From Aliagarivorans taiwanensis DSM 22990 (GTDB lineage: Bacteria > Pseudomonadota > Gammaproteobacteria > Enterobacterales > Celerinatantimonadaceae): a stretch of 64,000 nucleotides of DNA. Position numbers and translations under genes: made by a program. The notes beneath the pieces were generated by a model. That model was not told the DNA's origin and made no database searches. It worked only from the letters and a program-made list of their open reading frames with translations. The DNA is taken from positions 3,545-67,544 of the forward strand of contig NZ_AUBZ01000013.1 of the NCBI RefSeq assembly GCF_000429505.1, written 5' to 3'. Shown here piece after piece: positions 1 to 64,000 of this stretch. Every line of letters starts with the position of its first letter. Position 1 is the stretch's first letter.

Positions 1-243
1 GTTCATAGCGCGGCCAAACTGGGCCTGCCAGCGTGCATCCACCGAGGGCAGCTTACCCACCGCTTGAATATGGTCCCACTTGCCAAGGCCCATCGGGGCG
101 CGGGCTTCTTCAAGGTTTATGTCGAAGTCGAAGCCTTGTTTAAACGCTTCAACAAAGATGCTGGTGGGGGCGAAGGAGCCGAAATCGACAATGGTGCCGG
201 CCCAATCGAAGATAACCGCTTGTACAGAAGAAGACGTGGTCAT
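1..243 (-). CDS. phnX: phosphonoacetaldehyde hydrolase (phosphonatase) PhnX, N-terminal part; gene continues beyond window start
   Basis: Reverse-strand ATG at 241-243. Translation [61 protein letters not shown] matches the HAD-family PhnX N-terminus (DxAGT motif). Start overlaps the stop of the upstream gene by 4 bp (ATGA). Confidence 0.7.
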
Positions 244-1649
244 GCTTTTACCTCGTAGTTGTAATCGTGACTGACCTGAGCGATGGCGCGCTCAAAGATA
301 TCCAGCGCTTCGCAAAGCTGCTGGCGGGAAATAATCAGCGGCGGACTGAGCTGGATTACGTTGCCCTGCGACACCTTAAAGCTCAGCCCGTCGTTGAGGC
401 ATTGGTAGAGCACCGCTTCGGCTTCATCCAGCGCGCGCTGTTTGGTGTCTTGGTCAGTGACCAGCTCCACGCCCCACAGCAGGCCGATGCCGCGCACATC
501 GCCGATAAGCGGGTAGCGGGCCTGCATGGCGTGCAAGCGTTCGGCCACATAGCGGCTGTCATCGCGGGTTTTCGCTAGCAGGTTTTCTTGCTCAATCGCT
601 TCGATGGTGCCGAGTGCTGCGGCACAGCCTAGTGGGCTTTTCTCGTGGGTGTAGTGGCCCAGCGAGACCTGTGCCGCGCTGTTGTACTTGTCTTTGGTGA
701 CCATGGCGGCAATCGGCACTAAGCCGCCGCCCAGGCCCTTGCCGATGCACAGGATGTCGGGCTCGATATCGTAGGCTTGGTAGGTAAACCATTCGCCGCT
801 GCGGCCCAGGCCGTTGGGGATGTCGTCGATAATCAGCAGCACATTGTGCTTGTCGCAGATCTCGCGGATGCGTTTCCAGTAGGCCTTGCTTGGCACTTGC
901 ACGTCGGTGTTGCGCACGCTCTCGGCGATAAAGGCGCCGATACCGCCTTCTTTCTCAATCACGTATTCCAGATAGTCGGCGTAGTGCAGGTCGCTGCCAT
1001 CGGGCGAGGGCAGGGCGCCACGGTAGCTCACCGCCGGTGGAATCCGCTCGACCCCGGCCATCAGCGGGCCCATGCCTTCACGGAAGCAGGCTTCGCCGCC
1101 CACCGAGATGGCATCGAGCGATGCGCCATGGAAGGAGTCCCACAATGAGACCACCTTGTAGTTGTTGGTAATAAAGCGAGCCAGCTTAAGCGCCATGCCC
1201 ACCACCGAGGTCCCGCCGGGGGCGAACAGTACCCGGTTTAGCTCGCCGCCGCAGATCTCGCTCAGCTTCTCGGCGCAATCGATGGCGACCTCGTTGGTAA
1301 AGCGGCGCGGTGAAAACGGCAGGCTGGCCATCTGCTCACTCACTCGCTTGACTACCTGAGGGTGGCCATAGCCAAGCTGGTGCACGTTGTTGCCGTGAAA
1401 GTCCATATAGCGCTTGCCGGCGCTATCGACGATGTAGATCCCTTCGGCGGCCTGCAGGCTATCCAAACAAGGCGTCGACATCGCTTGATGTAAGAAGATG
1501 TTGGCATCACGCTCCAGCAAGGCTTGGGTCTTGGGGTGCTGGATATTGCTGTTCCACTGCTGGCGGGCGGCGGTGGTGTTCACGTCGCCTTCGCTGCGTA
1601 GGTGCTGCTCACTGTTGGCTTTAGTGCTGCTTAGCTTATTGCTGTCCAC
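240..1649 (-). CDS. PLP-dependent class-III aminotransferase-fold enzyme (possible PbfA-like aminophosphonate lyase/transaminase)
   Basis: 469-aa ORF with class-III aminotransferase layout ([13 protein letters not shown]..., [25 protein letters not shown] with the Schiff-base Lys). It sits between phnW and phnX and is translationally coupled to both. Confidence 0.8.
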
Positions 1650-1651
1650 GC

Positions 1652-2761
1652 TTAGGCCTCCCAGTACATGCTTTGCTGCACGGCGGCAATCAGCCGCTCG
1701 ATATCAGCCGGGTAGACTTCGCCAATGTTACCGATGCGGAAGCAATCGGCGTTGGACACCTTACCCGGGTAGATCACAAAGCCGCGCTGCTTAAGGTTGA
1801 GATAGAAGCGCTTGAAGTCGTAATCGCTGTGCTCGGGCGAGTAGAATGAGGTGATAATCGGTGAGTGAAGCGACTCATCCAACAGCGGGGTGAAGCCCAG
1901 CGAGCGCATGCCCTGCACCAAGACCTTTTGGTTCTCTTTGTAGCGCTTGTGGCGGGCGGCAATCCCCCCTTCAGCTTCCAGCTCAAGCAGCGCTTGGTAG
2001 AAGGCACGTACGGTATGCGTGGGGGAGGTAAAGCGCCACTTGCCGTGATTCACTTCCATGCAATGCCATTGGTCATACAGGTCGAGGCTGAGCGAACGCG
2101 CCTGCCCCTTGCATTTATCCAACTCACTTTGCTTGGCAATCACAAAGCCAAAGCCCGGTACACCCTGAATACACTTGTTGGCCGAGCTAATCAGAAAATC
2201 GATACCCAGCTCGCCCACGTCCATTGGGATACCGCCGAAGCTCGACATGGCATCGACGATCATGGTCTTGCCATGGTCCTTGGCCAGCTTACAGATGGCC
2301 TCGATGGGGTTGAGTATGCCGGTGGTGGTTTCGCAATGCACCGTTGCCACATGGGTGATGCTGTCATCCTGTTTAAGGTGTTGGGCAATGGCGTCCAGCG
2401 ATGGTTGGGCCGTCTCGCCCGGTGCGACCACTTTACAAGGGATGTTGAGGTAGCTGGCAATCTGGGCGATACGTGCGCCATAAGCGCCATTGTTGACCAC
2501 CAATAGTTTGCCCTGCGGGTCAATGGCGCTGCCGATGGTGGCTTCCACCGAGGCGGTGCCGCTGCCTTGCATCAGCACGCTGGTATAGCCGGGCTGGTTG
2601 GTAGCCAGTGCAACTAGTTTTCCGCGGATAACTTCGACGATGTCTTTGTTGTAATCATCGTCCCAGGTGCACCAGTCTTTTAGCATGGCGACCCGCACCG
2701 ATTCCGAGGTAGAGAGCGGGCCGGGCGTGAGCAGTAGGTAATCGTTTTTCATATCAATCAA
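1652..2761 (-). CDS. phnW: 2-aminoethylphosphonate--pyruvate transaminase
   Basis: 369-aa class-V aminotransferase. N-terminus [16 protein letters not shown] is typical of PhnW. Lies immediately upstream of the aminotransferase and phnX on the same strand. Confidence 0.85.
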
Positions 2762-2970
2762 TTTGGACTATACCAGAGTTGCTGCAGACTCTAACAACCC
2801 GCTATGGCGCGGTAAATAGCTCTCCAACCAGTGTCATAAAAGATTCACGGGTAGTTTTGCTCATCCATCGCAGACGAGCACGATTTAGAAAAACTGACAT
2901 TTTTCGTTCATGCAAACGTCATATATCCCGCCTACCTTAAAAATCACCAAACTGGTACAGACCAAAAATC

Positions 2971-3996
2971 ATGAATTTGGAGATAATCATGCAAAACCGT
3001 TTTGCTTTAGGAGCTCTGGCTGCCGCAGTCGCTTTGATGAGTAATGCCGCTGTGGCTGCTCAAGAGGTGACGGTTTACACTGCGTTTGAAACTGACATCC
3101 TGGCTAAATACAAGAATGCTTTTGAAGCTGAAAACCCAGGGATTACCATTAAGTGGGTACGCGACTCAACCGGCATCATGACCGCTAAGTTATTGGCAGA
3201 AAAAGCAAACCCACAAGCCGAAGTGGTTTGGGGCCTGGCGGGCTCTTCCATGGCGCTACTGAAAAACGAAGGCATTCTTCAGCCCTACACCCCGCAAGGT
3301 CTGGATCAGCTGCGCGCTAGCCTGAACGACCCACAACAGCAGCAAGCATGGTACGGCAACGACGCGTTCTTCAACGCAATCTGCTTTAACGAAGTCGTTG
3401 CGCAGCAGCATAACTTGTCTAAACCAGAGTCTTGGGAAGACCTGACCAAGCCCGAGTACCAAGGCCACATCGCCATGCCAAACCCTGCCTCTTCAGGCAC
3501 CGGCTACATGCAGGTATCTGCGTGGCTGCAAAACATGGGCGACGAGCAAGGTTGGGACTACATGGCCCGCCTGGATGACAACATCGCTCACTACACCCAC
3601 TCTGGCTCTAAGCCTTGTGTACAGGCTGCGATGGGCGAAGTGGCAATCGGTATCTCTATGGCTAGCCGCGGCGCCAAGCTGAAGACTCAAGGCGCACCGA
3701 TTAAAGTGATTACCCCTGAAGGTATTGGCTGGGAATCTGAAGCGGTTGGCCTAGTTAAGTCATCTGAAGCCGCGCAGCGTGTGGTTGACTGGTCTATCTC
3801 AAAAGCGGCGAACGAGCTGTACGTTGAGATGTACCCAGTGGTTGGTCACGTTGATGTGAAAGCGGAAGTTGCTAACTTCCCAGATGTGGAAGCGAAAATG
3901 GCAGAGATGGACTTCGCGCGTATGGGCGATGAGCGTGCCGTTGTCCTAAAAGATTGGTCTGACCGCTTCGATGCGAAATCAGAGCCGAAGTCTTAA
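2971..3996 (+). CDS. phnS: periplasmic substrate-binding protein of AEP / Fe(III)-type ABC transporter (PhnS-like)
   Basis: 341 aa with a signal peptide (ALMSNAAVAAQE) and a solute-binding-protein family-1 fold. Divergent from phnW. Followed by an intrinsic terminator. Confidence 0.75.
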   Translation: MNLEIIMQNRFALGALAAAVALMSNAAVAAQEVTVYTAFETDILAKYKNAFEAENPGITIKWVRDSTGIMTAKLLAEKANPQAEVVWGLAGSSMALLKNEGILQPYTPQGLDQLRASLNDPQQQQAWYGNDAFFNAICFNEVVAQQHNLSKPESWEDLTKPEYQGHIAMPNPASSGTGYMQVSAWLQNMGDEQGWDYMARLDDNIAHYTHSGSKPCVQAAMGEVAIGISMASRGAKLKTQGAPIKVITPEGIGWESEAVGLVKSSEAAQRVVDWSISKAANELYVEMYPVVGHVDVKAEVANFPDVEAKMAEMDFARMGDERAVVLKDWSDRFDAKSEPKS

Positions 3997-4038
3997 TTCG
4001 CGATTTCTCTAGATAGCTCCGCTATCTAGCTACCTGAA

Positions 4039-4081
4039 CGGCTGAAGCTTGGTATGTCATTGCTTCGGCCGTTTTTTTTTA
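4039..4081 (+). terminator. rho-independent terminator after phnS
   Basis: GC-rich hairpin CGGCTGAAGC...GCTTCGGCCG followed by a T9 run. Confidence 0.7.
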
Positions 4082-4116
4082 GCTCTTCAGCACCTTTTTA
4101 ATCTGAGCCTTAACCT

Positions 4117-5466
4117 ATGAACGATCAACAAATCAGTCGCGAACAGGGCGATGTTAACCTGTCCGAGCAGCGTACGCAGTTCCAACAGCAACACCTCGAC
4201 CCTCGCTCCCGCGAACTGGTGGAGAAAGACCAGCAGCTGTTTTTACACCAGAGCCTGAGCACACCGGTGCTGCATGCACTCAGTCATTCCGAAGGCGCTT
4301 ACATTGTCGATATGGCGGGCAAGCGCTATCTGGACTGCCACGGCAACGGGGTACATGCCGCTGGCTTTAACAACGACTATGTGTGTGAAAAGGTGGTGGA
4401 CGCACTGCGCAGCAAGAACACCTTTACCTCGCGCCGCTACACCAACTCCAACATTGTTGGCTTGGCGGAAAAGCTGATTGCGGTGACCCCTGAAGGGCTG
4501 GATCGGGTATCGTTCTGCCCGGGCGGCTCCGAGGCTATCGAGCTGGCGGTGTCGATCGCCAAGTCTTACACCAACAAATGGAAGACCATCTCGTTTTGGG
4601 ACTCCTACCACGGCAATGGCTTTCAATCGGCCAGCCTGGGCGGCGAGCGCCTGTTTAAAAAACGCCTTGGGCCGATGGTGCCGGGCGCACTGCATGTGGA
4701 CTTCCCCAACTACCAAAACAACCCTTGGGGCTTTACCGATCAGCGACAAGTCGATGATGAAATCCTTCGTCAGATGCGCACCTTGTTTGAAAAAGAAGGT
4801 GATATCGCCTGTGTGGTGGGCGAACCGATCAGTGCCACGCCGGTGATGCCGACGCGCTATTTCTGGCAGCAGGTGAAGCTGTTATGTGAAGAGCACGGGG
4901 CGCTGTTGATCTTTGATGAGATCATCGAGGGCTTCGGTCGCACCGGCAAGATGTTTGCCTGCGAGCACTATGTGACCCCCGATATCTTGGTGCTGGGCAA
5001 GTCGCTCGGCGGCGGGCTGATGCCGTTTGCAGGCGTAGTGGTTAACGAGAAGTACAACGTGTTGGAGACCCAGTCGGTGGGCCATTACACCCACGAGAAA
5101 AACGGGCTATGTGGCGCGGCAGGTCTGGCGATGATTGAGTATCTCGAGATGCATCAACTGGTGGAGAACTCCGCCAAGTTGGGTGAGTACTTGATGGAAC
5201 GCTTCAAGCAGATGCAAACGAGCTACCCCATCGTTGGCAGTGTCGATGGCATCGGCCTGCATATCGGCCTTGAGATCCTAAGCGCTGATGGCAGCGGCCA
5301 GCGTGGGGTCGAAGAAGCGGAGCGGATCATGTACCAGTGCTTCGAGAACGGCTTGGCGTTTAAATTGATTGAGAGCAGCATTATTACCCTGCGCCCATCG
5401 CTGGTGATCACCTTGGAAGACGCCAAGTTTATCGCCGACACCATTGAGGCGGCGATTGTGGCATAG
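4117..5466 (+). CDS. PLP-dependent class-III aminotransferase-fold enzyme, paralog of the 240..1649 product
   Basis: 449 aa. Shares the N-terminal block FLHQSLSTP...EGAYIVDMAGKRYLDCHGNGVH with the 240..1649 product, plus DEIIEGFGRTGKMF and LVLGKSLGGGL motifs. Confidence 0.8.
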   Translation: MNDQQISREQGDVNLSEQRTQFQQQHLDPRSRELVEKDQQLFLHQSLSTPVLHALSHSEGAYIVDMAGKRYLDCHGNGVHAAGFNNDYVCEKVVDALRSKNTFTSRRYTNSNIVGLAEKLIAVTPEGLDRVSFCPGGSEAIELAVSIAKSYTNKWKTISFWDSYHGNGFQSASLGGERLFKKRLGPMVPGALHVDFPNYQNNPWGFTDQRQVDDEILRQMRTLFEKEGDIACVVGEPISATPVMPTRYFWQQVKLLCEEHGALLIFDEIIEGFGRTGKMFACEHYVTPDILVLGKSLGGGLMPFAGVVVNEKYNVLETQSVGHYTHEKNGLCGAAGLAMIEYLEMHQLVENSAKLGEYLMERFKQMQTSYPIVGSVDGIGLHIGLEILSADGSGQRGVEEAERIMYQCFENGLAFKLIESSIITLRPSLVITLEDAKFIADTIEAAIVA

Positions 5467-5561
5467 CTGGCGTAACGGCGCGGTGTCGTATTACCAGAGT
5501 CGCTGCTAGACGCGTTGCCAGAGAGGCATAGCAGTTTATAATCAAGCGATTAGTAAACTGC

Positions 5562-7028
5562 ATGGTTATTCCTATGAGCCTGACCAGCCTCTCTCCTTTC
5601 CCCTTACTCTATCAACTCAACACCCGAGTCGAGCTGCGAAAGCTCAGCGAACAGCTCGGCCGAGCCGCTACCCTCGATGATATTGATGACGCCTTGTTAA
5701 AAGCACTTCGCGAGCAAGGCTTTCAGTGGCTATGGCTGCTGGGCGTGTGGCAGACCGGGCCGCTTGGTCAGCAGATCTCGCGCCAACACCCCAGCTGGCA
5801 GGAGGAGTTTCGCCACACGCTGCCGGATCTAAGCGATGACGATATCCCCGGCTCATGTTTTGCGGTGTATGACTATCAGGTGCATGGCGAACTCGGTGGC
5901 AATGCCGCGCTGCTAAGGCTTCGCAAACGGGCACATGCCGCGGGGCTGCGGGTGATGCTGGATTTTGTCCCCAACCATATGGCGCCGGACCACCCGTGGC
6001 TGGAGTCGCATCCGGACTACTTTATCCAAGGCGATCAGGCGCTGCTTGAAAGCCAGCCAGATAACTATTATTTGCTTGGTGAGAGTGCGCTAGGCGAGCC
6101 TGCGCGCATTGTCGCCCATGGCCGCGACCCTTATTTCCCCGGCTGGCCCGATACCGCTCAGCTTGATTACGCCAACCCCGAGTGTCATCAGGCGATGCTG
6201 CAACAGCTATTGCGGATCAGCGAGCTATGCGACGGGCTGCGCTGCGATATGGCGATGCTACTCGAGCCGCATATCTTTGAGCAGACCTGGGGGCGAGCGT
6301 GCGCGCCGTTCTGGCCAGAGGCGATTGCCCGGGTCAAACAGGCCCATCCCGCGTTTACCTTTATGGCCGAAGTGTATTGGGGGCGTGAGTGGGCGATGCA
6401 GCAACAAGGCTTTAATTTCGCCTACGACAAGGAGCTGCTGGATCGCTTGATTGCCGGCGACGCCGAACATATCACCGGCCACCTGCGGGCCGAACCTGAC
6501 TACCAACATCGTCTGGCGCGCTTTTTAGAAAACCACGATGAGCAGCGCGCCGCCAAGGTGTTTTTTGATAAGCAGCATCAGGCAGCCGCCTTGCTGAGCT
6601 ACCTAAGCCCCGGGCTACGCTTTTTCCAGCACGGCCAGCTTGAAGGTTGGCGTACCCATATTCCTCCGCACCTTAATCGCGGCCCGCAGGAGCAGACTAA
6701 CCCTGAGCTTGCAGAATTTTATCGCGACCTGTTGGTGGTGCTCGGGCGCGAAGTGGTTCATCGCGGTCAGTGGTGCTTGCTCGACACCAAGTTGGCCGCG
6801 CCGTTAATCGGCATTCGCTGGAGAGGGGAAGGGCACCAGCCACTGCTAGTGGTGGTCAACTACAGTGCGCAATCGAGCGCTAGCGAGCTTGATGTCAGCG
6901 CTCTACTTGAGGCGTCTAAGCCGCGTGTGTTAATGCAACAGGGTGCTCAGCTCGCCTCTGATAAGTTTGAGAAGTTCACGTTAGGGCCTTGGGGCTATGT
7001 GATTGTGGAAGGGGAGTCGGTTCGCTAG
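5562..7028 (+). CDS. cytoplasmic alpha-amylase-family (GH13-like) protein
   Basis: 488 aa with no signal peptide. All four GH13 regions are recognisable: VMLDFVPNHMAPDHPW (I), GLRCDMAMLL (II, nucleophile Asp), FMAEVYW (III, Glu), FLENHDEQR (IV). Confidence 0.7.
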   Translation: MVIPMSLTSLSPFPLLYQLNTRVELRKLSEQLGRAATLDDIDDALLKALREQGFQWLWLLGVWQTGPLGQQISRQHPSWQEEFRHTLPDLSDDDIPGSCFAVYDYQVHGELGGNAALLRLRKRAHAAGLRVMLDFVPNHMAPDHPWLESHPDYFIQGDQALLESQPDNYYLLGESALGEPARIVAHGRDPYFPGWPDTAQLDYANPECHQAMLQQLLRISELCDGLRCDMAMLLEPHIFEQTWGRACAPFWPEAIARVKQAHPAFTFMAEVYWGREWAMQQQGFNFAYDKELLDRLIAGDAEHITGHLRAEPDYQHRLARFLENHDEQRAAKVFFDKQHQAAALLSYLSPGLRFFQHGQLEGWRTHIPPHLNRGPQEQTNPELAEFYRDLLVVLGREVVHRGQWCLLDTKLAAPLIGIRWRGEGHQPLLVVVNYSAQSSASELDVSALLEASKPRVLMQQGAQLASDKFEKFTLGPWGYVIVEGESVR

Positions 7029-7408
7029 CCACCGCGCTTACTCAAGGCACGAATATAGGCAAAGATATTCTCCGCATCTTGCGGGCTGAGGATCGTTTTA
7101 AATGCTGGCATCCCTTGTTCCGGCTTGCCGCTGAGCACCACTTGGTGGATCAGGTAGGTATCGTTGGTAAGCGGATTGCGTAGGGTTTGCACCAGGTTGG
7201 CCGGGGGGCTGAGTTGCTCGGTGGCTACCGGTCCCTTGCCTTGCGCATATTTGCCATGGCAGCGCATGCAGTATTCAAGGTACAAATCTTTGCCAAGGGT
7301 GGGATTGCCGCCTTTGGCATCGACCAAATTAATTGAGATAAACACAATGACCAGAATCGCAACGATGGTCATTAGCACGGTTGCAAAAGACTCTATCCCA
7401 CTGTTCAA
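7025..7408 (-). CDS. membrane-anchored class-I cytochrome c
   Basis: 127 aa with an N-terminal TM helix and a single CMRCHG heme-binding motif. Convergent with the GH13 gene, with a 4-bp overlap. Confidence 0.65.
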   Translation of the reverse strand: MNSGIESFATVLMTIVAILVIVFISINLVDAKGGNPTLGKDLYLEYCMRCHGKYAQGKGPVATEQLSPPANLVQTLRNPLTNDTYLIHQVVLSGKPEQGMPAFKTILSPQDAENIFAYIRALSKRGG

Positions 7409-7714
7409 ACAGACCTCCAGAGAGCGCTATGCTGCCTTTACGTCTGGCTTTGAGCGTAGACCAGTGGTGGCTGTTCTTCCTGACCTCAAGGCGTTTTCAT
7501 GGCGCTGTTAACATTTCACGCCTGCGGAAAAAGGATCATTTGACGATCGCTCGCTGTTGGGCTTATCCACTGCAGCGCTAAACGTTCATCGACTGTCTTG
7601 TTCCACTATCGCTCGCTGCAGTTGGGGGCGATGAGATCTACACGTCGTCATCTTATTGCAATAGTTGCCCTCTACTCTTTGGACTATACCAATATTTAGG
7701 GCTGTTTCGCAGTT

Positions 7715-8806
7715 ATGAGCACTTCTGAACATTATCTGGTGATTGACCGTCTGGCCAAGCAGTTTGGCCAGTTCACCGCACTCAAAGAGATTTCACTCCA
7801 TATCGAGAAAGGCGAGTTTGTGTGCTTTCTTGGGCCATCGGGTTGCGGCAAAACCACCTTGCTGCGAGCGATAGCGGGTTTGGACCTGCCAAGTAGCGGC
7901 AAGATCACCCAGAACGGCGCGGATACCACCTTCCTGCCGCCGGAGAAACGTGACTTCGGGATTGTGTTCCAGTCTTACGCCCTGTTTCCCAACCTGACAG
8001 TGCAAGAGAACATCGCGCTGGGGCTGAAAAATCAGGGCATGTCGACCCAAGACGCCTTGGGCAAGGTTGATGAGTGGCTGGCGCTGATTGGCCTGCCGGG
8101 TTCGGGGCACAAGTTCCCGAATCAGCTCTCGGGTGGTCAGCAGCAGCGAGTGGCTTTGGCGCGTGCTTTGGCCTTGTCGCCGGGCTTGCTGCTGTTGGAT
8201 GAGCCGCTTTCGGCGCTGGATGCCAAGGTGCGTACCCATCTGCGTGACGAGATCTGCCAGCTGCAACGCAAATTGGGCATCACCACCATTATGGTGACCC
8301 ACGACCAAGACGAAGCGCTCACCATGGCGGATCGCATTGTGGTGATGAACCACGGCGTGATTGAGCAGGTGGGGACTCCGCAGGAGATCTACCAGCAGCC
8401 CGCCAGTCGTTTTGTGGCCGAGTTTGTCGGCAAGATGAACTTTATCGAGAGCTCGGTTGTGGCCAAGCGCCAACTAAGAGTCGCCGAGTCTATCTTCGAT
8501 TCGCCGGAGCTGAGTAACCACCAACCCGAGGTGGGCGAGCTGCTATCACTGGCGGTGCGCCCTGAGCGCGTACGTTTTGTGGACGCGTCAGAGCAAAGCC
8601 TGCCAGTGAAGGTCTGCAGCCAGGAGTTTATGGGGGCCTTCTACCGCGTTGAGTGCGAGCTGCTAAACGATAGTGAGGCTGAGCTGGTGATCGCCGATAT
8701 CGGCATTGAGGCGCACACCAAGCTGGCGTTGCAAGATGGTGATGTTCGCCATATCGATATCAGCAGCTGCGGCATGCTGGCCTATCCGTCGGCGCTAGCC
8801 AGCTAG
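7715..8806 (+). CDS. phnT: ABC transporter ATP-binding protein (PhnT/PotA-like)
   Basis: Walker A GPSGCGKTT, ABC signature LSGGQQQRVALARAL, Walker B LLLLDEPLSALD, and a C-terminal TOBE-like extension. Confidence 0.85.
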   Translation: MSTSEHYLVIDRLAKQFGQFTALKEISLHIEKGEFVCFLGPSGCGKTTLLRAIAGLDLPSSGKITQNGADTTFLPPEKRDFGIVFQSYALFPNLTVQENIALGLKNQGMSTQDALGKVDEWLALIGLPGSGHKFPNQLSGGQQQRVALARALALSPGLLLLDEPLSALDAKVRTHLRDEICQLQRKLGITTIMVTHDQDEALTMADRIVVMNHGVIEQVGTPQEIYQQPASRFVAEFVGKMNFIESSVVAKRQLRVAESIFDSPELSNHQPEVGELLSLAVRPERVRFVDASEQSLPVKVCSQEFMGAFYRVECELLNDSEAELVIADIGIEAHTKLALQDGDVRHIDISSCGMLAYPSALAS

Positions 8807-8815
8807 GAGAGCACA

Positions 8816-10540
8816 ATGACCACCTTAACCCTGTCCAATACCGGCGGCTCTTGGCTCGAACAGCTACTGCGCCGACGTGAACGCTTGAGTCGTGACAACC
8901 TGTTGCTCGGCGGCTTGCTGGTGTTGCTGTGCGGCTTTATGGCGATGTTTGTGGCGCTGCCGCTGTGGGCGATGTTCAGTAAAAGCTTGCAGAACCGTAG
9001 TGGCGAGTTTGTGGGTCTTGAAAACTTTGCCAACTACTTCGCCTCTCCGGCGCTGTGGCAGTCGCTGACCAACACCCTGACGCTGGGGCTGCTGGTGACT
9101 ACGATTGTCACCACCTTAGCGTTTACCTACGCCTATGCGCTAACCCGCTCGTGCATGCCACTAAAAGGCCTGTTTCAGGTACTGGGCACTGCGCCGATTC
9201 TGGCGCCCTCGCTGCTACCGGCGATTAGCCTGATTTTCTTGTTCGGCAACCAAGGGGTGGCCCGTGAGCTACTTGGTGGCAACTCGGTCTACGGCTTGGT
9301 GGGCATCGCCATGGGCTTGGTGTTCTGGACCTTTCCCCATGCTCTGATGATCCTGAACACCTCGCTGCGCACCTCGGATGCACGCCTGTACGAGGCGGCC
9401 AAGGCGCTGAAAACTTCGCCCTTTAAAACCTTTATGATTGTCACGCTGCCAGCGGCCAAATACGGCCTGATCAGCACGCTGATCGTGGTGTTCACGCTAG
9501 TGGTCTGTGACTTTGGTGTGCCCAAGGTGATTGGTGGCAGCTACAACGTGCTGGCCACCGATATCTTCAAGCAGGTGGTGGGGCAGCAAAACTTCTCCAT
9601 GGGCGCGGTGACCAGTATCTTGCTGTTGGTGCCTGCCTTGCTGGCCTTTGTGGCCGACCGCTGGGTGCAGAAAAAACAAAAGAGCCTGTTCGATACCCGT
9701 TCGGTGGCCTATCAACCAGAGCCCAACAAATTGCGCGATGGCCTGTGCCTGCTGTACTGTGGCGTGATTTCGCTAGCGGTATTAGTAGTGCTGGGCATGG
9801 CGGTGTATGGCTCCTTGGTCACCTTCTGGCCGTGGAACAAGGCACTGACCCTGAACAACTACAACTTCGCAGAGATGAGCACCTACGGCTGGTCGCCGTA
9901 CTTTAACTCGCTACGCCTTGGTGGCTGGACCGCGCTGTTTGGCACCATCATTATCTTTATCGGTGCCTACGCGATTGAAAAAGGCCGCTCTTACGCGCCA
10001 ATGCGTCAGGCGCTGCAGATGTTCTCGGTGGTGCCAATGGCGGTGCCGGGGATGGTGCTAGGCTTGGGCTATATCTTCTTCTTTAACGACCCGGCCAATC
10101 CGCTCAATGTGATGTATGGCACCATGGCGTTCTTGGTGGTCAATACGGTGGTGCACTACTACACCGTTGGACATATGACCGCGCTGGCCGCGCTAAAACA
10201 GTTGCCTGCGGAGATTGAGGCTACTGCCGCCTCGGTGAAACTGCCCCAGTACAAGCTGTTTTTTAAGGTGACGGTACCGGTGTGCCTGCCGGCGATTCTG
10301 GACATAGCCACCTACATGTTTGTCAATGCACTGACAACCACCTCAGCAGTTGTGTTTTTGTATGCAACCGATACTATTCCTGCTTCAGTGTCGGTGTTGA
10401 ACATGGACGATGCCGGTCAAACCGGTGCTGCCGCCGCGATGGCGGTAATGATTATGCTCTCGGCGGCTGCGGCGAAACTGCTGCACATGCTGATAGCGAA
10501 GTTGCTGGAAGGCAAAACCCAAGGCTGGCGTAAGCGTTAA
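8816..10540 (+). CDS. fused two-domain ABC transporter permease (PhnU/PhnV-type, Fe(III)/AEP family)
   Basis: 574 aa with about 12 TM segments as two tandem permease halves. Start is 10 bp after the ATPase stop. Confidence 0.8.
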   Translation: MTTLTLSNTGGSWLEQLLRRRERLSRDNLLLGGLLVLLCGFMAMFVALPLWAMFSKSLQNRSGEFVGLENFANYFASPALWQSLTNTLTLGLLVTTIVTTLAFTYAYALTRSCMPLKGLFQVLGTAPILAPSLLPAISLIFLFGNQGVARELLGGNSVYGLVGIAMGLVFWTFPHALMILNTSLRTSDARLYEAAKALKTSPFKTFMIVTLPAAKYGLISTLIVVFTLVVCDFGVPKVIGGSYNVLATDIFKQVVGQQNFSMGAVTSILLLVPALLAFVADRWVQKKQKSLFDTRSVAYQPEPNKLRDGLCLLYCGVISLAVLVVLGMAVYGSLVTFWPWNKALTLNNYNFAEMSTYGWSPYFNSLRLGGWTALFGTIIIFIGAYAIEKGRSYAPMRQALQMFSVVPMAVPGMVLGLGYIFFFNDPANPLNVMYGTMAFLVVNTVVHYYTVGHMTALAALKQLPAEIEATAASVKLPQYKLFFKVTVPVCLPAILDIATYMFVNALTTTSAVVFLYATDTIPASVSVLNMDDAGQTGAAAAMAVMIMLSAAAAKLLHMLIAKLLEGKTQGWRKR

Positions 10541-10554
10541 TACAGGAAAGCACG

Positions 10555-11262
10555 TTGCAATATCTAAAAATCAAAGATGCCATTGTTGAGCAGATTGAAG
10601 ACGGCATGCTCACCGCTCGCCAAAAGCTGCCCGCCGAACGTAAGTTGGCGGAGGCCTTCGATACCACCCGAGTCACCTTGCGTGAGGCCTTGTCGATGCT
10701 CGAAGCCGAAGGGCGGGTTTATCGGGAAGACCGTCGCGGTTGGTTTGTCTCACCCGAGCCGATGTCCTACGACCCAACCCAAACGCTCAACTTCACTAAT
10801 ATGGCCTTGGCGCAGCAGCGCCAGCCGCGCACCGAGCTGCTAGCCGCCAAGCAGGTATTGGCGAGCAAGCATGCAGCCAAGAAGCTCGAGCTGCCGCCGT
10901 TTTCCGATATCTACCGGATTGACCGGGTGCGTTACCTCGAAGAGCGGCCGGTGCTGTATGTGACCAACTTTATCCGCGCTGAGCTATTCCCCGATCTGCT
11001 GGAGCGCGATTGCTCACAAAACTCGCTGACCGATATCTATCGCGAGCACTATGGCGTGGAATACCAGCGCATCCGCTATCGCATTACCACCAGCTCCTTG
11101 CAGGGCGAGATCGCACAGGTGCTGCGGGCCACCGCTGGCACGCCGGCAATGGTAGTGGAGCGTATTAACTACAGCCAAACCGGCGAGCTGATCGATTGCG
11201 ATATCGAATACTGGCGTCACGATGCCATCTCCATCGACTCCATTGCTGAGTTAAGCGTTTAA
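10555..11262 (+). CDS. GntR/HutC-family transcriptional regulator (PhnR-like)
   Basis: N-terminal GntR wHTH (RKLAEAFDTTRVTLREAL) plus a C-terminal UTRA effector domain. Directly follows the permease gene. Confidence 0.8.
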   Translation: MQYLKIKDAIVEQIEDGMLTARQKLPAERKLAEAFDTTRVTLREALSMLEAEGRVYREDRRGWFVSPEPMSYDPTQTLNFTNMALAQQRQPRTELLAAKQVLASKHAAKKLELPPFSDIYRIDRVRYLEERPVLYVTNFIRAELFPDLLERDCSQNSLTDIYREHYGVEYQRIRYRITTSSLQGEIAQVLRATAGTPAMVVERINYSQTGELIDCDIEYWRHDAISIDSIAELSV

Positions 11263-11308
11263 GGTTTTCTTTCTCTGATGGGCCCAGCCGGGCCCATGTG
11301 GTACCGCT

Positions 11309-12211
11309 ATGTCTTTTTTTGCCGCTGCCTTAGTGGTGTTCTCCGCGTTATTGCATGCCGGATGGAACCTGCTGGGCAAATCCAATCAAGGTGGGGTGAT
11401 CGCTTACGCCCTGTTAGCCGCTCTCGCCGGCTTTGCCTTATTGAGCCCCTTTATCGCGTGGTATCTATTGGTGCTGGATATCACTGCCGTGCCGATGACC
11501 TTTTGGGCCTTAATTGGCGTAAGTGGCCTGTCGCAGGCTATCTATATTGCCGGTTTGGGCATGGCCTACAAGCAGGCTGACATTGGTTTAGTCTATCCAG
11601 TGGCGCGCGCCATGCCGGTGCTGCTGGTGGGCATGGTTACCGTATTGCTGGGGCAGCATCTAAGCAGCGCAGCGTGGTTGGGCTTTGGGCTGATTACCGC
11701 GGGCTGCGTACTGGTACCGCTGCAGCGTTTTAGCCAGATCAGGCTCTCCGCCTACCTGAACGGTGGCATGCTTTGGGCGATTGTTGCTGCGCTGGGCACG
11801 GTCGGCTACTCAGTGGCAGATAAGCAGGCGCTGGATGTGCTCGGTGGGCTGCCTGACAGCCACTTTGCTGATTGGCAGCATGCCCTGTTCTACGTGGGCA
11901 TCCAGTTTGGGGCGATGGCTCTGCCGCTGGCGATAATGCTGGCATGCTTGCGTACTGATAACGGCTTTGTCGCTGCTTGGCGCTGTCGCCGAGCCGCAGC
12001 ATTGACCGGATGGATGATGGCCGCCACTTATGGCATCGTGCTGTACGCCATGACCATGGTTGAGAACGTCAGCTATGTGGTGGCGCTGCGCCAGATCAGT
12101 ATCGTGTTTGGATTGGTGCTAGGCGTGTGGATATTGAACGAACGTTGGTATCACACCCGCGGCGTTGGCGTGCTACTGATCATCGGTGGTTTGGTGCTGG
12201 CGCTAAGTTAA
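11309..12211 (+). CDS. DMT/EamA-like 10-TM membrane transporter
   Basis: 300 aa, highly hydrophobic, with two repeated 5-TM halves. Confidence 0.55.
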   Translation: MSFFAAALVVFSALLHAGWNLLGKSNQGGVIAYALLAALAGFALLSPFIAWYLLVLDITAVPMTFWALIGVSGLSQAIYIAGLGMAYKQADIGLVYPVARAMPVLLVGMVTVLLGQHLSSAAWLGFGLITAGCVLVPLQRFSQIRLSAYLNGGMLWAIVAALGTVGYSVADKQALDVLGGLPDSHFADWQHALFYVGIQFGAMALPLAIMLACLRTDNGFVAAWRCRRAAALTGWMMAATYGIVLYAMTMVENVSYVVALRQISIVFGLVLGVWILNERWYHTRGVGVLLIIGGLVLALS

Positions 12212-12231
12212 CGAGGTTTGCTCTGCCAATA

Positions 12232-12263
12232 GGCACAAAAAAGCGCCAATCTGGGATTGGCGC
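12232..12263 (-). terminator. intrinsic terminator downstream of the Yip1-like gene
   Basis: Hairpin GCGCCAATCTGGGATTGGCGC preceded on the plus strand by an A7 run, giving a T-run on the minus strand. Confidence 0.55.
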
Positions 12264-12304
12264 GAATTGCACTTACATTACTAGGATGTGTTGCGAGAAA
12301 AGCG

Positions 12305-12919
12305 TTAATTGGTAAAGACTGGTCCGGTACCCGTTGACCACAAGATCACGGTGGAAATCATGATACACACAAGCATCACCAAGCCCACGGTGACCAAGCT
12401 GCTGGCATAAATAAAGCCGCGCTCTTCAGGGATGTGCATAATGATCGGCACCCCGGTGTAGAGCAGGTAGACCGCATAAGCCACGCCCACCAGACCGGCC
12501 AGCATCACAAACCATGGTTCTGGATACAAAGTGGCAAAGCCCACCATAAACAGCGGTGTGGCTACATAGGCTGACAGCTCCAGAGTTTGCTGGTAGGTGG
12601 TATCGGCATTAAAGGTTTTGGCCATCCACAGCGCCGCATAGGCCAGGCTCATTACGCCGATGGTTAATGCTCCGTACATCGCAACCGACATATACAGCGC
12701 GCTACCTGCGGTTAAGTAAAAGCGGTTGTCACCGACATGCCAGCCGATGTGAACGGTAGAAAAGTAGCTGCAGATGGCAGGAATTAGTGCCACCAACAAT
12801 AGGTGTAACAGACTGGCACCGATGCCCTCGTGGTGCTGATCGATGTCCTTCCATTCTTCTTTTGTGTGTGAAGCGAGTCCCCAAACATGACTAAAAAGCA
12901 TTGCTGATCCCTCAATCAA
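12305..12919 (-). CDS. Yip1-family inner membrane protein
   Basis: 204 aa with 5 predicted TM helices and a Yip1/DUF1282-like topology. Confidence 0.5.
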   Translation of the reverse strand: MIEGSAMLFSHVWGLASHTKEEWKDIDQHHEGIGASLLHLLLVALIPAICSYFSTVHIGWHVGDNRFYLTAGSALYMSVAMYGALTIGVMSLAYAALWMAKTFNADTTYQQTLELSAYVATPLFMVGFATLYPEPWFVMLAGLVGVAYAVYLLYTGVPIIMHIPEERGFIYASSLVTVGLVMLVCIMISTVILWSTGTGPVFTN

Positions 12920-13096
12920 AAGTTAACAACTGTGTAACATCGTTTATCTAGTAATGAACGAGGAATGCGGGGGAGTCAAGCCTGTAGAGCGGAACTTTTT
13001 ATGGCACGTGGTTGTTGTTTGAGGCAGTTAATCGCTTAATAAACAAACGATTAAGTGAATGGCAGGGCCTAATCGGCGGCGCTGCCACAACACAGT

Positions 13097-13840
13097 TTAT
13101 TGAGCTTGATCAAGCTCCAGTTGCTCGCCGTTGGCTGTTAACACAATAGTCTCAGGGGTCACTTTGAGCACGCTGCTTTGGCTGTACCAGTCGCCCAGTA
13201 CGATGCGCTGGCCATGCTTACCGTTGTCGCGTGGGTGGAACGCCGGGCGATGGGTGTGGCCGTGGATCATGTAGTCGAGCTTCATACGGAAGAAGCGCTG
13301 TTCCACCTCGTCGGCATTCACATCCATGATTTCGAAGGTTTTTCCCTTCTTGGAGCGTTTGCTATTACTGCGAATGCGCTCGGCAATCTTCTCACGCACA
13401 AACAGCGGCATAAGTAAAAACAGCCGGCGTAGCCAGGGGCTTTGGGTTTTGCGGCGGTACTCTTGGTATTGCACATCGTCGGTACAGAGGGTGTCACCGT
13501 GCAGGATCAGCACCTTTTTGCCGTAAAGATTCAGCAGGTGCTCTTCTTCGAGCAGCACCATGCCACAGGCCTTGGCGTAGCGCTTGCCCAACATAAAGTC
13601 GCGGTTGCCGTGGATGTAGTAGCAATCTACACCTTGCTCGCTCAGCGCTTTGAGCTTGTCGGCCACATCGCGGGTGAGGGCGGAGGTGTCATCATCGCCA
13701 ATCCAGTATTCGAACAGATCGCCGAGGATATAGAGGGCGTCTGCGCCGGGGGCGTCCTTGCTGAGAAATTCCAGAAATGCCCCGACGATGTCGGGGCGTT
13801 CCTCACTCAGATGGAGATCGGAAATAAAGTAACTGTGCAC
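13097..13840 (-). CDS. lpxH: UDP-2,3-diacylglucosamine diphosphatase
   Basis: MHSYFISDLHLSEERPDIV...ALYILGDLFEYWIGDDD...HGNRDF...HGHTHRP is collinear with E. coli LpxH (calcineurin-like metallophosphatase). Confidence 0.9.
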   Translation of the reverse strand: MHSYFISDLHLSEERPDIVGAFLEFLSKDAPGADALYILGDLFEYWIGDDDTSALTRDVADKLKALSEQGVDCYYIHGNRDFMLGKRYAKACGMVLLEEEHLLNLYGKKVLILHGDTLCTDDVQYQEYRRKTQSPWLRRLFLLMPLFVREKIAERIRSNSKRSKKGKTFEIMDVNADEVEQRFFRMKLDYMIHGHTHRPAFHPRDNGKHGQRIVLGDWYSQSSVLKVTPETIVLTANGEQLELDQAQ

Positions 13841-13843
13841 GGC

Positions 13844-14341
13844 TTAGTCGGCAACGGTCACTGATTCGATCACAATCTCTTCCAGTGGTACGTCTTGGTG
13901 AACGTAACCAAAGTTACCGGTGGCGACGCCTTTGATCTTGTTCACTACGTCCATGCCTTCGGTCACTTTACCGAATACACAGTAGCCCCAGCCTTCGGTG
14001 GTTTCTGCTTTGAAATCCAGGAAGGTGTTGTTGTTCACGTTGATGAAGAACTGGGCAGACGCTGAATGCGGGTCCATGGTACGCGCCATAGCGATGGTGC
14101 CAGTCTCGTTAGACAGGCCATTGTTGGCTTCGTTTTTGATCGGAGCGCGGGTCTCTTTCTCTTCCATACCAGAGGCCATGCCGCCGCCCTGAACCATAAA
14201 GCCATCGATTACGCGGTGGAAGATGGTGCCGTTGTAGAAACCATCGCGCGCGTAGGTCAAAAAGTTAGCCGCGGTTTCTGGTGCTTTTTCAGCATCCAGG
14301 CTTAGGGTGATGTCGCCCATGTTGGTGTGTAGAGTAACCAT
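13844..14341 (-). CDS. ppiB: peptidyl-prolyl cis-trans isomerase B (cyclophilin)
   Basis: [28 protein letters not shown]...[14 protein letters not shown] is near-identical in layout to E. coli PpiB. Confidence 0.9.
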
Positions 14342-14476
14342 CGTGTTTCCTTAAACAGTCTGTTTGTCGTTGAGCCCCGATTCTAAACGCATCCACCGAG
14401 GAAATCAGCTGTTTATTCCGAGACACGGTGCTAGAATACGGGCCTTTATATCAGTACTAATCAGTAATCAGGAAGC

Positions 14477-15865
14477 TTGTCGATGTTGCAAATCTACAAC
14501 ACTCTCACCCGTAAGAAAGAAGTGTTTAAACCTTTAGTTGAAGGAAAGGTGGGAATGTATGTCTGTGGTGTCACCATCTACGATTACTGTCACATCGGCC
14601 ATGCTCGCACCTTTGTCTCTTTTGACACCGTAGCTCGCTACCTGCGTTGGTCTGGCTACGACCTGACCTATGTGCGCAACATCACCGATGTAGACGACAA
14701 GATCATCAAGCGCGCTGCCGAAAATAACGAGAGCTGCGATGCACTTACCGAGCGCTTCACCAAGGCGATGCACGAAGATTTCGATGCGCTGAATATGATT
14801 CGCCCCGACATCGAGCCTACCGTGACCACCCATATGGATGAAATCATCGCGATCATCCAAAAGCTGGTGGACAAGGGCTACGCCTACCAAGCTGACAACG
14901 GCGACGTGCTGTTTGAAGTAAGCAAGTACGACGAGTACGGCAAGCTGAGCCAGCAAAACCTCGAGATGCTGCAAGCCGGTGCCCGAGTCGAAGTCGAGCA
15001 AGACAAGCGCGACCCGCTGGACTTTGTACTGTGGAAGCAGGCCAAGCCTGGTGAGCCAGACTGGGACAGCCCATGGGGCAAAGGTCGCCCGGGTTGGCAC
15101 ATCGAGTGTTCAGCGATGAACATGAAGCACTTGGGCGATGTGTTCGACATCCACGGCGGTGGCTCGGATCTGGCCTTCCCGCACCACGAGAACGAAGTGG
15201 CGCAGAGCTGCTGTGCCCACGACACCAACTACGTTAACTACTGGATGCACTCCGGTATGGTGCAGGTGAACAAAGAGAAGATGTCCAAGTCCTTGAACAA
15301 CTTCTTCACCATCCGCGATGTATTGGAAGTATACGACGCGGAAACCGTGCGCTACTTCCTGCTGTCGGGCCACTACCGTAGCCAGCTGAACTACTCAGAA
15401 CACAATCTCAAGCAAAGCCGGGCATCCTTGGAGCGCCTGTACACGTCCTTACGCGATGTAGCGCCTCAGCCGGTATCCGATGAGCTCGCCGCGCCTTACC
15501 GCGAGCAATTCAAACAGGCGATGGACGATGACTTCAACACCCCAGAAGCCTTCCCGGTATTCTTCGAACTGGCCAAAGAGATCAACCGCCTGAAGAGCGA
15601 ACATGCCGCTAAGGCTGGCGAGTATGCCCAACTACTACTGGAGCTAACTGCAGTACTGGGCATCTGTCAGCAAGAGCCTGCCAGCTTCTTGCAAGGCGAC
15701 CAAGGCGGCGATGAAGCGGCTGAGATTGAAGCGCTGATTAAAGCCCGTAACGAAGCTCGCGCAGCTAAAGACTGGGCAGCGGCCGATGCAGCGCGTGATG
15801 CCTTGAACGCCCTTAATGTGGTGCTGGAAGATGGCCCGCAGGGGACCACTTGGCGCAAAGCCTAG
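14477..15865 (+). CDS. cysS: cysteine--tRNA ligase
   Basis: HIGH motif (CHIGHARTF), KMSKS motif, Zn-binding Cys residues; 462 aa. Confidence 0.95.
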
Positions 15866-15895
15866 GCACTCGCTGCTAATGTGAGTAATTGAAAA

Positions 15896-15925
15896 AGCCA
15901 CAACCTCGGTTGTGGCTTTTGTTTA
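15896..15925 (+). terminator. rho-independent terminator after cysS
   Basis: Hairpin GCCACAACCtcggTTGTGGC followed by TTTTGTTT. Confidence 0.8.
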
Positions 15926-15947
15926 TCTAGATGTTTTAAGCTCTTAG

Positions 15948-16024
15948 CTTCGGGCTTCGGGCTTCGGGCTTCGGGCTTCGGGCTTCGGGCTTCGGGCTTC
16001 GGGTTTCGGGCTTCGGGCTTCGGG
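15948..16024. repeat. heptanucleotide tandem repeat (CTTCGGG)x11, ten perfect units and one TTTCGGG variant
   Basis: Direct reading of the sequence. Lies between the cysS terminator and the start of the DUF2868-like gene. Confidence 0.95.
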
Positions 16025-16060
16025 CTCATTATTGTTGTGGTGGTCTAGTAAGGGGAAGGT

Positions 16061-17392
16061 TTGCGGGTTATCCAAGGCATCATCGAGTTTGTTCAGTGTA
16101 AGCGCGCGTTGGCCAGCTATGAGCAACAGCGCAAAGGCTCTCAGCAACAGGACAAGGGTTTTGAGCAGCAGCGCAATGGTTCTCAGAAACAGCATAATCG
16201 CTTTCCAGACCATCCTCTTTCTGCCGCGCAGCGCCAAGGGCTTAGCGATTGGCAGGTATTACGCAGCTGGCGCGCTCAAGCGAATAGTTCTTTGTTAAGC
16301 GGCGCTCCGTTACTAAACCGTGTCTCTTTGCATTGGTTTAGCCTGCTGGGCGCTCTGCTTGGCATTACCACCATGTTTGGTTTGCTTTCCTACTCGGGCC
16401 AACAGCCCATCAACCTTCTTTACTTGCTACTGGTGTTTGGACCGCTGCAGTGGCTGATGATGGCGCTCTCCTTATTGAGCTTACGCGGGCAGGGCATCGC
16501 TTGGGTGAAGCTAATGCTACGCAAGCTGCCGGTGGAGGGCTTGCCCTCGCAAGTTAGGCGCTGGGCGCTGTTCTATCTCTCCCATTGGACTGGCCTGTGT
16601 TTTGCCATCGGTGCTGCGTTGTGTTTGCTGGTGATGGTGCTGGTACAAGATCTGGCTTTTGTCTGGGCCACCACCATTGAGGTGGGCGCGCAGGGGCTAA
16701 GTGCGCTACTGGTAAGCTTGTCTGCACCATGGAGTGCTTGGTGGCCAGCTGCCGGTGTCGACCCGCAACTGGTGGCGGATACCCAGTTTTTCCGTATGAG
16801 CGGCGCTAACCAACTGGTGAACGCCAGCCTGTATGGCCGCTGGTGGCCATTTGTGTTGGCCTTTGTGCTGTTTTACTGCCTGCTACCGCGAGCGGTATTG
16901 TTTGCCGTGGGCAACTGGCGCTGCGCCAAGTTGTTAGATGGCCTACCTGCCGCCGATCCGCAGATAGCGTCCTTACTGGCGCACTGGCGTGCCCAACAAG
17001 TTGATACCAGCAGTGCAGTGGAAGATGCCCATGTCGCGCTTGACTCAAATACGTCAGGCGACGCTATCCAGGTGCTGACTGAGCTGCCAAGCCCGCTGCT
17101 TTACTGGGGGCTGGAGCCGCACGAGCTAGGAGCACTCAGCCCGAATGACGGCGAGCGGCGGCCGCTCAGTCAAGCCCGTGGCAATGAGACTATGTTGCTG
17201 GTCCCCGGCTGGGAGCCGCCCTTGGGCGCACTGGCGGATAGCCTGGCCAGCCCCGTGGTTGAACAGCTTAGCTTGGTATTACTGCCGCTGGATGGGGCGC
17301 TCAGCGATGCCGATATTCAGAGCTGGCTGCTGTTTGCTGAGTGCCAAGCGAAGCTAAACGCGCTTTACTTGCTGGAGGGGAAGCATGCCTAA
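16061..17392 (+). CDS. DUF2868-like polytopic membrane protein with a Q-rich N-terminal region
   Basis: 443 aa. Putative TTG start preceded by AGGGGAAGG. N-terminus contains an imperfect 14-aa tandem repeat (EQQRKGSQQQDKGF / EQQRNGSQKQHNRF) followed by multiple TM helices. Stop overlaps the GTPase gene start by 8 bp. The exact start is uncertain. Confidence 0.55.
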   Translation: MRVIQGIIEFVQCKRALASYEQQRKGSQQQDKGFEQQRNGSQKQHNRFPDHPLSAAQRQGLSDWQVLRSWRAQANSSLLSGAPLLNRVSLHWFSLLGALLGITTMFGLLSYSGQQPINLLYLLLVFGPLQWLMMALSLLSLRGQGIAWVKLMLRKLPVEGLPSQVRRWALFYLSHWTGLCFAIGAALCLLVMVLVQDLAFVWATTIEVGAQGLSALLVSLSAPWSAWWPAAGVDPQLVADTQFFRMSGANQLVNASLYGRWWPFVLAFVLFYCLLPRAVLFAVGNWRCAKLLDGLPAADPQIASLLAHWRAQQVDTSSAVEDAHVALDSNTSGDAIQVLTELPSPLLYWGLEPHELGALSPNDGERRPLSQARGNETMLLVPGWEPPLGALADSLASPVVEQLSLVLLPLDGALSDADIQSWLLFAECQAKLNALYLLEGKHA

Positions 17393-18746
17393 GTTTGTAG
17401 TGGTCGGTCACCCCAATAAGGGTAAGTCCAGCCTGGTGGCAACGCTGGCGCAGAACGATCAAATTGGTATATCGGCGCTCTCTGGCACCACGGTAAAAGC
17501 CACTCACTACGCGATGCAAGCCTCTGGCAGCCTCTGCTACGAGTTGGTCGATACCCCCGGCTTTCAGCGGGCAGAAGCACTGCTGGCCATCTTGCGCGAA
17601 CAAGCCGATGACGCAGCTCGCCGCGCTGAGGCGATAACTAGCTGGCTGGCCCAAAGCGGCGATGACTTCCCTGACGAGCGGGCCTTGCTGGCGCCGGTGA
17701 TGGATGAGGACGCTGCGCTCATCTACGTGGTAGACGGCGCCAAGCCCTATCGCAGCCACTATGAAGCGGAGATGGAAATCCTGCGCTGGACCGGGCGACC
17801 GCGGCTGGCCATTATCAACCCGATCAACGGCAATCGCTATGCCGAGCAATGGCGCAGTGCGCTCGACCAATACTTCAGCTTGGTGGTGGACTTTGACCCC
17901 TTACAGGCCAGTTTCGAGCAGCAACTGGCCCTGCTACGTAACTTCGCCACCCTAAAACAGAGCTGGCAACAGCCATTGGCCCATGCGATTGATGCGCTAC
18001 AGCAGCAACGCGAAGACAAGGTGTCAGCGGCCCTCAATCAGTTGCAATCTGGTCTAGAGGAGCTGCTGAACTTCCGCTTGAGCAGTCCGGTGGGCCAGCA
18101 GGATGAGGCAGCCAAGCAAAAGTTGTTCACCGACTATCAGCATGCCTTGCTGCAGCACGAACGCGCGCTGCGTGAGCGGCTGCAAGCCAGTCTGTCCCAC
18201 TATCACTACCAGCAACCCGACGAGCAGATGTTGCTCGATAGCAGCGAGCTGTTCGACCCCAAGCAGTGGCAACTGTGGGGGCTGCCACGCAAGCAGCTTA
18301 CCTGGCTGGCGGCGGGCTCCGGCGGTGCGGCTGGTGCCATGGTAGATTTGGGGCTTAGTGCGGGCACCTTTATGCTTGGCGCTGTGGTGGGCTCGGTGGC
18401 CTCGGCTGGCAGTGTTTGGCTGTGGGGCGACAAGCTGGCCAAGGTGTCGAACAACAACAAACAGCAGCAGCTGACCATTGGCCCGGTAAAGAATCTGGCA
18501 TTCAGTTGGGTGTTGCTGGCTCGTCAGCTGTATCTCATTGACAGCCTGCTGGGGCGCAACCATGCCCGCCGGGATGTGCCCAACTTGGAGCAGCTTGCGC
18601 AGGCGCAACAGCAGACCCGAGCACGCCTGGAGGCCTTGGGGCAAAAGGAGAAGCTACAGATAAGTCTTTGGCTACAAGGGCGAAAAGTGCCGGGAAATCA
18701 GCAGAAAACACTGCAAATACTAAAAACTCTTCTTGTTTATCGCTAA
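17385..18746 (+). CDS. GTPase-domain protein with C-terminal membrane region (DUF3482-type)
   Basis: N-terminal P-loop GHPNKGKSSLV with DTPG and NPIN (NKxD-like) GTPase motifs, Era/EngA-like. The C-terminal half has a coiled coil and two hydrophobic segments. Confidence 0.7.
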   Translation: MPKFVVVGHPNKGKSSLVATLAQNDQIGISALSGTTVKATHYAMQASGSLCYELVDTPGFQRAEALLAILREQADDAARRAEAITSWLAQSGDDFPDERALLAPVMDEDAALIYVVDGAKPYRSHYEAEMEILRWTGRPRLAIINPINGNRYAEQWRSALDQYFSLVVDFDPLQASFEQQLALLRNFATLKQSWQQPLAHAIDALQQQREDKVSAALNQLQSGLEELLNFRLSSPVGQQDEAAKQKLFTDYQHALLQHERALRERLQASLSHYHYQQPDEQMLLDSSELFDPKQWQLWGLPRKQLTWLAAGSGGAAGAMVDLGLSAGTFMLGAVVGSVASAGSVWLWGDKLAKVSNNNKQQQLTIGPVKNLAFSWVLLARQLYLIDSLLGRNHARRDVPNLEQLAQAQQQTRARLEALGQKEKLQISLWLQGRKVPGNQQKTLQILKTLLVYR

Positions 18747-18748
18747 CT

Positions 18749-18776
18749 CCGTGCTACAAAGCACGGCCGTTTGTGA
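18749..18776 (+). terminator. possible terminator after the GTPase gene
   Basis: Hairpin CCGTGCTacaaAGCACGG followed by a weak T-tract (CCGTTTGTG). Confidence 0.4.
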
Positions 18777-19091
18777 TACCGCTCAAGCATAGTGTGTTAA
18801 CAATGTGATCTATTGAGCAGGTTGACAATACATTGCTTGTTGTTTGCTTCCCCCTCATTGGATGATGGCCGTGGCTGTAGATCAAAGGATTGATTGTTTG
18901 CCAATCTGGATTGTACCTGCCGATTATCAGGGATGCTTAATCATAATAACCGCGACCGTAATCGGTGTGATCTGCTCTGTTTGGCTAATACAGAGCGACC
19001 CCAAACCAGGAGCCCGCGCATAGACGCAAGCTATAGCTCAGGTCACAGCCCGTAAGTCCGAAGAGACACATAAAAAATACGGGAAAGTACA

Positions 19092-21446
19092 ATGACAACA
19101 GTAACTAAAACCGCCGCCAGCTTGCTGGCCGGCTTGGCGCTGGGCTATGCCTCCAGTGTCAGTGCAGTGCCGCGTACCGCCTTTGTTCACTTGTTCGAGT
19201 GGAGCTGGGAAGACGTGGCAACCGAGTGTGAAACCTACCTTGGGCCAAAAGGCTTTGCTGCAGTTCAGGTTTCTCCCCCTAACAAACATATCGACGGTGG
19301 CCAGTGGTGGACTCGCTATCAGCCAGTCGGCTACTCCTTTGACAGCCGCAGTGGTAACCGCGGTCAGTTCCAAAACATGGTGCAGCGCTGTAAGGCAGCG
19401 GGCGTCGATATCTATGTTGACGCGGTGATCAACCATATGGCGGCCTGGGATCGCACCTTCCCTGAAGTGCCTTATGGCTCAAATGACTTCCACAACTGTA
19501 CCAGCGACATCAACTACGGCGACCGTTGGCAGATCCAAAACTGCGACCTCTCTGGCCTGAACGATTTGAAAACCGAGTCGGATTACGTGCGCCAAAAGAT
19601 TGCTGATTACATGAACGATGCCATCAGCATGGGCGTGGCGGGCTTCCGGATTGATGCCGCTAAGCACATTCCTGCAGGCGATATCGCCGCCATCAAGGGC
19701 AAGCTCAACGGTAATCCTTACATCTTCCAAGAGGTGATTGGCGCCGGTGGCGAGCCGGTTCGCCCAACTGAATACACCTACATCGGTGATGTGACCGAGT
19801 TTGGTTATGCGCGTTGGCTTGGTCCGGCCTTCCGTGAAAGCAATATTGCCCAGCTCAAAGACATCGGCACCTCAATGGAGCTGGCCAGCTCCAGCGCGGT
19901 ACCGTTTGTTACCAACCACGACGAAGAGCGCCACAACCCCAATGGCCCTATCTGGCATGGGGTGCAGGGCAATGGCTACTTCCTGGCCAACGTATTCATG
20001 CTGGCCTATCCCTACGGCTATCCGAAGGTGATGTCGGGCTATTACTTTAACGGTGACTTCGACATGGGGCCGCCAAGCTCGGGTATCCACACCGGCAATG
20101 CCTGTGGCTTTGATGGCGGCAGCTGGGTGTGTGAACACCGCTGGCGCGGGATTGGCAACATGGTGGCGTTCCGTAACCATACTGCCGATGCCTGGCATGT
20201 GTCGGATTGGTGGCAAAATGGCAACGACCAGATTGCCTTTGGTCGCGGCGGCTTAGGCTATGTGGTGATCAACAAGCGTTGGGGCGGCGATTTGAACCAA
20301 AGCCTCAACACCGGTATGCCCGATGGCGAGTACTGCAACATCATCGAAGCTGACTTTAACGAGTCGACCGGTGCCTGTGTACTAGGCGAAGGTGCAAGCG
20401 GCCCTGCCACGATTACCGTGAGCGGCGGCTATGCCAACTTCAGCGTTGCCGGTGATAGCGCAGCGGCGATCCACGTAGGCGCTAAAGTGGGTGCCGGCTG
20501 TGGCAATGATTGTGGCGGCGGCGGAGGCGGCGGTGAGCCAGATTCTCCAGTATCCGCAAACTCAATCTGTGTTGATGGTAGTGCCGGGCTGCAAACCCTT
20601 TACTACTGGGCTGCGCAGCCAAGCGGTGCACTGGCCAATGCTACTTGGCCGGGTGTAGCTATGACCCAAAACGGCGGCTTCTACTGCCACGACCTTGGTG
20701 TCGAGCTAACTAGCATCAACGTTATCTTCAGCAACAACGGCAACGGTCAGACCGATGACCTAACAGCCCCGGGCGCTGGCTGTTATCAAGGCGGTAGCTG
20801 GAAGACCCTGCAAGATTGTGGCTTCGAGGTTAACGGCGATGGTGGCGACGGCGGTAATGGCGGCGGTGGCGGCACCACTGGCGATAGCAAGGTGTGCTAC
20901 GACAACCAAGCCAACTTCAACAGCCCAACCATCTACTACTGGGCGGTGGAAGCAGAAACCGCGGTTGCAAACGCTCAATGGCCTGGCGCGGCGATGACAG
21001 CAGAGGATGGTCACTACTGCTACGACTTCGGCACGCCGTTGGCTAGCCTGAACGTGATCTTCTCCGATGCTGGCGCTAACCAAAGCGCTGATCTAAGTAC
21101 CACTGGCGCTGCGCTGTGTAACAAGCTGGGCAGCTGGGTAGCACTGACCAACTGTATCAGCGGTGGCGGCAATGGTGGTAATGGCGGCAGCGGTGGTGAT
21201 GAGAGTTGGTACTTCCGCGGCACCCCTAATGGTTGGGGCACTACCCTGTTGGAGTACGATGCGGCTTCGGGCGTGTACTTCACCGTGCAAAGCTTCAACG
21301 GCGAAGAGAGCCCAGCCCGCTTTAAGATCGATGATGGCAGCTGGAGTGATTCTTATCCAGCGGCTGACTACCAAGTCGATGATTTTGCGACCTATCGCAT
21401 CACCTTTGACAGTGCAAGCAAAGCGATTGGCGTAACCCGCCAGTAA
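19092..21446 (+). CDS. secreted chloride-dependent animal-type alpha-amylase (GH13) with C-terminal tandem putative carbohydrate-binding modules
   Basis: Signal peptide. Catalytic core is collinear with Pseudoalteromonas haloplanktis alpha-amylase (FVHLFEWSWEDVA..., GFRIDAAKH, FQEVI, NHDEER). Gly-rich linkers are followed by two ~95-aa repeated modules (YYWA...WPG.AMT...YC.D.G...NVIFS) and a terminal beta-rich domain. Confidence 0.9.
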   Translation: MTTVTKTAASLLAGLALGYASSVSAVPRTAFVHLFEWSWEDVATECETYLGPKGFAAVQVSPPNKHIDGGQWWTRYQPVGYSFDSRSGNRGQFQNMVQRCKAAGVDIYVDAVINHMAAWDRTFPEVPYGSNDFHNCTSDINYGDRWQIQNCDLSGLNDLKTESDYVRQKIADYMNDAISMGVAGFRIDAAKHIPAGDIAAIKGKLNGNPYIFQEVIGAGGEPVRPTEYTYIGDVTEFGYARWLGPAFRESNIAQLKDIGTSMELASSSAVPFVTNHDEERHNPNGPIWHGVQGNGYFLANVFMLAYPYGYPKVMSGYYFNGDFDMGPPSSGIHTGNACGFDGGSWVCEHRWRGIGNMVAFRNHTADAWHVSDWWQNGNDQIAFGRGGLGYVVINKRWGGDLNQSLNTGMPDGEYCNIIEADFNESTGACVLGEGASGPATITVSGGYANFSVAGDSAAAIHVGAKVGAGCGNDCGGGGGGGEPDSPVSANSICVDGSAGLQTLYYWAAQPSGALANATWPGVAMTQNGGFYCHDLGVELTSINVIFSNNGNGQTDDLTAPGAGCYQGGSWKTLQDCGFEVNGDGGDGGNGGGGGTTGDSKVCYDNQANFNSPTIYYWAVEAETAVANAQWPGAAMTAEDGHYCYDFGTPLASLNVIFSDAGANQSADLSTTGAALCNKLGSWVALTNCISGGGNGGNGGSGGDESWYFRGTPNGWGTTLLEYDAASGVYFTVQSFNGEESPARFKIDDGSWSDSYPAADYQVDDFATYRITFDSASKAIGVTRQ

Positions 21447-21477
21447 TCTATTCCATCTGTCTCTTCCATCCATCTTT

Positions 21478-21503
21478 GCCCGGCTTAGGCCGGGCCTTTT
21501 TAT
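21478..21503. terminator. bidirectional intrinsic terminator between the amylase and lyase genes
   Basis: Hairpin GCCCGGCttagGCCGGGC flanked by a T-run on the plus strand. Confidence 0.6.
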
Positions 21504-22806
21504 GCCTGCGAAACAGACTCTAGAAGCTGGTTGGCGAGCTGCAGGCTCTCGTCGATCAGTGCATCGTTGCAGCTCAGATAGTTAGCGGGCTCACACAGCG
21601 CAGAGATCTCCTCGGCGCTGAATAGGGCGGTGAGCTCGGGGCTGGCGAGTAGCATCTCTTCGAGCTGCATATTGCTGCTGGCTGCCGTATCGATAATCCC
21701 TTTAACCAGCGCATAGCCTTGATTGCGCCCGAGTTTGTCTGCCACCGCCATCATCACCGCTTCTGACATGATCAGGTTGCGTGATGCGGCGAAGTTGCGA
21801 CGCATGTTGTGGCGATTGACCACCAAGTTGTCGAGCAGACCTTGGGCGCGCTCCAACGCGGTGGACAGTGCCAGACAAGACTCGGGCACCAGCGACCAGT
21901 TGAGCATGCGCATCGAGGCGGCCCGCACATCTTGCTGGCGCGTGGATTGGACTTGTGGGGCATGGTACTAGAACCACCGCCGCCTTCGCCCTCTTGGGCC
22001 TCGGCAAGTGCGGCGCGGCCCATCAGCTCGATATCGTTGGCGATCCGGCACAGGGTGCCATGAACAATGGCAAAGCTCTGAATCGCCTCGACCACGTTAT
22101 CCATACTGGCATTCCACAGCCCCACCGGCTGACTTAGCCCCAGCTTATCCATCAAGCGGTTGCGCAGCGCCAGCCCTTGCTCGCCGATAGAAGAGAGATT
22201 ACCCACTGCGCCGCCGTACATTCCGGTGATGGCTCGCGGAGTCAGTTGATCAAGGCGCTGTAAGTTGCGGCACATCTCACTCAGGTATGAGGCAAGCTGC
22301 AGGCCCCAGGTGGTGGGAAGGGCATCTTGCGAGTTGGTGCGCGCTACCATCACGCTGTCGCGGTGCTGATCGCTGAGCTCGGCCAAGCGCTCAATCAGGC
22401 CAAGCATCTGTTTGCGCAGCAGTGTCAGTGCGTCTTTCAGGCGCATCGCTTGCCCAGTATCGAGCAGGTCTTGGGTGGTGCAGCCCCAATGCAGGTAGCG
22501 CTTGACCAAGGGATCGGCCGCCTCGCTGATCTGATCCACCATCGGTTTAATTGCCAGCCCAACCCGTCGGGTGTCCTCGGCCAGACGTTGCCAGTCGATG
22601 GCCTCGGGCTTAGCTGCTGCTGCGATAGCGTTGGCCGCTTGCGGTGGGATAATCCCCAGCTCGGCCTGCACGGCGGCGATCTCGCTTTCAAAGCGGAGCC
22701 AGCATGCCAGCAGGTGTTGCTCAGACCAGATCGTTTTCATCTGTGCTTGGGTGAACAGCGGCGAGTACAGTGTCGAGTCAAACACTGAAACATTCTCTGA
22801 ATTCAT
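21500..22806 (-). pseudogene. class-I (fumarase/aspartase superfamily) lyase, adenylosuccinate-lyase / 3-carboxymuconate-cycloisomerase-like, interrupted by a frameshift
   Basis: The 344-aa ORF carries the superfamily signature GSSTMPHKSNP near 21960 and then becomes nonsense. The conserved C-terminal part (LDNLVVNRHNMRRNF...) continues in another frame as ORF 21500..21928. A single indel at about 21930-21960 is implied. Confidence 0.6.
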
Positions 22807-22960
22807 CTCGTTTCCTTTAGTGAAAGAGTTGCAAAGCCAGCAAAAAGGGCTGCAAAGCAGCCCTTAACGATTACGCGTGTAGCAAGGCATTATGCCCAGT
22901 CAGCTGTGACGACAAGAAAATTGCGCTTATAAGAACACTTTACTTATAAGAACACTTTAC

Positions 22961-24343
22961 CTACAGGAACAGGGCACTCATCGCAATCAGCGCCACAATA
23001 CCGCCAATCATCGGAATCAGGGTACGCTGAACTACCGCAACTGGAGATACGTTGGCCGCGCCAGCACAGGCAATCACCACGCCTGCCACTGGTGAGGCTG
23101 AGCGGAAGATACCTGCTGCCAGCTGCATTGGCAGTGCCAGTGAGGCCGTGGTTACTCCCACGCTAGTGGCCACTTCAGGAGCCAGCGGTGAGAAGCTGAA
23201 GAAGGCCGCGTTACCCGAGCCGGACAGCAGCGCAGTCAGGCCGATAATGGTCACCATCACCACCAGCATACCGATGTAGCCTAGGCCTAGGTTGGCGCCA
23301 GTGCCCAGTAGCAGGTCGATAAAGCCCATTGCTTTTAGGCCTTCTACAAACACGTTGGCCGCAATAATCAGTGCCACGACGCTCGAGAAGGTGGTGCCCA
23401 TGCCTGACAGGAATACCTTGAGTGAGTCGGCCACGCCTTTGAGGTCTTTGCTATGAACAAGATTGGCCAGCATGGCTACTGCCAGGCTAAAGAACATCGC
23501 AGAGATTACGTCGACCTTGACTGAGCTAATCAGGAACTCACTGAACACCAGTAGCAGCGCCAATGGCAGTACCGGTAAAATAGCGAACCACTTCGGCGCA
23601 TCGTTTTGCGCTTGTTCATCGATGCTCAGGGTCTGTGCTTCAACACCGTTGGCGGCATCGCGCTTGTCGAAGTAGCGCTGACAGAAGTAGTGCAGTACCG
23701 CGATAACAATCATCACCACCGGCGCAACGACCATCTGGTTGGCGAGGAAGTAGTTGGCCGCATCGATACCGATAACCTCGGCAGCGCGGTTAGAGTTACC
23801 CGAGCCTGGGCCCAAGTCCAAGCAGGCGGTGGTCGCCAGTACCGCAGCGGTTGCCGCAGGGGTACAACCAATGCGCACCAGTACCGGGTACAACGCAACC
23901 AACAGCAGCAACGCCAGGCCAACAGCACTTGGGATAAAGATGTTGATCAGCTGACCGATGATGTAAGTCAGTGCTAGTACCACATAGGGGTTTTTGAATA
24001 CCGACAGTGGCTTGGTCACCACATTCACCATAGCATTGGCTGCGCCGATATGGTTCATGTATTTGGAGAAACCGCCCACCGACATAATGATTAGGCCGAG
24101 GTTAGCCAGAGTCGAAGAGGAGAGGGCACTAATCACCACAAAAAAGTCAAACACTACTGCGCCACTGGAAGAGGCGTTGCCGGGGATGAAGTCGCTGTTG
24201 CCGCTAAGCGCACCCAGCGCTAGCATCAGGATACCCGCAGTGAACAGTGCAGCTTGGGTGTTATACTTCTTCACAATGAAGTAGCCAGTAGCGATAACTA
24301 TCGGAATTGCAATAAAAGAGAGCGTATATGGCTCCGAAAACAA
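22961..24343 (-). CDS. DcuC-family anaerobic C4-dicarboxylate transporter
   Basis: 460 aa, polytopic. Collinear with E. coli DcuC (HIGA..., KPL..NPY, YF.QRY.DK blocks). Confidence 0.75.
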   Translation of the reverse strand: MFSEPYTLSFIAIPIVIATGYFIVKKYNTQAALFTAGILMLALGALSGNSDFIPGNASSSGAVVFDFFVVISALSSSTLANLGLIIMSVGGFSKYMNHIGAANAMVNVVTKPLSVFKNPYVVLALTYIIGQLINIFIPSAVGLALLLLVALYPVLVRIGCTPAATAAVLATTACLDLGPGSGNSNRAAEVIGIDAANYFLANQMVVAPVVMIVIAVLHYFCQRYFDKRDAANGVEAQTLSIDEQAQNDAPKWFAILPVLPLALLLVFSEFLISSVKVDVISAMFFSLAVAMLANLVHSKDLKGVADSLKVFLSGMGTTFSSVVALIIAANVFVEGLKAMGFIDLLLGTGANLGLGYIGMLVVMVTIIGLTALLSGSGNAAFFSFSPLAPEVATSVGVTTASLALPMQLAAGIFRSASPVAGVVIACAGAANVSPVAVVQRTLIPMIGGIVALIAMSALFL

Positions 24344-24459
24344 ATTGCGGCGGCATAAAATGCTGCTTTGGTGTTATTTTGAATGGGAAAGTGCTTTTCC
24401 CGGCGAACAGTTTGGTTTAGATCATATTTCGCTAGACTTAATCAACGCACATAGACTAA

Positions 24460-25374
24460 TTGTCATTCCGTCACACTCAGGCACCACCAACATCGGTACT
24501 TTGCATCATGAGCCAAGCCCTAACCCCCGAGACACTCGCTAAACTCGTTGAAAATGCCGCGCCACTGCCCAACGCTGAGCAGCGGGTGGCCGATTTTGTG
24601 GTGAGCCATTTTGAGCAGATCCCTTACTTGGGGATTGAAGAGCTGGCTAAGCGCAGTGAGTCGAGCAAAACCTCGGTGGGGCGCTTTTTGCAAAACATTG
24701 GTTTTCAGGGTTACAGCCGCTTTAAACAGGCGGTGGTAGTGCAAATACAAGAAACCCAGCTAGTCACGCCGGCGCGGATTGCCTCGCGCTTGTCGGAGCC
24801 GAGCGTTGATGCAATCAGTGGGCGGGGCTTTATCAAAGAGCTGGCGGAGAGCTTTCGGCTGTTCTCTGAGGTGTTCGATGAACAAGCCTTTGCCCAAGCC
24901 ATCGAGTTGATGGCCGATAAGCAGCGCACCTTATACGCCTTCGGCCCGGCCTCATCCAATGGCTTGGTGACCTACTTTATGATGCTGTCGCGCTATATCC
25001 GCAAGAACACCTATCACCTAACCCCAGATGTGTCTTTGCTACCCCATCACTTATTGGACATGCGAGAAGGCGATGTGCTGTTTGTGATCTCTTACTATCG
25101 ATACTCCGATTTGGCGGTGCGCTTGGTGGAGTGGTTCCACCAACGCGGCGGCAAGGTGATTGTACTCACCAACAACAGCGTCAATCCTTATCTGCCGTTT
25201 AGCGATGTGCAGATGGTGGTCAAGAGCACCAGCAGTGGAGTGTTCCAAAGCCGTATCACCGGTTTTGCCTTGGTGGAGGCCTTAGTGAATGCACTTACAC
25301 AGCGGATCGGCGTGCCGGGGCGCTTTGAGTCCCTGGAGCAGATCCTGACTGACTTCGATACCTTTCACTCTTAG
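24460..25374 (+). CDS. MurR/RpiR-family transcriptional regulator (HTH_6 + SIS domain)
   Basis: N-terminal RpiR-type HTH (IEELAKRSESSKTSVGRFLQNIGFQGYSRFK) and a C-terminal SIS sugar-phosphate-binding domain. An alternative start at 24508 (MSQALTPE) is possible. Confidence 0.75.
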   Translation: MSFRHTQAPPTSVLCIMSQALTPETLAKLVENAAPLPNAEQRVADFVVSHFEQIPYLGIEELAKRSESSKTSVGRFLQNIGFQGYSRFKQAVVVQIQETQLVTPARIASRLSEPSVDAISGRGFIKELAESFRLFSEVFDEQAFAQAIELMADKQRTLYAFGPASSNGLVTYFMMLSRYIRKNTYHLTPDVSLLPHHLLDMREGDVLFVISYYRYSDLAVRLVEWFHQRGGKVIVLTNNSVNPYLPFSDVQMVVKSTSSGVFQSRITGFALVEALVNALTQRIGVPGRFESLEQILTDFDTFHS

Positions 25375-25476
25375 TCGATGGCGATATACCTGCTTGTCTG
25401 TGGAATACAACGACTTCTGCTATGCGCTCTTCGCGACTACCCAGAAGTCGTTGAGATTACCTTGCTTTAGCAGTGG

Positions 25477-26868
25477 CTATGGCAACGCAGGTTTGTAGGT
25501 GTTGCCGGTGAGCGTTAGCGCATAGAGTGCCGACAGCGCCATGCCATAGTAGTCGTTGTTGGCGTTCTCATAGCCATTGGCGCCAATGTTCCATGGCAAG
25601 CTGCCGTTGAGGGTCTCATCGACCCAGTGGCTGGTGTAGTTTTCAACATTGTCGGGGTACCAGTTGTACAACATGCTGGCCACAGTAAAGCCGCCGGAGA
25701 AGCTGCGCCCGTTGTAACCGCTGCTGTTCCCGCTGGCGCGGTCGATATCGGCGAGGATGCCGCTTAGCTCGCCATTGTTCGAGTTGTTCACCAGATCGTT
25801 GATCAGGCGGCGGGTCCAGTCGCGGGCCGGCTCACTGCCATACCAGGCATAATCCATGGTCACTCGCCAAGGGATGCGCGATGCATCGGAGCCATAGTTG
25901 GTGGAGCGGCCGGTTACCGCTGTGTCATCGAGTTTCATCCAGTCCGGCACAAAGGTCTTGTCGCTATTGGGGCCGGCTTTTTGCTTATCCAGAATATCTT
26001 GGTAGAGGTCGCGAGCGGCCGAATCCCAGCGCTGGTTTTCATTGCGGATCTCGCTGCTCTGGGCGGCGGCTTCGGCAAAGTAACGGAAGAATGCCGGGAT
26101 CGAATAGGATGGGTCAAACTCATCGCTGCAGGGGTTAAAGCTGCTGCTTTGATAGGGCTTAACCACCCAAGTACCCCCATTGTTGGGGCACCAAGATAGC
26201 CAGTTGTCGTGCAGCTCGTTGACGATATGGATGGCCTCTGAGCGGTAGTCCAGGCTGGAGTTGGGCCACTTGTCGGCTGCCACAAACAGCGCCATTGCGA
26301 TATCGATGTCGCCATCGGTGGCCGGGCCTCCGCCGCCCGCGCCAAAGCACACTTGGCTTTGACCGACGATGCCATAGCAGATGTCGTTGGTAACCGGGTA
26401 GCCGTTGCTCCACACCAGCCACGGCATCAGCGCACTGTTGTTTTGCGCCATCACCTGTTGATAGAAGCGGAACAGCTTATCAAAGCGGGTTTTATCGTTG
26501 CCATAGGCGGTAATCAGCATGCCATAGCCCATGCCTTCGGACGCAGTGGCGTAGGCGTCTTTCGATACCTGACCGTTCTCATCGCGCAGCGCGCCACCGG
26601 AGCCCCATTTTACCCGGGCCATATTGGTACCGGCATCGACGATGTAGTTGTCGACAAATCGCGAATAGATGCTTTGCAGCTCGCTGTTGCTGATGGCTTG
26701 GGCGCTCGGCATCAGCATGCCGCCCCAGTAGCCCGATTGCTGAGCGCTCTGCCGGGTAGGGGCGGCATTGACTGTCAGGCTTAGGCCTAGCAGCAGTGCT
26801 GCGCCAACCTTGAGTGGACTGGGTATGCCCTGATTGGTGAGATTATTCATTGTCATTCCTTTGCTCAA
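25477..26868 (-). CDS. secreted glycoside hydrolase family 8-like enzyme
   Basis: Signal peptide. Shares ASEGMGYGML and LMPWLVW blocks with the GH8 endoglucanase BcsZ. Confidence 0.6.
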   Translation of the reverse strand: MSKGMTMNNLTNQGIPSPLKVGAALLLGLSLTVNAAPTRQSAQQSGYWGGMLMPSAQAISNSELQSIYSRFVDNYIVDAGTNMARVKWGSGGALRDENGQVSKDAYATASEGMGYGMLITAYGNDKTRFDKLFRFYQQVMAQNNSALMPWLVWSNGYPVTNDICYGIVGQSQVCFGAGGGGPATDGDIDIAMALFVAADKWPNSSLDYRSEAIHIVNELHDNWLSWCPNNGGTWVVKPYQSSSFNPCSDEFDPSYSIPAFFRYFAEAAAQSSEIRNENQRWDSAARDLYQDILDKQKAGPNSDKTFVPDWMKLDDTAVTGRSTNYGSDASRIPWRVTMDYAWYGSEPARDWTRRLINDLVNNSNNGELSGILADIDRASGNSSGYNGRSFSGGFTVASMLYNWYPDNVENYTSHWVDETLNGSLPWNIGANGYENANNDYYGMALSALYALTLTGNTYKPALP

Positions 26869-27169
26869 ATTATGTTTTTAATCTTTATGCGGCTGAAAAC
26901 TTCAGCAGCAAGCTAAGCAAAGACAGTTGGTTAGTGTTTTGCTAATTAACAAAAGCGAGTTTTAACTTACGAAAAAACGTAAATTCTAAGTGATTGGAAA
27001 GTTCTCAGGAAACTGTATGCGGAGGTTTTCAACGGGGCGCTGAATCTGTGATCGCACAGGCGTGGCAGAAAACGCCTTTCGGTGTCAGTAAAAGCCACTT
27101 GAGCCTGCAGCACTGTGGTAAGTAAAACAGGCCCAAGTTTGTGTTAGCGACCCCGCGCTAACGATAGGT

Positions 27170-27826
27170 TTAGGCCAGTTTCAATTGATGGTGCTGGCGG
27201 TAGGCAACGATATCTTCGATGGTCAGCACTGGCATCTTGTGCTGCTTGGCAAAGGCGACGATCTCGGGCGTTTTCGCCATCGTGCCGTCTTCATTGGTCA
27301 GCTCGCAAAGCACGCCTGCAGGGGACAAGCCGGCCATTTGCACCAGATCGACGGTGCCTTCGGTATGGCCGCGACGGCTTAACACGCCGCCGGAGCGGGC
27401 GCGCAGCGGGAATACGTGGCCGGGGCGGGCCAGGTCGCTGGGCTGGGCATTTTTAGCAATCGCAGTCTTGATGGTGGTAACCCGATCAGCGGCAGATACG
27501 CCGGTGGTCACGCCATGCTTGGCTTCGATGGACACGGTAAAGGCGGTTTGGTTGGCGCTGGTGTTCTCGATCACCATCGGCGGCAGTGCCAGTTGGCTGG
27601 CTTGCTGCTCGGTCAGGCACAGGCACACGATGCCGCTGCACTCGCGGATCATTAGTGCCATTTGCTGGTCGGTTAAGGTCTCGGCAGCGTAGATAATATC
27701 GCCTTCGTTTTCCCGGTCTTCATCGTCGAGCAATAGCACGCCTTGGCCTTGTTTTAAGGCGGCTAGCGCCAGCTCTACACGTTCTAGTGGTTGGCCGAAT
27801 TCGGCTAATAGAGAAGTCTGATTCAT
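27170..27826 (-). CDS. ribB: 3,4-dihydroxy-2-butanone-4-phosphate synthase
   Basis: Starting from [13 protein letters not shown], the protein is collinear with E. coli RibB ([29 protein letters not shown]). A GGAG Shine-Dalgarno lies upstream. The longer ORF start at 27931 is probably spurious. Confidence 0.9.
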
Positions 27827-27961
27827 GGTGTACTCCAACATAATCGTTACCAGAATCAGGGCATAAGTAAGAGCGATCAACAACACGCACGCGCTCAGCG
27901 ATGCTTTGACAGGGTTAAACCCATACGACAAAGCCGCATCAATCGGTGCGGTATCAATCGA

Positions 27962-28150
27962 TAGATAACAGCGAGAGGGCTCGCTGGTTCACTCTCTCCC
28001 ATCCGGACTATGACCGTCGGCTCTGGAGTCTAACCAGATCTGCTGACCCTGAATCGCTATGCGATTCAGGCGCTCGCGGGCTTAATAAACGGCTGCGGGT
28101 GCAGCGCCTAATTTACCGCCGGTGGGGAATTTCACCCCGCCCTGAGAATA
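27962..28150 (-). promoter_or_regulatory. FMN riboswitch (RFN element) in the ribB leader
   Basis: The minus-strand sequence CAGGGCGGGGTGAAATTCCCCACCGGCGGTAAA...AGCCCGCGAGCGCC...GGTCAGCAGATCTGGT...CCGACGGTCATAGTCCGGATGGGAGAGAG reproduces the conserved RFN cores seen in the E. coli ribB leader. A downstream hairpin (CAGCGAGccctCTCGCTG) may act as the expression platform. Confidence 0.85.
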
Positions 28151-28210
28151 ATGCTTTGAAAAGCTTGGCTATATTAACGCTTTTTGCGGGGCAACAGAAG
28201 CATCAGCAGA

Positions 28211-28840
28211 CTATTCCCAGGTGCCAAGTGGCTTGGTGTCGGCGAAGTAACCGGTTTTGTCGGCCTCGGTAATGGGGCGGATCACCTTACAGGGCACACC
28301 AGCAGCAATTACGTTGGCGGGAATATCCTTGGTGACCACACTGCCAGCGCCGATGATGGTGTTATCGCCGATGCTCACTCCGGGGTTAATCGACACATTG
28401 CCGCCTACCCACACGTTGTCGCCAATGCGGATCGGCAGGGCATAGCAGCCGCCCATATTGCGCTCGGCGGCGTCGATGGCGTGGTTTGCACCAAACAGGC
28501 CGACCCGCGGGCCGAACAGCACGTTGCTGCCAATGCTGATCTCGTTGCAATCGAGCATGATGCAGTCCCAGTTGATAAACACGTTATCGCCGAGGCTGAT
28601 ATTAAAGCCAAACTCGCAGCGAAAGCCCGAGGAGATCGCCACGTTTTTGCCTACCTTGGCAAACAGCTCATTCATCACCTGTTGCTTCTCTTGCTCGCTG
28701 GTCGCGCTGTGGTAGGCATTGACCTTTTTCGCTGCTGCCACCCGCGCCAGGTGGCAGGCCTCGCTGTAATCGTTATACATCTCGCCGCTGCACACCATCT
28801 TCTTCAGTGCGGCTTGGGCGGCTAATTCGGCTGGGGTCAT
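28211..28840 (-). CDS. hexapeptide-repeat O-acetyltransferase (maltose/galactoside acetyltransferase-like)
   Basis: 209 aa with an N-terminal Mac domain and left-handed beta-helix hexapeptide repeats (IGDNVWVGGNVSINPGVSIGDNTIIGAGSVV). Confidence 0.8.
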   Translation of the reverse strand: MTPAELAAQAALKKMVCSGEMYNDYSEACHLARVAAAKKVNAYHSATSEQEKQQVMNELFAKVGKNVAISSGFRCEFGFNISLGDNVFINWDCIMLDCNEISIGSNVLFGPRVGLFGANHAIDAAERNMGGCYALPIRIGDNVWVGGNVSINPGVSIGDNTIIGAGSVVTKDIPANVIAAGVPCKVIRPITEADKTGYFADTKPLGTWE

Positions 28841-28973
28841 ACTGCTGTTGCCTTATTGGGGTAAATAGGTCTCCACGCTAGCAAAGTCGCTATGCGTCAG
28901 CCAGTTAGCTGCATAGGGAATGTGAAAGAGGCGGGGTTATTCTCTGCCCCTTGCTGCATGTTTCAGCTAACGC

Positions 28974-29909
28974 TTACTGCTCTTCACACAGCGAGAACTG
29001 TTGGCGCTGCAGGGCCTCGATACAGCGGATAAGAAGCGGGGCTCGCTCCATCTGCAGTAGATGCCCTTGGTTGTGTAGGTAGAGGAAGTGGCGCTTATCC
29101 TCAGGCAAGTACTGATAGACATACTCCCCTTGGCGCGGGTCCACCAAGCTGTCGGTGTCGCCTTGGATCACGATGGTAGGCACATCGATTTGTGCAAGTC
29201 GCGCTGGGCTATCCGCCAGCCCGGGCTGCAGGGCATACATCTCGAGGTTGGAGTGGCTAAGCTCGCGACCAATATTGCTGTAGCTCATCACCCAGCGGCT
29301 CAGCTGCCAGCTGGCCAAGCGATTGTACCAGCGTGGCGCACCCAGGCTTTGGCTGTGCACCCCGGCCAATAGCATCATTGCATCAATATCATCGGGAAGC
29401 GCTTCATAGAGCATTGGCGCAAGCGAGGCGCCCCAAGAGTGGCCGACCAGAATCAGCGGCAGCTCGGGATGTTCACGCTTTAGCTGGGTCAGCAGTGGGC
29501 TAATCAGCTCGACTTGCTCAAACATGCTGGGGACCGGGCGCGGCTGGTCTTGATACTGGGAGTTGCCCCAGCCGGGGCGATCGAGGCTAACAAACAGAAA
29601 GTCGGCGGTGAGCGCCTCATCGGCAATCAGGTAGGCCGCATCGGTCCAACTGCCGGGGGTGCCATGCACCCATACCACCACCCCGAGATTGGGTATGCCT
29701 CTGGTTACGTAATGCAGGTCAAACTCGCCATGGTGCAAGTGATGATGCTGGTAGGCCGGATTATCCATCAAATGGCTGGTGACAAACTCGCGTTGTTGCT
29801 GCAGCGAGTCGGGGAGGGGCTGGCAGGCGCTAAGCCCTAGCAACATTATCATTAACGTAACAAGAAAGGCGTACTTAAGGGTGTGTGCAAGAGTCATGGA
29901 GTAGGTCAC
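28974..29909 (-). CDS. alpha/beta-hydrolase-fold lipoprotein
   Basis: Lipobox LLGLSAC, nucleophile elbow GHSWGA, 311 aa. Confidence 0.7.
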   Translation of the reverse strand: MTYSMTLAHTLKYAFLVTLMIMLLGLSACQPLPDSLQQQREFVTSHLMDNPAYQHHHLHHGEFDLHYVTRGIPNLGVVVWVHGTPGSWTDAAYLIADEALTADFLFVSLDRPGWGNSQYQDQPRPVPSMFEQVELISPLLTQLKREHPELPLILVGHSWGASLAPMLYEALPDDIDAMMLLAGVHSQSLGAPRWYNRLASWQLSRWVMSYSNIGRELSHSNLEMYALQPGLADSPARLAQIDVPTIVIQGDTDSLVDPRQGEYVYQYLPEDKRHFLYLHNQGHLLQMERAPLLIRCIEALQRQQFSLCEEQ

Positions 29910-30284
29910 TTCGTCTGAGATCGGTTGGCCACATTCACTATGCCGCTATAGACCGAAGAGAAATCAATTTTTGTTCAAGTGTAGTTTAGAAAAACGCCGA
30001 CATAAGGGGCTTATGCATCGCGCATCTTCTGCCGCTGGCCATAGTAAACGCGCAGGCATTGCTCAATTGGCTACTCGAACCTCATTTATTACTGCTTGTC
30101 TGCGAGAAAAGGGCTGTTTTTCATCCAAATTGAAGGTAAAAACAGCGCTTAGTTTTAGATGTCATGAATGTGACAAATATCTTTCATAAGGTGCTGGCTC
30201 ATAAGGCTTTATTACTTGATGGTTTTGCCACTAAGGGGTAGAGTTTTGACTCTTTAAATAATCGAAAAGTAGTTGAATTAAGCC

Positions 30285-30893
30285 ATGGGCGAGTTCTGGC
30301 ATCACCTGACGTCTTATCCTGTTGTTCTGTTTTCCCTACCGTTTGCAATTCTCGCTGTCGTAATGCTGCTGGATCTGCTGTTTGATCTCTCCGATGGTGG
30401 CTTGGGTGATACCGACGCTGGCCAAGTTGAGGCAAGCTGGGTGACCAATTTTTATCTTCCGCCGATTCTGAGCAAGGTCCCGTTGCCGGTGGCCTTGTGT
30501 ATTGCGTTCTTCCTCGCCATGGTGGCGATGTTTTACATCGAGACTGAGCTGCTGTCACTGCTCGGTGGCCTGCTTCGGCATGGGCTGACGGTGGGGCTAC
30601 TACCGATTGTTTTATATCTTTCACTGCTTGCTACCTCGTGGCTTGTCAAACCACTGGCACCGCTGTTTGACCATAACAACAGCTTTGCGGCCATGGAGTT
30701 TGAGGGGATGCGCGGCCAAGTGCGCAGTAATGAAGTGAGTGACGAGTTCGGTGAAGTCGTCATTGTAAAGGATGGCAATGAGGTCCAACTCGATGTCTTC
30801 CAGCAAGGAAGCCTTCCCATCGCCTATGGCGATGAGGTGGTGATTCTGGCAAAGGATGCAGCTAAGAACCGTTATCTGGTTTCGAAAATCTAA
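30285..30893 (+). CDS. NfeD-like / YqiJ-like (DUF1449) membrane protein with C-terminal OB-fold
   Basis: 202 aa with 3-4 N-terminal TM helices and a C-terminal beta-rich segment (GMRGQVRSNEVSDEFGEVVIVKDGNEVQLDVFQQ...GDEVVIL) typical of short NfeD proteins. Lies 29 bp upstream of the flotillin gene. Confidence 0.6.
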   Translation: MGEFWHHLTSYPVVLFSLPFAILAVVMLLDLLFDLSDGGLGDTDAGQVEASWVTNFYLPPILSKVPLPVALCIAFFLAMVAMFYIETELLSLLGGLLRHGLTVGLLPIVLYLSLLATSWLVKPLAPLFDHNNSFAAMEFEGMRGQVRSNEVSDEFGEVVIVKDGNEVQLDVFQQGSLPIAYGDEVVILAKDAAKNRYLVSKI

Positions 30894-30922
30894 ATCGTCA
30901 ACTTGATCCAAGGATTAAAAGA

Positions 30923-33079
30923 ATGATCAAAGTAGGAATGTTCTATTTTACCCCTATCGTGTTTTTTGCATTTGTCGCGTTAGGTCTGCTGTTAGTGGTA
31001 CTGCTGTTTTTAACCTCCCGCTACAAAAAAGTGCGCCATGAAGGTGAAGCACTGATCATCAACGGCGTTGAGCGCACCCGCGCTTCACTCACCGGCTCCT
31101 TTGTGTGGCCGGTTATCAACCGCGCCGAGTACATGGACATTACCCGTAAGAAGATTTCGGTAGTACGTAGTGGCCGCAAAGATCAAGAAGGCGAAGAGTA
31201 CGAAGGCCTGCACTGTAAAGACAACATCCGTGCCGACCTGCAGGTGGATTTCTACATTGGTGTGAACCACGAAGAAGATGACATTGTGCGCGTGGCCAAG
31301 CTGATCACCGCCAAAGGGGCATCGAACATTGAGCGCCTTAAAGAGCACTTCCAGCCAAAGTTCTCAGAAGCACTGAAGACTGCCGTAAAACAGTTCTCGT
31401 TTGAAGAGCTGCTGACTAACCGTCGCGCCTTCCGTGATGCGGTGGTACAGGTAATCGGTTCAGAGATGGACGGCTTCAAGATCTACGATGTGGTTATCGA
31501 CAAGGTTGACCAAACCGCGCTGGATGCCCACGACCCAGATAATATTTTGGACGTAGAGGGTATCCGCAAGATCTCGAAAATTACCGCCGAGAAGAACATC
31601 GAAACTAATGCGATCCGCCAGGATGAGCAAACCTCGGTGAAGAAAAAGAACGTAGAAGCCGAAGCCAACCGCTTGCAGCTGGATAAGCAAGAGCAAGAGA
31701 GCATTGCCCGCACCCAGCGTGAGATTGAGATCATCCGCGCCCAGGAAGAAGCGCTGACCGAAGAGAAGCGCCAAGAGTATGACCGCGTCGCTAAGATGTC
31801 GGCGCTGGAAACCGAGGAAGAGCTCGGTAAGAAGAAAGAAAGCGTGGACATGGAAGTGGAGATGACCCGCATCGCCAACCAGCGTCAGGTCGAGATCCAA
31901 AAAGAAGACCTTAACCGCGCCATCGAAACCGAGCGCGTGCGCACCGAAACCGAAGTGGTGCAGCGCACCATGGAAAAAGAGAGCCTCACCGAAGAGTCGC
32001 TCAAGTCAGTATCGGAAGTGCGCTCTCAACGTGTGGAAATCGAGCGTAAGATTGCCCGCGAAGAAGAAGAGACTCACAACCTGCGCGCCACCGAACAAGT
32101 GAACCGCGATAAAAAGGTGCGTCTGGTACAAGCCGAAGCCGAGGCCGAAGCCCAGCAACTTGAACTATTGGTTATCGCCAAAGCGGAGAAAGACGCCGCG
32201 GTTGAGCGCGCTGAGCGCACCCTTATCGAGAACGAAGCCGAGCTTAAAGTACGTACTCGCACCGCCGACAACGAGCTGACCGTGAAGACCCGCCAAGCTG
32301 AAGCGGACTTCCAGGTGACCTCGAAAGCGGCTGAAGCCGAGTACATCGCTCGCGATAAAGAAGCGGCCGCCAAAGAGCGTCTGGCACTGGCCGAGAAAGA
32401 GTTCATCTACTCAACCGGTCTGGCAGAGGCTGAAGTCGACAAAGAGCGCGCGGTAGCCTTGAAAGAGACTGGCCTTGCAGAAGTAGCGGTTGAGAAAGAA
32501 CGTGCGCTGGCTATCAAGCAAACTGGTGATGCCGAAGCCCACAACACCCAAGCAGCCGGTGAAGCGGAAGCCGAAGCGATGCGTGCCAAAGGCCTGGCAG
32601 AGGCCGAAGCGCAAACCGCGCGCTTTGAAGCCGCCCGTCAGTACGACGACCAAACCCGCGAGCACGACAAGTGGGTTATGCAGCTTAACCAACAAAAAGA
32701 TCTGGAACTGGCTCGTATCGCAGCCCAGCAAGAAGTGGCTGGCGAGAACGCCAAGGCGCTGGCTCAGGCATTGGCATCGGCCGATATCAAGCTGTTTGGT
32801 GGCGAAGGTATGGAGCAGATCCGCCGCACCGTTATCGATGCAGCCAACATGGACAGCCGCTTCAAAGAGTCTGAGGTAATGGGCCCACTGGTATCTGAGT
32901 ACATCAATGGCGACCGTAGCCTACCGCAGGACATCAAAGACATCCTTGAGAAAACCGAAGTGAGCAGTGGCGACCTGAGCAACCTGGCGCTGGCCAACTT
33001 GCTGACCAACAAAGGCAACGTTAGTGAGTTGCTGGAGTCGCTAAAATCCGCCGTTAGCCCAGAGAAAGAACCGTCTTAA
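30923..33079 (+). CDS. flotillin-family SPFH/band-7 protein (YqiK-like) with an extended coiled coil
   Basis: N-terminal TM helix and SPFH domain collinear with E. coli YqiK (FVWPVINRAEYMD, FSEALKT, DPDNILDVEGIRKI). Followed by about 400 aa of E/A/K/R-rich heptad repeats. Confidence 0.85.
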   Translation: MIKVGMFYFTPIVFFAFVALGLLLVVLLFLTSRYKKVRHEGEALIINGVERTRASLTGSFVWPVINRAEYMDITRKKISVVRSGRKDQEGEEYEGLHCKDNIRADLQVDFYIGVNHEEDDIVRVAKLITAKGASNIERLKEHFQPKFSEALKTAVKQFSFEELLTNRRAFRDAVVQVIGSEMDGFKIYDVVIDKVDQTALDAHDPDNILDVEGIRKISKITAEKNIETNAIRQDEQTSVKKKNVEAEANRLQLDKQEQESIARTQREIEIIRAQEEALTEEKRQEYDRVAKMSALETEEELGKKKESVDMEVEMTRIANQRQVEIQKEDLNRAIETERVRTETEVVQRTMEKESLTEESLKSVSEVRSQRVEIERKIAREEEETHNLRATEQVNRDKKVRLVQAEAEAEAQQLELLVIAKAEKDAAVERAERTLIENEAELKVRTRTADNELTVKTRQAEADFQVTSKAAEAEYIARDKEAAAKERLALAEKEFIYSTGLAEAEVDKERAVALKETGLAEVAVEKERALAIKQTGDAEAHNTQAAGEAEAEAMRAKGLAEAEAQTARFEAARQYDDQTREHDKWVMQLNQQKDLELARIAAQQEVAGENAKALAQALASADIKLFGGEGMEQIRRTVIDAANMDSRFKESEVMGPLVSEYINGDRSLPQDIKDILEKTEVSSGDLSNLALANLLTNKGNVSELLESLKSAVSPEKEPS

Positions 33080-33151
33080 GTTACCGGCTTGCACCACTTG
33101 TTCTATCTGCCTGTCCTCGCTTGAGGGCAGGCACTCTAAGGATGCGATTAC

Positions 33152-36100
33152 GTGACTGATACAACATCCAACTCTATTGATCAGGCCGTCAGCGAAGGCG
33201 GAGCTTACGAAACGCTCAAGGCGCGCCTCGGTCAGCAGGGTGATACGCTAAAGTCGCTGGCTCAGCAGTTTAACCACAAACGTCAAGAGACCTTCGGCGG
33301 CAGCGAGATTGCACTGGTTGGCAAGGCCAACGTACAGACCGATACCCGCTGTATTCCGGTGGATATGGCCCAAGTGAATGGCCAGCTGCTGTTTGGTTAC
33401 CAAGTCTATGTTGGGCTCAAATCAACCCCGTCACTGAGTGACGTGTTTGGCTTGTATACCCTGCAAGACCACGAAGGAACCTACCGAGTCGACCCGGTCA
33501 AGCTCGAGGACTCCTTCCTCAGCGATGCCCGCTTTAACCATGAGTTCACCGAACTCTTCACCTATTACAAAGACGCCCGCCTGTCGCAGATCTCCCGTCA
33601 GGAAAGCATGCTTTATCTGGCTTTCCAGATCGGCTCGCGCGCAGAAGACCGCAAGGTATTTCGCTTTGAGATCCGCAAAGACGGCGTGGTCTACCTCGAC
33701 AGCCAAGGCCGATTGGAGCTTAGCGCTGCCCAGCAGCACGACTTTGAATGGATCGATACCACCCGCGACGACCATATCGCCGGTGACCATCCCCATGTGT
33801 CGATTCAAGATACTCTGTTTGTCGAATGTGTCGGTGGCGATCTAACCATCAAGGTTGAGAACAACACCCAAGAAGGCAAGGGCATCTACAGCGAGCCAGT
33901 GGAAGATGCGCACCAGAGCGTGGCGGATGCACAAATCGCCTATGCCTTGGTGGGTGATCTTATCGTGCTTCGGGTATTGCCCAACCGCGAAAAAGCGCAG
34001 CGCTATTTTATCTACAACCCACTCAATCAACTGGTGGTGCGCGCCGACGCCTTGTCGGTGAGTGCTAAGGCCTTGCCGGAAGGGCACGGCGTGCTCTACT
34101 CCAAGGGCTATGTGCTGTCTGGTGGTGAGCATAAGCAGTTTGATGGCGATTGGCAGGGGCTGGAGTTCTTCCAGAAGATGTCCTCGCCGAATGGCGAAGA
34201 TGAGGTCTACATCTTCTTCGATGTGAATGCCGGCTACTACGTCATCTACATCTACAACCTAATTGAAAAGTCCTTCACCGCACCGATGACCAGCCACGGC
34301 GTCAGCCTCTATCCTGACGGCCGGATGATGATGTTCCGGGTGTCGGAGAACGCCGAAGCCTCTACCATTCACCCACTGCGGATCTGGCAAACCCCGTTCT
34401 CGGTGGCTGAATACTATTTGCAGCAACAAAGCCAGAAAAGCGGTGGCGACAGCTTTATCTCCAACCTGGGCAATGCCGAGTTGGTGCGGGCGCTGTCATC
34501 GTTGCTGACCATCTGTCAGCTGGCCTCCAGCGATGAGGTGTCACAAGCCGCTTTCGAAGCCCTGCTTAAGGTCTGTCAAACCACCCTTGATACCTACGAT
34601 TGGCTGGCCGATCCACGTACCGAAGGGCTAGGCGATGCCGTAACCAGCCTGATGGGCACCGCCGATGCGATCATCGACGAGTTCGCCAAGGTGCGCCAGC
34701 TACAGCAACACGCCGTGGTTGAGCTAAGCGCCCAGCAAGACTCGGTCAAGCAGCTGGTGGGTAAACTCAAACTGGCCCCGAGCGATGAGGCCAGCGCACT
34801 GTTGGCGCTACTAGCCGCGCTTAAATCGGAAGTTGGCAAGGTGATGCAGCTCAAGGCGCTGCGCTATATGCCGATGCCGCCGGTACAAGCGATGCTCGAT
34901 GAGCTGGCTGGCGAGCGCGAGCAATTGAACCTGCGTTTGGTCACCCTGCTGCAGGACGAAAAATCCTACCGGCCTTACAAAAAGCGTATCGAGGCCATTG
35001 AGGCCAAGCTGCCGGAGGTGGAAAAAACCACCGAGCTGGCCAAGTTACAGGAAGAGTGCGACACGGTTCGTACCGAGCTGGGTCTGGTCACCGAAGAGGT
35101 GGCCGAGATTGAAACCGACGATCCGACCCAAGCCACCCGCATGCTCGATCTGACCACTGAGGTCAGCGCCATGCTCAACGCCACGTCGGCGCGTTTGCGC
35201 CAGCGCCAACAAGCGCTGCGCGGCAACGAAGCCAAGGCGGAGTTCAGTGCCCAATTTAAGCTACTGGGGCAAGCGGTCAGCAGCGCCATGGAGCAGGCCA
35301 GTACCCCCGCTCAGTGTGATGAGCAGATGGCCAAACTGGTGGGCTTGGTGGACAAGCTGGAGTCGCGCTTTGCCGACTTCGATGAGTTCCTAGGCGAGAT
35401 CTACGCTAAGCGCGAAGAGATCCAATCCAGCCTGGAAGGCCATAAGCAGCAGCTGATCAGCGCCCAGCAACGCCGGGTGCAAAACCTCAACCAAGCCGCT
35501 GAAGTCACCTTCAAGAGCATCGACAAGCGGCTTAGTCGCTTTGAAGACCCGGCTGAGCTGAGTAGCTACTTTGCCACCGACGCCATGGTGCTTAAGCTGC
35601 AGCAGCTGGTGGGCGATATCCGCCAGCTCGGCGATAGCGTTAAAGCCGATGCATTGGACGCCAAGCTAAAGGCTGCCCAAGATCAGGCCCTGCGCGCGCT
35701 GCGTGACAACAAAGATATCTTTGAAGAGGGCGGCAAGGTGCTGCGCCTTGGTAAGCACCGTTTCAGTGTTAACCAGCAGGCGCTGGACCTGAGTATGGTC
35801 AATCGCCAAGGCGAGCTAAGCCTGCACATCACCGGTACCGAATACTACGAAGCGGTGGATAACCCCGAGTTCCTCAAGCTGCAGCAATACGCCCAGCTGG
35901 ATGTCACCTCGGAGACGCCCGAGCTGTATCGCGCCGAATACCTGGCTTACTCGGTGCTGCAAAGCGCTCAGCGTCAGGAGAATGAGCTGTCGATGACGCT
36001 GTTGGAGCAGGCGCATAAAGATGGCCAGTTGGCCAAGCTTATCCAAAAATTTGCCGCGCCGCGCTACCGCGAAGGCTACGTGAAAGGCGTGCATGACCAT

Positions 36101-38065
36101 GATGCCGAGAAGATCCTCCGTGCTATCTTGCCGTGCTTTCAACAAGCCGGGCTGCTGCGCTTTGGCCAGTTAGAGCGTGCCAGTGCGCTGTTGTGGTTGA
36201 GCCAGCTAGATGGCGAGGCGCGCAGCGAGTGGTACCAACACGCCCACAACGCTGCGCTACTCAAAGAACATCTCAATGCCCATGCTGCCTTTGATGCGCT
36301 GTGTGAGCGCTTGGCTGGTGAGGTAAGCGCCATTGACGGCGCCGATATCCGCAATACCTGCGAGTATCTGGTTCGGCTACTGGCGCGCCAGGCCGATGCC
36401 GGCATGCTGGAGGTGGAGTGTGGACGCGATGCCCAAGAGCTGAAGGACAGCTATCTGTCGTTCCGCCGCGGCCTCGGTTGGCGGGCTACTGGGCTGGTGG
36501 ATATCCACGAGTACCAGTCCCATGCTCAATGGTTGGCAGCCTATAGCGCCAAGCATCAGCCGCAAGCACAGGCCTTTGTGGCAGAAGCGGCGCTGCTGGC
36601 CACCTTGCAAGAGTGTCAGGGCATCAACTTTGTGGCGCTGGACTTCTCCTTGCAGGTTGAGGTGAACGACTTGCTGGGCGATCACCGCTTGGTGGAGCAG
36701 GGCTCGCTGAGCATGGTGCTGGACGAGTTTTTGGGGCGCTGTGGCCATCACCATAGCGATACCATCCCCAACTACGAGGCCTACCTGCAGCAACGCTCTG
36801 AGCTACTGAATAGCACCAAGGCCAACCTGCGTCTTGATGAGTTTAAGGCGCGTCCGCTGACCTCGTTTGTGCGCAATATGCTGATCTCCGAGAGCTACCT
36901 GCCGCTGATTGGTGACAACTTGGCCAAGCAGATGGGCACGCTGGGCGATAGCAAGCGTACCGACTTGATGGGCATGCTACTGCTGATCTCGCCACCGGGT
37001 TACGGTAAGACCACCCTGATTGAATATGTCGCCCACAAGCTGGGACTGGTATTTATGAAGGTGAATGGCCCATCGATTGGTCATCAAGCCACCTCGCTTG
37101 ACCCCAGCGATGCGCCAGACCAAAACGCCGCCCGCGAGATTGAGAAGATCAATATGGCCTTCGAGATGGGCAACAACGTGCTGCTCTACCTCGATGATAT
37201 TCAGCATACCAACCCTGAGTTCTTGCAGAAGTTTATCTCGCTGTGTGACGGTACCCGTCGCATTGAGGGTAGCTGGAAGGGCCAGACCAAGACCTATGAC
37301 ATGCGCGGCAAGCGCTTTGGCGTCGTGATGGCCGGTAACCCTTACACCGAAACCGGTGAGATGTTCCAGATCCCCGATATGTTGGCTAACCGTGCCGATA
37401 TCTACAACCTGGGTGATATGCTGTCAGACCAGAAGCAGGCCTTCGAGCTGTCGTTTGTCGAGAACTCGCTGACTTCAAATCCGATCCTGGCACCGCTGGC
37501 GACCCGTGATTTGAATGACCTGTACAAGCTGATCGCCATGGCACAAGGCGACAAGGTAGCCTTGAGCGACCTGAGCCACCCATACTCTGCCACCGAAGCC
37601 AACGAAATCGTGGCGGTGTTGCAGAAGCTATTGGTGGTACAGCAAACGGTGTTAAGGGTGAATCAGCAGTACATCGCCTCGGCGGCCACCGCCGACGAGT
37701 ATCGCACCGAGCCGCCGTTCAAGTTACAGGGCTCCTACCGCAACATGAACAAGTTGTCGGAGAAGGTGTCTGCGGTGATGACCGAAGATGAGCTGCAAAC
37801 CTTGATTCAGGACCACTATCAGGGCGAGTCGCAAACCTTGACCGCCGGCACCGAAGAGAACCTGCTTAAACTCGATGAGTTGCGCGGTGTCCTCGACGGT
37901 GACAAGGCGCTGCGTTGGCAGGAGATCAAGGCGCGTTATTCACAGAAGCAAGAGCTGGGGGATAGCGAGGACCGCGCTGCCCAAGTGGTTCAGCAGCTTT
38001 ATTCCATTAATCAGAGTATTGGCAAGGTCGCCAAGCAGTTCTCTGGAGAACAGGAGCTGGTGTAA
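33152..38065 (+). CDS. 1637-aa multidomain protein: N-terminal globular region, central coiled coil, C-terminal AAA+ P-loop ATPase
   Basis: Long uninterrupted ORF with an RBS. Walker A ISPPGYGKTTL lies at about 36990-37020. Walker-B-like VLLYLDDIQ, sensor-1 VVMAGNPY and a candidate Arg finger LANRADIY follow. Residues 480-900 are Q/L/E/K-rich with heptad periodicity. No signal peptide. Confidence 0.8.
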   Translation: MTDTTSNSIDQAVSEGGAYETLKARLGQQGDTLKSLAQQFNHKRQETFGGSEIALVGKANVQTDTRCIPVDMAQVNGQLLFGYQVYVGLKSTPSLSDVFGLYTLQDHEGTYRVDPVKLEDSFLSDARFNHEFTELFTYYKDARLSQISRQESMLYLAFQIGSRAEDRKVFRFEIRKDGVVYLDSQGRLELSAAQQHDFEWIDTTRDDHIAGDHPHVSIQDTLFVECVGGDLTIKVENNTQEGKGIYSEPVEDAHQSVADAQIAYALVGDLIVLRVLPNREKAQRYFIYNPLNQLVVRADALSVSAKALPEGHGVLYSKGYVLSGGEHKQFDGDWQGLEFFQKMSSPNGEDEVYIFFDVNAGYYVIYIYNLIEKSFTAPMTSHGVSLYPDGRMMMFRVSENAEASTIHPLRIWQTPFSVAEYYLQQQSQKSGGDSFISNLGNAELVRALSSLLTICQLASSDEVSQAAFEALLKVCQTTLDTYDWLADPRTEGLGDAVTSLMGTADAIIDEFAKVRQLQQHAVVELSAQQDSVKQLVGKLKLAPSDEASALLALLAALKSEVGKVMQLKALRYMPMPPVQAMLDELAGEREQLNLRLVTLLQDEKSYRPYKKRIEAIEAKLPEVEKTTELAKLQEECDTVRTELGLVTEEVAEIETDDPTQATRMLDLTTEVSAMLNATSARLRQRQQALRGNEAKAEFSAQFKLLGQAVSSAMEQASTPAQCDEQMAKLVGLVDKLESRFADFDEFLGEIYAKREEIQSSLEGHKQQLISAQQRRVQNLNQAAEVTFKSIDKRLSRFEDPAELSSYFATDAMVLKLQQLVGDIRQLGDSVKADALDAKLKAAQDQALRALRDNKDIFEEGGKVLRLGKHRFSVNQQALDLSMVNRQGELSLHITGTEYYEAVDNPEFLKLQQYAQLDVTSETPELYRAEYLAYSVLQSAQRQENELSMTLLEQAHKDGQLAKLIQKFAAPRYREGYVKGVHDHDAEKILRAILPCFQQAGLLRFGQLERASALLWLSQLDGEARSEWYQHAHNAALLKEHLNAHAAFDALCERLAGEVSAIDGADIRNTCEYLVRLLARQADAGMLEVECGRDAQELKDSYLSFRRGLGWRATGLVDIHEYQSHAQWLAAYSAKHQPQAQAFVAEAALLATLQECQGINFVALDFSLQVEVNDLLGDHRLVEQGSLSMVLDEFLGRCGHHHSDTIPNYEAYLQQRSELLNSTKANLRLDEFKARPLTSFVRNMLISESYLPLIGDNLAKQMGTLGDSKRTDLMGMLLLISPPGYGKTTLIEYVAHKLGLVFMKVNGPSIGHQATSLDPSDAPDQNAAREIEKINMAFEMGNNVLLYLDDIQHTNPEFLQKFISLCDGTRRIEGSWKGQTKTYDMRGKRFGVVMAGNPYTETGEMFQIPDMLANRADIYNLGDMLSDQKQAFELSFVENSLTSNPILAPLATRDLNDLYKLIAMAQGDKVALSDLSHPYSATEANEIVAVLQKLLVVQQTVLRVNQQYIASAATADEYRTEPPFKLQGSYRNMNKLSEKVSAVMTEDELQTLIQDHYQGESQTLTAGTEENLLKLDELRGVLDGDKALRWQEIKARYSQKQELGDSEDRAAQVVQQLYSINQSIGKVAKQFSGEQELV

Positions 38066-38132
38066 ATCCATGGGCGGCGTGTATAAGCGCCGCCCTTGTT
38101 TTATTGCCAGCCACAGATAGTTAGGGATCGTT

Positions 38133-39302
38133 ATGAGCGAACAACATACCCCGGAACAACATGCCCCGGATCAACTTACCTCGGCAGCACGCCAAGCACC
38201 GATCGTGGGTGCCGAGAACGCGACGATTGCCGAGCCATCGCTTGGCCAGAGTGATAGCGCCCTCAGCCGTGTGGATGTCAGTGACAGTCGCGTGATTGAG
38301 ATGGCCAGTGGGATTGACCCCTACAACAGCGTGTCGACCATCAGCTTTGGCCAGCCAGCGCTTCAAAGCATTACCGACTTCTCCGATAAGGTGCTCTCGG
38401 AGGTGAAGACCACCGATGCCGGCGAAGCGGGCACTTTGCTCGAGAGCATGGTGCAGTCGATGAGTGGCTCTCAGTTCGGTGAGCTGGGTAAGCAGAGCCT
38501 GCTGGAGCGCCTGCCCATCATTGGCGAGATGTTCAACACCTTCAATAAGTTTGTGGACAGCTTTGATTCAATCAAAGACAAGCTCGACAAGCTCGCGAAG
38601 GGGCTAGAGGGCCATCAAACCAAGCTGGCCTACGACCTGCAGCGCCTCGATGGCTTGTATCAGGAAAACCTCAGCTTGCTGGAACAGCTGGATGTGTATA
38701 TCGCCGCCGGTAAGCTGCGCCTGAGCCGGATGCAGCAAGATGAGCTACCCGCGTTCAAGGCCACCGCCGACAAAACCGGCGATGCCTTGGATGCCCAGCA
38801 CTACCGGGATGCGTTGCAAGCCTCGGCCCGCCTCGAGAAACGCGTGCACAATCTTGAGATCACCCGCTTGACCGCGATTCAAGCCGCCCCGCAGATCCGC
38901 CTGTCTCAGGAAGGCAATAAGATCCTGATGGAGGATATTCAAGATATCGTGCACAGCACCTTCCCACTGTGGAAGCGCCAGTTTGTGATTGCGGTGTCCA
39001 ACTACGAGAAAGAGAAGGCGCTCAAGGTCACCAAGGTAATCAAGGACTACACCAACCAGCAGTACAAAGAGAATGCCGATAAGCTGAAGTATCTCGAAGA
39101 GCAGCTGGCCGAGAACTATCAACGCGGCGTGCTGGATGTCGAAGCGCTTGAGCATGTTAACAAGGTCACCATTGAGACTCTGAACAATACCTTGACCCGG
39201 ATGAAGCAAGGACAAGAGCAACGCCGCCAGGCCGAGCTGGTGCTGCAAAAATCCGAGCAAGAGCTTAAAGATGCACTGCGCGAAGGGATGGAGCAGGGCT
39301 AA
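38133..39302 (+). CDS. TelA/KlaA-family (toxic anion resistance-like) protein
   Basis: 389 aa. Length, predicted all-helical content and overall similarity fit the TelA family (cf. B. subtilis YceH). Lies 67 bp downstream of the giant ORF on the same strand. Confidence 0.65.
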   Translation: MSEQHTPEQHAPDQLTSAARQAPIVGAENATIAEPSLGQSDSALSRVDVSDSRVIEMASGIDPYNSVSTISFGQPALQSITDFSDKVLSEVKTTDAGEAGTLLESMVQSMSGSQFGELGKQSLLERLPIIGEMFNTFNKFVDSFDSIKDKLDKLAKGLEGHQTKLAYDLQRLDGLYQENLSLLEQLDVYIAAGKLRLSRMQQDELPAFKATADKTGDALDAQHYRDALQASARLEKRVHNLEITRLTAIQAAPQIRLSQEGNKILMEDIQDIVHSTFPLWKRQFVIAVSNYEKEKALKVTKVIKDYTNQQYKENADKLKYLEEQLAENYQRGVLDVEALEHVNKVTIETLNNTLTRMKQGQEQRRQAELVLQKSEQELKDALREGMEQG

Positions 39303-39528
39303 GGCGCTGCAGCTTATCGCGTCAAGCACCACTGCAAGTCGCGTTTCCAACAGGCTCAATGTCGAGAATCGTCATTGGGCACCTGCCGACAGGCGTGTTA
39401 GCCCACGCCTGTTTCTCTTCAATATAATGCAAGTTATTACTAAACTGAGGGCATTGCCTTATACGCCAGTAGGTGTTTGTTGATGCCACCTTGTCCGCTC
39501 TGCCCCTAGCCATGTTGCGCTGCGATAC

Positions 39529-40059
39529 ATGCCTAGCAAGGGCTTTACCATGGTAGAGCTGACCGTGGTGGTGGTGATACTTGGGGTTATTGCCGTGTTT
39601 GCCCTGCCACGTTTTCTTTCGTTCTCCCGCGACGCCCAAATCAATGCTAATCAAGCCACCGCCGAGGCCTTCGAAGCGGCGCTCGACAGTGCGCATTTAA
39701 AATGGCAAACCGAAGGGGCGCCCGGTCGGATACAAGACCTTGATGGCACCATAGATATGAGTAGCCTTGGCTGGCCAATAGGTACCAACAAAGGTAGCGG
39801 CAACGACAATGTTGGTCGTGGTGCTGCGGGGTGCTATCAGTTGTGGAACTACTTGATGAACGATTCGCCTAGTGCAATTAACAACGCGAGCGCCGATTAC
39901 CAAAGTTACCGTCGGGCGGGGGGAAGCGCCTGCACCTATATCTACCGAGCCGGTGGCGATGAGTCGGGGCGCGGTCAGGCCGATTTAGGGATCTACTACA
40001 ACTCGCTTGATGGCAGCGTGACAACCTGTGGGCAATGGTTGGGGGAAGGGTGTAACTAA
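39529..40059 (+). CDS. orphan type IV pilin-like / pseudopilin protein (prepilin N-terminal methylation motif)
   Basis: N-terminus MPSKG|FTMVELTVVVVILGVIAVFALP carries the class-III signal with Glu+5. Mature domain contains 4 Cys. 176 aa. Confidence 0.65.
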   Translation: MPSKGFTMVELTVVVVILGVIAVFALPRFLSFSRDAQINANQATAEAFEAALDSAHLKWQTEGAPGRIQDLDGTIDMSSLGWPIGTNKGSGNDNVGRGAAGCYQLWNYLMNDSPSAINNASADYQSYRRAGGSACTYIYRAGGDESGRGQADLGIYYNSLDGSVTTCGQWLGEGCN

Positions 40060-40110
40060 ACGCGCCGCCCGCTAATGGATTGAGCGGCGTGTAGCAGTGA
40101 TAGCTCGGGA

Positions 40111-43100
40111 CTAGTCGTTGTCGCTAATGATCACTTCGGCATAGCTTTGCGCGCCTAGCTCGGCGCCGCGCGACCATAGCAGGTAGACATGGAAGCTTTC
40201 CTCACTTTCTACCCGGCGATCATCGCGGATGCGCGCGTTCAGATAGCGGCTACCCGATTCGCCTTCGCGCCAGCTTAACAGTTGGATGGGCGCGGCGCGG
40301 TAGTCACGCCAAGAGGCGGAGCCGGGCAGGATCAGAGCCCACACTCGGGTGCGCTCGTTGGCTGGGCCATTGAGCTCAACCGGGATCTGGATGCGGCGAG
40401 CACCTTCGTCGAACACAAACTCTGTGGCCGGGAAGTTCACCGCCAGTGGGGTGCTGTCTTCAATCAGCAGGTCGACTTCCTGCTCAGCGAGTTTCGCACT
40501 CCCTGATACCACGCGCAGCTCAAGCTCGGCGCGCTCTTGCTCTTCAATAAGCGAGTCGCTGTATGCGCCAATATTGAGCGTGTAAGGGCTTTGGTCACCA
40601 TCGCCCCAAACCAACTCGCCTGACAGCAGTGGCAGATCGCTCTCATCGGCGCTGTCAGCCACGATTTGGTAGCTGATCACCACTTCACCAAAGCTGCCGC
40701 CGCTGCGCTGGAACACCAGCTCTGCGGTTTCGCCTTCGACGATGGTCAGCGAGGGCGCTACCTCGATGCGGCCTGCGCTGCGCATATCCAGTGCCAGTAC
40801 CACAGGGTCGTGGTCTGAGGCGCGATAGGCGCTCGGGGCGTAGTAGTCGACGATTTGTTGCTCGGTTTTGTACTCGGTGTTGTAGTCCAGCCCACGTGGC
40901 TCGTCGGCGTTGATATGCCAGTCGGTGGCGGCCACTACCCGGCTTAGCAAGGCAGAATCGGCCAAGGCGTGATCGAGGCTGCCGGCTTCTTCGTCGAAGT
41001 AGTAGGAGTAGCTGCCTTGCTCGAACAGCGGTACCACGTTGGTGAAGCCCGCAGCTTCAAAGGTCAGCATCGGGTCTTCTTTGGCGTAGGCGTTGAAATC
41101 GCCCATCAGCAGCACCTGAGTTTGCTCATCGAAGTATCCGCTAAGGGTTTGCGCTGCCAGTACTCGCTGGCCGTTACAGTTACCTTGGCCGTCGTTCATA
41201 TCCGGGTCGCCCAGTGCGTCACAGCAGGAGCCTTTCGATTTGAAGTGGTTGACGGCAACGCTAAGCTGCTCGCCGCTGGCTAGCACTTCAAAACGCTGGA
41301 TAAGCGGTACCCGGTGTTTAGCGGTGGCGGCATCGAAGGGGTAGGCCTCCAGCAGCTCAGCCTCGCCGGCGGTTGCTACCACTGCTGGGCGGTAGATAAG
41401 GCCCACGGCGATGGCATCGTTACCCACCAGACCAGCTGCTGGCGCGACAAACGCGTAGTGTTGCTGCTCGCTCAGTTCTGCGTTCACCGCATCAACCAAG
41501 TTGGCAATGGCGCTGTCGTCGCTAAAGCCGTTGTTTTGGATCTCCACCAGGCCGACGATGTCTGCGTCCATAGCAACCAAGGCGGCAACCAGTTTGGCGC
41601 GCTGGCGTTCAAACTCTTCGGCGGTATTGGCGCCGCGGTAGAGGTCTTCGCCCAAATCGAGGTCGGTGAAGAAGTTGAGTACGTTGAAGCTAGCTACTTT
41701 AAGGGTGCCTTGACCGTTCCCTTCATAAACGAGCTGAGGCTCGGCGCTGCGCGGGTTGGCGTCGATAAAGTTCGGCTGTGAGGTGGACTGAACGCGGTAG
41801 GCGCTAAAGGCATAGTTGAGCACGCCTTCAACACCGCTGACCTCGCTACCCGCACGCAGGCTTAGCTCGGCGGATAGCTGAGGGAAGTAGCTGATCTCTG
41901 GTGGGTTCTGGGCGCTTACCCCATCGTCTAGCAACAAGCGGTTGAGGATATTGGCCTCAGCCACTGCGAAAGCCTCCGGAGTGCCCGCAGGATAAAGCTG
42001 GGTAGACTTGTAGCGTTTACCCAAGGACAGCACCGTCTCACCGTAGCGGTTGAAGTTGTAGCGTGGAGTGGCGTGCAGGGTTTGTGGCAGGCTGACGCGC
42101 ATACCTTCCAAGTGTCCCAAATCGGTGTCCGCCAATGGCAGGGTGATGGGCGTGGCGCTCGGTAGTGGCTCTTCGCCACATACGCTCAGCCCTTCAACGC
42201 TGGTCAGTTGATAGCCGCCGCTGTAGCTGTCGAAGGTTGCCAACACGCGCACGCGCTCGCCTAGGTTGACTGCATCACGGAAGTGGTAGACGAACACGCC
42301 TTCGGATGTAGCATCGTCACTATCTTGGTTGGCATCGGCATGCTGTAAGAAGAAGCCCGATAGCTGATAGTTGTCGCCCACGCCTTGGAAGTCGCCAACC
42401 ACAACCGCTTCGACCACGACGCGTTGGCCTAGCATGGCTTGCGCGTTTGACAAGCTACCACCTTGCTGGCCGCGTAGCGCGTGAATGGGGGTGCTGTCTT
42501 CGCCACAGAGGCCAAGTACCAGCTCAGGGTCGGTGGGTTCGCCGCCGCCATCGCCAGAGCCATCGCCACCAGAACCATCGTTAGAGCAGGCATCCACGCC
42601 GATACAGCCGAGGCCATCAACGGTGTTTTGGGCGAAGTTAAACCAGCGTGCTGCCAGGTTGAATTCCGACTCGTTGTTGTTGTCTGCATCGCTGCCGGTG
42701 ATGCGGCGCAGCGTCATATCTTTGGTGCTGCCACCGCCACCGGTCCAGACCTGACGCACGCCGATCTGACCGATTCGGTCGACCAACACACCATTAAAAA
42801 ACAAGCCAACGGCATCGTCGCCGTTAAAGTTCACCACACTGGAGGCGCTGCCAATACCGGCGGGGATAACCGCGTTGTCGTGATTGCCGATCACGCCTTG
42901 GTTGTTGACTAATACCAAGGTTTCACCGGCGGCCAGCGAGCCGCTTAGCTCTTGGGTTGGCGCCGTTGGAGAACAGTCTTACCTCGTAGCCGCTTAGGTC
43001 TACGCTGCTGTCGCCATAGTTGGCAATCTCCAGCGCTTTGTTAAAGCTGCTGCCTTCGACGTACTCGCTAAATAATACGTCGGCGTGAAGTGGGCTACTT

Positions 43101-43138
43101 GCAGCACTTGCTGCCAATAGCCAGGGGATCAGTTTCAT
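40111..43138 (-). pseudogene. ExeM/NucH-family extracellular nuclease (LTD domain + endonuclease/exonuclease/phosphatase domain + C-terminal domains) with an apparent frameshift near its 5' end
   Basis: The signal peptide and start of the lamin-tail domain (MKLIPWLLAASAASSPLHADVLFSEYVEGSS...YEVRLFSNGA) are encoded in ORF 42923..43327. The rest (PTQELSGSLAAGETLVLVNNQ..., EEP-domain block LKVASFNVLNFF) is in ORF 40111..42918. A single indel at about 42955-42962 is implied. Confidence 0.7.
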
Positions 43139-43388
43139 AGTTAACGTCCTTGTTGAAAGTAGCGGTGTTGCAAACGCAAAAACGGCAGTGGATAGACTGC
43201 CTAGGCAATCCAGTGTGGATGCGCTAAGTGACAGAAAACAAGGATTTTTAAGACAAAAGAGTGAAGCTTTGATGACCAGATAGCGGGGCCGACAATGTGG
43301 CTGCTCGCTCGTATACCCTAACAACAAATCGGGTCGTGATAAAAACGTGATAACTTCGTGAACCTGTCGGGATATCCGCTACCTAGCC

Positions 43389-44120
43389 TTGAGAGTGATT
43401 AAACCATCACCCTTCAAGGAGAGAACCATGAAACGCACACTCGCCGCACTACCGCTGATCGCTGTGGCCGGATTTACTCACGCTGCCACCATCGACGTAA
43501 CCGTTAGTAACCTGACGCAGGCGATTACCTTTACCCCCCTGCTAGTGACTGCGCACAGCAGTGACAGCTACCTGTTCCGTCTGGGCGAATCGGCATCTCC
43601 CGAGCTGCAAGCCATGGCCGAAGGTGGCGACATCAGCGGGCTGAATACCTTGGCCGATAGCATTGGCGCCTACAGCGTGGCAAACCCGGCTGAAGGCCTG
43701 TTGATGGCCAACGGCAGCACCATGATCAGCGATTGGGATACCGGAGAGAACACGCAACTGACCATCGTTGCAATGTTGCTGCCCACCAACGATGGCTTTG
43801 TCGGGCTGGATTCGTGGAGCATTCCGGAAACCCCGGGCACCTATACCTTGTACCTCAACGGCTACGATGCCGGTACCGAGGCCAACGATGAGATCATCAA
43901 CGGCGGTGGCGCCAGTGGTGTACCGGGTATCCCTGCTAACCCAAGTGGTATGGGCGGCGAGAATGCCACCGGTGTGATTGCAACGGAAGTGAACGACCGA
44001 GTGCATATCCACCCCGGTAACGTTGGCGATACCGATCCCGATGGCGGCATCAGTGATGTGAACAGCCGGGTACACCGTTGGCTGAATCCGGTCGCCAAAG
44101 TTGTGGTTGTGGTTAAGTAG
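43389..44120 (+). CDS. secreted spondin_N-like domain protein
   Basis: Signal peptide (AGFTHAATIDV). The block VTVSNLTQAITFTPLLVTAHSSD resembles the spondin N-terminal domain. About 230 aa after an alternative start at 43428. Confidence 0.5.
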   Translation: MRVIKPSPFKERTMKRTLAALPLIAVAGFTHAATIDVTVSNLTQAITFTPLLVTAHSSDSYLFRLGESASPELQAMAEGGDISGLNTLADSIGAYSVANPAEGLLMANGSTMISDWDTGENTQLTIVAMLLPTNDGFVGLDSWSIPETPGTYTLYLNGYDAGTEANDEIINGGGASGVPGIPANPSGMGGENATGVIATEVNDRVHIHPGNVGDTDPDGGISDVNSRVHRWLNPVAKVVVVVK

Positions 44121-44126
44121 GGGGCG

Positions 44127-44820
44127 ATGATGAATAAACTCACAGCAATCAAAGCCGCCGTGCTCGGTGTGGCGGTGCTCGGGCTAGCCGCCTGTGGCGA
44201 CGATGATGACCCTGTTGTCACCACAGCCGAGTACATGCTAACCGTGCACAATAACACTGCAGCCCAGCCGTTCTCTCCGGTACTCGCTGCGCTACATAAC
44301 GATAGCGCGATGCTCTGGCAACTTGGTCAGCCGGCCTCTGTGGCGCTAGAAGTGATGGCGGAGGGGGGCAATAACAGCCAACTGATGACGGCGCTGGCCG
44401 ATCAATACGCCGTTGCCAGTACGGAAATGGTGCTGATGCCGGGCAACAGCGATGAGCTGAGCCTGCAAGCAGAGCTGAAATCGGGTTTGCTGTTATCGGT
44501 TGCCACCATGCTGGTGAACACCAACGACGCCTTCACTGGCGTGATGCAAATCGATGTGAGCGGCCTGGAGGTGGGCGAGAGCATGCAGCTAAACCTACCC
44601 ATCTATGATGCGGGCACCGAATTTAATTCGGAAGCAGTTGGCAGTATCCCCGGTCCTGCTGATGGAGGCGAGGGCTACAACGCCGCGCGACGATGTGGCG
44701 GATGCGGTCAGCCGCCACCCGGGTGTGGTATCCCAAGCCGATGATGCTGACTCGGTGCTGTTGCCACAACACCGCATCAACAACCGAGCAGGCTCAGTGG
44801 TCGTAACGCGTATCAACTAA
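44127..44820 (+). pseudogene. spondin_N-like lipoprotein, paralog of the 43389..44120 product, with a C-terminal frameshift
   Basis: Lipobox LGLAACG. Homology to the upstream paralog holds to ...GEGYNAA and then continues in the +1 frame (RDDVADAVSRHPGVV... aligns with NDRVHIHPGNVG... of the paralog). The indel lies in a GCGCGCG run at about 44685-44695. Confidence 0.5.
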
Positions 44821-44933
44821 GCTATTGTTGTATTGAGCAGGTTGTATTGAGCATAAAAGCGGGCCAGCAGTATCAGTGCCCGCTGTTCAGTTTAATTGGG
44901 GACGTATAGCTTTCGTTAAGCCATCTAGGAGGG

Positions 44934-45635
44934 ATGATGAGTCAACGGATACTGGTGATAGAAGATGATGCCGATATCAATCAACTGATTACCATGAATC
45001 TGCAAGATCAGATGTATCAGGTTGAAAGCTGCCGCGATGGCCAGCGCGGGTTTCAACTGGCTTGCGGTAGCAGCTTTGATTTGATCATTCTCGATCTCAC
45101 CTTGCCGCTGATGGATGGGTTGGATGTATGCCGCCAATTGCGCGCCGAGCGCTCTATCACGCCTATCTTAATGCTCACTGCACGCGACTCGGAGGCCGAC
45201 CGCATCGTCGGTTTGGAGATGGGCGCGGATGACTACCTGACCAAGCCTTTTAGCGTGCGAGAGCTGCAGGCGAGGGTAAAGGCGATGCTGCGTCGTGTTC
45301 AGATGCTCAAGCAACCTGAGGCTGCCAGCCCTAGCTTGCAGTTCGGCGCCTTGCAGATTGACCCGGAGCGGCGTCAGGTGCATTTGGAGAGTGACCCGGT
45401 TGAGCTCACTTCCACCGAGTTTGACCTGCTGTTTCATCTGGCATCCAAGCCGGGGCAGGTGTTTAGCCGGGCGGCACTGCTCGATCAGGTTTGGGGCTAC
45501 AGCCATAGCGGCTACGAGCACACCGTGAACTCCCATATCAACCGTTTGCGCACTAAGCTTGAGCATGACCCGTCGAACCCACAATGGGTGCTGACCGTAT
45601 GGGGCGTGGGGTACAAGTTTAATGAGCTTCACTAA
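44934..45635 (+). CDS. OmpR/PhoB-family response regulator
   Basis: Receiver domain (DD...D...K) plus a winged-helix trans_reg_C domain; 233 aa. Confidence 0.9.
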   Translation: MMSQRILVIEDDADINQLITMNLQDQMYQVESCRDGQRGFQLACGSSFDLIILDLTLPLMDGLDVCRQLRAERSITPILMLTARDSEADRIVGLEMGADDYLTKPFSVRELQARVKAMLRRVQMLKQPEAASPSLQFGALQIDPERRQVHLESDPVELTSTEFDLLFHLASKPGQVFSRAALLDQVWGYSHSGYEHTVNSHINRLRTKLEHDPSNPQWVLTVWGVGYKFNELH

Positions 45636-47115
45636 GTTTCGTCCGTTTTATAGCAAGCTGGTGCTAGCGGTATTGGGCTGCTTCACGTTGGTGGGGGGGC
45701 TGCTGCTCGGCTTGGGTCACAAGGTCTCTATGGACTACCAAAACGAAGTGGAGCAGAAGCTGCATCTGGACTTGGCGGCCTATCTAGTAAAAGAGAGCGA
45801 CCTCTATCGCGATGGCGAACTTAATCACGCCGCCATCACCCATGCCTTTCATACTATGATGATCCTCGGCCCCAGCTTTGAGTTTTACATCCTCAGCCCG
45901 CAAGGGGATCTGGTGACCTACTCGGCCAAGGCCGACAAGATAAAACGCCAGCAGGTAGACCTAGCCCCAATCCAAACCTTCTTAAGTGGCGATCAGGCGA
46001 TGCCGATAGTGGGCGATGACCCGCGATCCTTGACCAAGCAAAAGATCTTCTCGGTGGCCGAAATCCGCAACAGCCAACAGCAGTTGGTGGCATATCTGTA
46101 TGTGATTATCGGCGGCGAGATCTACGATGACGTTGCGCAGCTTTTGCAGGGCAGCCATATCCTCAAACTAAGCTCGCTGGCGCTGCTTGGTATTCTGGGC
46201 TTTAGCTTGCTGTTGGTAAGCCTGGTGTTTGCCTTTCTCACCCGGCCCTTGCGCAAACTCTATGACGAGATGCAGCAGTTCCAACGCCAAGGGTTAGAGC
46301 AGGCAGCGCTACCCGAGAATCGCTGGCGACCAGAATCGGGCGATGAGATCCAAGGTCTAGGCGATGCCTTCCATCAACTGGCCGCCAGCTTGCAGGAGCA
46401 GTATCAAAAGGTGAAAGACACCGACCAGCTGCGCCGTGAGCTGGTCTCTTATGTCTCCCATGACCTAAGAACCCCATTAGCGGCCTTGCAAGGTTACTTA
46501 GAGACATGGCAGCTCAAACACCAACAGCTCGATGAGCAGCAGTCCTGCCAGCTTATCACCACGGCGCAGGCCAATGCCGAACGCACAAGTCGCTTGGTGG
46601 AGCAGTTGTTTGAGCTGGCCCATCTCGACTCGGCCGATACCAGTCTGAACCTTGAGCCGATGAACGTTGCTGAGCTGGCCTTCGATGTGGTGCAAAAGCT
46701 CGCCTTGCAAGCCGAAGAAGCAGGCGTGAGTCTAGCGGTGAAGGCCGAGCCGCAGCAGCGCTTAGTTAGTGCCGATATACAACGCTTGGAGCGAGTGTTT
46801 ACTAACCTCTTGGAGAACGCCATTCGCCATAGCTTTAAAGGCGGCGTGATAACGCTGGAGGTAACAGGCGACACTGACAGCGACAAAGTACAGGTGTGTG
46901 TAAGGGATCAAGGCTGCGGTATTCCTGCCAGCGATCTGCCGCATATCTTCGACCCGCATTATCGCGCCGCCAATCAGGTCAGCGATCAGCGTAGCCATGG
47001 TGGATTAGGCTTGGCCATCGTTAAGCGGGTGATAGAGCTGCACCATAGCGAAATCACCGTGCACTCCCGCTTAGGTGAGGGGAGTGCATTCGTATTTCAG
47101 CTCAACGCCGTGTAG
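45622..47115 (+). CDS. sensor histidine kinase (two TM, HAMP, HisKA, HATPase_c)
   Basis: H-box SHDLRTPL, N/G1/G2 boxes (NLLENAIRHS, DQGCGI, GGLGLAIV). Overlaps the response-regulator gene by 14 bp. Confidence 0.85.
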   Translation: MSFTKFRPFYSKLVLAVLGCFTLVGGLLLGLGHKVSMDYQNEVEQKLHLDLAAYLVKESDLYRDGELNHAAITHAFHTMMILGPSFEFYILSPQGDLVTYSAKADKIKRQQVDLAPIQTFLSGDQAMPIVGDDPRSLTKQKIFSVAEIRNSQQQLVAYLYVIIGGEIYDDVAQLLQGSHILKLSSLALLGILGFSLLLVSLVFAFLTRPLRKLYDEMQQFQRQGLEQAALPENRWRPESGDEIQGLGDAFHQLAASLQEQYQKVKDTDQLRRELVSYVSHDLRTPLAALQGYLETWQLKHQQLDEQQSCQLITTAQANAERTSRLVEQLFELAHLDSADTSLNLEPMNVAELAFDVVQKLALQAEEAGVSLAVKAEPQQRLVSADIQRLERVFTNLLENAIRHSFKGGVITLEVTGDTDSDKVQVCVRDQGCGIPASDLPHIFDPHYRAANQVSDQRSHGGLGLAIVKRVIELHHSEITVHSRLGEGSAFVFQLNAV

Positions 47116-47144
47116 TTTTCGCTTGTTAGTAAAAACGTTGCGTA

Positions 47145-47675
47145 CTAGAAACGCCATGCCAGTGTCAGGTTATGGGTGTTCAGGCGTGGGTTTGCATCGT
47201 AGATCCCAGCATTCGACATATGTTGGAAACGATACCCCGCCACCACCTGAGCGATGGGCACCAGCCAGTTAACCTCGAAGTTGTAGTTAAATTGCAGGTT
47301 GCCGCCAAAGTCTTCGAACTCCCCGGTGCGGGCCTGCAGCCGATACTCCTCAAGGTAGCTGATACCGCCAAACATGCGGATCTGCCAGGCATAAGCAGGC
47401 ATATAGCGAAATCCCAGGCCTGATCCAAAGGTGGCCGACTCAGCTGCCGTAGCGCTTAAGGTGCCGACACTGCCGGTGACGTCGAGCGAGAAGTTGTCGA
47501 ATTGATAGAAGGGATGTTGGTACTCAATGCGGTGGGTCGATAACTCACCACTTTCTCTTGATACGGGCGTGCCGTACTCATATACCAGACTTGGCTTAGC
47601 ATGTGTCACCGGTAAAGGGCCAGCGTAAGCAAGTGGTAATAGTAACAGCAACAGCACGAACACAATGGTTCTCAT
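47145..47675 (-). CDS. PagL-like outer-membrane lipid A deacylase / acyloxyacyl hydrolase-family beta-barrel
   Basis: About 176 aa after the MRTIVFVLL signal peptide. C-terminal H.SN motif (RFQHMSNAGI) and terminal Phe match PagL-family catalytic-site layout. Confidence 0.45.
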   Translation of the reverse strand: MRTIVFVLLLLLLPLAYAGPLPVTHAKPSLVYEYGTPVSRESGELSTHRIEYQHPFYQFDNFSLDVTGSVGTLSATAAESATFGSGLGFRYMPAYAWQIRMFGGISYLEEYRLQARTGEFEDFGGNLQFNYNFEVNWLVPIAQVVAGYRFQHMSNAGIYDANPRLNTHNLTLAWRF

Positions 47676-48038
47676 GCCGTCCTCCATGTTTCTGCTTGTC
47701 AGTTAGTTTGTCTTTGGCCAGAAGGCCTTGTATCTACCGTGTTTCTTGTTCTGGCTCGGCGCTTTTGATGGATCCACAGTGATCATTGGTGCCACTTTGA
47801 TGGGATAAATCAGCGTTTGATTGAGAGCTCAGGCTAGCGCAGCAATCGCTGACTAGCCTGACTACTATATCGTGTTTTTAGAAAAAATCTTAAGTAACAA
47901 CCAAAAACGAGCTTTGAGGCTGCTTTATTTTCACATCGAATGTGGTTTCTTACCTTTTTAAGGTCGATGGTTAATATTACTTGCAAGTGAGAAGAGCCTA
48001 CTGCTATTTATTGTTTAAATTTTTAATCACTCGATCAA

Positions 48039-49259
48039 ATGTCTAGTTGTCTAAAAGTTACCTGCTTTTTGTGGGGATTAACATTGCTTGGCTGCAGCGC
48101 CCCAACTCACCGCCAGCTCCCTCAACCCTTGGTCAGCTCAGTCGCTCTCCCTCATGGAGAATCGCTGCGATTTTGGGGCGATGAAGACGACTTTCTGCAT
48201 AAGTTGATTGAGCTGGAGGGTATTTGGGCGCGCCAAGACGCCTCTGGGCTGATGTTCGATGAGGAAGGGGAGCTTAAGCCTGCCAACTACTTGGCTTTGT
48301 CGGGCGGTGGTACGGGCGGGGCTTTTGGTGCCGGGGTGTTGAATGCCTGGTCTGATTTGGGGACTCGGCCGACGTTTAATGTGGTTACCGGGATAAGCAC
48401 CGGGGCAATTATTTCGGTGTTTGCTTACTTGGGCTCGGAATATGACTATCTGCTGGAAGAGTTTTATACCGGCGTGGGGGATGATCAGCTTTACCGTGTG
48501 CGCTTTTGGTCCATCCTTTCGCAAGCCTCGCTATTAAACACCCAAGGCTTTGAGGAGTTGGTGCGTGAAACCATCAGTAACGAGGTGATGGACGCGGTGA
48601 GCGATGCCTATAGCGAAGGCCGAATGCTGTTTATCGGTACTACTAACCTCGAGACTCAGCGCTTGGTTATCTGGGACATGGGTAAGATTGCGTCCTTGGG
48701 TACCCCAGAAGCTCAGCGCTTATTCGAAGACATTGTTATTGCCTCCTCGTCCATCCCCGGGGTGTTTCCTGCCGTTCAGTTTGAGGTGGAGCATGATGGG
48801 CAGACGTTTGATGAAGTACACGTCGATGGTGGAATTAGCCGTCAGGTGTTTCTGTTCCCTGATTCGTGGGACTTTTCATCGGTCAGTGGCGTGATGGGGG
48901 AGCGTGAGCGGCGGGTATATGTGATCCGCAACGATGAGTTCGTACCTAAATGGCAACAAGTGCCCATCAGTCTATCTGCCCTTACCGTTCGCTCGATTCT
49001 AACCTTGATTAAGTATCAGGGTAGGGGGGATGTGCTGCGCATCTACCAACAAAGCCAAGATGCTGGCATGGACTTTAAGCTTGCGTTTATCGACGTTGAT
49101 TTTAACGAAAAGCCCCGCGATGGGCGGCCCTTTGACGAGCAGTATATGGCCAAGCTTTTCCAATACGGCTATTCACGTACCATCGGTCATCAGGTGTGGC
49201 GCGACGAGGTGCCGGAGTTTGACAGCCTAGCCTTACCGGAGCTATTTATTAACGAGTAG
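48039..49259 (+). CDS. patatin-like phospholipase lipoprotein
   Basis: Lipobox LLGCSA, oxyanion hole ALSGGGTGGAFGAG, nucleophile GISTGA, catalytic DGG (VHVDGGIS). Confidence 0.8.
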   Translation: MSSCLKVTCFLWGLTLLGCSAPTHRQLPQPLVSSVALPHGESLRFWGDEDDFLHKLIELEGIWARQDASGLMFDEEGELKPANYLALSGGGTGGAFGAGVLNAWSDLGTRPTFNVVTGISTGAIISVFAYLGSEYDYLLEEFYTGVGDDQLYRVRFWSILSQASLLNTQGFEELVRETISNEVMDAVSDAYSEGRMLFIGTTNLETQRLVIWDMGKIASLGTPEAQRLFEDIVIASSSIPGVFPAVQFEVEHDGQTFDEVHVDGGISRQVFLFPDSWDFSSVSGVMGERERRVYVIRNDEFVPKWQQVPISLSALTVRSILTLIKYQGRGDVLRIYQQSQDAGMDFKLAFIDVDFNEKPRDGRPFDEQYMAKLFQYGYSRTIGHQVWRDEVPEFDSLALPELFINE

Positions 49260-49285
49260 CGATTTCTCTTAAGGTGTTGATTTAA

Positions 49286-50035
49286 ATGCACGTTCCTCAT
49301 CATCCAGACAACCACCGGGCGATTGGCGCGATGGACGTTGCGATGGCCTTTCTCTCTTTGTTGTTGGTGCTGGGTGGTTTGGTGTCGCTGACTGGCGATC
49401 GCGATAATGAGTTCCACCGCGCGGTGCTTGGGCTGGATACGCTGATTTGCTCGGTGTTGCTGTTGCATTGGTTTTGGGGCTTGTTTACTGCGCCGCACAA
49501 GCGCAGTTATCTCAAAGAGCGCTGGATTGATGTTATCGCCTCCATTCCGATGCTAGAAGTTACCCGGCCACTGCGCCTGCTGCAGATCTGGCGAGTCATC
49601 TCGGTGTTTCGTCGCCATCATCGGGCGCTGGAAGAGATTCAGGACGAGCCCTTAGAGATTACCCTAGCCCTGGCGGTGCTTGGGGTGTTGCTGGCGATTA
49701 CGGCCAGCACACTGGTGATGGTGCTGGTTGAGATCCCCGATCCTAACAGCCCTTTTGAAGGTGCCGCCGATATCATCTGGTGGAGCGTGGTGACACTCTC
49801 TACCGTGGGTTATGGCGATTATGTGCCCACATCGATGGCCGGGCGGGCGGTAGCCAGCATCGTGATTTTGGCAGGCGTATCGGTGTTCGGTGCGTTTACC
49901 GCTTATGTGACATCGCTGATGATGAGTGCCAGCCGCAACGCCCATGAACGTGAGCTATTAACCCGGTTAGAGCGCTTAGAGCGCAGCCAGAAGCAAATCT
50001 TGGAGGAGCTAAGGCGCTTGGGTCGGAACAAGTGA
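49286..50035 (+). CDS. potassium channel-family protein
   Basis: K+ selectivity filter TVGYGD in a pore loop between two TM helices, with a preceding Arg-rich S4-like helix (RLLQIWRVISVFRR); 249 aa. Confidence 0.75.
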   Translation: MHVPHHPDNHRAIGAMDVAMAFLSLLLVLGGLVSLTGDRDNEFHRAVLGLDTLICSVLLLHWFWGLFTAPHKRSYLKERWIDVIASIPMLEVTRPLRLLQIWRVISVFRRHHRALEEIQDEPLEITLALAVLGVLLAITASTLVMVLVEIPDPNSPFEGAADIIWWSVVTLSTVGYGDYVPTSMAGRAVASIVILAGVSVFGAFTAYVTSLMMSASRNAHERELLTRLERLERSQKQILEELRRLGRNK

Positions 50036-50262
50036 GTTGCACCCTCATTCTTGCTGGTTAAAATCATTGATGACAGCGTCAACGCTTTTGTAATTAGTCC
50101 ACTAGTTACGGCAAGCGCCTCCTCGTCCTCAATGATTTTCCCTGCGCAATACCTGATCATTAACTTATCCAGATTGGTTAACGCCCCCAGTGCGTAGCGC
50201 TCAAAACATGCAGATACAAAAAACGCCCCAATTGGGGCGTTTTTGCTTAACCAGCGAAAGTC

Positions 50263-51543
50263 TTAAGCAATCGCTTGTTGCAGCGCACGTTGGGTGCGAA
50301 CCACGTAAGCCTTCATCACAATCGCGATGGCCAAGGCAACCGACAGTAGGCCAACCAAGATATACATGGTCATGGTGTAGCTACCGGTCTGCTCGCGCAC
50401 GTAAGATGACAGGCTAGGGCCAACCACACCGGCCATTGCCCATGCAGTTAGGATGTAACCATGGATGGCGCCAAGCTGTTTGGTACCGAACAGGTCACCG
50501 ATGTATACCGGCAGGCAAGAGAAGCCGCCGCCGTAACAGGTGATAACGATGAACACCAGCAGCTGGAACATAATCGCATCGGTCATCATCGGCAGTAGCA
50601 AGAAGGCCACAATCTGAATCGAGAAGAACGCCAGGAAGGTGTTTGGGCGACCCAGGTAATCAGAGCCAGTCGACCAAAGCAGACGACCCAAGCCGTTTAG
50701 CACGCCAATTACGCCTACCATAGCAGCCGCTTCCATCGCGCTCAGGCCTGCAATCTCCTGCGCCATTGGCGAGGCGGCATAAAGGATAGACAGACCGCAA
50801 GTAATGTTGATGAATAGCATTAGCCACAGGCCCCAGAATTGTGGGGTACGGATCGCATCGTTTGCGTTCTGTTGGCTCAGATCGCCAGTGGCTTGCTTGC
50901 CTTCTTTCTTGGCCGCTTGCTCGTTTTCTAGCATACCGGCTGGCTTCCAACCCACAGGAGGGCGCTCCAGATAGCTTGCTGCCAAAATCATAACCACAAA
51001 GTAGCAGCCGCCCATGATTTTAAAGGTGGCCGATACGCCATGGCTCTCAATCAAAAGCTGAATCACCGGGCTGGCAATCATCGCGGCGAAACCAAAGCCC
51101 ATAATTGCCAGGCCAGTCGCCAGACCACGACGGTCAGGGAACCACTTGATCAAGGTTGATACTGGGGTCACATAGCCCATACCCAGACCAATACCGCCGA
51201 TTACGCCATAGCTAAAGTAAAGTAGGTACAGGCTTTCAATACTGGTAGCAAAGCCTGCACCTGCTATACCTGCGCCAAAGAAGCAAGCAGCAAAGGTGCC
51301 GGTAAAACGAGGGCCGTGTTTCTCTACAACCTGGCCCATCACTGCAGCCGAGGTACCCAAGAAGAAGATGGCAATACCAAAGGTCAAGCCGATCTGCTGT
51401 GAGTCTTTGCCGAGAAGCTCCATCAGTGGGTTGGAGAATACGCTCCAGGCGTAAACAGATCCGATAGAGATGTGGATTGCCACTGCGCACAGTGCGATCA
51501 GCCAGCGGTTTTTGATTTTTTGCTCATTCATAGTGGAATGCAT
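50263..51543 (-). CDS. MFS transporter, oxalate/formate antiporter (OFA) family
   Basis: 12 TM. N-terminal WLIALCAVAIHISIGSVYAWSVF is typical of the OFA family. Confidence 0.8.
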   Translation of the reverse strand: MHSTMNEQKIKNRWLIALCAVAIHISIGSVYAWSVFSNPLMELLGKDSQQIGLTFGIAIFFLGTSAAVMGQVVEKHGPRFTGTFAACFFGAGIAGAGFATSIESLYLLYFSYGVIGGIGLGMGYVTPVSTLIKWFPDRRGLATGLAIMGFGFAAMIASPVIQLLIESHGVSATFKIMGGCYFVVMILAASYLERPPVGWKPAGMLENEQAAKKEGKQATGDLSQQNANDAIRTPQFWGLWLMLFINITCGLSILYAASPMAQEIAGLSAMEAAAMVGVIGVLNGLGRLLWSTGSDYLGRPNTFLAFFSIQIVAFLLLPMMTDAIMFQLLVFIVITCYGGGFSCLPVYIGDLFGTKQLGAIHGYILTAWAMAGVVGPSLSSYVREQTGSYTMTMYILVGLLSVALAIAIVMKAYVVRTQRALQQAIA

Positions 51544-52177
51544 ACCTAGTCAAGATTGAAACCATATTCGGTTGTTGCCTTGTCGACCCATGTGCCCGAT
51601 TGAATAAGCGGTATATCTTCCGTGATGAGCTCTGAAACGCGCGTAAACGACGCATTTTCGAGGGCCTGTCGACCGAGAACAGTGCAGCGCCAAGCCGCAG
51701 TGAACGCGCGAACAAAGCAACATGAATGCATACCTATTCGCCAAGGCGAAGGTAGATGGTCAAACTAGCGACGTCGCGGGCAGTGCGGCAGGAGTATTAC
51801 CTACGAAGGGACTGCAACAAGCTCGGGCGATAGTCGATCCTATGGCCCCACTTATTTATAGGGGCGTATTCTGCTCCTAAAGAGGTGAGATTCCAATCTT
51901 CGCTGACAAATTATTTGGGTGAACTGCGCTTACCTTGCGTCACATCAATTTTTGTCCATGACTAATTATGCTGACAACGCTTTCTGGCGAGTCTCGCCCT
52001 TAAGCCCGCGTTTCATCGCTCAAGTTTGCAGCAACGTGTGCTATTAGGTGCGGCGTTTTCAAGCGAAGAGCGCTAGCAGGTGCTTACCTTAGTGCCGCTA
52101 AAAGGCGGTTGTAGCGCGTATTTTCGCAAAAAGCTCACGCTTTTTCGTCAATTCCGCAGGGATTACACTCCAGAGTC

Positions 52178-52206
52178 TCGACCTTGCCAAAAAGCGCAGC
52201 TATAAT
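52178..52206 (+). promoter_or_regulatory. sigma70-type promoter upstream of tig (-35 TCGACC, 17-bp spacer, -10 TATAAT)
   Basis: Perfect -10 hexamer at 52201-52206 with a 4/6 -35 match at 52178-52183, about 125 bp upstream of the tig ATG. Confidence 0.5.
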
Positions 52207-52329
52207 GCGGCGTTTTCAAATTATGGGTAACACCCAGACAAGGATTTAGTGGGTCGCCACAGCGGCGGCTGCTTTCCCATTGGTTAGCAAATCGAGTCGG
52301 GCAAGCCCGACTACAACCGAGGTAAAAAA

Positions 52330-53628
52330 ATGCAGGTTTCAGTAGAAACAACTCAAGGTTTGGAGCGTCGCGTTGCGATTTCTATCGACGCTACCGAAAT
52401 CGACAAGCAAGTAGAGCAAGCGCTTAAGCAAGAGTCAAAGCGTGCTCGCATCGATGGCTTCCGTCCAGGCAAGGTTCCAGTTTCTGTAATCAAGAAGCGT
52501 TACGGTGCTGCTATTCGCCAAGACGTTGAAGGCCAAGCTATGCAGCGTGCTTTCTACGAAGCGATCATCCAAGAGAAACTGAACCCAGCCGGTGCGCCTG
52601 CTCTGGAAATCGGTGAGCGTAAAGAAGACGAGTTCAACTTCACTGCCACTTTCGAAGTGTTCCCAGAAGTTGAAGTGAAAGGTCTGGACGCAATCGAAGT
52701 TGAGCAAAAGACTGCTGAAGTGCAAGACAAAGACGTTGACAACATGATCGACACTTTGCGTAAGCAGCAAGCGACTTGGAAAGAAACCAAGGGCATGATC
52801 AAAGACGACTTCCGCGTAAACCTGGACTTCCTGGGTAAAGTAGATGGCGTTGAGTTCGAAGGCGGTAAAGCTGAAGGCTTCGACCTGACCATGGGCGCTG
52901 GCCGCATGATCCCTGGCTTCGAAGATGGCCTGATGGGCAAGAAAGTGAAAGAAGAATTCACTATCGACGTAACCTTCCCAGAAGATTACCACGCTGAAGC
53001 CCTGAAAGGTAAAGCTGCTACCTTCGAAATCAAGGTAAACAAAGTAGAGAAGCCTGAGCTGGCCGAAGTTAACGAAGAGTTCGTTAAACTGTTCGGTATC
53101 GCTACCGGTGAGCTGGATGAGCTGAAAGCTGAAATCCGCAAGAACATGGAACGCGAGCTAGAGCAAACTCTGAAGACTGGCGTTAAAGAGCAAGTTATCT
53201 CTGGCCTGCTTGAGCAAAACCCAGTTGACGTGCCAAAAGCACTGATCGACCAAGAAGTTGAGCAACTGCGTCAGCAAGCGCTACAACGCTTCGGTGGCGA
53301 TGCGAGCAAAGCACCTGAGCTGCCAGCTGAGCTGTTCAGCGAGCAAGCTGAGCGTCGTGTACGTGTAGGTCTGCTACTGGGCGAAGTAATCAAGGTTAAC
53401 GAACTGAAAGCTGACGACGAGAAAGTTAAAGCTCACATCGAAACCATGGCTTCTGCCTACGAAGATCCAAGTGAAGTAGTTGAGTACTACGCGAAGAACG
53501 AAGAGTTGATGAACAACGTTCGCAACGTCGTTCTTGAAGAGCAAGCGATTGAATTCGTTAAGGCTCAAGCAAAAGTAACCGAAACTTCTGTTGCTTTTGA
53601 TGAAATCATGAACAACCAAGGTGCGTAA
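52330..53628 (+). CDS. tig: trigger factor
   Basis: 432 aa with ribosome-binding N-domain (GFRPGKVP), FKBP PPIase and C-domain. Classic tig-clpP-clpX order. Confidence 0.95.
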
Positions 53629-53640
53629 GTAAGTCCTTAT

Positions 53641-53669
53641 TTGACTTATTTCCACTAATCTTGGATATA
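53641..53669 (+). promoter_or_regulatory. sigma70 promoter for clpP (-35 TTGACT, 17 bp, -10 TATAAT)
   Basis: Near-consensus hexamers with a 17-bp spacer. Confidence 0.6.
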
Positions 53670-53671
53670 AT

Positions 53672-53703
53672 GGCTCGTATGTTCCCATACGAGCCATTTT
53701 TTT
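53672..53703 (+). terminator. intrinsic terminator after tig (overlapping the clpP promoter region)
   Basis: Hairpin GGCTCGTATGttcccATACGAGCC followed by a T8 run. Confidence 0.7.
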
Positions 53704-53720
53704 AAGGAAGAGAGCAGTAA

Positions 53721-54338
53721 ATGTTAAATAAAGATAACTCATTTGATCCGATGGCCGCCTTAGTTCCCATGGTGGTAGAGCAAACGTCTAAGGGCGAGCG
53801 CTCGTATGATATTTACTCGCGTCTGCTAAAAGAGCGACTGATTTTCTTGACCGGCCCGGTTGAAGACCAAATGGCCAACCTGATCGTAGCCCAGCTACTG
53901 TTTCTTGAGTCGGAAAACCCCGAGAAAGATATCTTCCTTTACATCAACTCGCCGGGCGGCTCGATTAGCGCCGGTATGGCGATCTACGACACCATGCAGT
54001 TTATCAAGCCGAACGTCAGCACTGTGTGCATGGGTATGGCGGCAAGCATGGGTGCTTTCTTGTTGGCCGGTGGTGCAGAGGGCAAGCGTTACTGTCTGCC
54101 TAATGCCAAGGTGATGATTCACCAACCGCTGGGTGGCTACCAAGGCCAGGCGTCGGACATCGAGATCCACGCCAACGAAATTATCAAAACTCGTCAACGC
54201 ATGAACGAGCTTCTGGCGTCACATACCGGGCAAAAACTGGATACCATCGCCAAAGATACCGACCGTGACAACTACATGACCGCCGAAGAAGCCAAGGCCT
54301 ATGGTATAGTTGACGAAGTATTTCTGCGTCGCGAATAG
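53721..54338 (+). CDS. clpP: ATP-dependent Clp protease proteolytic subunit
   Basis: Catalytic Ser (GMAASMGA), His and Asp; 205 aa, highly conserved. Confidence 0.95.
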
Positions 54339-54447
54339 GATTTAGTGTTGCGACGGTCTGCTGTGTTGAAATCTCGCGTAGCAATATTGAGCGCTTGGCG
54401 TAAACTTGAAAGTAAACACGGCACATAAAGCATATTGAGGTTAGCGA

Positions 54448-55725
54448 ATGACAGATAAGCGCAAGGGTGATGGGGAGAGCAGTAAACTGCTCTATTGCTC
54501 ATTCTGCGGTAAAAGCCAGCATGAAGTGAGAAAGCTGATTGCAGGTCCTTCCGTTTATATTTGCGATGAGTGTGTCGAACTGTGTAACGACATTATTCGT
54601 GAAGAAGTAAAGGAAATTTCTCCTAAGAAAGACGGCAACGCGCTACCAACACCGAAAGAGATCCGTGCCCACCTCGATGACTACGTCATCGGACAAGAGC
54701 ACGCCAAGAAGGTGTTGGCAGTGGTTGTGTACAACCACTACAAGCGTCTGCGCAACGGCGATAAGGCCGATGGAATCGAGCTTGGCAAGAGTAACATCCT
54801 GCTGATTGGTCCAACTGGTAGCGGTAAAACCCTGCTGGCTGAAACCATGGCTCGTCTGTTGGACGTACCGTTCACCATGGCCGATGCGACCACCCTGACC
54901 GAAGCCGGTTATGTGGGCGAAGACGTAGAAAACATCATCCAGAAGCTGCTACAGAAATGCGACTACGACGTAGAGAAAGCCCAGCGAGGTATTGTCTACA
55001 TCGATGAGATCGACAAGATTTCTCGCAAGTCTGATAACCCGTCTATCACTCGCGATGTAAGCGGTGAAGGTGTGCAGCAAGCGCTTCTCAAGCTGATCGA
55101 AGGTACCGTTGCTTCTGTACCGCCGCAAGGTGGACGTAAGCATCCTCAGCAAGAGTTCTTGCAGGTAGATACCTCTAAGATCCTGTTTATCTGTGGCGGT
55201 GCCTTTGCCGGCCTGGATAAAGTGATTGAGCAGCGCGCGGCAACCGGTACTGGTATTGGCTTTGGCGCTGAAGTGCGCAGCGAGTCAGACAAGAACAGCT
55301 TGAGCGAAACCTTTGCCAAGGTTGAGCCAGAAGATCTGGTGAAATACGGTCTTATCCCTGAGTTCATCGGTCGTCTGCCTGTTGTAGCTACCCTGACTGA
55401 GCTGGACGAAGACGCGCTGATTCAGATCTTGAGCGAGCCGAAGAACGCACTGACCAAGCAATACGGTGCATTATTCAAGCTGGAAGAGACTGAGTTGGAG
55501 TTCCGCGAAGACGCGCTACGTGCGATTGCTGCTAAAGCCATGGAACGTAAGACCGGTGCCCGTGGCCTGCGCTCTATCGTTGAAGCGGTACTGCTGGATA
55601 CCATGTACGAGCTGCCATCGATGGACAACGTCAGCAAGATGGTTATCGACCAAGCGGTTATCCAAGGCGAGAGCGACCCAATCCTTATCTACACCAACGA
55701 AGATAAGGCGACCGGCTCTGAGTAA
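54448..55725 (+). CDS. clpX: ATP-dependent Clp protease ATP-binding subunit ClpX
   Basis: N-terminal C4 zinc finger (CSFCGK...CDEC), Walker A GPTGSGKT, Walker [10 protein letters not shown]. Confidence 0.95.
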
Positions 55726-55754
55726 GTTCTAGTCGATCGTTGAGCATCAAGCAA

Positions 55755-55786
55755 AAACCTCAGCCAACTGGCTGAGGTTTTTTTAT
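55755..55786. terminator. bidirectional intrinsic terminator between clpX and the MCP gene
   Basis: Hairpin AACCTCAGCCaactGGCTGAGGTT flanked by an A-run and a T-run. Confidence 0.8.
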
Positions 55787-55845
55787 GTCTGAAGTTTGTG
55801 AGGGGAGGGGGGACTTCCCGCTGCTCTCGGCTAAGCTCTGCGCGC

Positions 55846-57792
55846 TCAGGTTCTAAAGCGCGATACTAAACCGGCCAGTGCTTGAGCCAGCTGATTGAGC
55901 TCTTCAGCCTTGGTCTCCAAATCCAGCGAGCCTTCGTTGCCTTGGTTAGCACCATCATGGATATCTGTGATGTTGCGGTTAATCTCTTCTGCCACCAAGT
56001 GCTGCTCCTCGGCAGACGCCGCAATCTGGGTGGTCATATCGCGGATAGTTAGCACCGATTGCATGATGGACTCAAACACGCTGCTGGTTTGGTCGGTGGC
56101 CTGTACCGACTGCTCTGAGTGTTTGATGCTGTCGTTCAGGCTCTGCGCAACCACATCGGTTTGACTGCGCAGCTTGGTCAGTAGCTTGTCGATTTCTTCG
56201 GTGGACTCGGCAGTGCGCCCAGCCAAGGTTCTCACCTCGTCGGCGACCACCGCAAAGCCGCGGCCTTGCTCGCCAGCGCGGGCTGCCTCAATGGCGGCGT
56301 TAAGCGCCAGCAGGTTGGTTTGCTCGGCGATGCCGCGAATGGTATCGAGGATAACCGTGATGTTTTGCGAGTCTTCAGAGAGCTCTCGCATCGCTTGGTT
56401 CGATTGATTGAGGGTGGTTTCCAGCTGGTTCACCGCGCTCACGGTTTGCTGAATTAACTGGTGACCTTGCTCGACTTGTCCCTGACTGTCGTCGGCGGCT
56501 GAGGCGGCTTGACTACAGTTGTTGGCGACTTCGTTGGAGGTGGCAACCATCTCGTGGAAGGCGGTGGAGACTTGCTCTACGGCCGCTAACTGGCTGGATG
56601 CGACCCCTTCCATCTGCTCGGATAGCTGGGCAGACGTATCGGCGGAGTCATTCAGCTGGCCGCTCTTTTCTTTGATACTGTCCACCAGCTCAGCGATGGT
56701 GCCAGCAAAGCGGTTGAAGGCGCGCGCCATCTGTCCTGATTCATCCTGGCTGTCGATATTCAGGCGCTTGCTCAGGTCACCGTCGCCCGAGGCAATGTTT
56801 TCCAGGCCATCGGTGATGGTTTGCATTGGGCGGCTAATCAGTTTCATTAGCACGAAGCCGATGCCCATAAAGATTGCGACCATAATCACCGACATCATGA
56901 TGATGTTCCAGGTAATTGCATTAGCATTCTGATAAACCTCGTCGGTGGGGATCATCCCAACCATCTTCCAACCGGTTGCGGGTGAAAGGTAGACGTTGGC
57001 ATACCAACTCTCGCCACCGATCTCGGTTTCAACCAGGCCTTGCGCCTGACTGGCTATGCGTTGGTAGTCGGTAATCTCACCGAATGATTTGAAGTTATTG
57101 TCGGGGTTTGATGGGTCGGCCAGCACCGCGCCAGTGTCTTCAATCATCATCACATAGCCGCTTTGGCCGAACTTAATGCTGGCGACGATCTCGGTGAACT
57201 TCTGCAAGGATACATCGACGCCAATGGTGCCCGTGATCCCTTGCTTGGCGCTAAAACTATGCATGTAATCTAGCAAGGGGTTACCGGTTGCCAAGTCGAT
57301 GTAAGCCGGGATCCTCACCGCCCTGTTCTGGCCAATGGAAGTTTTGCACCAAGGGCGGGTGCGCGGATCGTAGTCGTCTGGCACATTGCTCTCAGGCCAG
57401 ACGATATAGCCGCCATTGCTCATCCCTAGGTACACATAGGCCAAGTCGGGGCGGGCCTCACCAAATTGACGTAGCAGGTGGTATACCTCGGCTTCGATGC
57501 CGCCGTTTTGCGATGCCCGCATCATGCCACCGGGCTTGCCCATGTAGGTGGTCACCGTATCGTCTAACTGCTTAACCACGTCGGTGCTCGCCAAAAACGC
57601 GGCGTCTTCGGCCAAGCCATTTAGATAGATGCTAATGGCGCTATCGATATGGGTCAGCTCGGCATTACTGCGTTCTACAAAATTGGCTTGGGCTTCGTTA
57701 CGAACCTTGATGACCACGGTGGTGGAAATGACCAAGATGGGAACGATGATGCTGGCGAGCAGTAGGAGGAAAAAGCGGGTGGTTATCTTCAT
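55846..57792 (-). CDS. methyl-accepting chemotaxis protein (Cache-type periplasmic sensor, HAMP, MA domain)
   Basis: Start taken as MKITTRFF. Two TM helices bracket a periplasmic domain. The conserved MA-domain core [28 protein letters not shown] is present. Confidence 0.85.
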
Positions 57793-57946
57793 GTAGTAAT
57801 GTCCATGTGGAGACAATAACTTGATGTGTATCAATAAAATGCAATTGAAGATGAAAGGCTTGCAAGGTTGGGTGTGGAATAATCAGAGCCTCGTCGTCTC
57901 GGCATGGCTGAAGAGGGACGCTATTGGAAGGGTTAATGGAGGAACG

Positions 57947-58542
57947 ATGAGCACTCGCTTATTTGTCTATGGGACTGTAGGGCGTGTATATCTTTGGTTT
58001 TTGATTTTGCAGCGCTATTAGTCCAAGCAGGCAAGGAAAAGGATGTGCAGTGTAGCAATCTACATAAACAGCCTTTGACGCAGAATGGTCGGACTAATAG
58101 CGCTGCCCTTTGGGTTCATTTAAACGGCACCTGCGCTGCGTCCTAAGTTCCTCACATAGACTCACTATGCCGCGTCACTTACTCCTTGCGCAGATACCGT
58201 TTAACTTGAACAAAATTAAACCCCAAAGATACACACGCCCTAACGCCGGGCCGGCCAAATCAACATGTATTGGCAAAGATAGAAGGCCATTGGCAGCCGG
58301 CCTGCGTCAAGGGAAGGCTCGAACATAGCGGCTGGGGGGCGGAGCTGGGTTACCCCGGTCTAGTGCTGGATGACGGCGCAGGCGAGGTTAGCGGATTGTT
58401 GTTTACCGCTGAGGGCCTAGCCGAGCAATGGCCAATGCTGGATGAGTTTGAAGGTAGCGGCTACAAGCGCTGCGTTACCCAAGCAACACTCGCCTGTGGA
58501 GAGGAGGTTGAGTGCTACGTGTATACACTCAGCCAGCCTTGA
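57947..58542 (+). pseudogene. gamma-glutamylcyclotransferase-like (GGCT/AIG2/YtfP-family) gene split by a MITE-like insertion
   Basis: N-terminal fragment MSTRLFVYGTV (57947-57979). Removing 57980..58242 gives MSTRLFVYGTVTPGRPNQHVLAKIEGHWQPACVKGRL...YPGLV...ECYVYTLSQP, which is collinear with E. coli YtfP. Confidence 0.55.
57978..58242. mobile_element. ~265 bp MITE-like non-autonomous element with 16-bp terminal inverted repeats and TA target duplication
   Basis: Left end TAGGGCGTGTATATCT (57978-57993). Right end AGATACACACGCCCTA (58227-58242), 15/16 match as an inverted repeat. Internal perfect 16-bp inverted repeat GCAGCGCTATTAGTCC / GGACTAATAGCGCTGC (58009-58024 / 58091-58106). No coding capacity. 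Splits a GGCT-family gene in a way that restores the frame if excised with one TA. Confidence 0.6.
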
Positions 58543-58607
58543 AGCACTTAACTTATAACAGCCTGACTACCCACATACTGTTGTTGTTTACACATCGCCG
58601 ATGTCAT

Positions 58608-60158
58608 TTAAACAACGCCTAACTTTTTCCCTAGTCGGTACAGGTTGCCCCGGTCCATCTGTAAGCTGCGTGCCGCTTGCGCCCATACACCGTCATGCTG
58701 GGCCAAGGCCTGTTCAATCAAGCGTTTTTGATAGTCCTCGATGGCACGCCGAAACCCCTGCTCAGGTACGCTCGCAATGCTGGCGGAAAGGCTCGGGTTT
58801 ACCTGCTGCAGACCAAGGTGGCGCTGGGTGATCACCTGCTCGCCTTGCTGGATGGCACTCAGGGCTGCGCGCATTAGGCAGTGCTCTAACTCGCGCACAT
58901 TGCCCGGCCAGCCCTGCTGCTCTAGAAGAGTAAGGCAGCGTGGCTGGATGTGTAGCTGCGGGGCATGGAATTGGGTGCGTACCTTGTCGAGTAGGTGACC
59001 TGCCAGCAGTGGAGTATCGCCATCTCGCTCGCGCAGCGGTGGGAGCTGAATGGGGAAGACATGCAAGCGGTGGTAGAGATCCGCGCGGAAGCGGCCCTGC
59101 TCAACCTCATGTTGTAGATCGCGGTTGGTGGCGGCGATAATCCGAACGTTAACGTGCTTGAGCTTGTCGGCGCCCACTCGCTGCACTTCCCCTTGCTGCA
59201 GCACCCTTAGCAGTTTGGCTTGCAGCAATAGCGGCAGTTCACCGATTTCATCGAGAAACAGGGTGCCTTCGTCTGCCAATTCAAACTTGCCCGGGCGATG
59301 GGAAGTCGCGCCAGTAAACGCGCCCTTCACGTGCCCGAACAGCTCACTTTCGGCCAGCGACGCGGGTAATGCCGCACAGTTGACTTGAATCATCGGTTTG
59401 TCGCTGCGATTAGATTGGGCATGCAGCAGATGGGCGACCAGCTCCTTGCCGGTGCCGGTCTCACCGCTAATCAGCACTGCAAAGTCTGAGGGGGCGACCG
59501 TGGCGATACTGCGCTGCAGCTGCTGCATCTGAGGGCTGTTCCCCACCAGCTCACCCTGTTGGGCGCGGGCTTGCTCTATCAGCAACTGGTTGATGCTGTG
59601 CTGATGGCGGTTGCTGCTGCGCAGGGCCTCAATCAGGGTGACATTGCGCACATTGGCCGCAGCAAGGGCGGCAATGGTCGAAATAGTCACTTCTGAGACC
59701 TGGCTAAACGCGCCCACTTCCATTGCATCGAGGGTGATCGCGCCAACCAGTTCATCTTCCACGTACAGGCTACAACCAAGACAGTCATGCACATCCAGCT
59801 CGCCATCGGGCATGCCTTCGACCAACCCATCGAAGGGGTCGGGCAGGGGAGAGTCGGCTTCAAAACGCACCGGCGCGCGACTCGCTAGGATTGCTGCCAG
59901 TCTTGGGTGGGCGGTCGGCTCAAAGCGCCGACCCAATATCGCGGGAGACAGGCCACTGATTGCCACGGGCACCAAGCTTTTGTGGGCATCCAAAATAAAC
60001 AGGGCGCTGGCGTCGCTGGGTAAGACTTGATTGAGCGAATCGAGTAGGCGCTGATAGTGCTCGCCCTGTGGCAGTTGGGCACTGAGGTCAACGGCGAGCT
60101 GCAGTAAGAGGGTGTCAATGGAGTTCGCTGGCATGGCAATACTGTTGGAAAATGACAT
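58608..60158 (-). CDS. norR: sigma54-dependent NO-responsive transcriptional regulator (GAF + AAA+ + HTH)
   Basis: Start at MSFSNS. GAF domain, sigma54-interaction motifs [14 protein letters not shown] and ESELFGH, and a C-terminal HTH. Collinear with E. coli NorR. Confidence 0.85.
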
Positions 60159-60263
60159 CAAGGTGCCGAGCATTATAGCTAGATGTTGTAAAAAACACAT
60201 CGCTGTGTATTGGTTTATCGATGGTGTTTTATCTAAACCATTGAAATATTAGAGTTTAAAACT

Positions 60264-60279
60264 TGGCCTAGATCATGCT
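60264..60279 (+). promoter_or_regulatory. sigma54 (-24/-12) promoter upstream of nnrS
   Basis: TGGCCtagatcaTGCT matches the TGGCAC-N5-TTGCW spacing (GG at -24, GC at -12). Lies in the divergent norR-nnrS intergenic region. Confidence 0.55.
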
Positions 60280-60349
60280 GTATCGAACATACTTTACACT
60301 TACTACGCTATCAGCGAGCGCGAACAAACGCATCGTTCAGGAGTCACCC

Positions 60350-61534
60350 TTGCTAAACATTGTTGATCGAAGCAACGAAGAACAGATCCCACCCTTTTTA
60401 CGCCTAGGCTTTCGGCCCTTCTTTGCCCTTGCTGGCATCTACGCGGTGCTGGCTATCGGCTTATGGCTGCATATGTGGACTGGCGGGCCACTGCCGGGGC
60501 TGCAGGTCGACCCGCTATGGTGGCATGTGCATGAGATGATCTTTGGCTTTGCCATGGCGGTTGTGGTGGGCTTTGTGCTAACCGCCGTGCAAACCTGGAC
60601 CGGACAGCCCGGCACTAAATCCTGGCGACTGTTACTATTGATTGGTCTTTGGCTCGCCCCACGCGTATTGCTGTGGCTGCCCGTGCCGCTTTGGCTGACG
60701 TCCTCCGTAGAGGGGCTGTTCTTATTGGTGGCCTGTTGGGAGGTAGGTAGCCGCGTTGTGAAGGCCAAAGGTTGGCGAAACCTGTTCTTTGTGCCGCTGT
60801 TTTTGCTGGCTATCGTGGCGAACTTTGCAAGCTATGCCGCATTGAAAGGCCTTCCACCCTTCAGTGTACAGGCGGTGTGGCAGGCAATGCTCTGGTGGTT
60901 TGCTATCCTGTTGTCGGTGATGGGAGGCCGGGTGATCCCCTTCTTCACTGCCCGGCGCTTTGATTTTGCCAAGCCTCCTGCGCTGTGGTGGTTGGAATGG
61001 GGAGCTACCCTCCCTCTTATCGCATTGCTACTGCTAAGCTTTTTTCCCTTGGTTTACCTCAATCTATCGGCCTGGCTAATGGTGGTTGCTGGCGTGTGTC
61101 AGCTGCTGCGCTGCCTGCGTTGGAAAAGTTGGCGCACCTTCTCGGAGTCTTTGGTGTGGTCGCTGCACATTGCTTACTGGTGTCTGCCACTGAGCCTGCT
61201 GGTACGGGGGCTGAGTAGCAATGCCTTTGTGGCCCATAGCTTTATCCACCTGTTTGCCATCGGCGCCTTGGGTGGGCTGATCCTAGCGATGATGGCGCGG
61301 GTGAGCATGGGGCATACCGGGCGTGAGATCTACAAGGGCCCCGTGATGTGGCCAGCCTATGCTGCCTTGTTTGCCGCGGCCGCGATTCGTACTGTAGGCG
61401 TTGCGCTAATGCCTGCTGCGCTGGTCACGCTGGTGCAAGTTGCAGGGGTTCTATGGATGTTTGCCTTTATCTGGTTTGTCTGGCGCTTTGTTCCGATGCT
61501 GGGTCAGCCGCGGGTGGATGGTCACCCGGGCTAG
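60350..61534 (+). CDS. nnrS: NnrS-family heme-copper membrane protein (NO stress response)
   Basis: Probable TTG start at 60350 preceded by AGGAG. Conserved FLRLGFRPFF N-terminal motif and about 12 TM helices. The ORF-track start at 60275 would lie inside the promoter. Confidence 0.7.
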   Translation: MLNIVDRSNEEQIPPFLRLGFRPFFALAGIYAVLAIGLWLHMWTGGPLPGLQVDPLWWHVHEMIFGFAMAVVVGFVLTAVQTWTGQPGTKSWRLLLLIGLWLAPRVLLWLPVPLWLTSSVEGLFLLVACWEVGSRVVKAKGWRNLFFVPLFLLAIVANFASYAALKGLPPFSVQAVWQAMLWWFAILLSVMGGRVIPFFTARRFDFAKPPALWWLEWGATLPLIALLLLSFFPLVYLNLSAWLMVVAGVCQLLRCLRWKSWRTFSESLVWSLHIAYWCLPLSLLVRGLSSNAFVAHSFIHLFAIGALGGLILAMMARVSMGHTGREIYKGPVMWPAYAALFAAAAIRTVGVALMPAALVTLVQVAGVLWMFAFIWFVWRFVPMLGQPRVDGHPG

Positions 61535-61888
61535 CGAGCCCTTGCTTGTTATCAAAGTGATAGCTCACGAAACAAATGTGACAATTAAGTAAATACTTGA
61601 AAGAGCGCAAACTTCTCCACTTTTGCTATCTACAGCGTTTATAGCCTTGATTAGACTGGCTTAGGTGTTCGTTATATCAGTAACGAATATCTCAGCCTTC
61701 CTCTTAGTGATTGTGCAGCCTTGCTGCGTTGTCTTTCTGATGTTTTGAAGCGGGCTAACTGGCTCCCCGGTAAGGAGCCTGGCAGCGCGTAACCCTTCAT
61801 CTTTCAAATAATTAGAAGCGTGCCCGCATGCCTACTGGTGCCTAAGTTCACTTGGGCAACACTAACTATACAAACGGGAAAGGAAGAC

Positions 61889-64000
61889 ATGAGAAAAACA
61901 AGGCTGGCCGTCTTAACGATGGCCATGGTCGCTTGTGCCCATTCGCATGCACAAATCGCGGCGACCCATATCTACCATAATCACATGCCCAACTTCTGGC
62001 CTTACTACGACGTAGAGCAGTACCAGAACCTCAATGTGGGCGACCCCATCCGCTACACCTACGATGGCCAGGTCATCGAATTGAAAAACAACCCACCACC
62101 GGGCTACACCTTCTACATCCCGGGCAGCGGCCAACCGATGCCCCACGATGATTTGGTGGCGTACTACTCCCATCATGCCAAGACCGGCGCGTATCTGAGC
62201 TGGCCAATGGATACCGCCAGAAATAACAACGGTGCCCATCCGCTTAGCCAGACCCACGTGACCATGTCGGCGTCGGTGATTAACAATGTTCAGAGCTTCG
62301 CTGAGCTGGGGAATCTTAGTGGTTATAACCTTGGTTGGGGAAACTACTGGCGTGAGACCCAACAGGGCACCAAAACCACCAATGGTTATAACGCGCTGGA
62401 TACCATCCACTTTAGCGGCCACCACACCATGGGCCCGCTGGTGGGCAATGATTACTTCCTCAAGGATTTGATCTACCAGAATGCCACTTTGGCGCAGGAC
62501 TACTTCCTCGGTGACAGCTTCCGCTCTTCCAAAGGCTTTTTCCCCACCGAGCTGGGTTTCTCAGACCGGATAATCCCGGTGCTGAACAAGCTGGGCATCG
62601 AGTGGTCGGTGCTGGGGAACGTGCATTATTCGCGCACTCTGCGTGACTACCCCTATCTGAATCAGCCCGGGGTGGATACCATGATCTCCCCGCCAAACCG
62701 GGCCGATCTGCGTAACACCAGCGATATTGGTGAATGGGTATCGATCCCGATGTTCAATGAACAGCAGGTCACCCAGAACAAGTTCCCCTTTGCCTCCATT
62801 CCCCACTGGGTGCAGTACGTCGACCCAGACAGTGGTGAAGCGTTTCGGGTTGCCGGTATTCCGGTCGAGCAAGCCAGCTCGTGGGAAGAAGGCTATCAGG
62901 GCAGCGTAAGCGCCGATGTGCTGAAAAGCTTTGTGGGTGATGCCGACAGCCTGGGCCGTCGTCAGTACTTTGTGATTGCCCACGATGGCGATAACTCCTC
63001 TGGCCGCGCCGGCGATGGCGGCACCTGGGCCAACTCGGGCAATGTCACCTACGCCGATGGTGCAGTTACCGGTATGGGGGTTGAAGAGTACCTGCGTGCT
63101 TATCCCATCCCTGACGATGATGTGGTTCATGTGCAGGACGGCTCATGGATTGATACCCGTGACTCTTCGGCGGATCCCACTTGGTACCACTGGCATATTC
63201 CGATGGGGGTATGGGCCGGGCAGATGAGCGACTTCAATTCTGCCCACGCCAGTGACTATGTGGCCACGCGCCAGCATATGGTGTCGCTGGAGCTAGGCTA
63301 TCACTACCTTGAACGTAACTTCGCGCTGCTACAGGCCGCCGAGAACTACGCGAAAACCGCCGAGCAGATCTGGCTGGATGACAATCCCAACCACTGGCAG
63401 CCCACCACCCAGATGGACCACGAGATCACCTATCCGGGTAACCAGCTCAACCCGTGGATGATGTCCTATCCGGTGAAAGGCGATGCCAACAACAACTACG
63501 CCGGTGGTGCCAACCCGGCAGAGCTTGGCTGGTACTTCCTGATTGCGGCCATCGACTCTGGCTTTGGCTACTACGACGAGAACGTTGATGATGGTGTTAA
63601 GCCCACCATCTCGTTTAATCAATCGCTGTACTTTAGCGAGCCCTATGTAGAGCAAAACAAAGGCAAGGACCGCACCGGACCATCGGTGTGGTGGCCACAG
63701 CGTTATCCCTACAACCCGGGCAGTGCCAACAAGAGCAAGGCCGAAGGTTGGGCGGAGATCTACGCCGACACCACCTTTGCCATCTACACCTATGCCTTTG
63801 ATGCCAGCGGCATCAGCGATATTCAGGTGAAGATCCGCCCGCACACCAACAAGTGGGCCGATGCGACCGACAAAACCTACAAGCTTTACGATCCGGCCGC
63901 CCACGCCTCTGACCCTAACGTTGACCCATCCCGGGTGGGCGAGTGGAGCAGCTTCCCGCTAACCGAGCGTGATTTGACGCCGGATATCAATGGCGTTAGC
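61889..64000 (+). CDS. large secreted protein, 5' portion (continues beyond window end); function unknown, possibly carbohydrate-active
   Basis: ATG at 61889 preceded by GGAAAGGAAG. Signal peptide MRKTRLAVLTMAMVACAHSHAQ. Open frame continues with no stop to position 64000 (more than 700 aa), starting HIYHNHMPNFWPYYD. Confidence 0.6.
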   Translation, partial: MRKTRLAVLTMAMVACAHSHAQIAATHIYHNHMPNFWPYYDVEQYQNLNVGDPIRYTYDGQVIELKNNPPPGYTFYIPGSGQPMPHDDLVAYYSHHAKTGAYLSWPMDTARNNNGAHPLSQTHVTMSASVINNVQSFAELGNLSGYNLGWGNYWRETQQGTKTTNGYNALDTIHFSGHHTMGPLVGNDYFLKDLIYQNATLAQDYFLGDSFRSSKGFFPTELGFSDRIIPVLNKLGIEWSVLGNVHYSRTLRDYPYLNQPGVDTMISPPNRADLRNTSDIGEWVSIPMFNEQQVTQNKFPFASIPHWVQYVDPDSGEAFRVAGIPVEQASSWEEGYQGSVSADVLKSFVGDADSLGRRQYFVIAHDGDNSSGRAGDGGTWANSGNVTYADGAVTGMGVEEYLRAYPIPDDDVVHVQDGSWIDTRDSSADPTWYHWHIPMGVWAGQMSDFNSAHASDYVATRQHMVSLELGYHYLERNFALLQAAENYAKTAEQIWLDDNPNHWQPTTQMDHEITYPGNQLNPWMMSYPVKGDANNNYAGGANPAELGWYFLIAAIDSGFGYYDENVDDGVKPTISFNQSLYFSEPYVEQNKGKDRTGPSVWWPQRYPYNPGSANKSKAEGWAEIYADTTFAIYTYAFDASGISDIQVKIRPHTNKWADATDKTYKLYDPAAHASDPNVDPSRVGEWSSFPLTERDLTPDINGVS

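Follow-up and report, generated by a model that had tools for sequence, protein, structure and literature searches.

A probable PspA-less form of a conserved flotillin and giant ATPase operon in Aliagarivorans taiwanensis

We identified, within a 64,000-nucleotide stretch of DNA from Aliagarivorans taiwanensis DSM 22990 (the window), a locus that we consider, with a probability of about 0.7, to be the PspA-less or "abbreviated" form of a conserved membrane-stress and membrane-remodelling operon of the type described by Ravi et al. (2024), whose full form is very likely the Pseudomonas aeruginosa operon bacABCDEF. The operon product is most likely a membrane-stress or remodelling machine on the cytoplasmic face of the membrane. 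The operon is not a new discovery, since it is already in the comparative-genomics literature (Ravi et al. 2024). The original prediction had held this architecture to be undescribed, and was anticipated both by that study (mSystems, PMC11237479) and by RT-PCR, proteomic and phenotype data on bacABCDEF.

Results

Organisation of the locus

Four open reading frames of 202, 718, 1637 and 389 aa lie in the same direction on the + strand (Table 1), with 29, 72 and 67 bp between successive genes and a non-coding region of about 375 bp in front of the first, an arrangement that had been predicted and was borne out in full. Neither a sigma-70-like nor a sigma-54-like consensus site was found in this upstream spacer. 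Among the terminator-like sites of this region, the hairpin at 38072-38105, with a 9-bp stem containing 8 GC pairs and a T-run, was the strongest, and the remaining sites in the scan were weak and intragenic, in agreement with the expectation of a hairpin only before the last gene. The total number of terminator-like sites was unremarkable (16, versus 10.3 +/- 3.2 in shuffled sequences). No homologues of PspA, DUF2170, PLD or rhomboid proteins were identified anywhere in the 64-kb window, and the upstream dyad of DUF2170 (CesT/Tir-like) and PspA is thus absent from the locus, which accordingly corresponds to the abbreviated operon form.

Table 1. Coordinates of the features of the locus, counted from the first nucleotide of the window.
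Feature	Position	Strand	Evidence or remark
Upstream non-coding spacer, 375 bp, presumed promoter region of the operon	29910..30284	.	common to divergent alpha/beta-hydrolase gene
YqiJ/NfeD-like (DUF1449-type) membrane protein, 202 aa	30285..30893	+	hhalign to YqiJ, orthologue names, hydrophobic segments, synteny
YqiK-type flotillin, 718 aa	30923..33079	+	Band_7 matches of homologues, hhalign to YqiK, TM segment, E/A-rich composition
Giant soluble ATPase, 1637 aa, database name 'DNA repair ATPase'	33152..38065	+	Pfam
Beta-propeller domain, aa 54-413, core of DUF3686	33311..34390	+	AF2 model, Foldseek
Long helical/coiled-coil stalk, aa 419-852, contains DUF7902	34406..35707	+	AF2, Pfam
Conserved small beta domain and helical domain, aa 863-1151	35738..36604	+	AF2, residue conservation
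MoxR-class AAA+ module, about aa 1243-1500	36878..37651	+	
Walker A SPPGYGKTT, aa 1280-1288	36989-37015	+	
Walker B LYLDDIQH, aa 1345-1352	37184-37207	+	
Terminator-like hairpin, GGGCGGCG-loop-CGCCGCCC then TTGTTTTATT	38072..38105	+	between giant gene stop codon and telA
TelA-family protein, 389 aa, soluble, helical; lineage-specific accessory	38133..39302	+	Pfam, synteny

The YqiJ-like protein and the flotillin

The domain assignments first made for the four products (NfeD/YqiJ-like, flotillin, AAA+ and TelA-like) stand on profile and structure tests, with the first two proteins falling below Pfam thresholds and needing profile-profile tests. The first gene product contains three hydrophobic segments (3-TM) followed by a C-terminal, beta-rich and putatively OB-like soluble domain. 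It had no direct Pfam match; its family profile aligned to Escherichia coli YqiJ across the last TM segments and the C-terminal domain (hhalign probability 91.5%, E=8.7e-7, 131 columns), and its orthologues at 50% identity carry the NCBI name 'DUF1449 domain-containing protein'.

The flotillin comprises an N-terminal TM anchor (hydrophobic/TM segment at residues 1-35), a divergent SPFH/band-7 domain, an E/A-rich coiled coil (19% E and 15% A over residues 231-600) and a C-terminal tail. The window protein itself had no Pfam match, missing PF01145 (Band_7) even at E<=10, and no PDB sequence match; PF01145 was matched by 13 of its 22 full-length homologues (41-77% identical), with a best E of 4e-13. 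The family profile aligned to E. coli YqiK over 414 columns (hhalign probability 99.6%, E=1.2e-24), in an alignment that takes in the SPFH region and the coiled coil, as far as profile column 478. The protein shares 100% identity with its A. taiwanensis database entry, and its database label is 'peptidase'.

The giant ATPase

The third gene product matched DUF3686 (E=5e-157), DUF7902 (E=1e-17) and AAA/AAA_5 in Pfam, and belongs to a family, with more than 3475 homologues found, of constant architecture and about 1600-1900 aa. Neither this protein nor TelA contains a TM segment, and the products of the first two genes are membrane-anchored. The N-terminal propeller is beta-rich in the AF2 model (mean pLDDT 85.7), and matched WD40/DCAF1, Elp1, PON1 and prolyl-oligopeptidase propellers in Foldseek, as well as proteins that combine a propeller with a helical part (e.g. 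IFT-A and clathrin). The stalk that follows has helices of up to ~50 residues in the AF2 secondary structure, with DUF7902 at aa 605-687. The subsequent beta and helical domains are rich in invariant residues (e.g. R851, D852, H869, Y976, H981 and D982), and pLDDT exceeds 90 across most of aa 930-1200.

The fold of the AAA+ module is nearest to that of MoxR members, and it has a conserved Walker A, a conserved sensor-1 (N1396) and a conserved candidate Arg finger (R1414). It is not a classical-clade unfoldase; a Vps4-like identity, with affinity to Vps4, Cdc48 or spastin and an MIT-type N-domain, was considered and rejected. The protein is probably an active ATPase, because the AAA+ catalytic residues are invariant. 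The canonical Walker B hhhhDE is replaced by D1348-D1349, invariant in 50 homologues, and hydrolysis could therefore be slow or regulatory, given that all members have DD rather than DE. No VWA partner was identified in the operon of the window, in the recurrent neighbour clusters, or among the best 25 of 86 Pfam families with matches to the 119 flanking proteins.

The generic annotation foreseen for this gene was found, and the name 'DNA repair ATPase' is misleading. We consider it extremely improbable that the protein is a DNA-repair ATPase only incidentally linked to flotillin, a reading that draws on RuvB P-loop matches, which are weak (E between about 1e-3 and 1e-4), and on the Pfam description of DUF3686 as 'ATPase involved in DNA repair', from which the NCBI product name derives.

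Conservation across bacteria

At least 590 bacterial species carry the operon type; Stenotrophomonas maltophilia, Vibrio, Xenorhabdus and Myxococcus are among them, and it is very probably present in P. aeruginosa too. The flotillin gene lies just 5' of the giant ATPase gene in all 73 species-level loci whose upstream sequence was long enough, and the YqiJ-like gene is also present, directly 5' of the SPFH gene, in 69 of these. As this order recurs in 73/73 phylogenetically distant loci, the grouping is far beyond chance, and the YqiJ-like, flotillin and giant ATPase genes are a true conserved unit. The taxa represent at least eight phyla or classes, among them Gammaproteobacteria, Betaproteobacteria, Zetaproteobacteria, Myxococcota, Actinomycetota, Planctomycetota, Acidobacteriota and a Clostridia MAG. 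On one short Flavobacteriales contig, no flotillin gene was found within 1.5 kb upstream. Distant members could differ, since the 80 loci analysed are those closest to the query among at least 590.

TelA and the other accessory genes

The last gene product gave a full-length match to PF05816 (248.5 bits against a cut-off of 30; E=1.2e-73; profile positions 2-331 of 332). A telA gene lies 3' of the giant gene in only 13 of 68 loci, in Vibrionaceae and Xanthomonadales, and here follows a strong terminator-like hairpin; TelA is thus a lineage-specific add-on and not a core component. The proposal of one membrane-anchored machine made of all four proteins is therefore supported for the first three genes and not for TelA. 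The linkage of the giant ATPase to flotillin was constant, that to TelA was not, and the neighbouring genes gave no sign of a defence island. Other accessory genes were DUF2170 together with PspA, the commonest pair (30 loci), PLDc_2 (14), rhomboid (10) and Zn_ribbon_TFIIB (6). Every recurrent accessory, whether DUF2170 and PspA, PLD-family hydrolase, rhomboid, zinc-ribbon protein or TelA, acts at membranes.

The accessory genes are patchy and lineage-specific, as might be expected of an anti-phage or abortive-infection system in which a flotillin platform would carry PLD and TelA effectors, and PLD-family HKD enzymes and Ter/TelA genes have been linked with phage resistance elsewhere. However, the four proteins gave no matches to 5027 PADLOC models, even at E<=0.1, and no relatives were found among 2.9 million viral contigs. 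The 119 nearest neighbours in 70+ genomes were metabolic or housekeeping proteins with only single, sporadic PADLOC matches; in the window the locus is flanked by ribB, an acetyltransferase, a hydrolase and a pilin-like gene. The P. aeruginosa homologue, moreover, has biofilm and osmotic-stress phenotypes. We found no support for phage defence or for DNA repair, and we regard a phage-defence role as very improbable.

Discussion

A possible mechanism for the membrane-stress operon

In the membrane-stress and remodelling reading that we prefer, the flotillin, with its YqiJ-like partner, would form an oligomeric SPFH cage or platform that sits on the inner membrane at its cytoplasmic face. The giant protein would form an AAA+ ring, whose long stalks bear propellers that may dock onto the flotillin platform or onto clients, and ATP hydrolysis would drive the assembly, disassembly or remodelling of scaffolds (flotillin, and PspA where present) upon envelope damage. 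In Aliagarivorans, TelA would be a putative, loosely coupled accessory stress factor, expressed either by read-through of the intrinsic-terminator-like hairpin or from a promoter of its own.

According to a recent review, a Vps4-like ATPase 'appears absent in bacteria'. We tentatively suggest, as a speculative extension, that the giant ATPase may be the missing ATP-driven remodeller of sub-membrane scaffolds, a non-homologous functional counterpart of Vps4 that would build up or take apart flotillin cages and ESCRT-III-like PspA polymers, with TelA, PLD and rhomboid proteins as interchangeable membrane-repair effectors brought to one common platform.

The same components could instead serve quality control, with clients rather than scaffolds as substrates: membrane proteins that are damaged or unassembled would be enclosed by the flotillin cage, from which the ATPase would extract them, or it would mature them or pass them on (e.g. 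to rhomboid or other proteases), in the manner of HflK/C-FtsH or Staphylococcus aureus FloA-NfeD. SPFH cages are known from the literature to enclose the AAA+ protein FtsH, and FloA-NfeD to stabilise unfolded proteins; the MoxR-class relatives CbbQ and NorQ remodel specific client complexes, and a rhomboid intramembrane protease gene lies 3' of the giant gene in 10 loci. However, the ATPase has no fused or consistently linked protease domain, no VWA adaptor and no known client, and the commonest accessory pair contains PspA, a membrane-scaffold protein. We thus judge quality control rather unlikely.

The regulation of bacterial flotillin and PspA-type ESCRT-III assemblies is poorly understood, though the proteins themselves are well known. 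Because this operon type always joins a large ATPase to the flotillin/NfeD pair, with PspA as well in 30 of the loci sampled, it is a concrete candidate for the energy-dependent step, and a genetically tractable one. Two widespread misannotations, 'DNA repair ATPase' and 'peptidase', can be corrected, and the TelA proteins of Vibrionaceae and Xanthomonadales gain a membrane-scaffold context.

Comparison with known systems

MoxR-class ATPases normally pair with a VWA-domain partner, and CbbQ and NorQ are stand-alone rings of ~260 aa, with CbbO and NorD as their VWA partners. In contrast, the module studied here forms the C-terminal quarter of a 1637-aa protein, lacks such a partner and has a Walker B DD in place of DE. 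FtsH is a membrane-anchored, classical-clade AAA+ protease. In HflK/C-FtsH, an SPFH-family scaffold and an AAA+ machine are likewise functionally coupled at the inner membrane, whereas the giant protein is soluble, of the MoxR class and without a protease domain; homology with the locus extends only to the SPFH and AAA+ superfamily level.

The E. coli yqiJ-yqiK and Bacillus subtilis yuaF-floT genes are a homologous pair in the same order, ~25-30 bp apart. The E. coli pair is followed by the sibD/ibsD loci, and not by a giant ATPase or TelA gene, and the window flotillin is longer than E. coli YqiK (718 versus 553 aa) and has diverged too far to be matched by the Pfam Band_7 model.

Ravi et al. 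(2024; PMC11237479) described, in purely computational work, an operon of YqiJ/YuaF, band-7/flotillin and beta-propeller-coiled-coil-AAA+ proteins with or without PspA and PLD, the full string being CesT/Tir - PspA - YqiJ/YuaF - band-7/flotillin - beta-propeller+coiled-coil+AAA+ (+/- PLD), and proposed a role in sub-membrane assembly and dynamics. They found abbreviated operons without PspA to be widespread, and our locus survey reproduces these forms. Compared with the supplement of that paper, the three core proteins are the same and agree in both gene order and domain architecture. The full form has a DUF2170/CesT-like gene, PspA and PLD, whereas our locus is without these and has TelA instead, a name with 0 occurrences in the main text of PMC11237479.

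The P. aeruginosa 'biofilm-associated cluster' bacABCDEF (PA3732-PA3727 / PA14_16140-16200) begins with BacA (DUF2170) and BacB (PspA), followed by BacC, a short NfeD, and BacD, the flotillin PaFlo3; sigma-54 dependence has been proposed for the operon. All six genes are co-transcribed (RT-PCR), and all bac products are co-upregulated in a bacA mutant; BacB rises upon osmotic shock, and bac mutants show defects in biofilm, rhamnolipid, swarming and virulence. In contrast, the window has neither BacA nor BacB genes and no sigma-54-like site upstream, and it has a TelA that the bac operon lacks. The published bac junction primers encode EGDFFN, NNCI(A), IKVM and DFxxLD, which match the Pseudomonas orthologues at the flotillin C-terminus, the giant protein N- and C-termini and the PLD N-terminus. 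These primer-encoded peptides, rather than the gene sequence, indicate that BacE and BacF are homologues of the giant ATPase and of PLD, and bacABCDEF is very likely the PspA-containing full form of the operon.

Conservation of a three-gene core

The genes for a YqiJ/NfeD-like protein, a YqiK-type flotillin and a giant AAA+ ATPase form a real, deeply conserved three-gene system. We surveyed one genome per species, identifying at least 590 loci with a relative of the giant protein, and analysed the best 80 of these plus three others. A flotillin gene was found upstream on the same strand, usually less than 150 bp away, in all 73 loci whose upstream sequence extended to 3.2 kb or more, and a YqiJ-like gene lay ahead of it in 69 of these 73. 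TelA, encoded by the fourth gene in Aliagarivorans, was found downstream in only 13/68 loci, all of them from Vibrionaceae or Xanthomonadales. The strict synteny of the first three genes, set against the patchy occurrence of TelA, indicates that the core is a three-gene unit; thus, the linkage originally predicted for all four genes holds for the flotillin, YqiJ-like and giant ATPase genes, but does not generally extend to TelA.

Loci were identified in Vibrionaceae, Pseudomonas, Stenotrophomonas, Xenorhabdus, Burkholderiales and Zetaproteobacteria, and additionally in Myxococcota, Actinomycetota, Planctomycetota, Acidobacteriota and a Clostridia MAG. Among the examined loci with partial upstream sequence, only a contig from an uncultured Flavobacteriales (L061), too short to reveal partner genes located elsewhere, lacked a flotillin gene beside the giant ATPase gene; its upstream 1.5 kb instead contains two ORFs, one small and secreted-looking and the other of 146 aa. 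In Veronia nyctiphanis (L006), the flotillin and giant ATPase genes are each split into two ORFs, reflecting either pseudogenisation or assembly frameshifts.

Organisation of the Aliagarivorans locus

The DNA is that of the gammaproteobacterium Aliagarivorans taiwanensis, and the 718-aa flotillin shows 100% identity to the protein of this species. The four predicted ORFs proved exact in their coordinates, all on the forward strand, with gaps of 29, 72 and 67 bp and an upstream spacer of 375 bp. The sole strong terminator-like structure has a 9-bp stem, in which 8 pairs are GC, and then TTGTTTTATT; it is located in the 67-bp gap ahead of telA. We found no sigma-54 promoter match in positions 29910-30284, and sigma-54-like matches across the window were at chance level (102 against 98.7), so that an upstream sigma-54 promoter, as proposed for the bac operon of Pseudomonas aeruginosa, was rejected. 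There were no Rfam RNA elements within the four-gene locus, and no similar DNA was found in E. coli genomes.

Nothing unusual marks the flanks: genes for ribB, an acetyltransferase and an alpha/beta hydrolase lie upstream on the reverse strand. Immediately 5' of ribB is an FMN riboswitch (RF00050, 111 bits, E=1e-25), the usual and expected pairing. The pilin-like, 935-aa and lamin-tail genes downstream did not recur beside the operon in other genomes.

Features of the Aliagarivorans locus, its flanks and selected relatives' loci (L numbers; coordinates within each locus)
Feature	Position	Strand	Remarks
ribB (DHBP synthase)	27170-27931	-	upstream flank
FMN riboswitch	27987-28153	-	upstream flank
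YqiJ/NfeD-like protein gene	30285-30893	+	202 aa
Flotillin gene	30923-33079	+	718 aa
Giant ATPase gene	33152-38065	+	1637 aa
Walker B of giant ATPase	37184-37207		LYLDDIQH
Terminator-like hairpin	38072-38105		
telA	38133-39302	+	389 aa
Type IV pilin-like protein gene	39529-40059	+	N_methyl motif; just 3' of telA
Endonuclease/exonuclease/phosphatase (EEP)-family protein gene	40111-42918	-	935 aa; 3' of telA
Small lamin-tail-domain protein gene	42923-43327	-	3' of telA
Extra Xanthomonadales ORF	L042:15319-16077	+	helical; precedes TelA
Extra Xanthomonadales ORF	L050:15352-16059	+	helical; precedes TelA
Extra Xanthomonadales ORF	L046:15310-15993	+	helical; precedes TelA
Extra Xanthomonadales ORF	L023:15262-16038	+	helical; precedes TelA
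Conserved ~116-aa ORF (example)	L075:5190-5540	+	
Region upstream of giant ATPase gene	L061:1-1500		no flotillin gene
Flotillin gene	L006:7852-9944		split into two ORFs
Giant ATPase gene	L006:10001-14871		split into two ORFs

Identity of the flotillin, YqiJ-like and TelA proteins

The YqiJ-like protein and the flotillin gave zero matches to Pfam, NCBIfam or PDB sequences, even at E<=10, so the labels first given to them were untested guesses, and their identification needed profile-profile comparison with E. coli YqiJ and YqiK. Both labels proved right. The flotillin family profile aligned to YqiK with 99.6% probability (E=1.2e-24) across the TM anchor, SPFH domain and coiled coil, and 13/22 full-length homologues contained a Band_7 match. 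The profile of the YqiJ-like family aligned to YqiJ with 91.5% probability (E=8.7e-7); the protein contains the expected three hydrophobic segments, and its orthologues are named DUF1449 by NCBI. The identity of TelA is unambiguous, with a full-length match to the predicted PF05816 domain (E=1.2e-73).

Most public Vibrionaceae records name the flotillin 'peptidase', and the giant protein goes under 'DNA repair ATPase'; both names look like systematic misannotations.

Accessory genes

We identified several recurrent accessory genes, all encoding proteins that act at membranes: a DUF2170 and PspA dyad directly upstream (30 loci), a PLD-family gene (14 loci), a rhomboid (10 loci) and a TFIIB-type zinc-ribbon protein (6 loci). 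TelA is one among these interchangeable membrane-related add-ons. The PLD gene that lies between the giant gene and telA in Vibrio is missing from Aliagarivorans. We considered whether TelA might be a cryptic PspA/ESCRT-III homologue substituting for PspA, and rejected this because the hhalign probability was 0.7% and the two proteins occur together in four loci (L015, L023, L046 and L058).

An extra helical ORF of ~230-260 aa, situated ahead of TelA and overlapping the giant-gene stop codon, occurs in Xanthomonadales loci. Its copies share a G(W/F)(W/I/L)GRLLGRD motif and matched nothing in Pfam at E<=1; it may be an additional accessory component. A conserved ORF of ~116 aa, likewise without a Pfam match, was found near the operon in nine loci, upstream in eight (six on the same strand, at a median distance of 35 bp) and downstream in one, and might be a small regulator.

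Architecture and naming of the giant ATPase

Pfam identified DUF3686 (E=5e-157), DUF7902 and a single AAA+ module in the giant protein, upholding its initial assignment as an AAA+ protein, and no TM segments were found. AlphaFold, run on alignments of 50 sequences, gave confident models, with a pLDDT of 85.7 over residues 1-1200 and of 80.0 over residues 1151-1637. The predicted order, from N to C terminus, is a first helix, the beta-propeller (aa 54-413), very long helices spanning ~430 residues, a small beta domain with a helical domain, both conserved, and the AAA+ module. Foldseek matched the propeller to WD40, PON1 and prolyl-oligopeptidase propellers, and the region also to proteins that combine a propeller with helices, among them IFT-A and clathrin. 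At 622 clusters (50% identity), the propeller family is a small one, and the domain is almost always N-terminal, in proteins of 1600-1900 aa. Walker A (GYGKT), sensor-1 N1396 and R1414 are invariant across the family, as is an Asp-Asp pair in Walker B in place of the canonical Asp-Glu, a substitution that might indicate slow or regulated hydrolysis.

As anticipated, homologues carry uninformative database names; one UniRef record reads 'Chromosome partition protein Smc'. The name 'DNA repair ATPase' appears to derive from the Pfam description of DUF3686 alone. We rejected a role in DNA repair, as we found neither domains nor genomic context to support it. Literature searches found no mention of DUF3686, and no match for 'DNA repair ATPase' plus flotillin.

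Proposed function

The locus had been suggested as a possible stress-response or phage-defence-type system. PADLOC models gave zero matches to the four proteins and sporadic matches only among 119 flanking proteins, the neighbours being housekeeping genes; no defence-island context was found around the operon loci, and no relatives were found in the viral contigs searched. A defence function is thus unlikely.

From the protein identities, their membrane or soluble topology, the synteny and the membrane-acting accessory genes, all directly observed, we infer the following function. On the cytoplasmic side of the inner membrane, the flotillin and its YqiJ-like partner would form an SPFH platform. 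The giant protein would assemble as an AAA+ ring, with long stalks bearing propellers for docking onto the platform or clients, and ATP turnover would remodel scaffolds (flotillin, and PspA where present) under envelope stress. A VWA partner for the MoxR-class module is absent and Walker B is Asp-Asp, so the textbook MoxR mechanism should be invoked with caution. The main alternative retains the same parts, with the ATPase acting instead on client membrane proteins, in a quality control resembling that of HflK/C-FtsH.

Comparison with known operons

The original prediction was correct as an observation, and for a three-gene core; its interpretation was right in part, as TelA as a core component and the novelty of the architecture do not stand and phage defence is unlikely. 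The claim that the architecture was undescribed and experimentally untouched is incorrect, since the same operon type was described by Ravi et al. 2024 (mSystems, PMC11237479), who found abbreviated, PspA-less operons to be more widespread, and since experiments have been performed on P. aeruginosa bacABCDEF (PMC10948618). The locus will be no surprise to specialists familiar with PSP comparative genomics. It is a well-defined, tractable candidate for the energy-requiring step of flotillin/PspA membrane biology in bacteria.

The bac operon opens with BacA (DUF2170), BacB (PspA), BacC (short NfeD) and BacD (flotillin PaFlo3) (PMC10948618). The published RT-PCR primers spanning the bacD/E and bacE/F junctions (PMC10948618) encode EGDFFN, NNCI(A), IKVM and DFxxLD, peptides that match the flotillin C-terminus, the giant-protein N- and C-termini and the PLD N-terminus of other Pseudomonas loci. 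Thus, BacE is very probably the giant ATPase homologue, and BacF the PLD homologue. All six genes are co-transcribed and their products co-regulated, BacB is induced by osmotic shock, and bac mutants are defective in biofilm, rhamnolipid, swarming and virulence (PMC10948618).

The operon type has so far been characterised only by computational prediction and, in P. aeruginosa, at the operon and phenotype level; no biochemical study of the giant ATPase was found in the literature. The main text of Ravi et al. 2024 (PMC11237479) does not mention TelA, whereas the Aliagarivorans locus contains it; this locus is a TelA-bearing, PspA-less variant of an already described operon.

What the first reader, a model, noticed from the sequence alone, without database searches (positions are those of the whole stretch)
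57947..58542. MITE-like insertion (TIR TAGGGCGTGTRTATCT, TA duplication, internal perfect 16-bp hairpin) splitting a GGCT/AIG2-family gene.
Removing 57980..58242 (keeping one TA) fuses MSTRLFVYGTV to TPGRPNQHVLAKIEGHWQ...YPGLV...ECYVYTL in frame. The result is a ~110-aa protein collinear with the gamma-glutamyl(amine) cyclotransferase-like YtfP fold. The inserted DNA has imperfect 16-bp terminal inverted repeats (15/16), a TA-TA flank typical of IS630/Tc1-mariner-derived MITEs, a perfect 16-bp internal inverted repeat separated by 66 bp, and no ORF. This looks like a small non-autonomous element that may be repeated elsewhere in the genome, and the insertion seems relatively recent.
Basis: seen in the sequence. 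Interest (0 to 1): 0.65.

Follow-up and report, generated by a model that had tools for sequence, protein, structure and literature searches.

The report
IS5-type MITE splitting a GGACT gene
A 263-bp non-coding jumping element has landed inside a small gamma-glutamylcyclotransferase-like gene of the marine bacterium Aliagarivorans taiwanensis and broken it. This is an ordinary event, but the element belongs to a widespread, unusually well-folded family whose ends match an IS5-family insertion sequence rather than IS630.

Summary
Window 57980-58242 is a non-coding insert of net 263 bp. It has 32-nt imperfect terminal inverted repeats, TA on both sides and a Y-shaped fold (z about -10). Removing it restores a 110-aa GGACT/AIG2 protein. 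Intact orthologues in the same gene order exist in a close relative (95% identical) and in A. marinus, whose empty site reads T-TA-G.

The insert is one copy of a multi-copy family of about 268 nt. It occurs in marine Gammaproteobacteria: Pseudoalteromonas chromids (up to 22 places per replicon), Vibrio, Catenovulum, an Alteromonadaceae MAG and many marine metagenome contigs. A second filled/empty pair in Pseudoalteromonas confirms TA duplication.

The IS630 attribution is not supported. The family's termini (TA-GGGCGTGTTGATCTTTG) match the ends of an 877-884-bp IS5-family IS with a 253-aa transposase (DUF4096 + DDE_Tnp_1, NCBIfam transpos_IS5_3). I saw these ends in nine IS copies from five sources, eight of them flanked by TA on both sides.

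The family's interior fold is conserved by compensatory changes (51 of 72 pairs). It shows no consistent strand bias, no gene-orientation bias and no Rfam match.

Verdict: a recent gene-disrupting insertion of an apparently undescribed IS5-related MITE family. Moderate interest.

The parts
57947..57979 (+). 5' fragment of the split GGACT/AIG2-family gene (codons 1-11, MSTRLFVYGTV). Read-through into the element stops after 24 codons, at 58021.
57978..57979 (.). Left copy of the duplicated TA target.
   Evidence: The fused gene is collinear and equal in length with the orthologues only if one TA is kept. The A. marinus empty site reads T-TA-G.
57980..58240 (+). Body of the MITE (261 nt, GGGCGTGT...ACACGCCC). 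The + strand is the orientation of the family alignment.
   Evidence: nhmmer with the family profile: 188 bits on +, 74 bits on -. Alignments.
57980..58009 (.). Left terminal inverted repeat.
   Evidence: arm pair I1. Termini match IS5-family IS ends.
58009..58106 (.). Internal hairpin 1.
   Evidence: Covariation in family helices 3-6.
58106..58114 (.). Mini-hairpin CCC-TTT-GGG at the junction of the arms. It covaries in the family (CCC/GGG, CTC/GAG, TCC/GGA).
   Evidence: helix 7
58114..58211 (.). Internal hairpin 2 (58114-58136 / 58188-58211, with a distal stem at 58144-58181).
   Evidence: (I2). Family helices 8-10.
58211..58240 (.). Right terminal inverted repeat.
58241..58242 (.). Right copy of the duplicated TA.
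58243..58542 (+). 3' fragment of the split GGACT gene (codons 12-110 plus stop). It has no start of its own apart from an internal TTG at 58270, and it lacks the N-terminal YGTL motif.

Best explanation
Window 57980-58242 is one copy of a non-autonomous DNA transposon (MITE) family of about 268 nt. It inserted at a TA inside codons 11-12 of a 110-codon GGACT/AIG2-type gene of Aliagarivorans taiwanensis. The insertion duplicated the TA and inactivated the gene: the N-terminal 11 codons now run into a stop within the element, and the remaining 99 codons have lost their start and the conserved YGTL motif.

The family is mobilised in trans by the DDE transposase of an IS5-family insertion sequence of about 880 bp (253 aa, DUF4096 + DDE_Tnp_1). 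That IS has the same terminal sequence (TA-GGGCGTGTTGATCTTTG) and the same TA flanks. It resembles the IS427 group in size, IR length and 2-bp duplication. Target choice is Y-TA-R, which often coincides with stop codons, so most copies lie just past gene ends.

Shown here: the anatomy, the gene split, two empty sites, the multi-copy family, identity of the ends with the IS, and conservation of the fold.

Inferred: that this transposase moves the element; that it was available to A. taiwanensis; and that the conserved fold helps transposition or persistence, for example by bringing the two ends together in single-stranded DNA or by acting as a harmless or stabilising 3' structure in transcripts.
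For: Anatomy and chance.

Gene restoration: Pfam GGACT at 3.8e-16. 210 homologues were found; the six sequences I read all have YGTLAPG at the insertion point.

Empty sites in the same gene order (chemotaxis receptor, GGACT, sigma-54 regulator, NnrS):
- L002, a 95%-identical orthologue.
- L073, A. marinus, which reads ACA T-TA-G CG.

Net insert is 263 bp, i.e. 265 minus one TA.

Recency: dN 0.020, dS 0.176, and no frameshift or stop in either half.

Family:
- 29 inverted end pairs were found in metagenome and MAG loci. One (L060, 1180 nt) is a chance pair, leaving 28 two-ended copies. Most are 266-269 nt.
- Many further ends sit at contig ends.
- There are 84 places in 20 replicons of Pseudoalteromonas, Vibrio and Catenovulum, up to 22 per replicon, and nearly all are unannotated.

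Second filled/empty pair, with TA duplication inside a TAA stop codon.

Target: the base before TA is Y in 25/26 listed copies and the base after is R in 25/26.

Partner IS:
- L074 3799-4680 lies 1 kb from a MITE copy on the same replicon.
- Pfam and NCBIfam place its transposase in the IS5 family.
- Eight further IS copies from four sources have ends GGGCGTGTTGATCTTTG (GAGCGTG... in Alishewanella). Thalassomonas haliotis has four copies at different sites.
- Captured IS427-group elements are 832-865 bp with IRs of 13-21 bp. Eleven of the twelve listed have 2-bp direct repeats; one has 4 bp (PMC3281130, Table 2).

Fold: 95% of cells are paired against 36-45% when partners are slid. 51 of 72 pairs have compensatory changes, and 0/500 shuffles reach the observed values.
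Against: - No copy of the IS5-family transposase lies in the 64-kb window or in the two orthologous loci. Its presence elsewhere in A. taiwanensis was not tested.
- The window copy's termini differ from the IS consensus at 2 of the first 18 element positions (AT and GT instead of TG).
- Similarity between the IS and the MITE is limited to about 20-27 terminal nt. The interior is therefore not a deletion derivative of the IS.
- Mobilisation was not demonstrated.
- The two bases that directly flank the duplicated TA in the window (G and A) differ from both relatives and break the Y-TA-R rule on the left. Three of about six window-specific substitutions in the gene cluster at the junction. This is unexplained.
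- The IS427-group assignment rests on size, IR length and duplication length only.
Confidence: 0.85

Rival explanations
1. The element is an IS630/Tc1-mariner-derived MITE. On this view an IS630-family transposase, which duplicates TA and prefers CTAG, moves it.
For: TA on both sides of essentially every copy, and a Y-TA-R flank preference that resembles the CTAG preference of IS630 (the CTAG preference is from my own knowledge).
Against: - IS630 ends (CTAAATAGCTGCGCGGAATA) do not match the element's termini.
- The TIR pattern is absent from a Vibrio IS630-family locus.
- No IS630-like ORF lies in the roughly 570 kb of loci held around copies at that point.
- Nine IS5-family IS copies carry the element's terminal 17-21 nt and TA flanks.
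- Captured IS427-group IS5 elements mostly make 2-bp duplications too (PMC3281130).
Confidence: 0.04
2. The family is primarily a mobile structured nucleic-acid module. On this view the four-arm fold is a selected RNA (or single-stranded DNA) with a function of its own, such as transcript stabilisation, termination or protein binding. The TIRs would merely be its vehicle. This does not exclude the main explanation.
For: - Very strong compensatory evolution in both internal arms and in the mini-hairpin.
- Conserved unpaired motifs (CAAGGC, AACGCAG, CTCTTTGT) make copies orientable. The correct orientation scores about 190-240 bits and the reverse orientation about 40-90.
- Many copies lie 5-45 nt past a stop codon or between convergent genes.
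Against: - No Rfam family matches at E up to 1 in the window or up to 0.5 in nine other loci.
- G-U against A-C counts show no consistent strand. Common pairs give 31 against 21. Hairpin 1 favours + (16:2) and hairpin 2 slightly favours - (10:14). The alifold energy is a little better on the - strand.
- Orientation relative to the upstream gene is 12 against 6 unique loci, which is not significant.
- No promoter-like or terminator-like site lies in the window copy.
- The window copy sits inside a gene, where such a function is irrelevant.
Confidence: 0.15
3. The insert is an intron-like element removed at the RNA level, so the GGACT gene remains functional.
For: Both gene halves are intact and in frame once 263 nt are removed.
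Against: - No group I or group II intron or ribozyme match in Rfam.
- The other copies examined are intergenic or abut stop codons, and they occur in both orientations.
- The element has DNA-transposon hallmarks: TIRs, a TA duplication, and an IS with the same ends.
Confidence: 0.01

Closest known systems
IS5-family insertion sequences of the IS427-like type (for example the elements NCBI labels 'IS5-like element ISSod6 family' in Shewanella, or IS1248 and ISPaes1 of Paracoccus)
   Same: The terminal sequence is the same: TA-GGGCGTGTTGATCTTTG is shared with nine IS copies examined here. Both have TA on each side. The partner's size (877-884 bp), IR length (about 20 bp) and 2-bp duplication match published IS427-group elements.
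   Different: The window element is 263 bp and has no transposase. Its interior is unrelated to the IS (only about 20-27 terminal nt align). The partner transposase is a single ORF, not the two-ORF frameshift arrangement usual in the IS427 group.
Bacterial TA-duplicating MITEs linked to IS630 (Correia/NEMIS of Neisseria, RUP of Streptococcus pneumoniae, Nezha of cyanobacteria); comparison from my own knowledge
   Same: Small, non-coding, with TIRs and a TA duplication. They have fold-back potential and are mostly intergenic, with occasional gene disruption.
   Different: The ends match an IS5-family IS, not an IS630-family IS. The element is longer (about 268 nt against about 100-160 nt). It has two separate internal arms whose pairing is kept by compensatory change.
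Tourist MITEs and PIF/Harbinger transposons of eukaryotes (relatives of IS5); comparison from my own knowledge
   Same: A short TIR element is mobilised by an IS5-related DDE transposase. It inserts at a short A/T-rich palindromic target and shares only its ends with the autonomous partner.
   Different: Tourist elements make a 3-bp TWA duplication and have eukaryotic hosts. They have no conserved multi-arm interior.
ERIC/IRU and REP/BIME intergenic repeats of Enterobacteria; comparison from my own knowledge
   Same: Dispersed, structured, mostly intergenic or 3'-UTR repeats that fold in either orientation.
   Different: No sequence similarity. REP elements lack a TA duplication and are linked to RAYT (HUH) transposases. 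No Rfam or other named family matched here.

Membership tests
MITE (non-autonomous TIR transposon) | Short length with no coding capacity | tested here: met
   263 bp net. No credible ORF lies in the insert. No transposase lies inside any of the 28 two-ended copies.
MITE (non-autonomous TIR transposon) | Terminal inverted repeats | tested here: met
   32 nt at 88% in the window. The terminal 18 nt are conserved across the family.
MITE (non-autonomous TIR transposon) | Target-site duplication shown by filled and empty sites | tested here: met
   First pair: window against A. marinus (T-TA-G) and L002; lengths agree only with one TA kept. Second pair: Pseudoalteromonas HL-AS2 against Bsw20308, acat-TAA-agg against acat-TA[element]TA-aag. 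Caveat: in the window the bases next to TA differ from the relatives.
MITE (non-autonomous TIR transposon) | Multiple dispersed copies | tested here: met
   84 places in 20 replicons, up to 22 per replicon. There are 28 two-ended copies plus many ends at contig ends in metagenome loci. Only one copy lies in this 64-kb window; the copy number in A. taiwanensis was not tested.
MITE (non-autonomous TIR transposon) | An autonomous element with matching ends | tested here: met
   IS5-family IS at L074 3799-4680, and L075-L082, with ends TA-GGGCGTGTTGATCTTTG.
IS630/Tc1-mariner-derived MITE | TA duplication | tested here: met
   Not diagnostic: IS427-group IS5 elements also make 2-bp duplications.
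IS630/Tc1-mariner-derived MITE | TIRs matching those of an IS630-family transposase gene carrier | tested here: not met
   IS630 ends do not match. The pattern is absent from a Vibrio IS630-family locus. No IS630-like ORF lies near any copy. tblastn lists of IS630-family hits named none of the MITE-bearing Pseudoalteromonas replicons.
IS5-family (IS427-like) derivative | Ends identical to those of an IS whose transposase is IS5 family | tested here: met
   Transposase: Pfam DUF4096 + DDE_Tnp_1; NCBIfam NF033580 transpos_IS5_3, 258.5 bits against a cut-off of 110. Ends compared.
IS5-family (IS427-like) derivative | Same duplication and target as the IS | tested here: met
   Eight of nine IS copies have TA on both sides. 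The four T. haliotis copies have C/T before TA and G after it.
IS5-family (IS427-like) derivative | IS and MITE present in the same genome | tested here: inconclusive
   Met for the Pseudoalteromonas sp. HL-AS2 chromid, where they lie 1 kb apart. Not tested for A. taiwanensis; no IS lies in the window.
IS5-family (IS427-like) derivative | Mobilisation by that transposase | not testable with these tools
   Needs a transposition assay.
IS5-family (IS427-like) derivative | Assignment of the partner to the IS427 group by transposase phylogeny | not tested
   Only size, IR length and 2-bp duplication were compared with published IS427-group elements.
GGACT/AIG2 (gamma-glutamylcyclotransferase-like, YtfP-type) gene | Full-length match to the family profile and to orthologues once the insert is removed | tested here: met
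   PF06094 at E = 3.8e-16. 210 homologues, the best 95% identical over 100% of the length. Gene order is conserved.
Curated structured RNA family (Rfam 15) | Covariance-model match | tested here: not met
   No match at E up to 1 in the window region, or up to 0.5 in nine loci with copies.

The most novel reading that the evidence does not exclude
The conserved four-arm fold (terminal stem, two long arms and a covarying 3-bp mini-hairpin, with invariant internal-loop motifs) is not a by-product. It is a selected single-stranded RNA or DNA device that the IS5-type ends carry around marine gammaproteobacterial genomes. It could be a portable 3'-end stabiliser or terminator, or a structure that the transposition machinery itself needs. 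If so, this would be a bacterial MITE family under structural selection comparable to that on a non-coding RNA gene.
Probability: 0.2. Interest if true: 0.6.

Novelty: new member of a known kind. Interest (0 to 1): 0.35.

Why it matters
For this genome, the finding shows that the two small ORFs at 57947 and 58270 are halves of one recently killed GGACT gene. They should be annotated as a pseudogene plus a mobile element.

More generally, it defines a widespread MITE family in Alteromonadales and Vibrionales, and on a Methylophaga plasmid. I found it unannotated wherever I looked. It breaks metagenome assemblies, often inserts into stop codons, and can be tied to a specific IS5-family transposase. 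That gives a bacterial counterpart to the Tourist and PIF/Harbinger relationship.

The strong compensatory evolution of its interior makes it a good test case for a general question. Are MITE folds selected, for transposition or for an effect on transcripts, or are they only a consequence of palindromic origin?

Tried and rejected
**Collection scans**
- The genome-contig scan with TAGGGCGTGTRTATCTTTGG found only one locus. The pattern was too narrow: most family members have T, not R, at position 11.
- Viral-contig scans gave only chance hits.

**Literature**
- Searches by sequence string and by 'MITE' plus Alteromonas or Pseudoalteromonas found no description of the family.

**Search for a partner through IS630**
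- tblastn of IS630 and of a Vibrio IS630-family transposase against the loci and against plasmids did not lead to a partner.
- A BLAST of the TIR alone against plasmids returned only MITE-bearing replicons and chance hits.
- Truncated copies on the pMEGA, KG3 and Methylophaga plasmids are fragments, not IS ends.
- Single ends in L051 and L054 are solo remnants next to ordinary genes.
- L060 is a chance pair beside a serine recombinase.
- The recurrent 18-mer next to cas3 is not an element.

**Models rejected**
- A 4-bp CTAG duplication is rejected by L081 (TTAG against CTAG) and by MITE copies such as L001 (TTAG against CTAA).

**Tests that came out negative**
- The strand-of-function test by G-U against A-C counts showed no consistent bias.
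- The gene-orientation test showed no significant bias.
- The promoter and terminator scan found nothing in the element.

**Not pursued**
- The 607-nt variant did not resolve into a nested element.
- I did not try to build a covariance model; at about 270 positions I expected the calibration-time limit to refuse it. nhmmer was used instead.

Full report
**1. Observation**

- ATG at 57947 opens MSTRLFVYGTV.
- From 57978 the sequence reads TA-GGGCGTGTATATCT..., and at 58227-58242 it reads ...AGATACACACGCCC-TA.
- The inverted repeat extends to 32 nt at 88% (57978-58009 / 58211-58242).
- The 20-nt terminal pattern occurs nowhere else in the 64-kb window. Shuffles give a mean of 0.01.
- The perfect 16-bp internal repeat (58009-58024 / 58091-58106) is there, as part of a 21-nt arm pair.

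The 265 nt fold into a terminal stem carrying two long arms. The z-score is about -10 as DNA or as RNA, on either strand. Rfam finds nothing here.

**2. The split gene**

Joining 57947-57979 to 58243-58542 gives a 110-aa protein. It matches Pfam GGACT (PF06094) at 3.8e-16 over nearly its whole length.

A search of the large protein collection gave 210 homologues. The best is 95% identical over 100% of the length and is itself 110 aa. The six homologue sequences I read carry YGTLAPG at the point of insertion.

Two intact orthologous genes were fetched:
- The 95%-identical gene lies on a Logan contig (L002).
- The A. marinus gene lies in L073.

Both sit in the same gene order as the window: chemotaxis receptor, GGACT, sigma-54 regulator, NnrS. 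Exact-sequence look-ups of neighbouring window proteins identify the window as Aliagarivorans taiwanensis.

The fused window gene is collinear with both orthologues, codon for codon, only if exactly one TA is kept. The net insertion is therefore 263 bp. The A. marinus empty site reads ACA T-TA-G CG.

Against L002, dN is 0.020 and dS is 0.176, and neither half has a stop or frameshift. The gene was therefore under purifying selection for most of the time since the split. The insertion is recent on that scale.

After the insertion, the 5' fragment reads into the element and stops after 24 codons. The 3' fragment has no proper start and lacks the YGTL motif. The gene is most likely dead; this last step is an inference.

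**3. A family, not a one-off**

My first genome-collection scan used too narrow a pattern and returned one locus, in an Alteromonadaceae MAG (L001). That locus already showed the same architecture with different arm sequences.

A metagenome scan with TAGGGCGTGTNTATCTTT returned 61 loci.
- 29 inverted end pairs were found. One (L060, 1180 nt) is a chance pair beside a serine recombinase. That leaves 28 two-ended copies.
- Most are 266-269 nt. There are longer variants (282-358 nt and about 607 nt) and shorter ones (174 and 128 nt).
- Many further ends sit exactly at contig ends, as expected for a repeat that breaks assemblies.
- About a quarter of the loci were chance hits.

BLAST against the plasmid and chromid collection found 84 places in 20 replicons of Pseudoalteromonas, Vibrio and Catenovulum. 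One 906-kb replicon has up to 22 places, and almost all places have no annotated feature underneath. A fragment lies on a Methylophaga IncP plasmid.

The window itself has one copy.

**4. Target and duplication**

In the 26 listed copies the base before the left TA is C or T in 25. The base after the right TA is G or A in 25. The target is therefore Y-TA-R.

A second filled/empty pair comes from Pseudoalteromonas:
- In strain Bsw20308 an oxidoreductase gene ends ...acat-TAA-agg.
- In strain HL-AS2 the same gene reads ...acat-TA[element]TA-aag.

The TA of the stop codon was duplicated, and the gene now stops at TA plus the first G of the element.

A 4-bp CTAG duplication model fails on several copies.

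**5. The partner is IS5 family, not IS630**

Looking for an IS630 partner led nowhere.
- IS630 ends are unrelated to the element's termini.
- A Vibrio IS630-family locus lacks the pattern.
- No IS630-like ORF lies near any copy.

On the HL-AS2 chromid, 1 kb from a MITE copy, lies an annotated IS5-family transposase gene. The 882-bp unit around it (L074 3799-4680) ends in TA-GGGGCTGTTGATCTTTGTAGTA and TA-GGGCGTGTTGATCTTTGTGGTA. The 253-aa protein has DUF4096 and DDE_Tnp_1 domains. It scores 258.5 bits on NCBIfam transpos_IS5_3, whose cut-off is 110.

Homologues at 64-86% identity are common in marine Gammaproteobacteria. Some Shewanella members are labelled 'IS5-like element ISSod6 family'.

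Eight further copies were fetched from four sources. These include four copies at different sites in Thalassomonas haliotis. All are 877-884 bp with ends GGGCGTGTTGATCTTTG (GAGCGTG... in Alishewanella). All but one end are flanked by TA, with C/T before and G after.

The MITE consensus end is TA-GGGCGTGTT(T/G)ATCTTTG. Several MITE copies share 19-21 terminal nt with the IS. Similarity stops after about 20-27 nt.

Experimentally captured IS427-group IS5 elements of Paracoccus are 832-865 bp, with IRs of 13-21 bp. Eleven of the twelve listed have 2-bp direct repeats; one has 4 bp (PMC3281130, Table 2). This fits the partner. The group assignment remains an inference from those three features.

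The window copy differs from the IS consensus at 2 of the first 18 element positions.

**6. The conserved fold**

An alignment of 18 copies (17 distinct) can be oriented unambiguously. The family profile scores about 190-240 bits in one orientation and about 40-90 in the other.

RNAalifold predicts a terminal stem, hairpin 1, a 3-bp mini-hairpin and hairpin 2. Of 72 pairs, 51 show compensatory double changes.

Counting on that structure gives the following:
- 95% of cells are paired, against 36-45% when partners are slid by 1-3 columns.
- The covariation score is 0.61 against about 0.1 for the slid versions.
- None of 500 shuffles reaches the observed values.

The structure was derived from these same sequences, which inflates the contrast. 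Even so, the number of pair types per position is large.

I could not assign a strand.
- On pairs predicted for both strands, G-U and A-C cells number 31 and 21.
- Hairpin 1 leans to the + orientation and hairpin 2 to the other.
- The - strand has the slightly better consensus energy.

Orientation relative to the upstream gene is 12 against 6 unique loci. No Rfam family matches any copy tested. The window copy has no promoter-like or terminator-like site.

The fold is therefore selected or maintained. Whether that happens at the DNA level (for example by bringing the ends together in single-stranded DNA) or at the RNA level (3'-UTR structure) is open.

**7. Unexplained detail**

In the window the bases directly flanking the duplicated TA are G (left) and A (right). 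A. marinus has T and G, and L002 has C and G. These changes turn the conserved Leu-Ala into Val-Thr.

About six substitutions are specific to the window lineage in the 333-nt gene. Three of them (nt 30, 31, 34) lie within 3 nt of the TA at nt 32-33. The left G is the only non-pyrimidine among the 26 listed copies.

One possibility is that a rare V-T variant offered the TA. Another is that these bases changed with or after the insertion. I cannot tell which.

**8. Verdict**

The superfamily assignment is wrong. The ends belong to an IS5-family, IS427-like IS.

A MITE disrupting a small gene is ordinary biology. The family itself seems undescribed in the literature I could search, and it is unannotated in the records I saw. 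It is also unusually well structured. I rate it a new member of a known kind, of moderate interest.

Noticed in passing
L074 2501-2768 (Pseudoalteromonas sp. HL-AS2, NZ_CP133572.1) against L083 about 2002-2004 (strain Bsw20308): A family copy inserted into the TA of the TAA stop codon of an NAD(P)/FAD oxidoreductase. The gene now ends at TA plus the first G of the element. Several metagenome copies also lie 5-6 nt from, or overlap by 2 nt, the end of a neighbouring ORF. The Y-TA-R target seems often to be a stop codon.
   Followed up: partly
window 57975-57979 and 58243 (nt 30, 31 and 34 of the fused gene): Three of about six window-lineage substitutions in the split gene lie within 3 nt of the duplicated TA. 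They change the conserved Leu-Ala to Val-Thr. The left flanking base G is the only non-pyrimidine among the 26 listed copies.
   Followed up: partly
L052 4739-5030 against L012 4054-4321 (same locus in two metagenomes): The L052 copy carries a four-fold tandem expansion of GGCGGAAAG in the loop region of hairpin 1 (292 nt against 268 nt). This is a small minisatellite inside the element.
   Followed up: no
L010 8592-9198, L031 2234-2840, L059 684-1289; L009 8306-8640, L055 2572-2906, L008 753-1110: These are long variants of the element, of 606-607 nt and 335-358 nt, with extra internal sequence between recognisable family segments. The 607-nt form did not resolve into a simple nested insertion.
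   Followed up: partly
L013 3272, L025 7883, L029 10195, L039 57, L050 7224: The 18-nt terminal motif, followed by TTTTTTCTTTATTGTTTCTAAATCCGC, recurs about 110 nt upstream of a cas3 gene in five metagenome contigs. It has no second end and none of the family interior. It could be a solo remnant or a coincidence conserved by synteny.
   Followed up: no
L068 20001-20268 (Bsw20308) against NZ_CP133570.1 377575-378450 (HL-AS1): Homology between two related Pseudoalteromonas chromids runs through the left flank and a shared element copy. It stops within a few bases of the element's right end, so the copy sits at a synteny breakpoint.
   Followed up: no
L001 1586-1629; L051 about 800-824; L054 about 11042-11069; L063 13715-13806: These are solo or truncated ends of the family (24-90 nt) next to ordinary genes. 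They suggest decay or partial deletion of old copies.
   Followed up: partly
window 55846-61534: The split GGACT gene lies between a methyl-accepting chemotaxis protein gene (55846-57834, - strand) and a GAF/sigma-54 activator (58608-60200, - strand), which is followed by a gene at 60275-61534. In the two orthologous loci that position holds NnrS. The order is conserved in A. marinus and in the Logan relative.
   Followed up: partly
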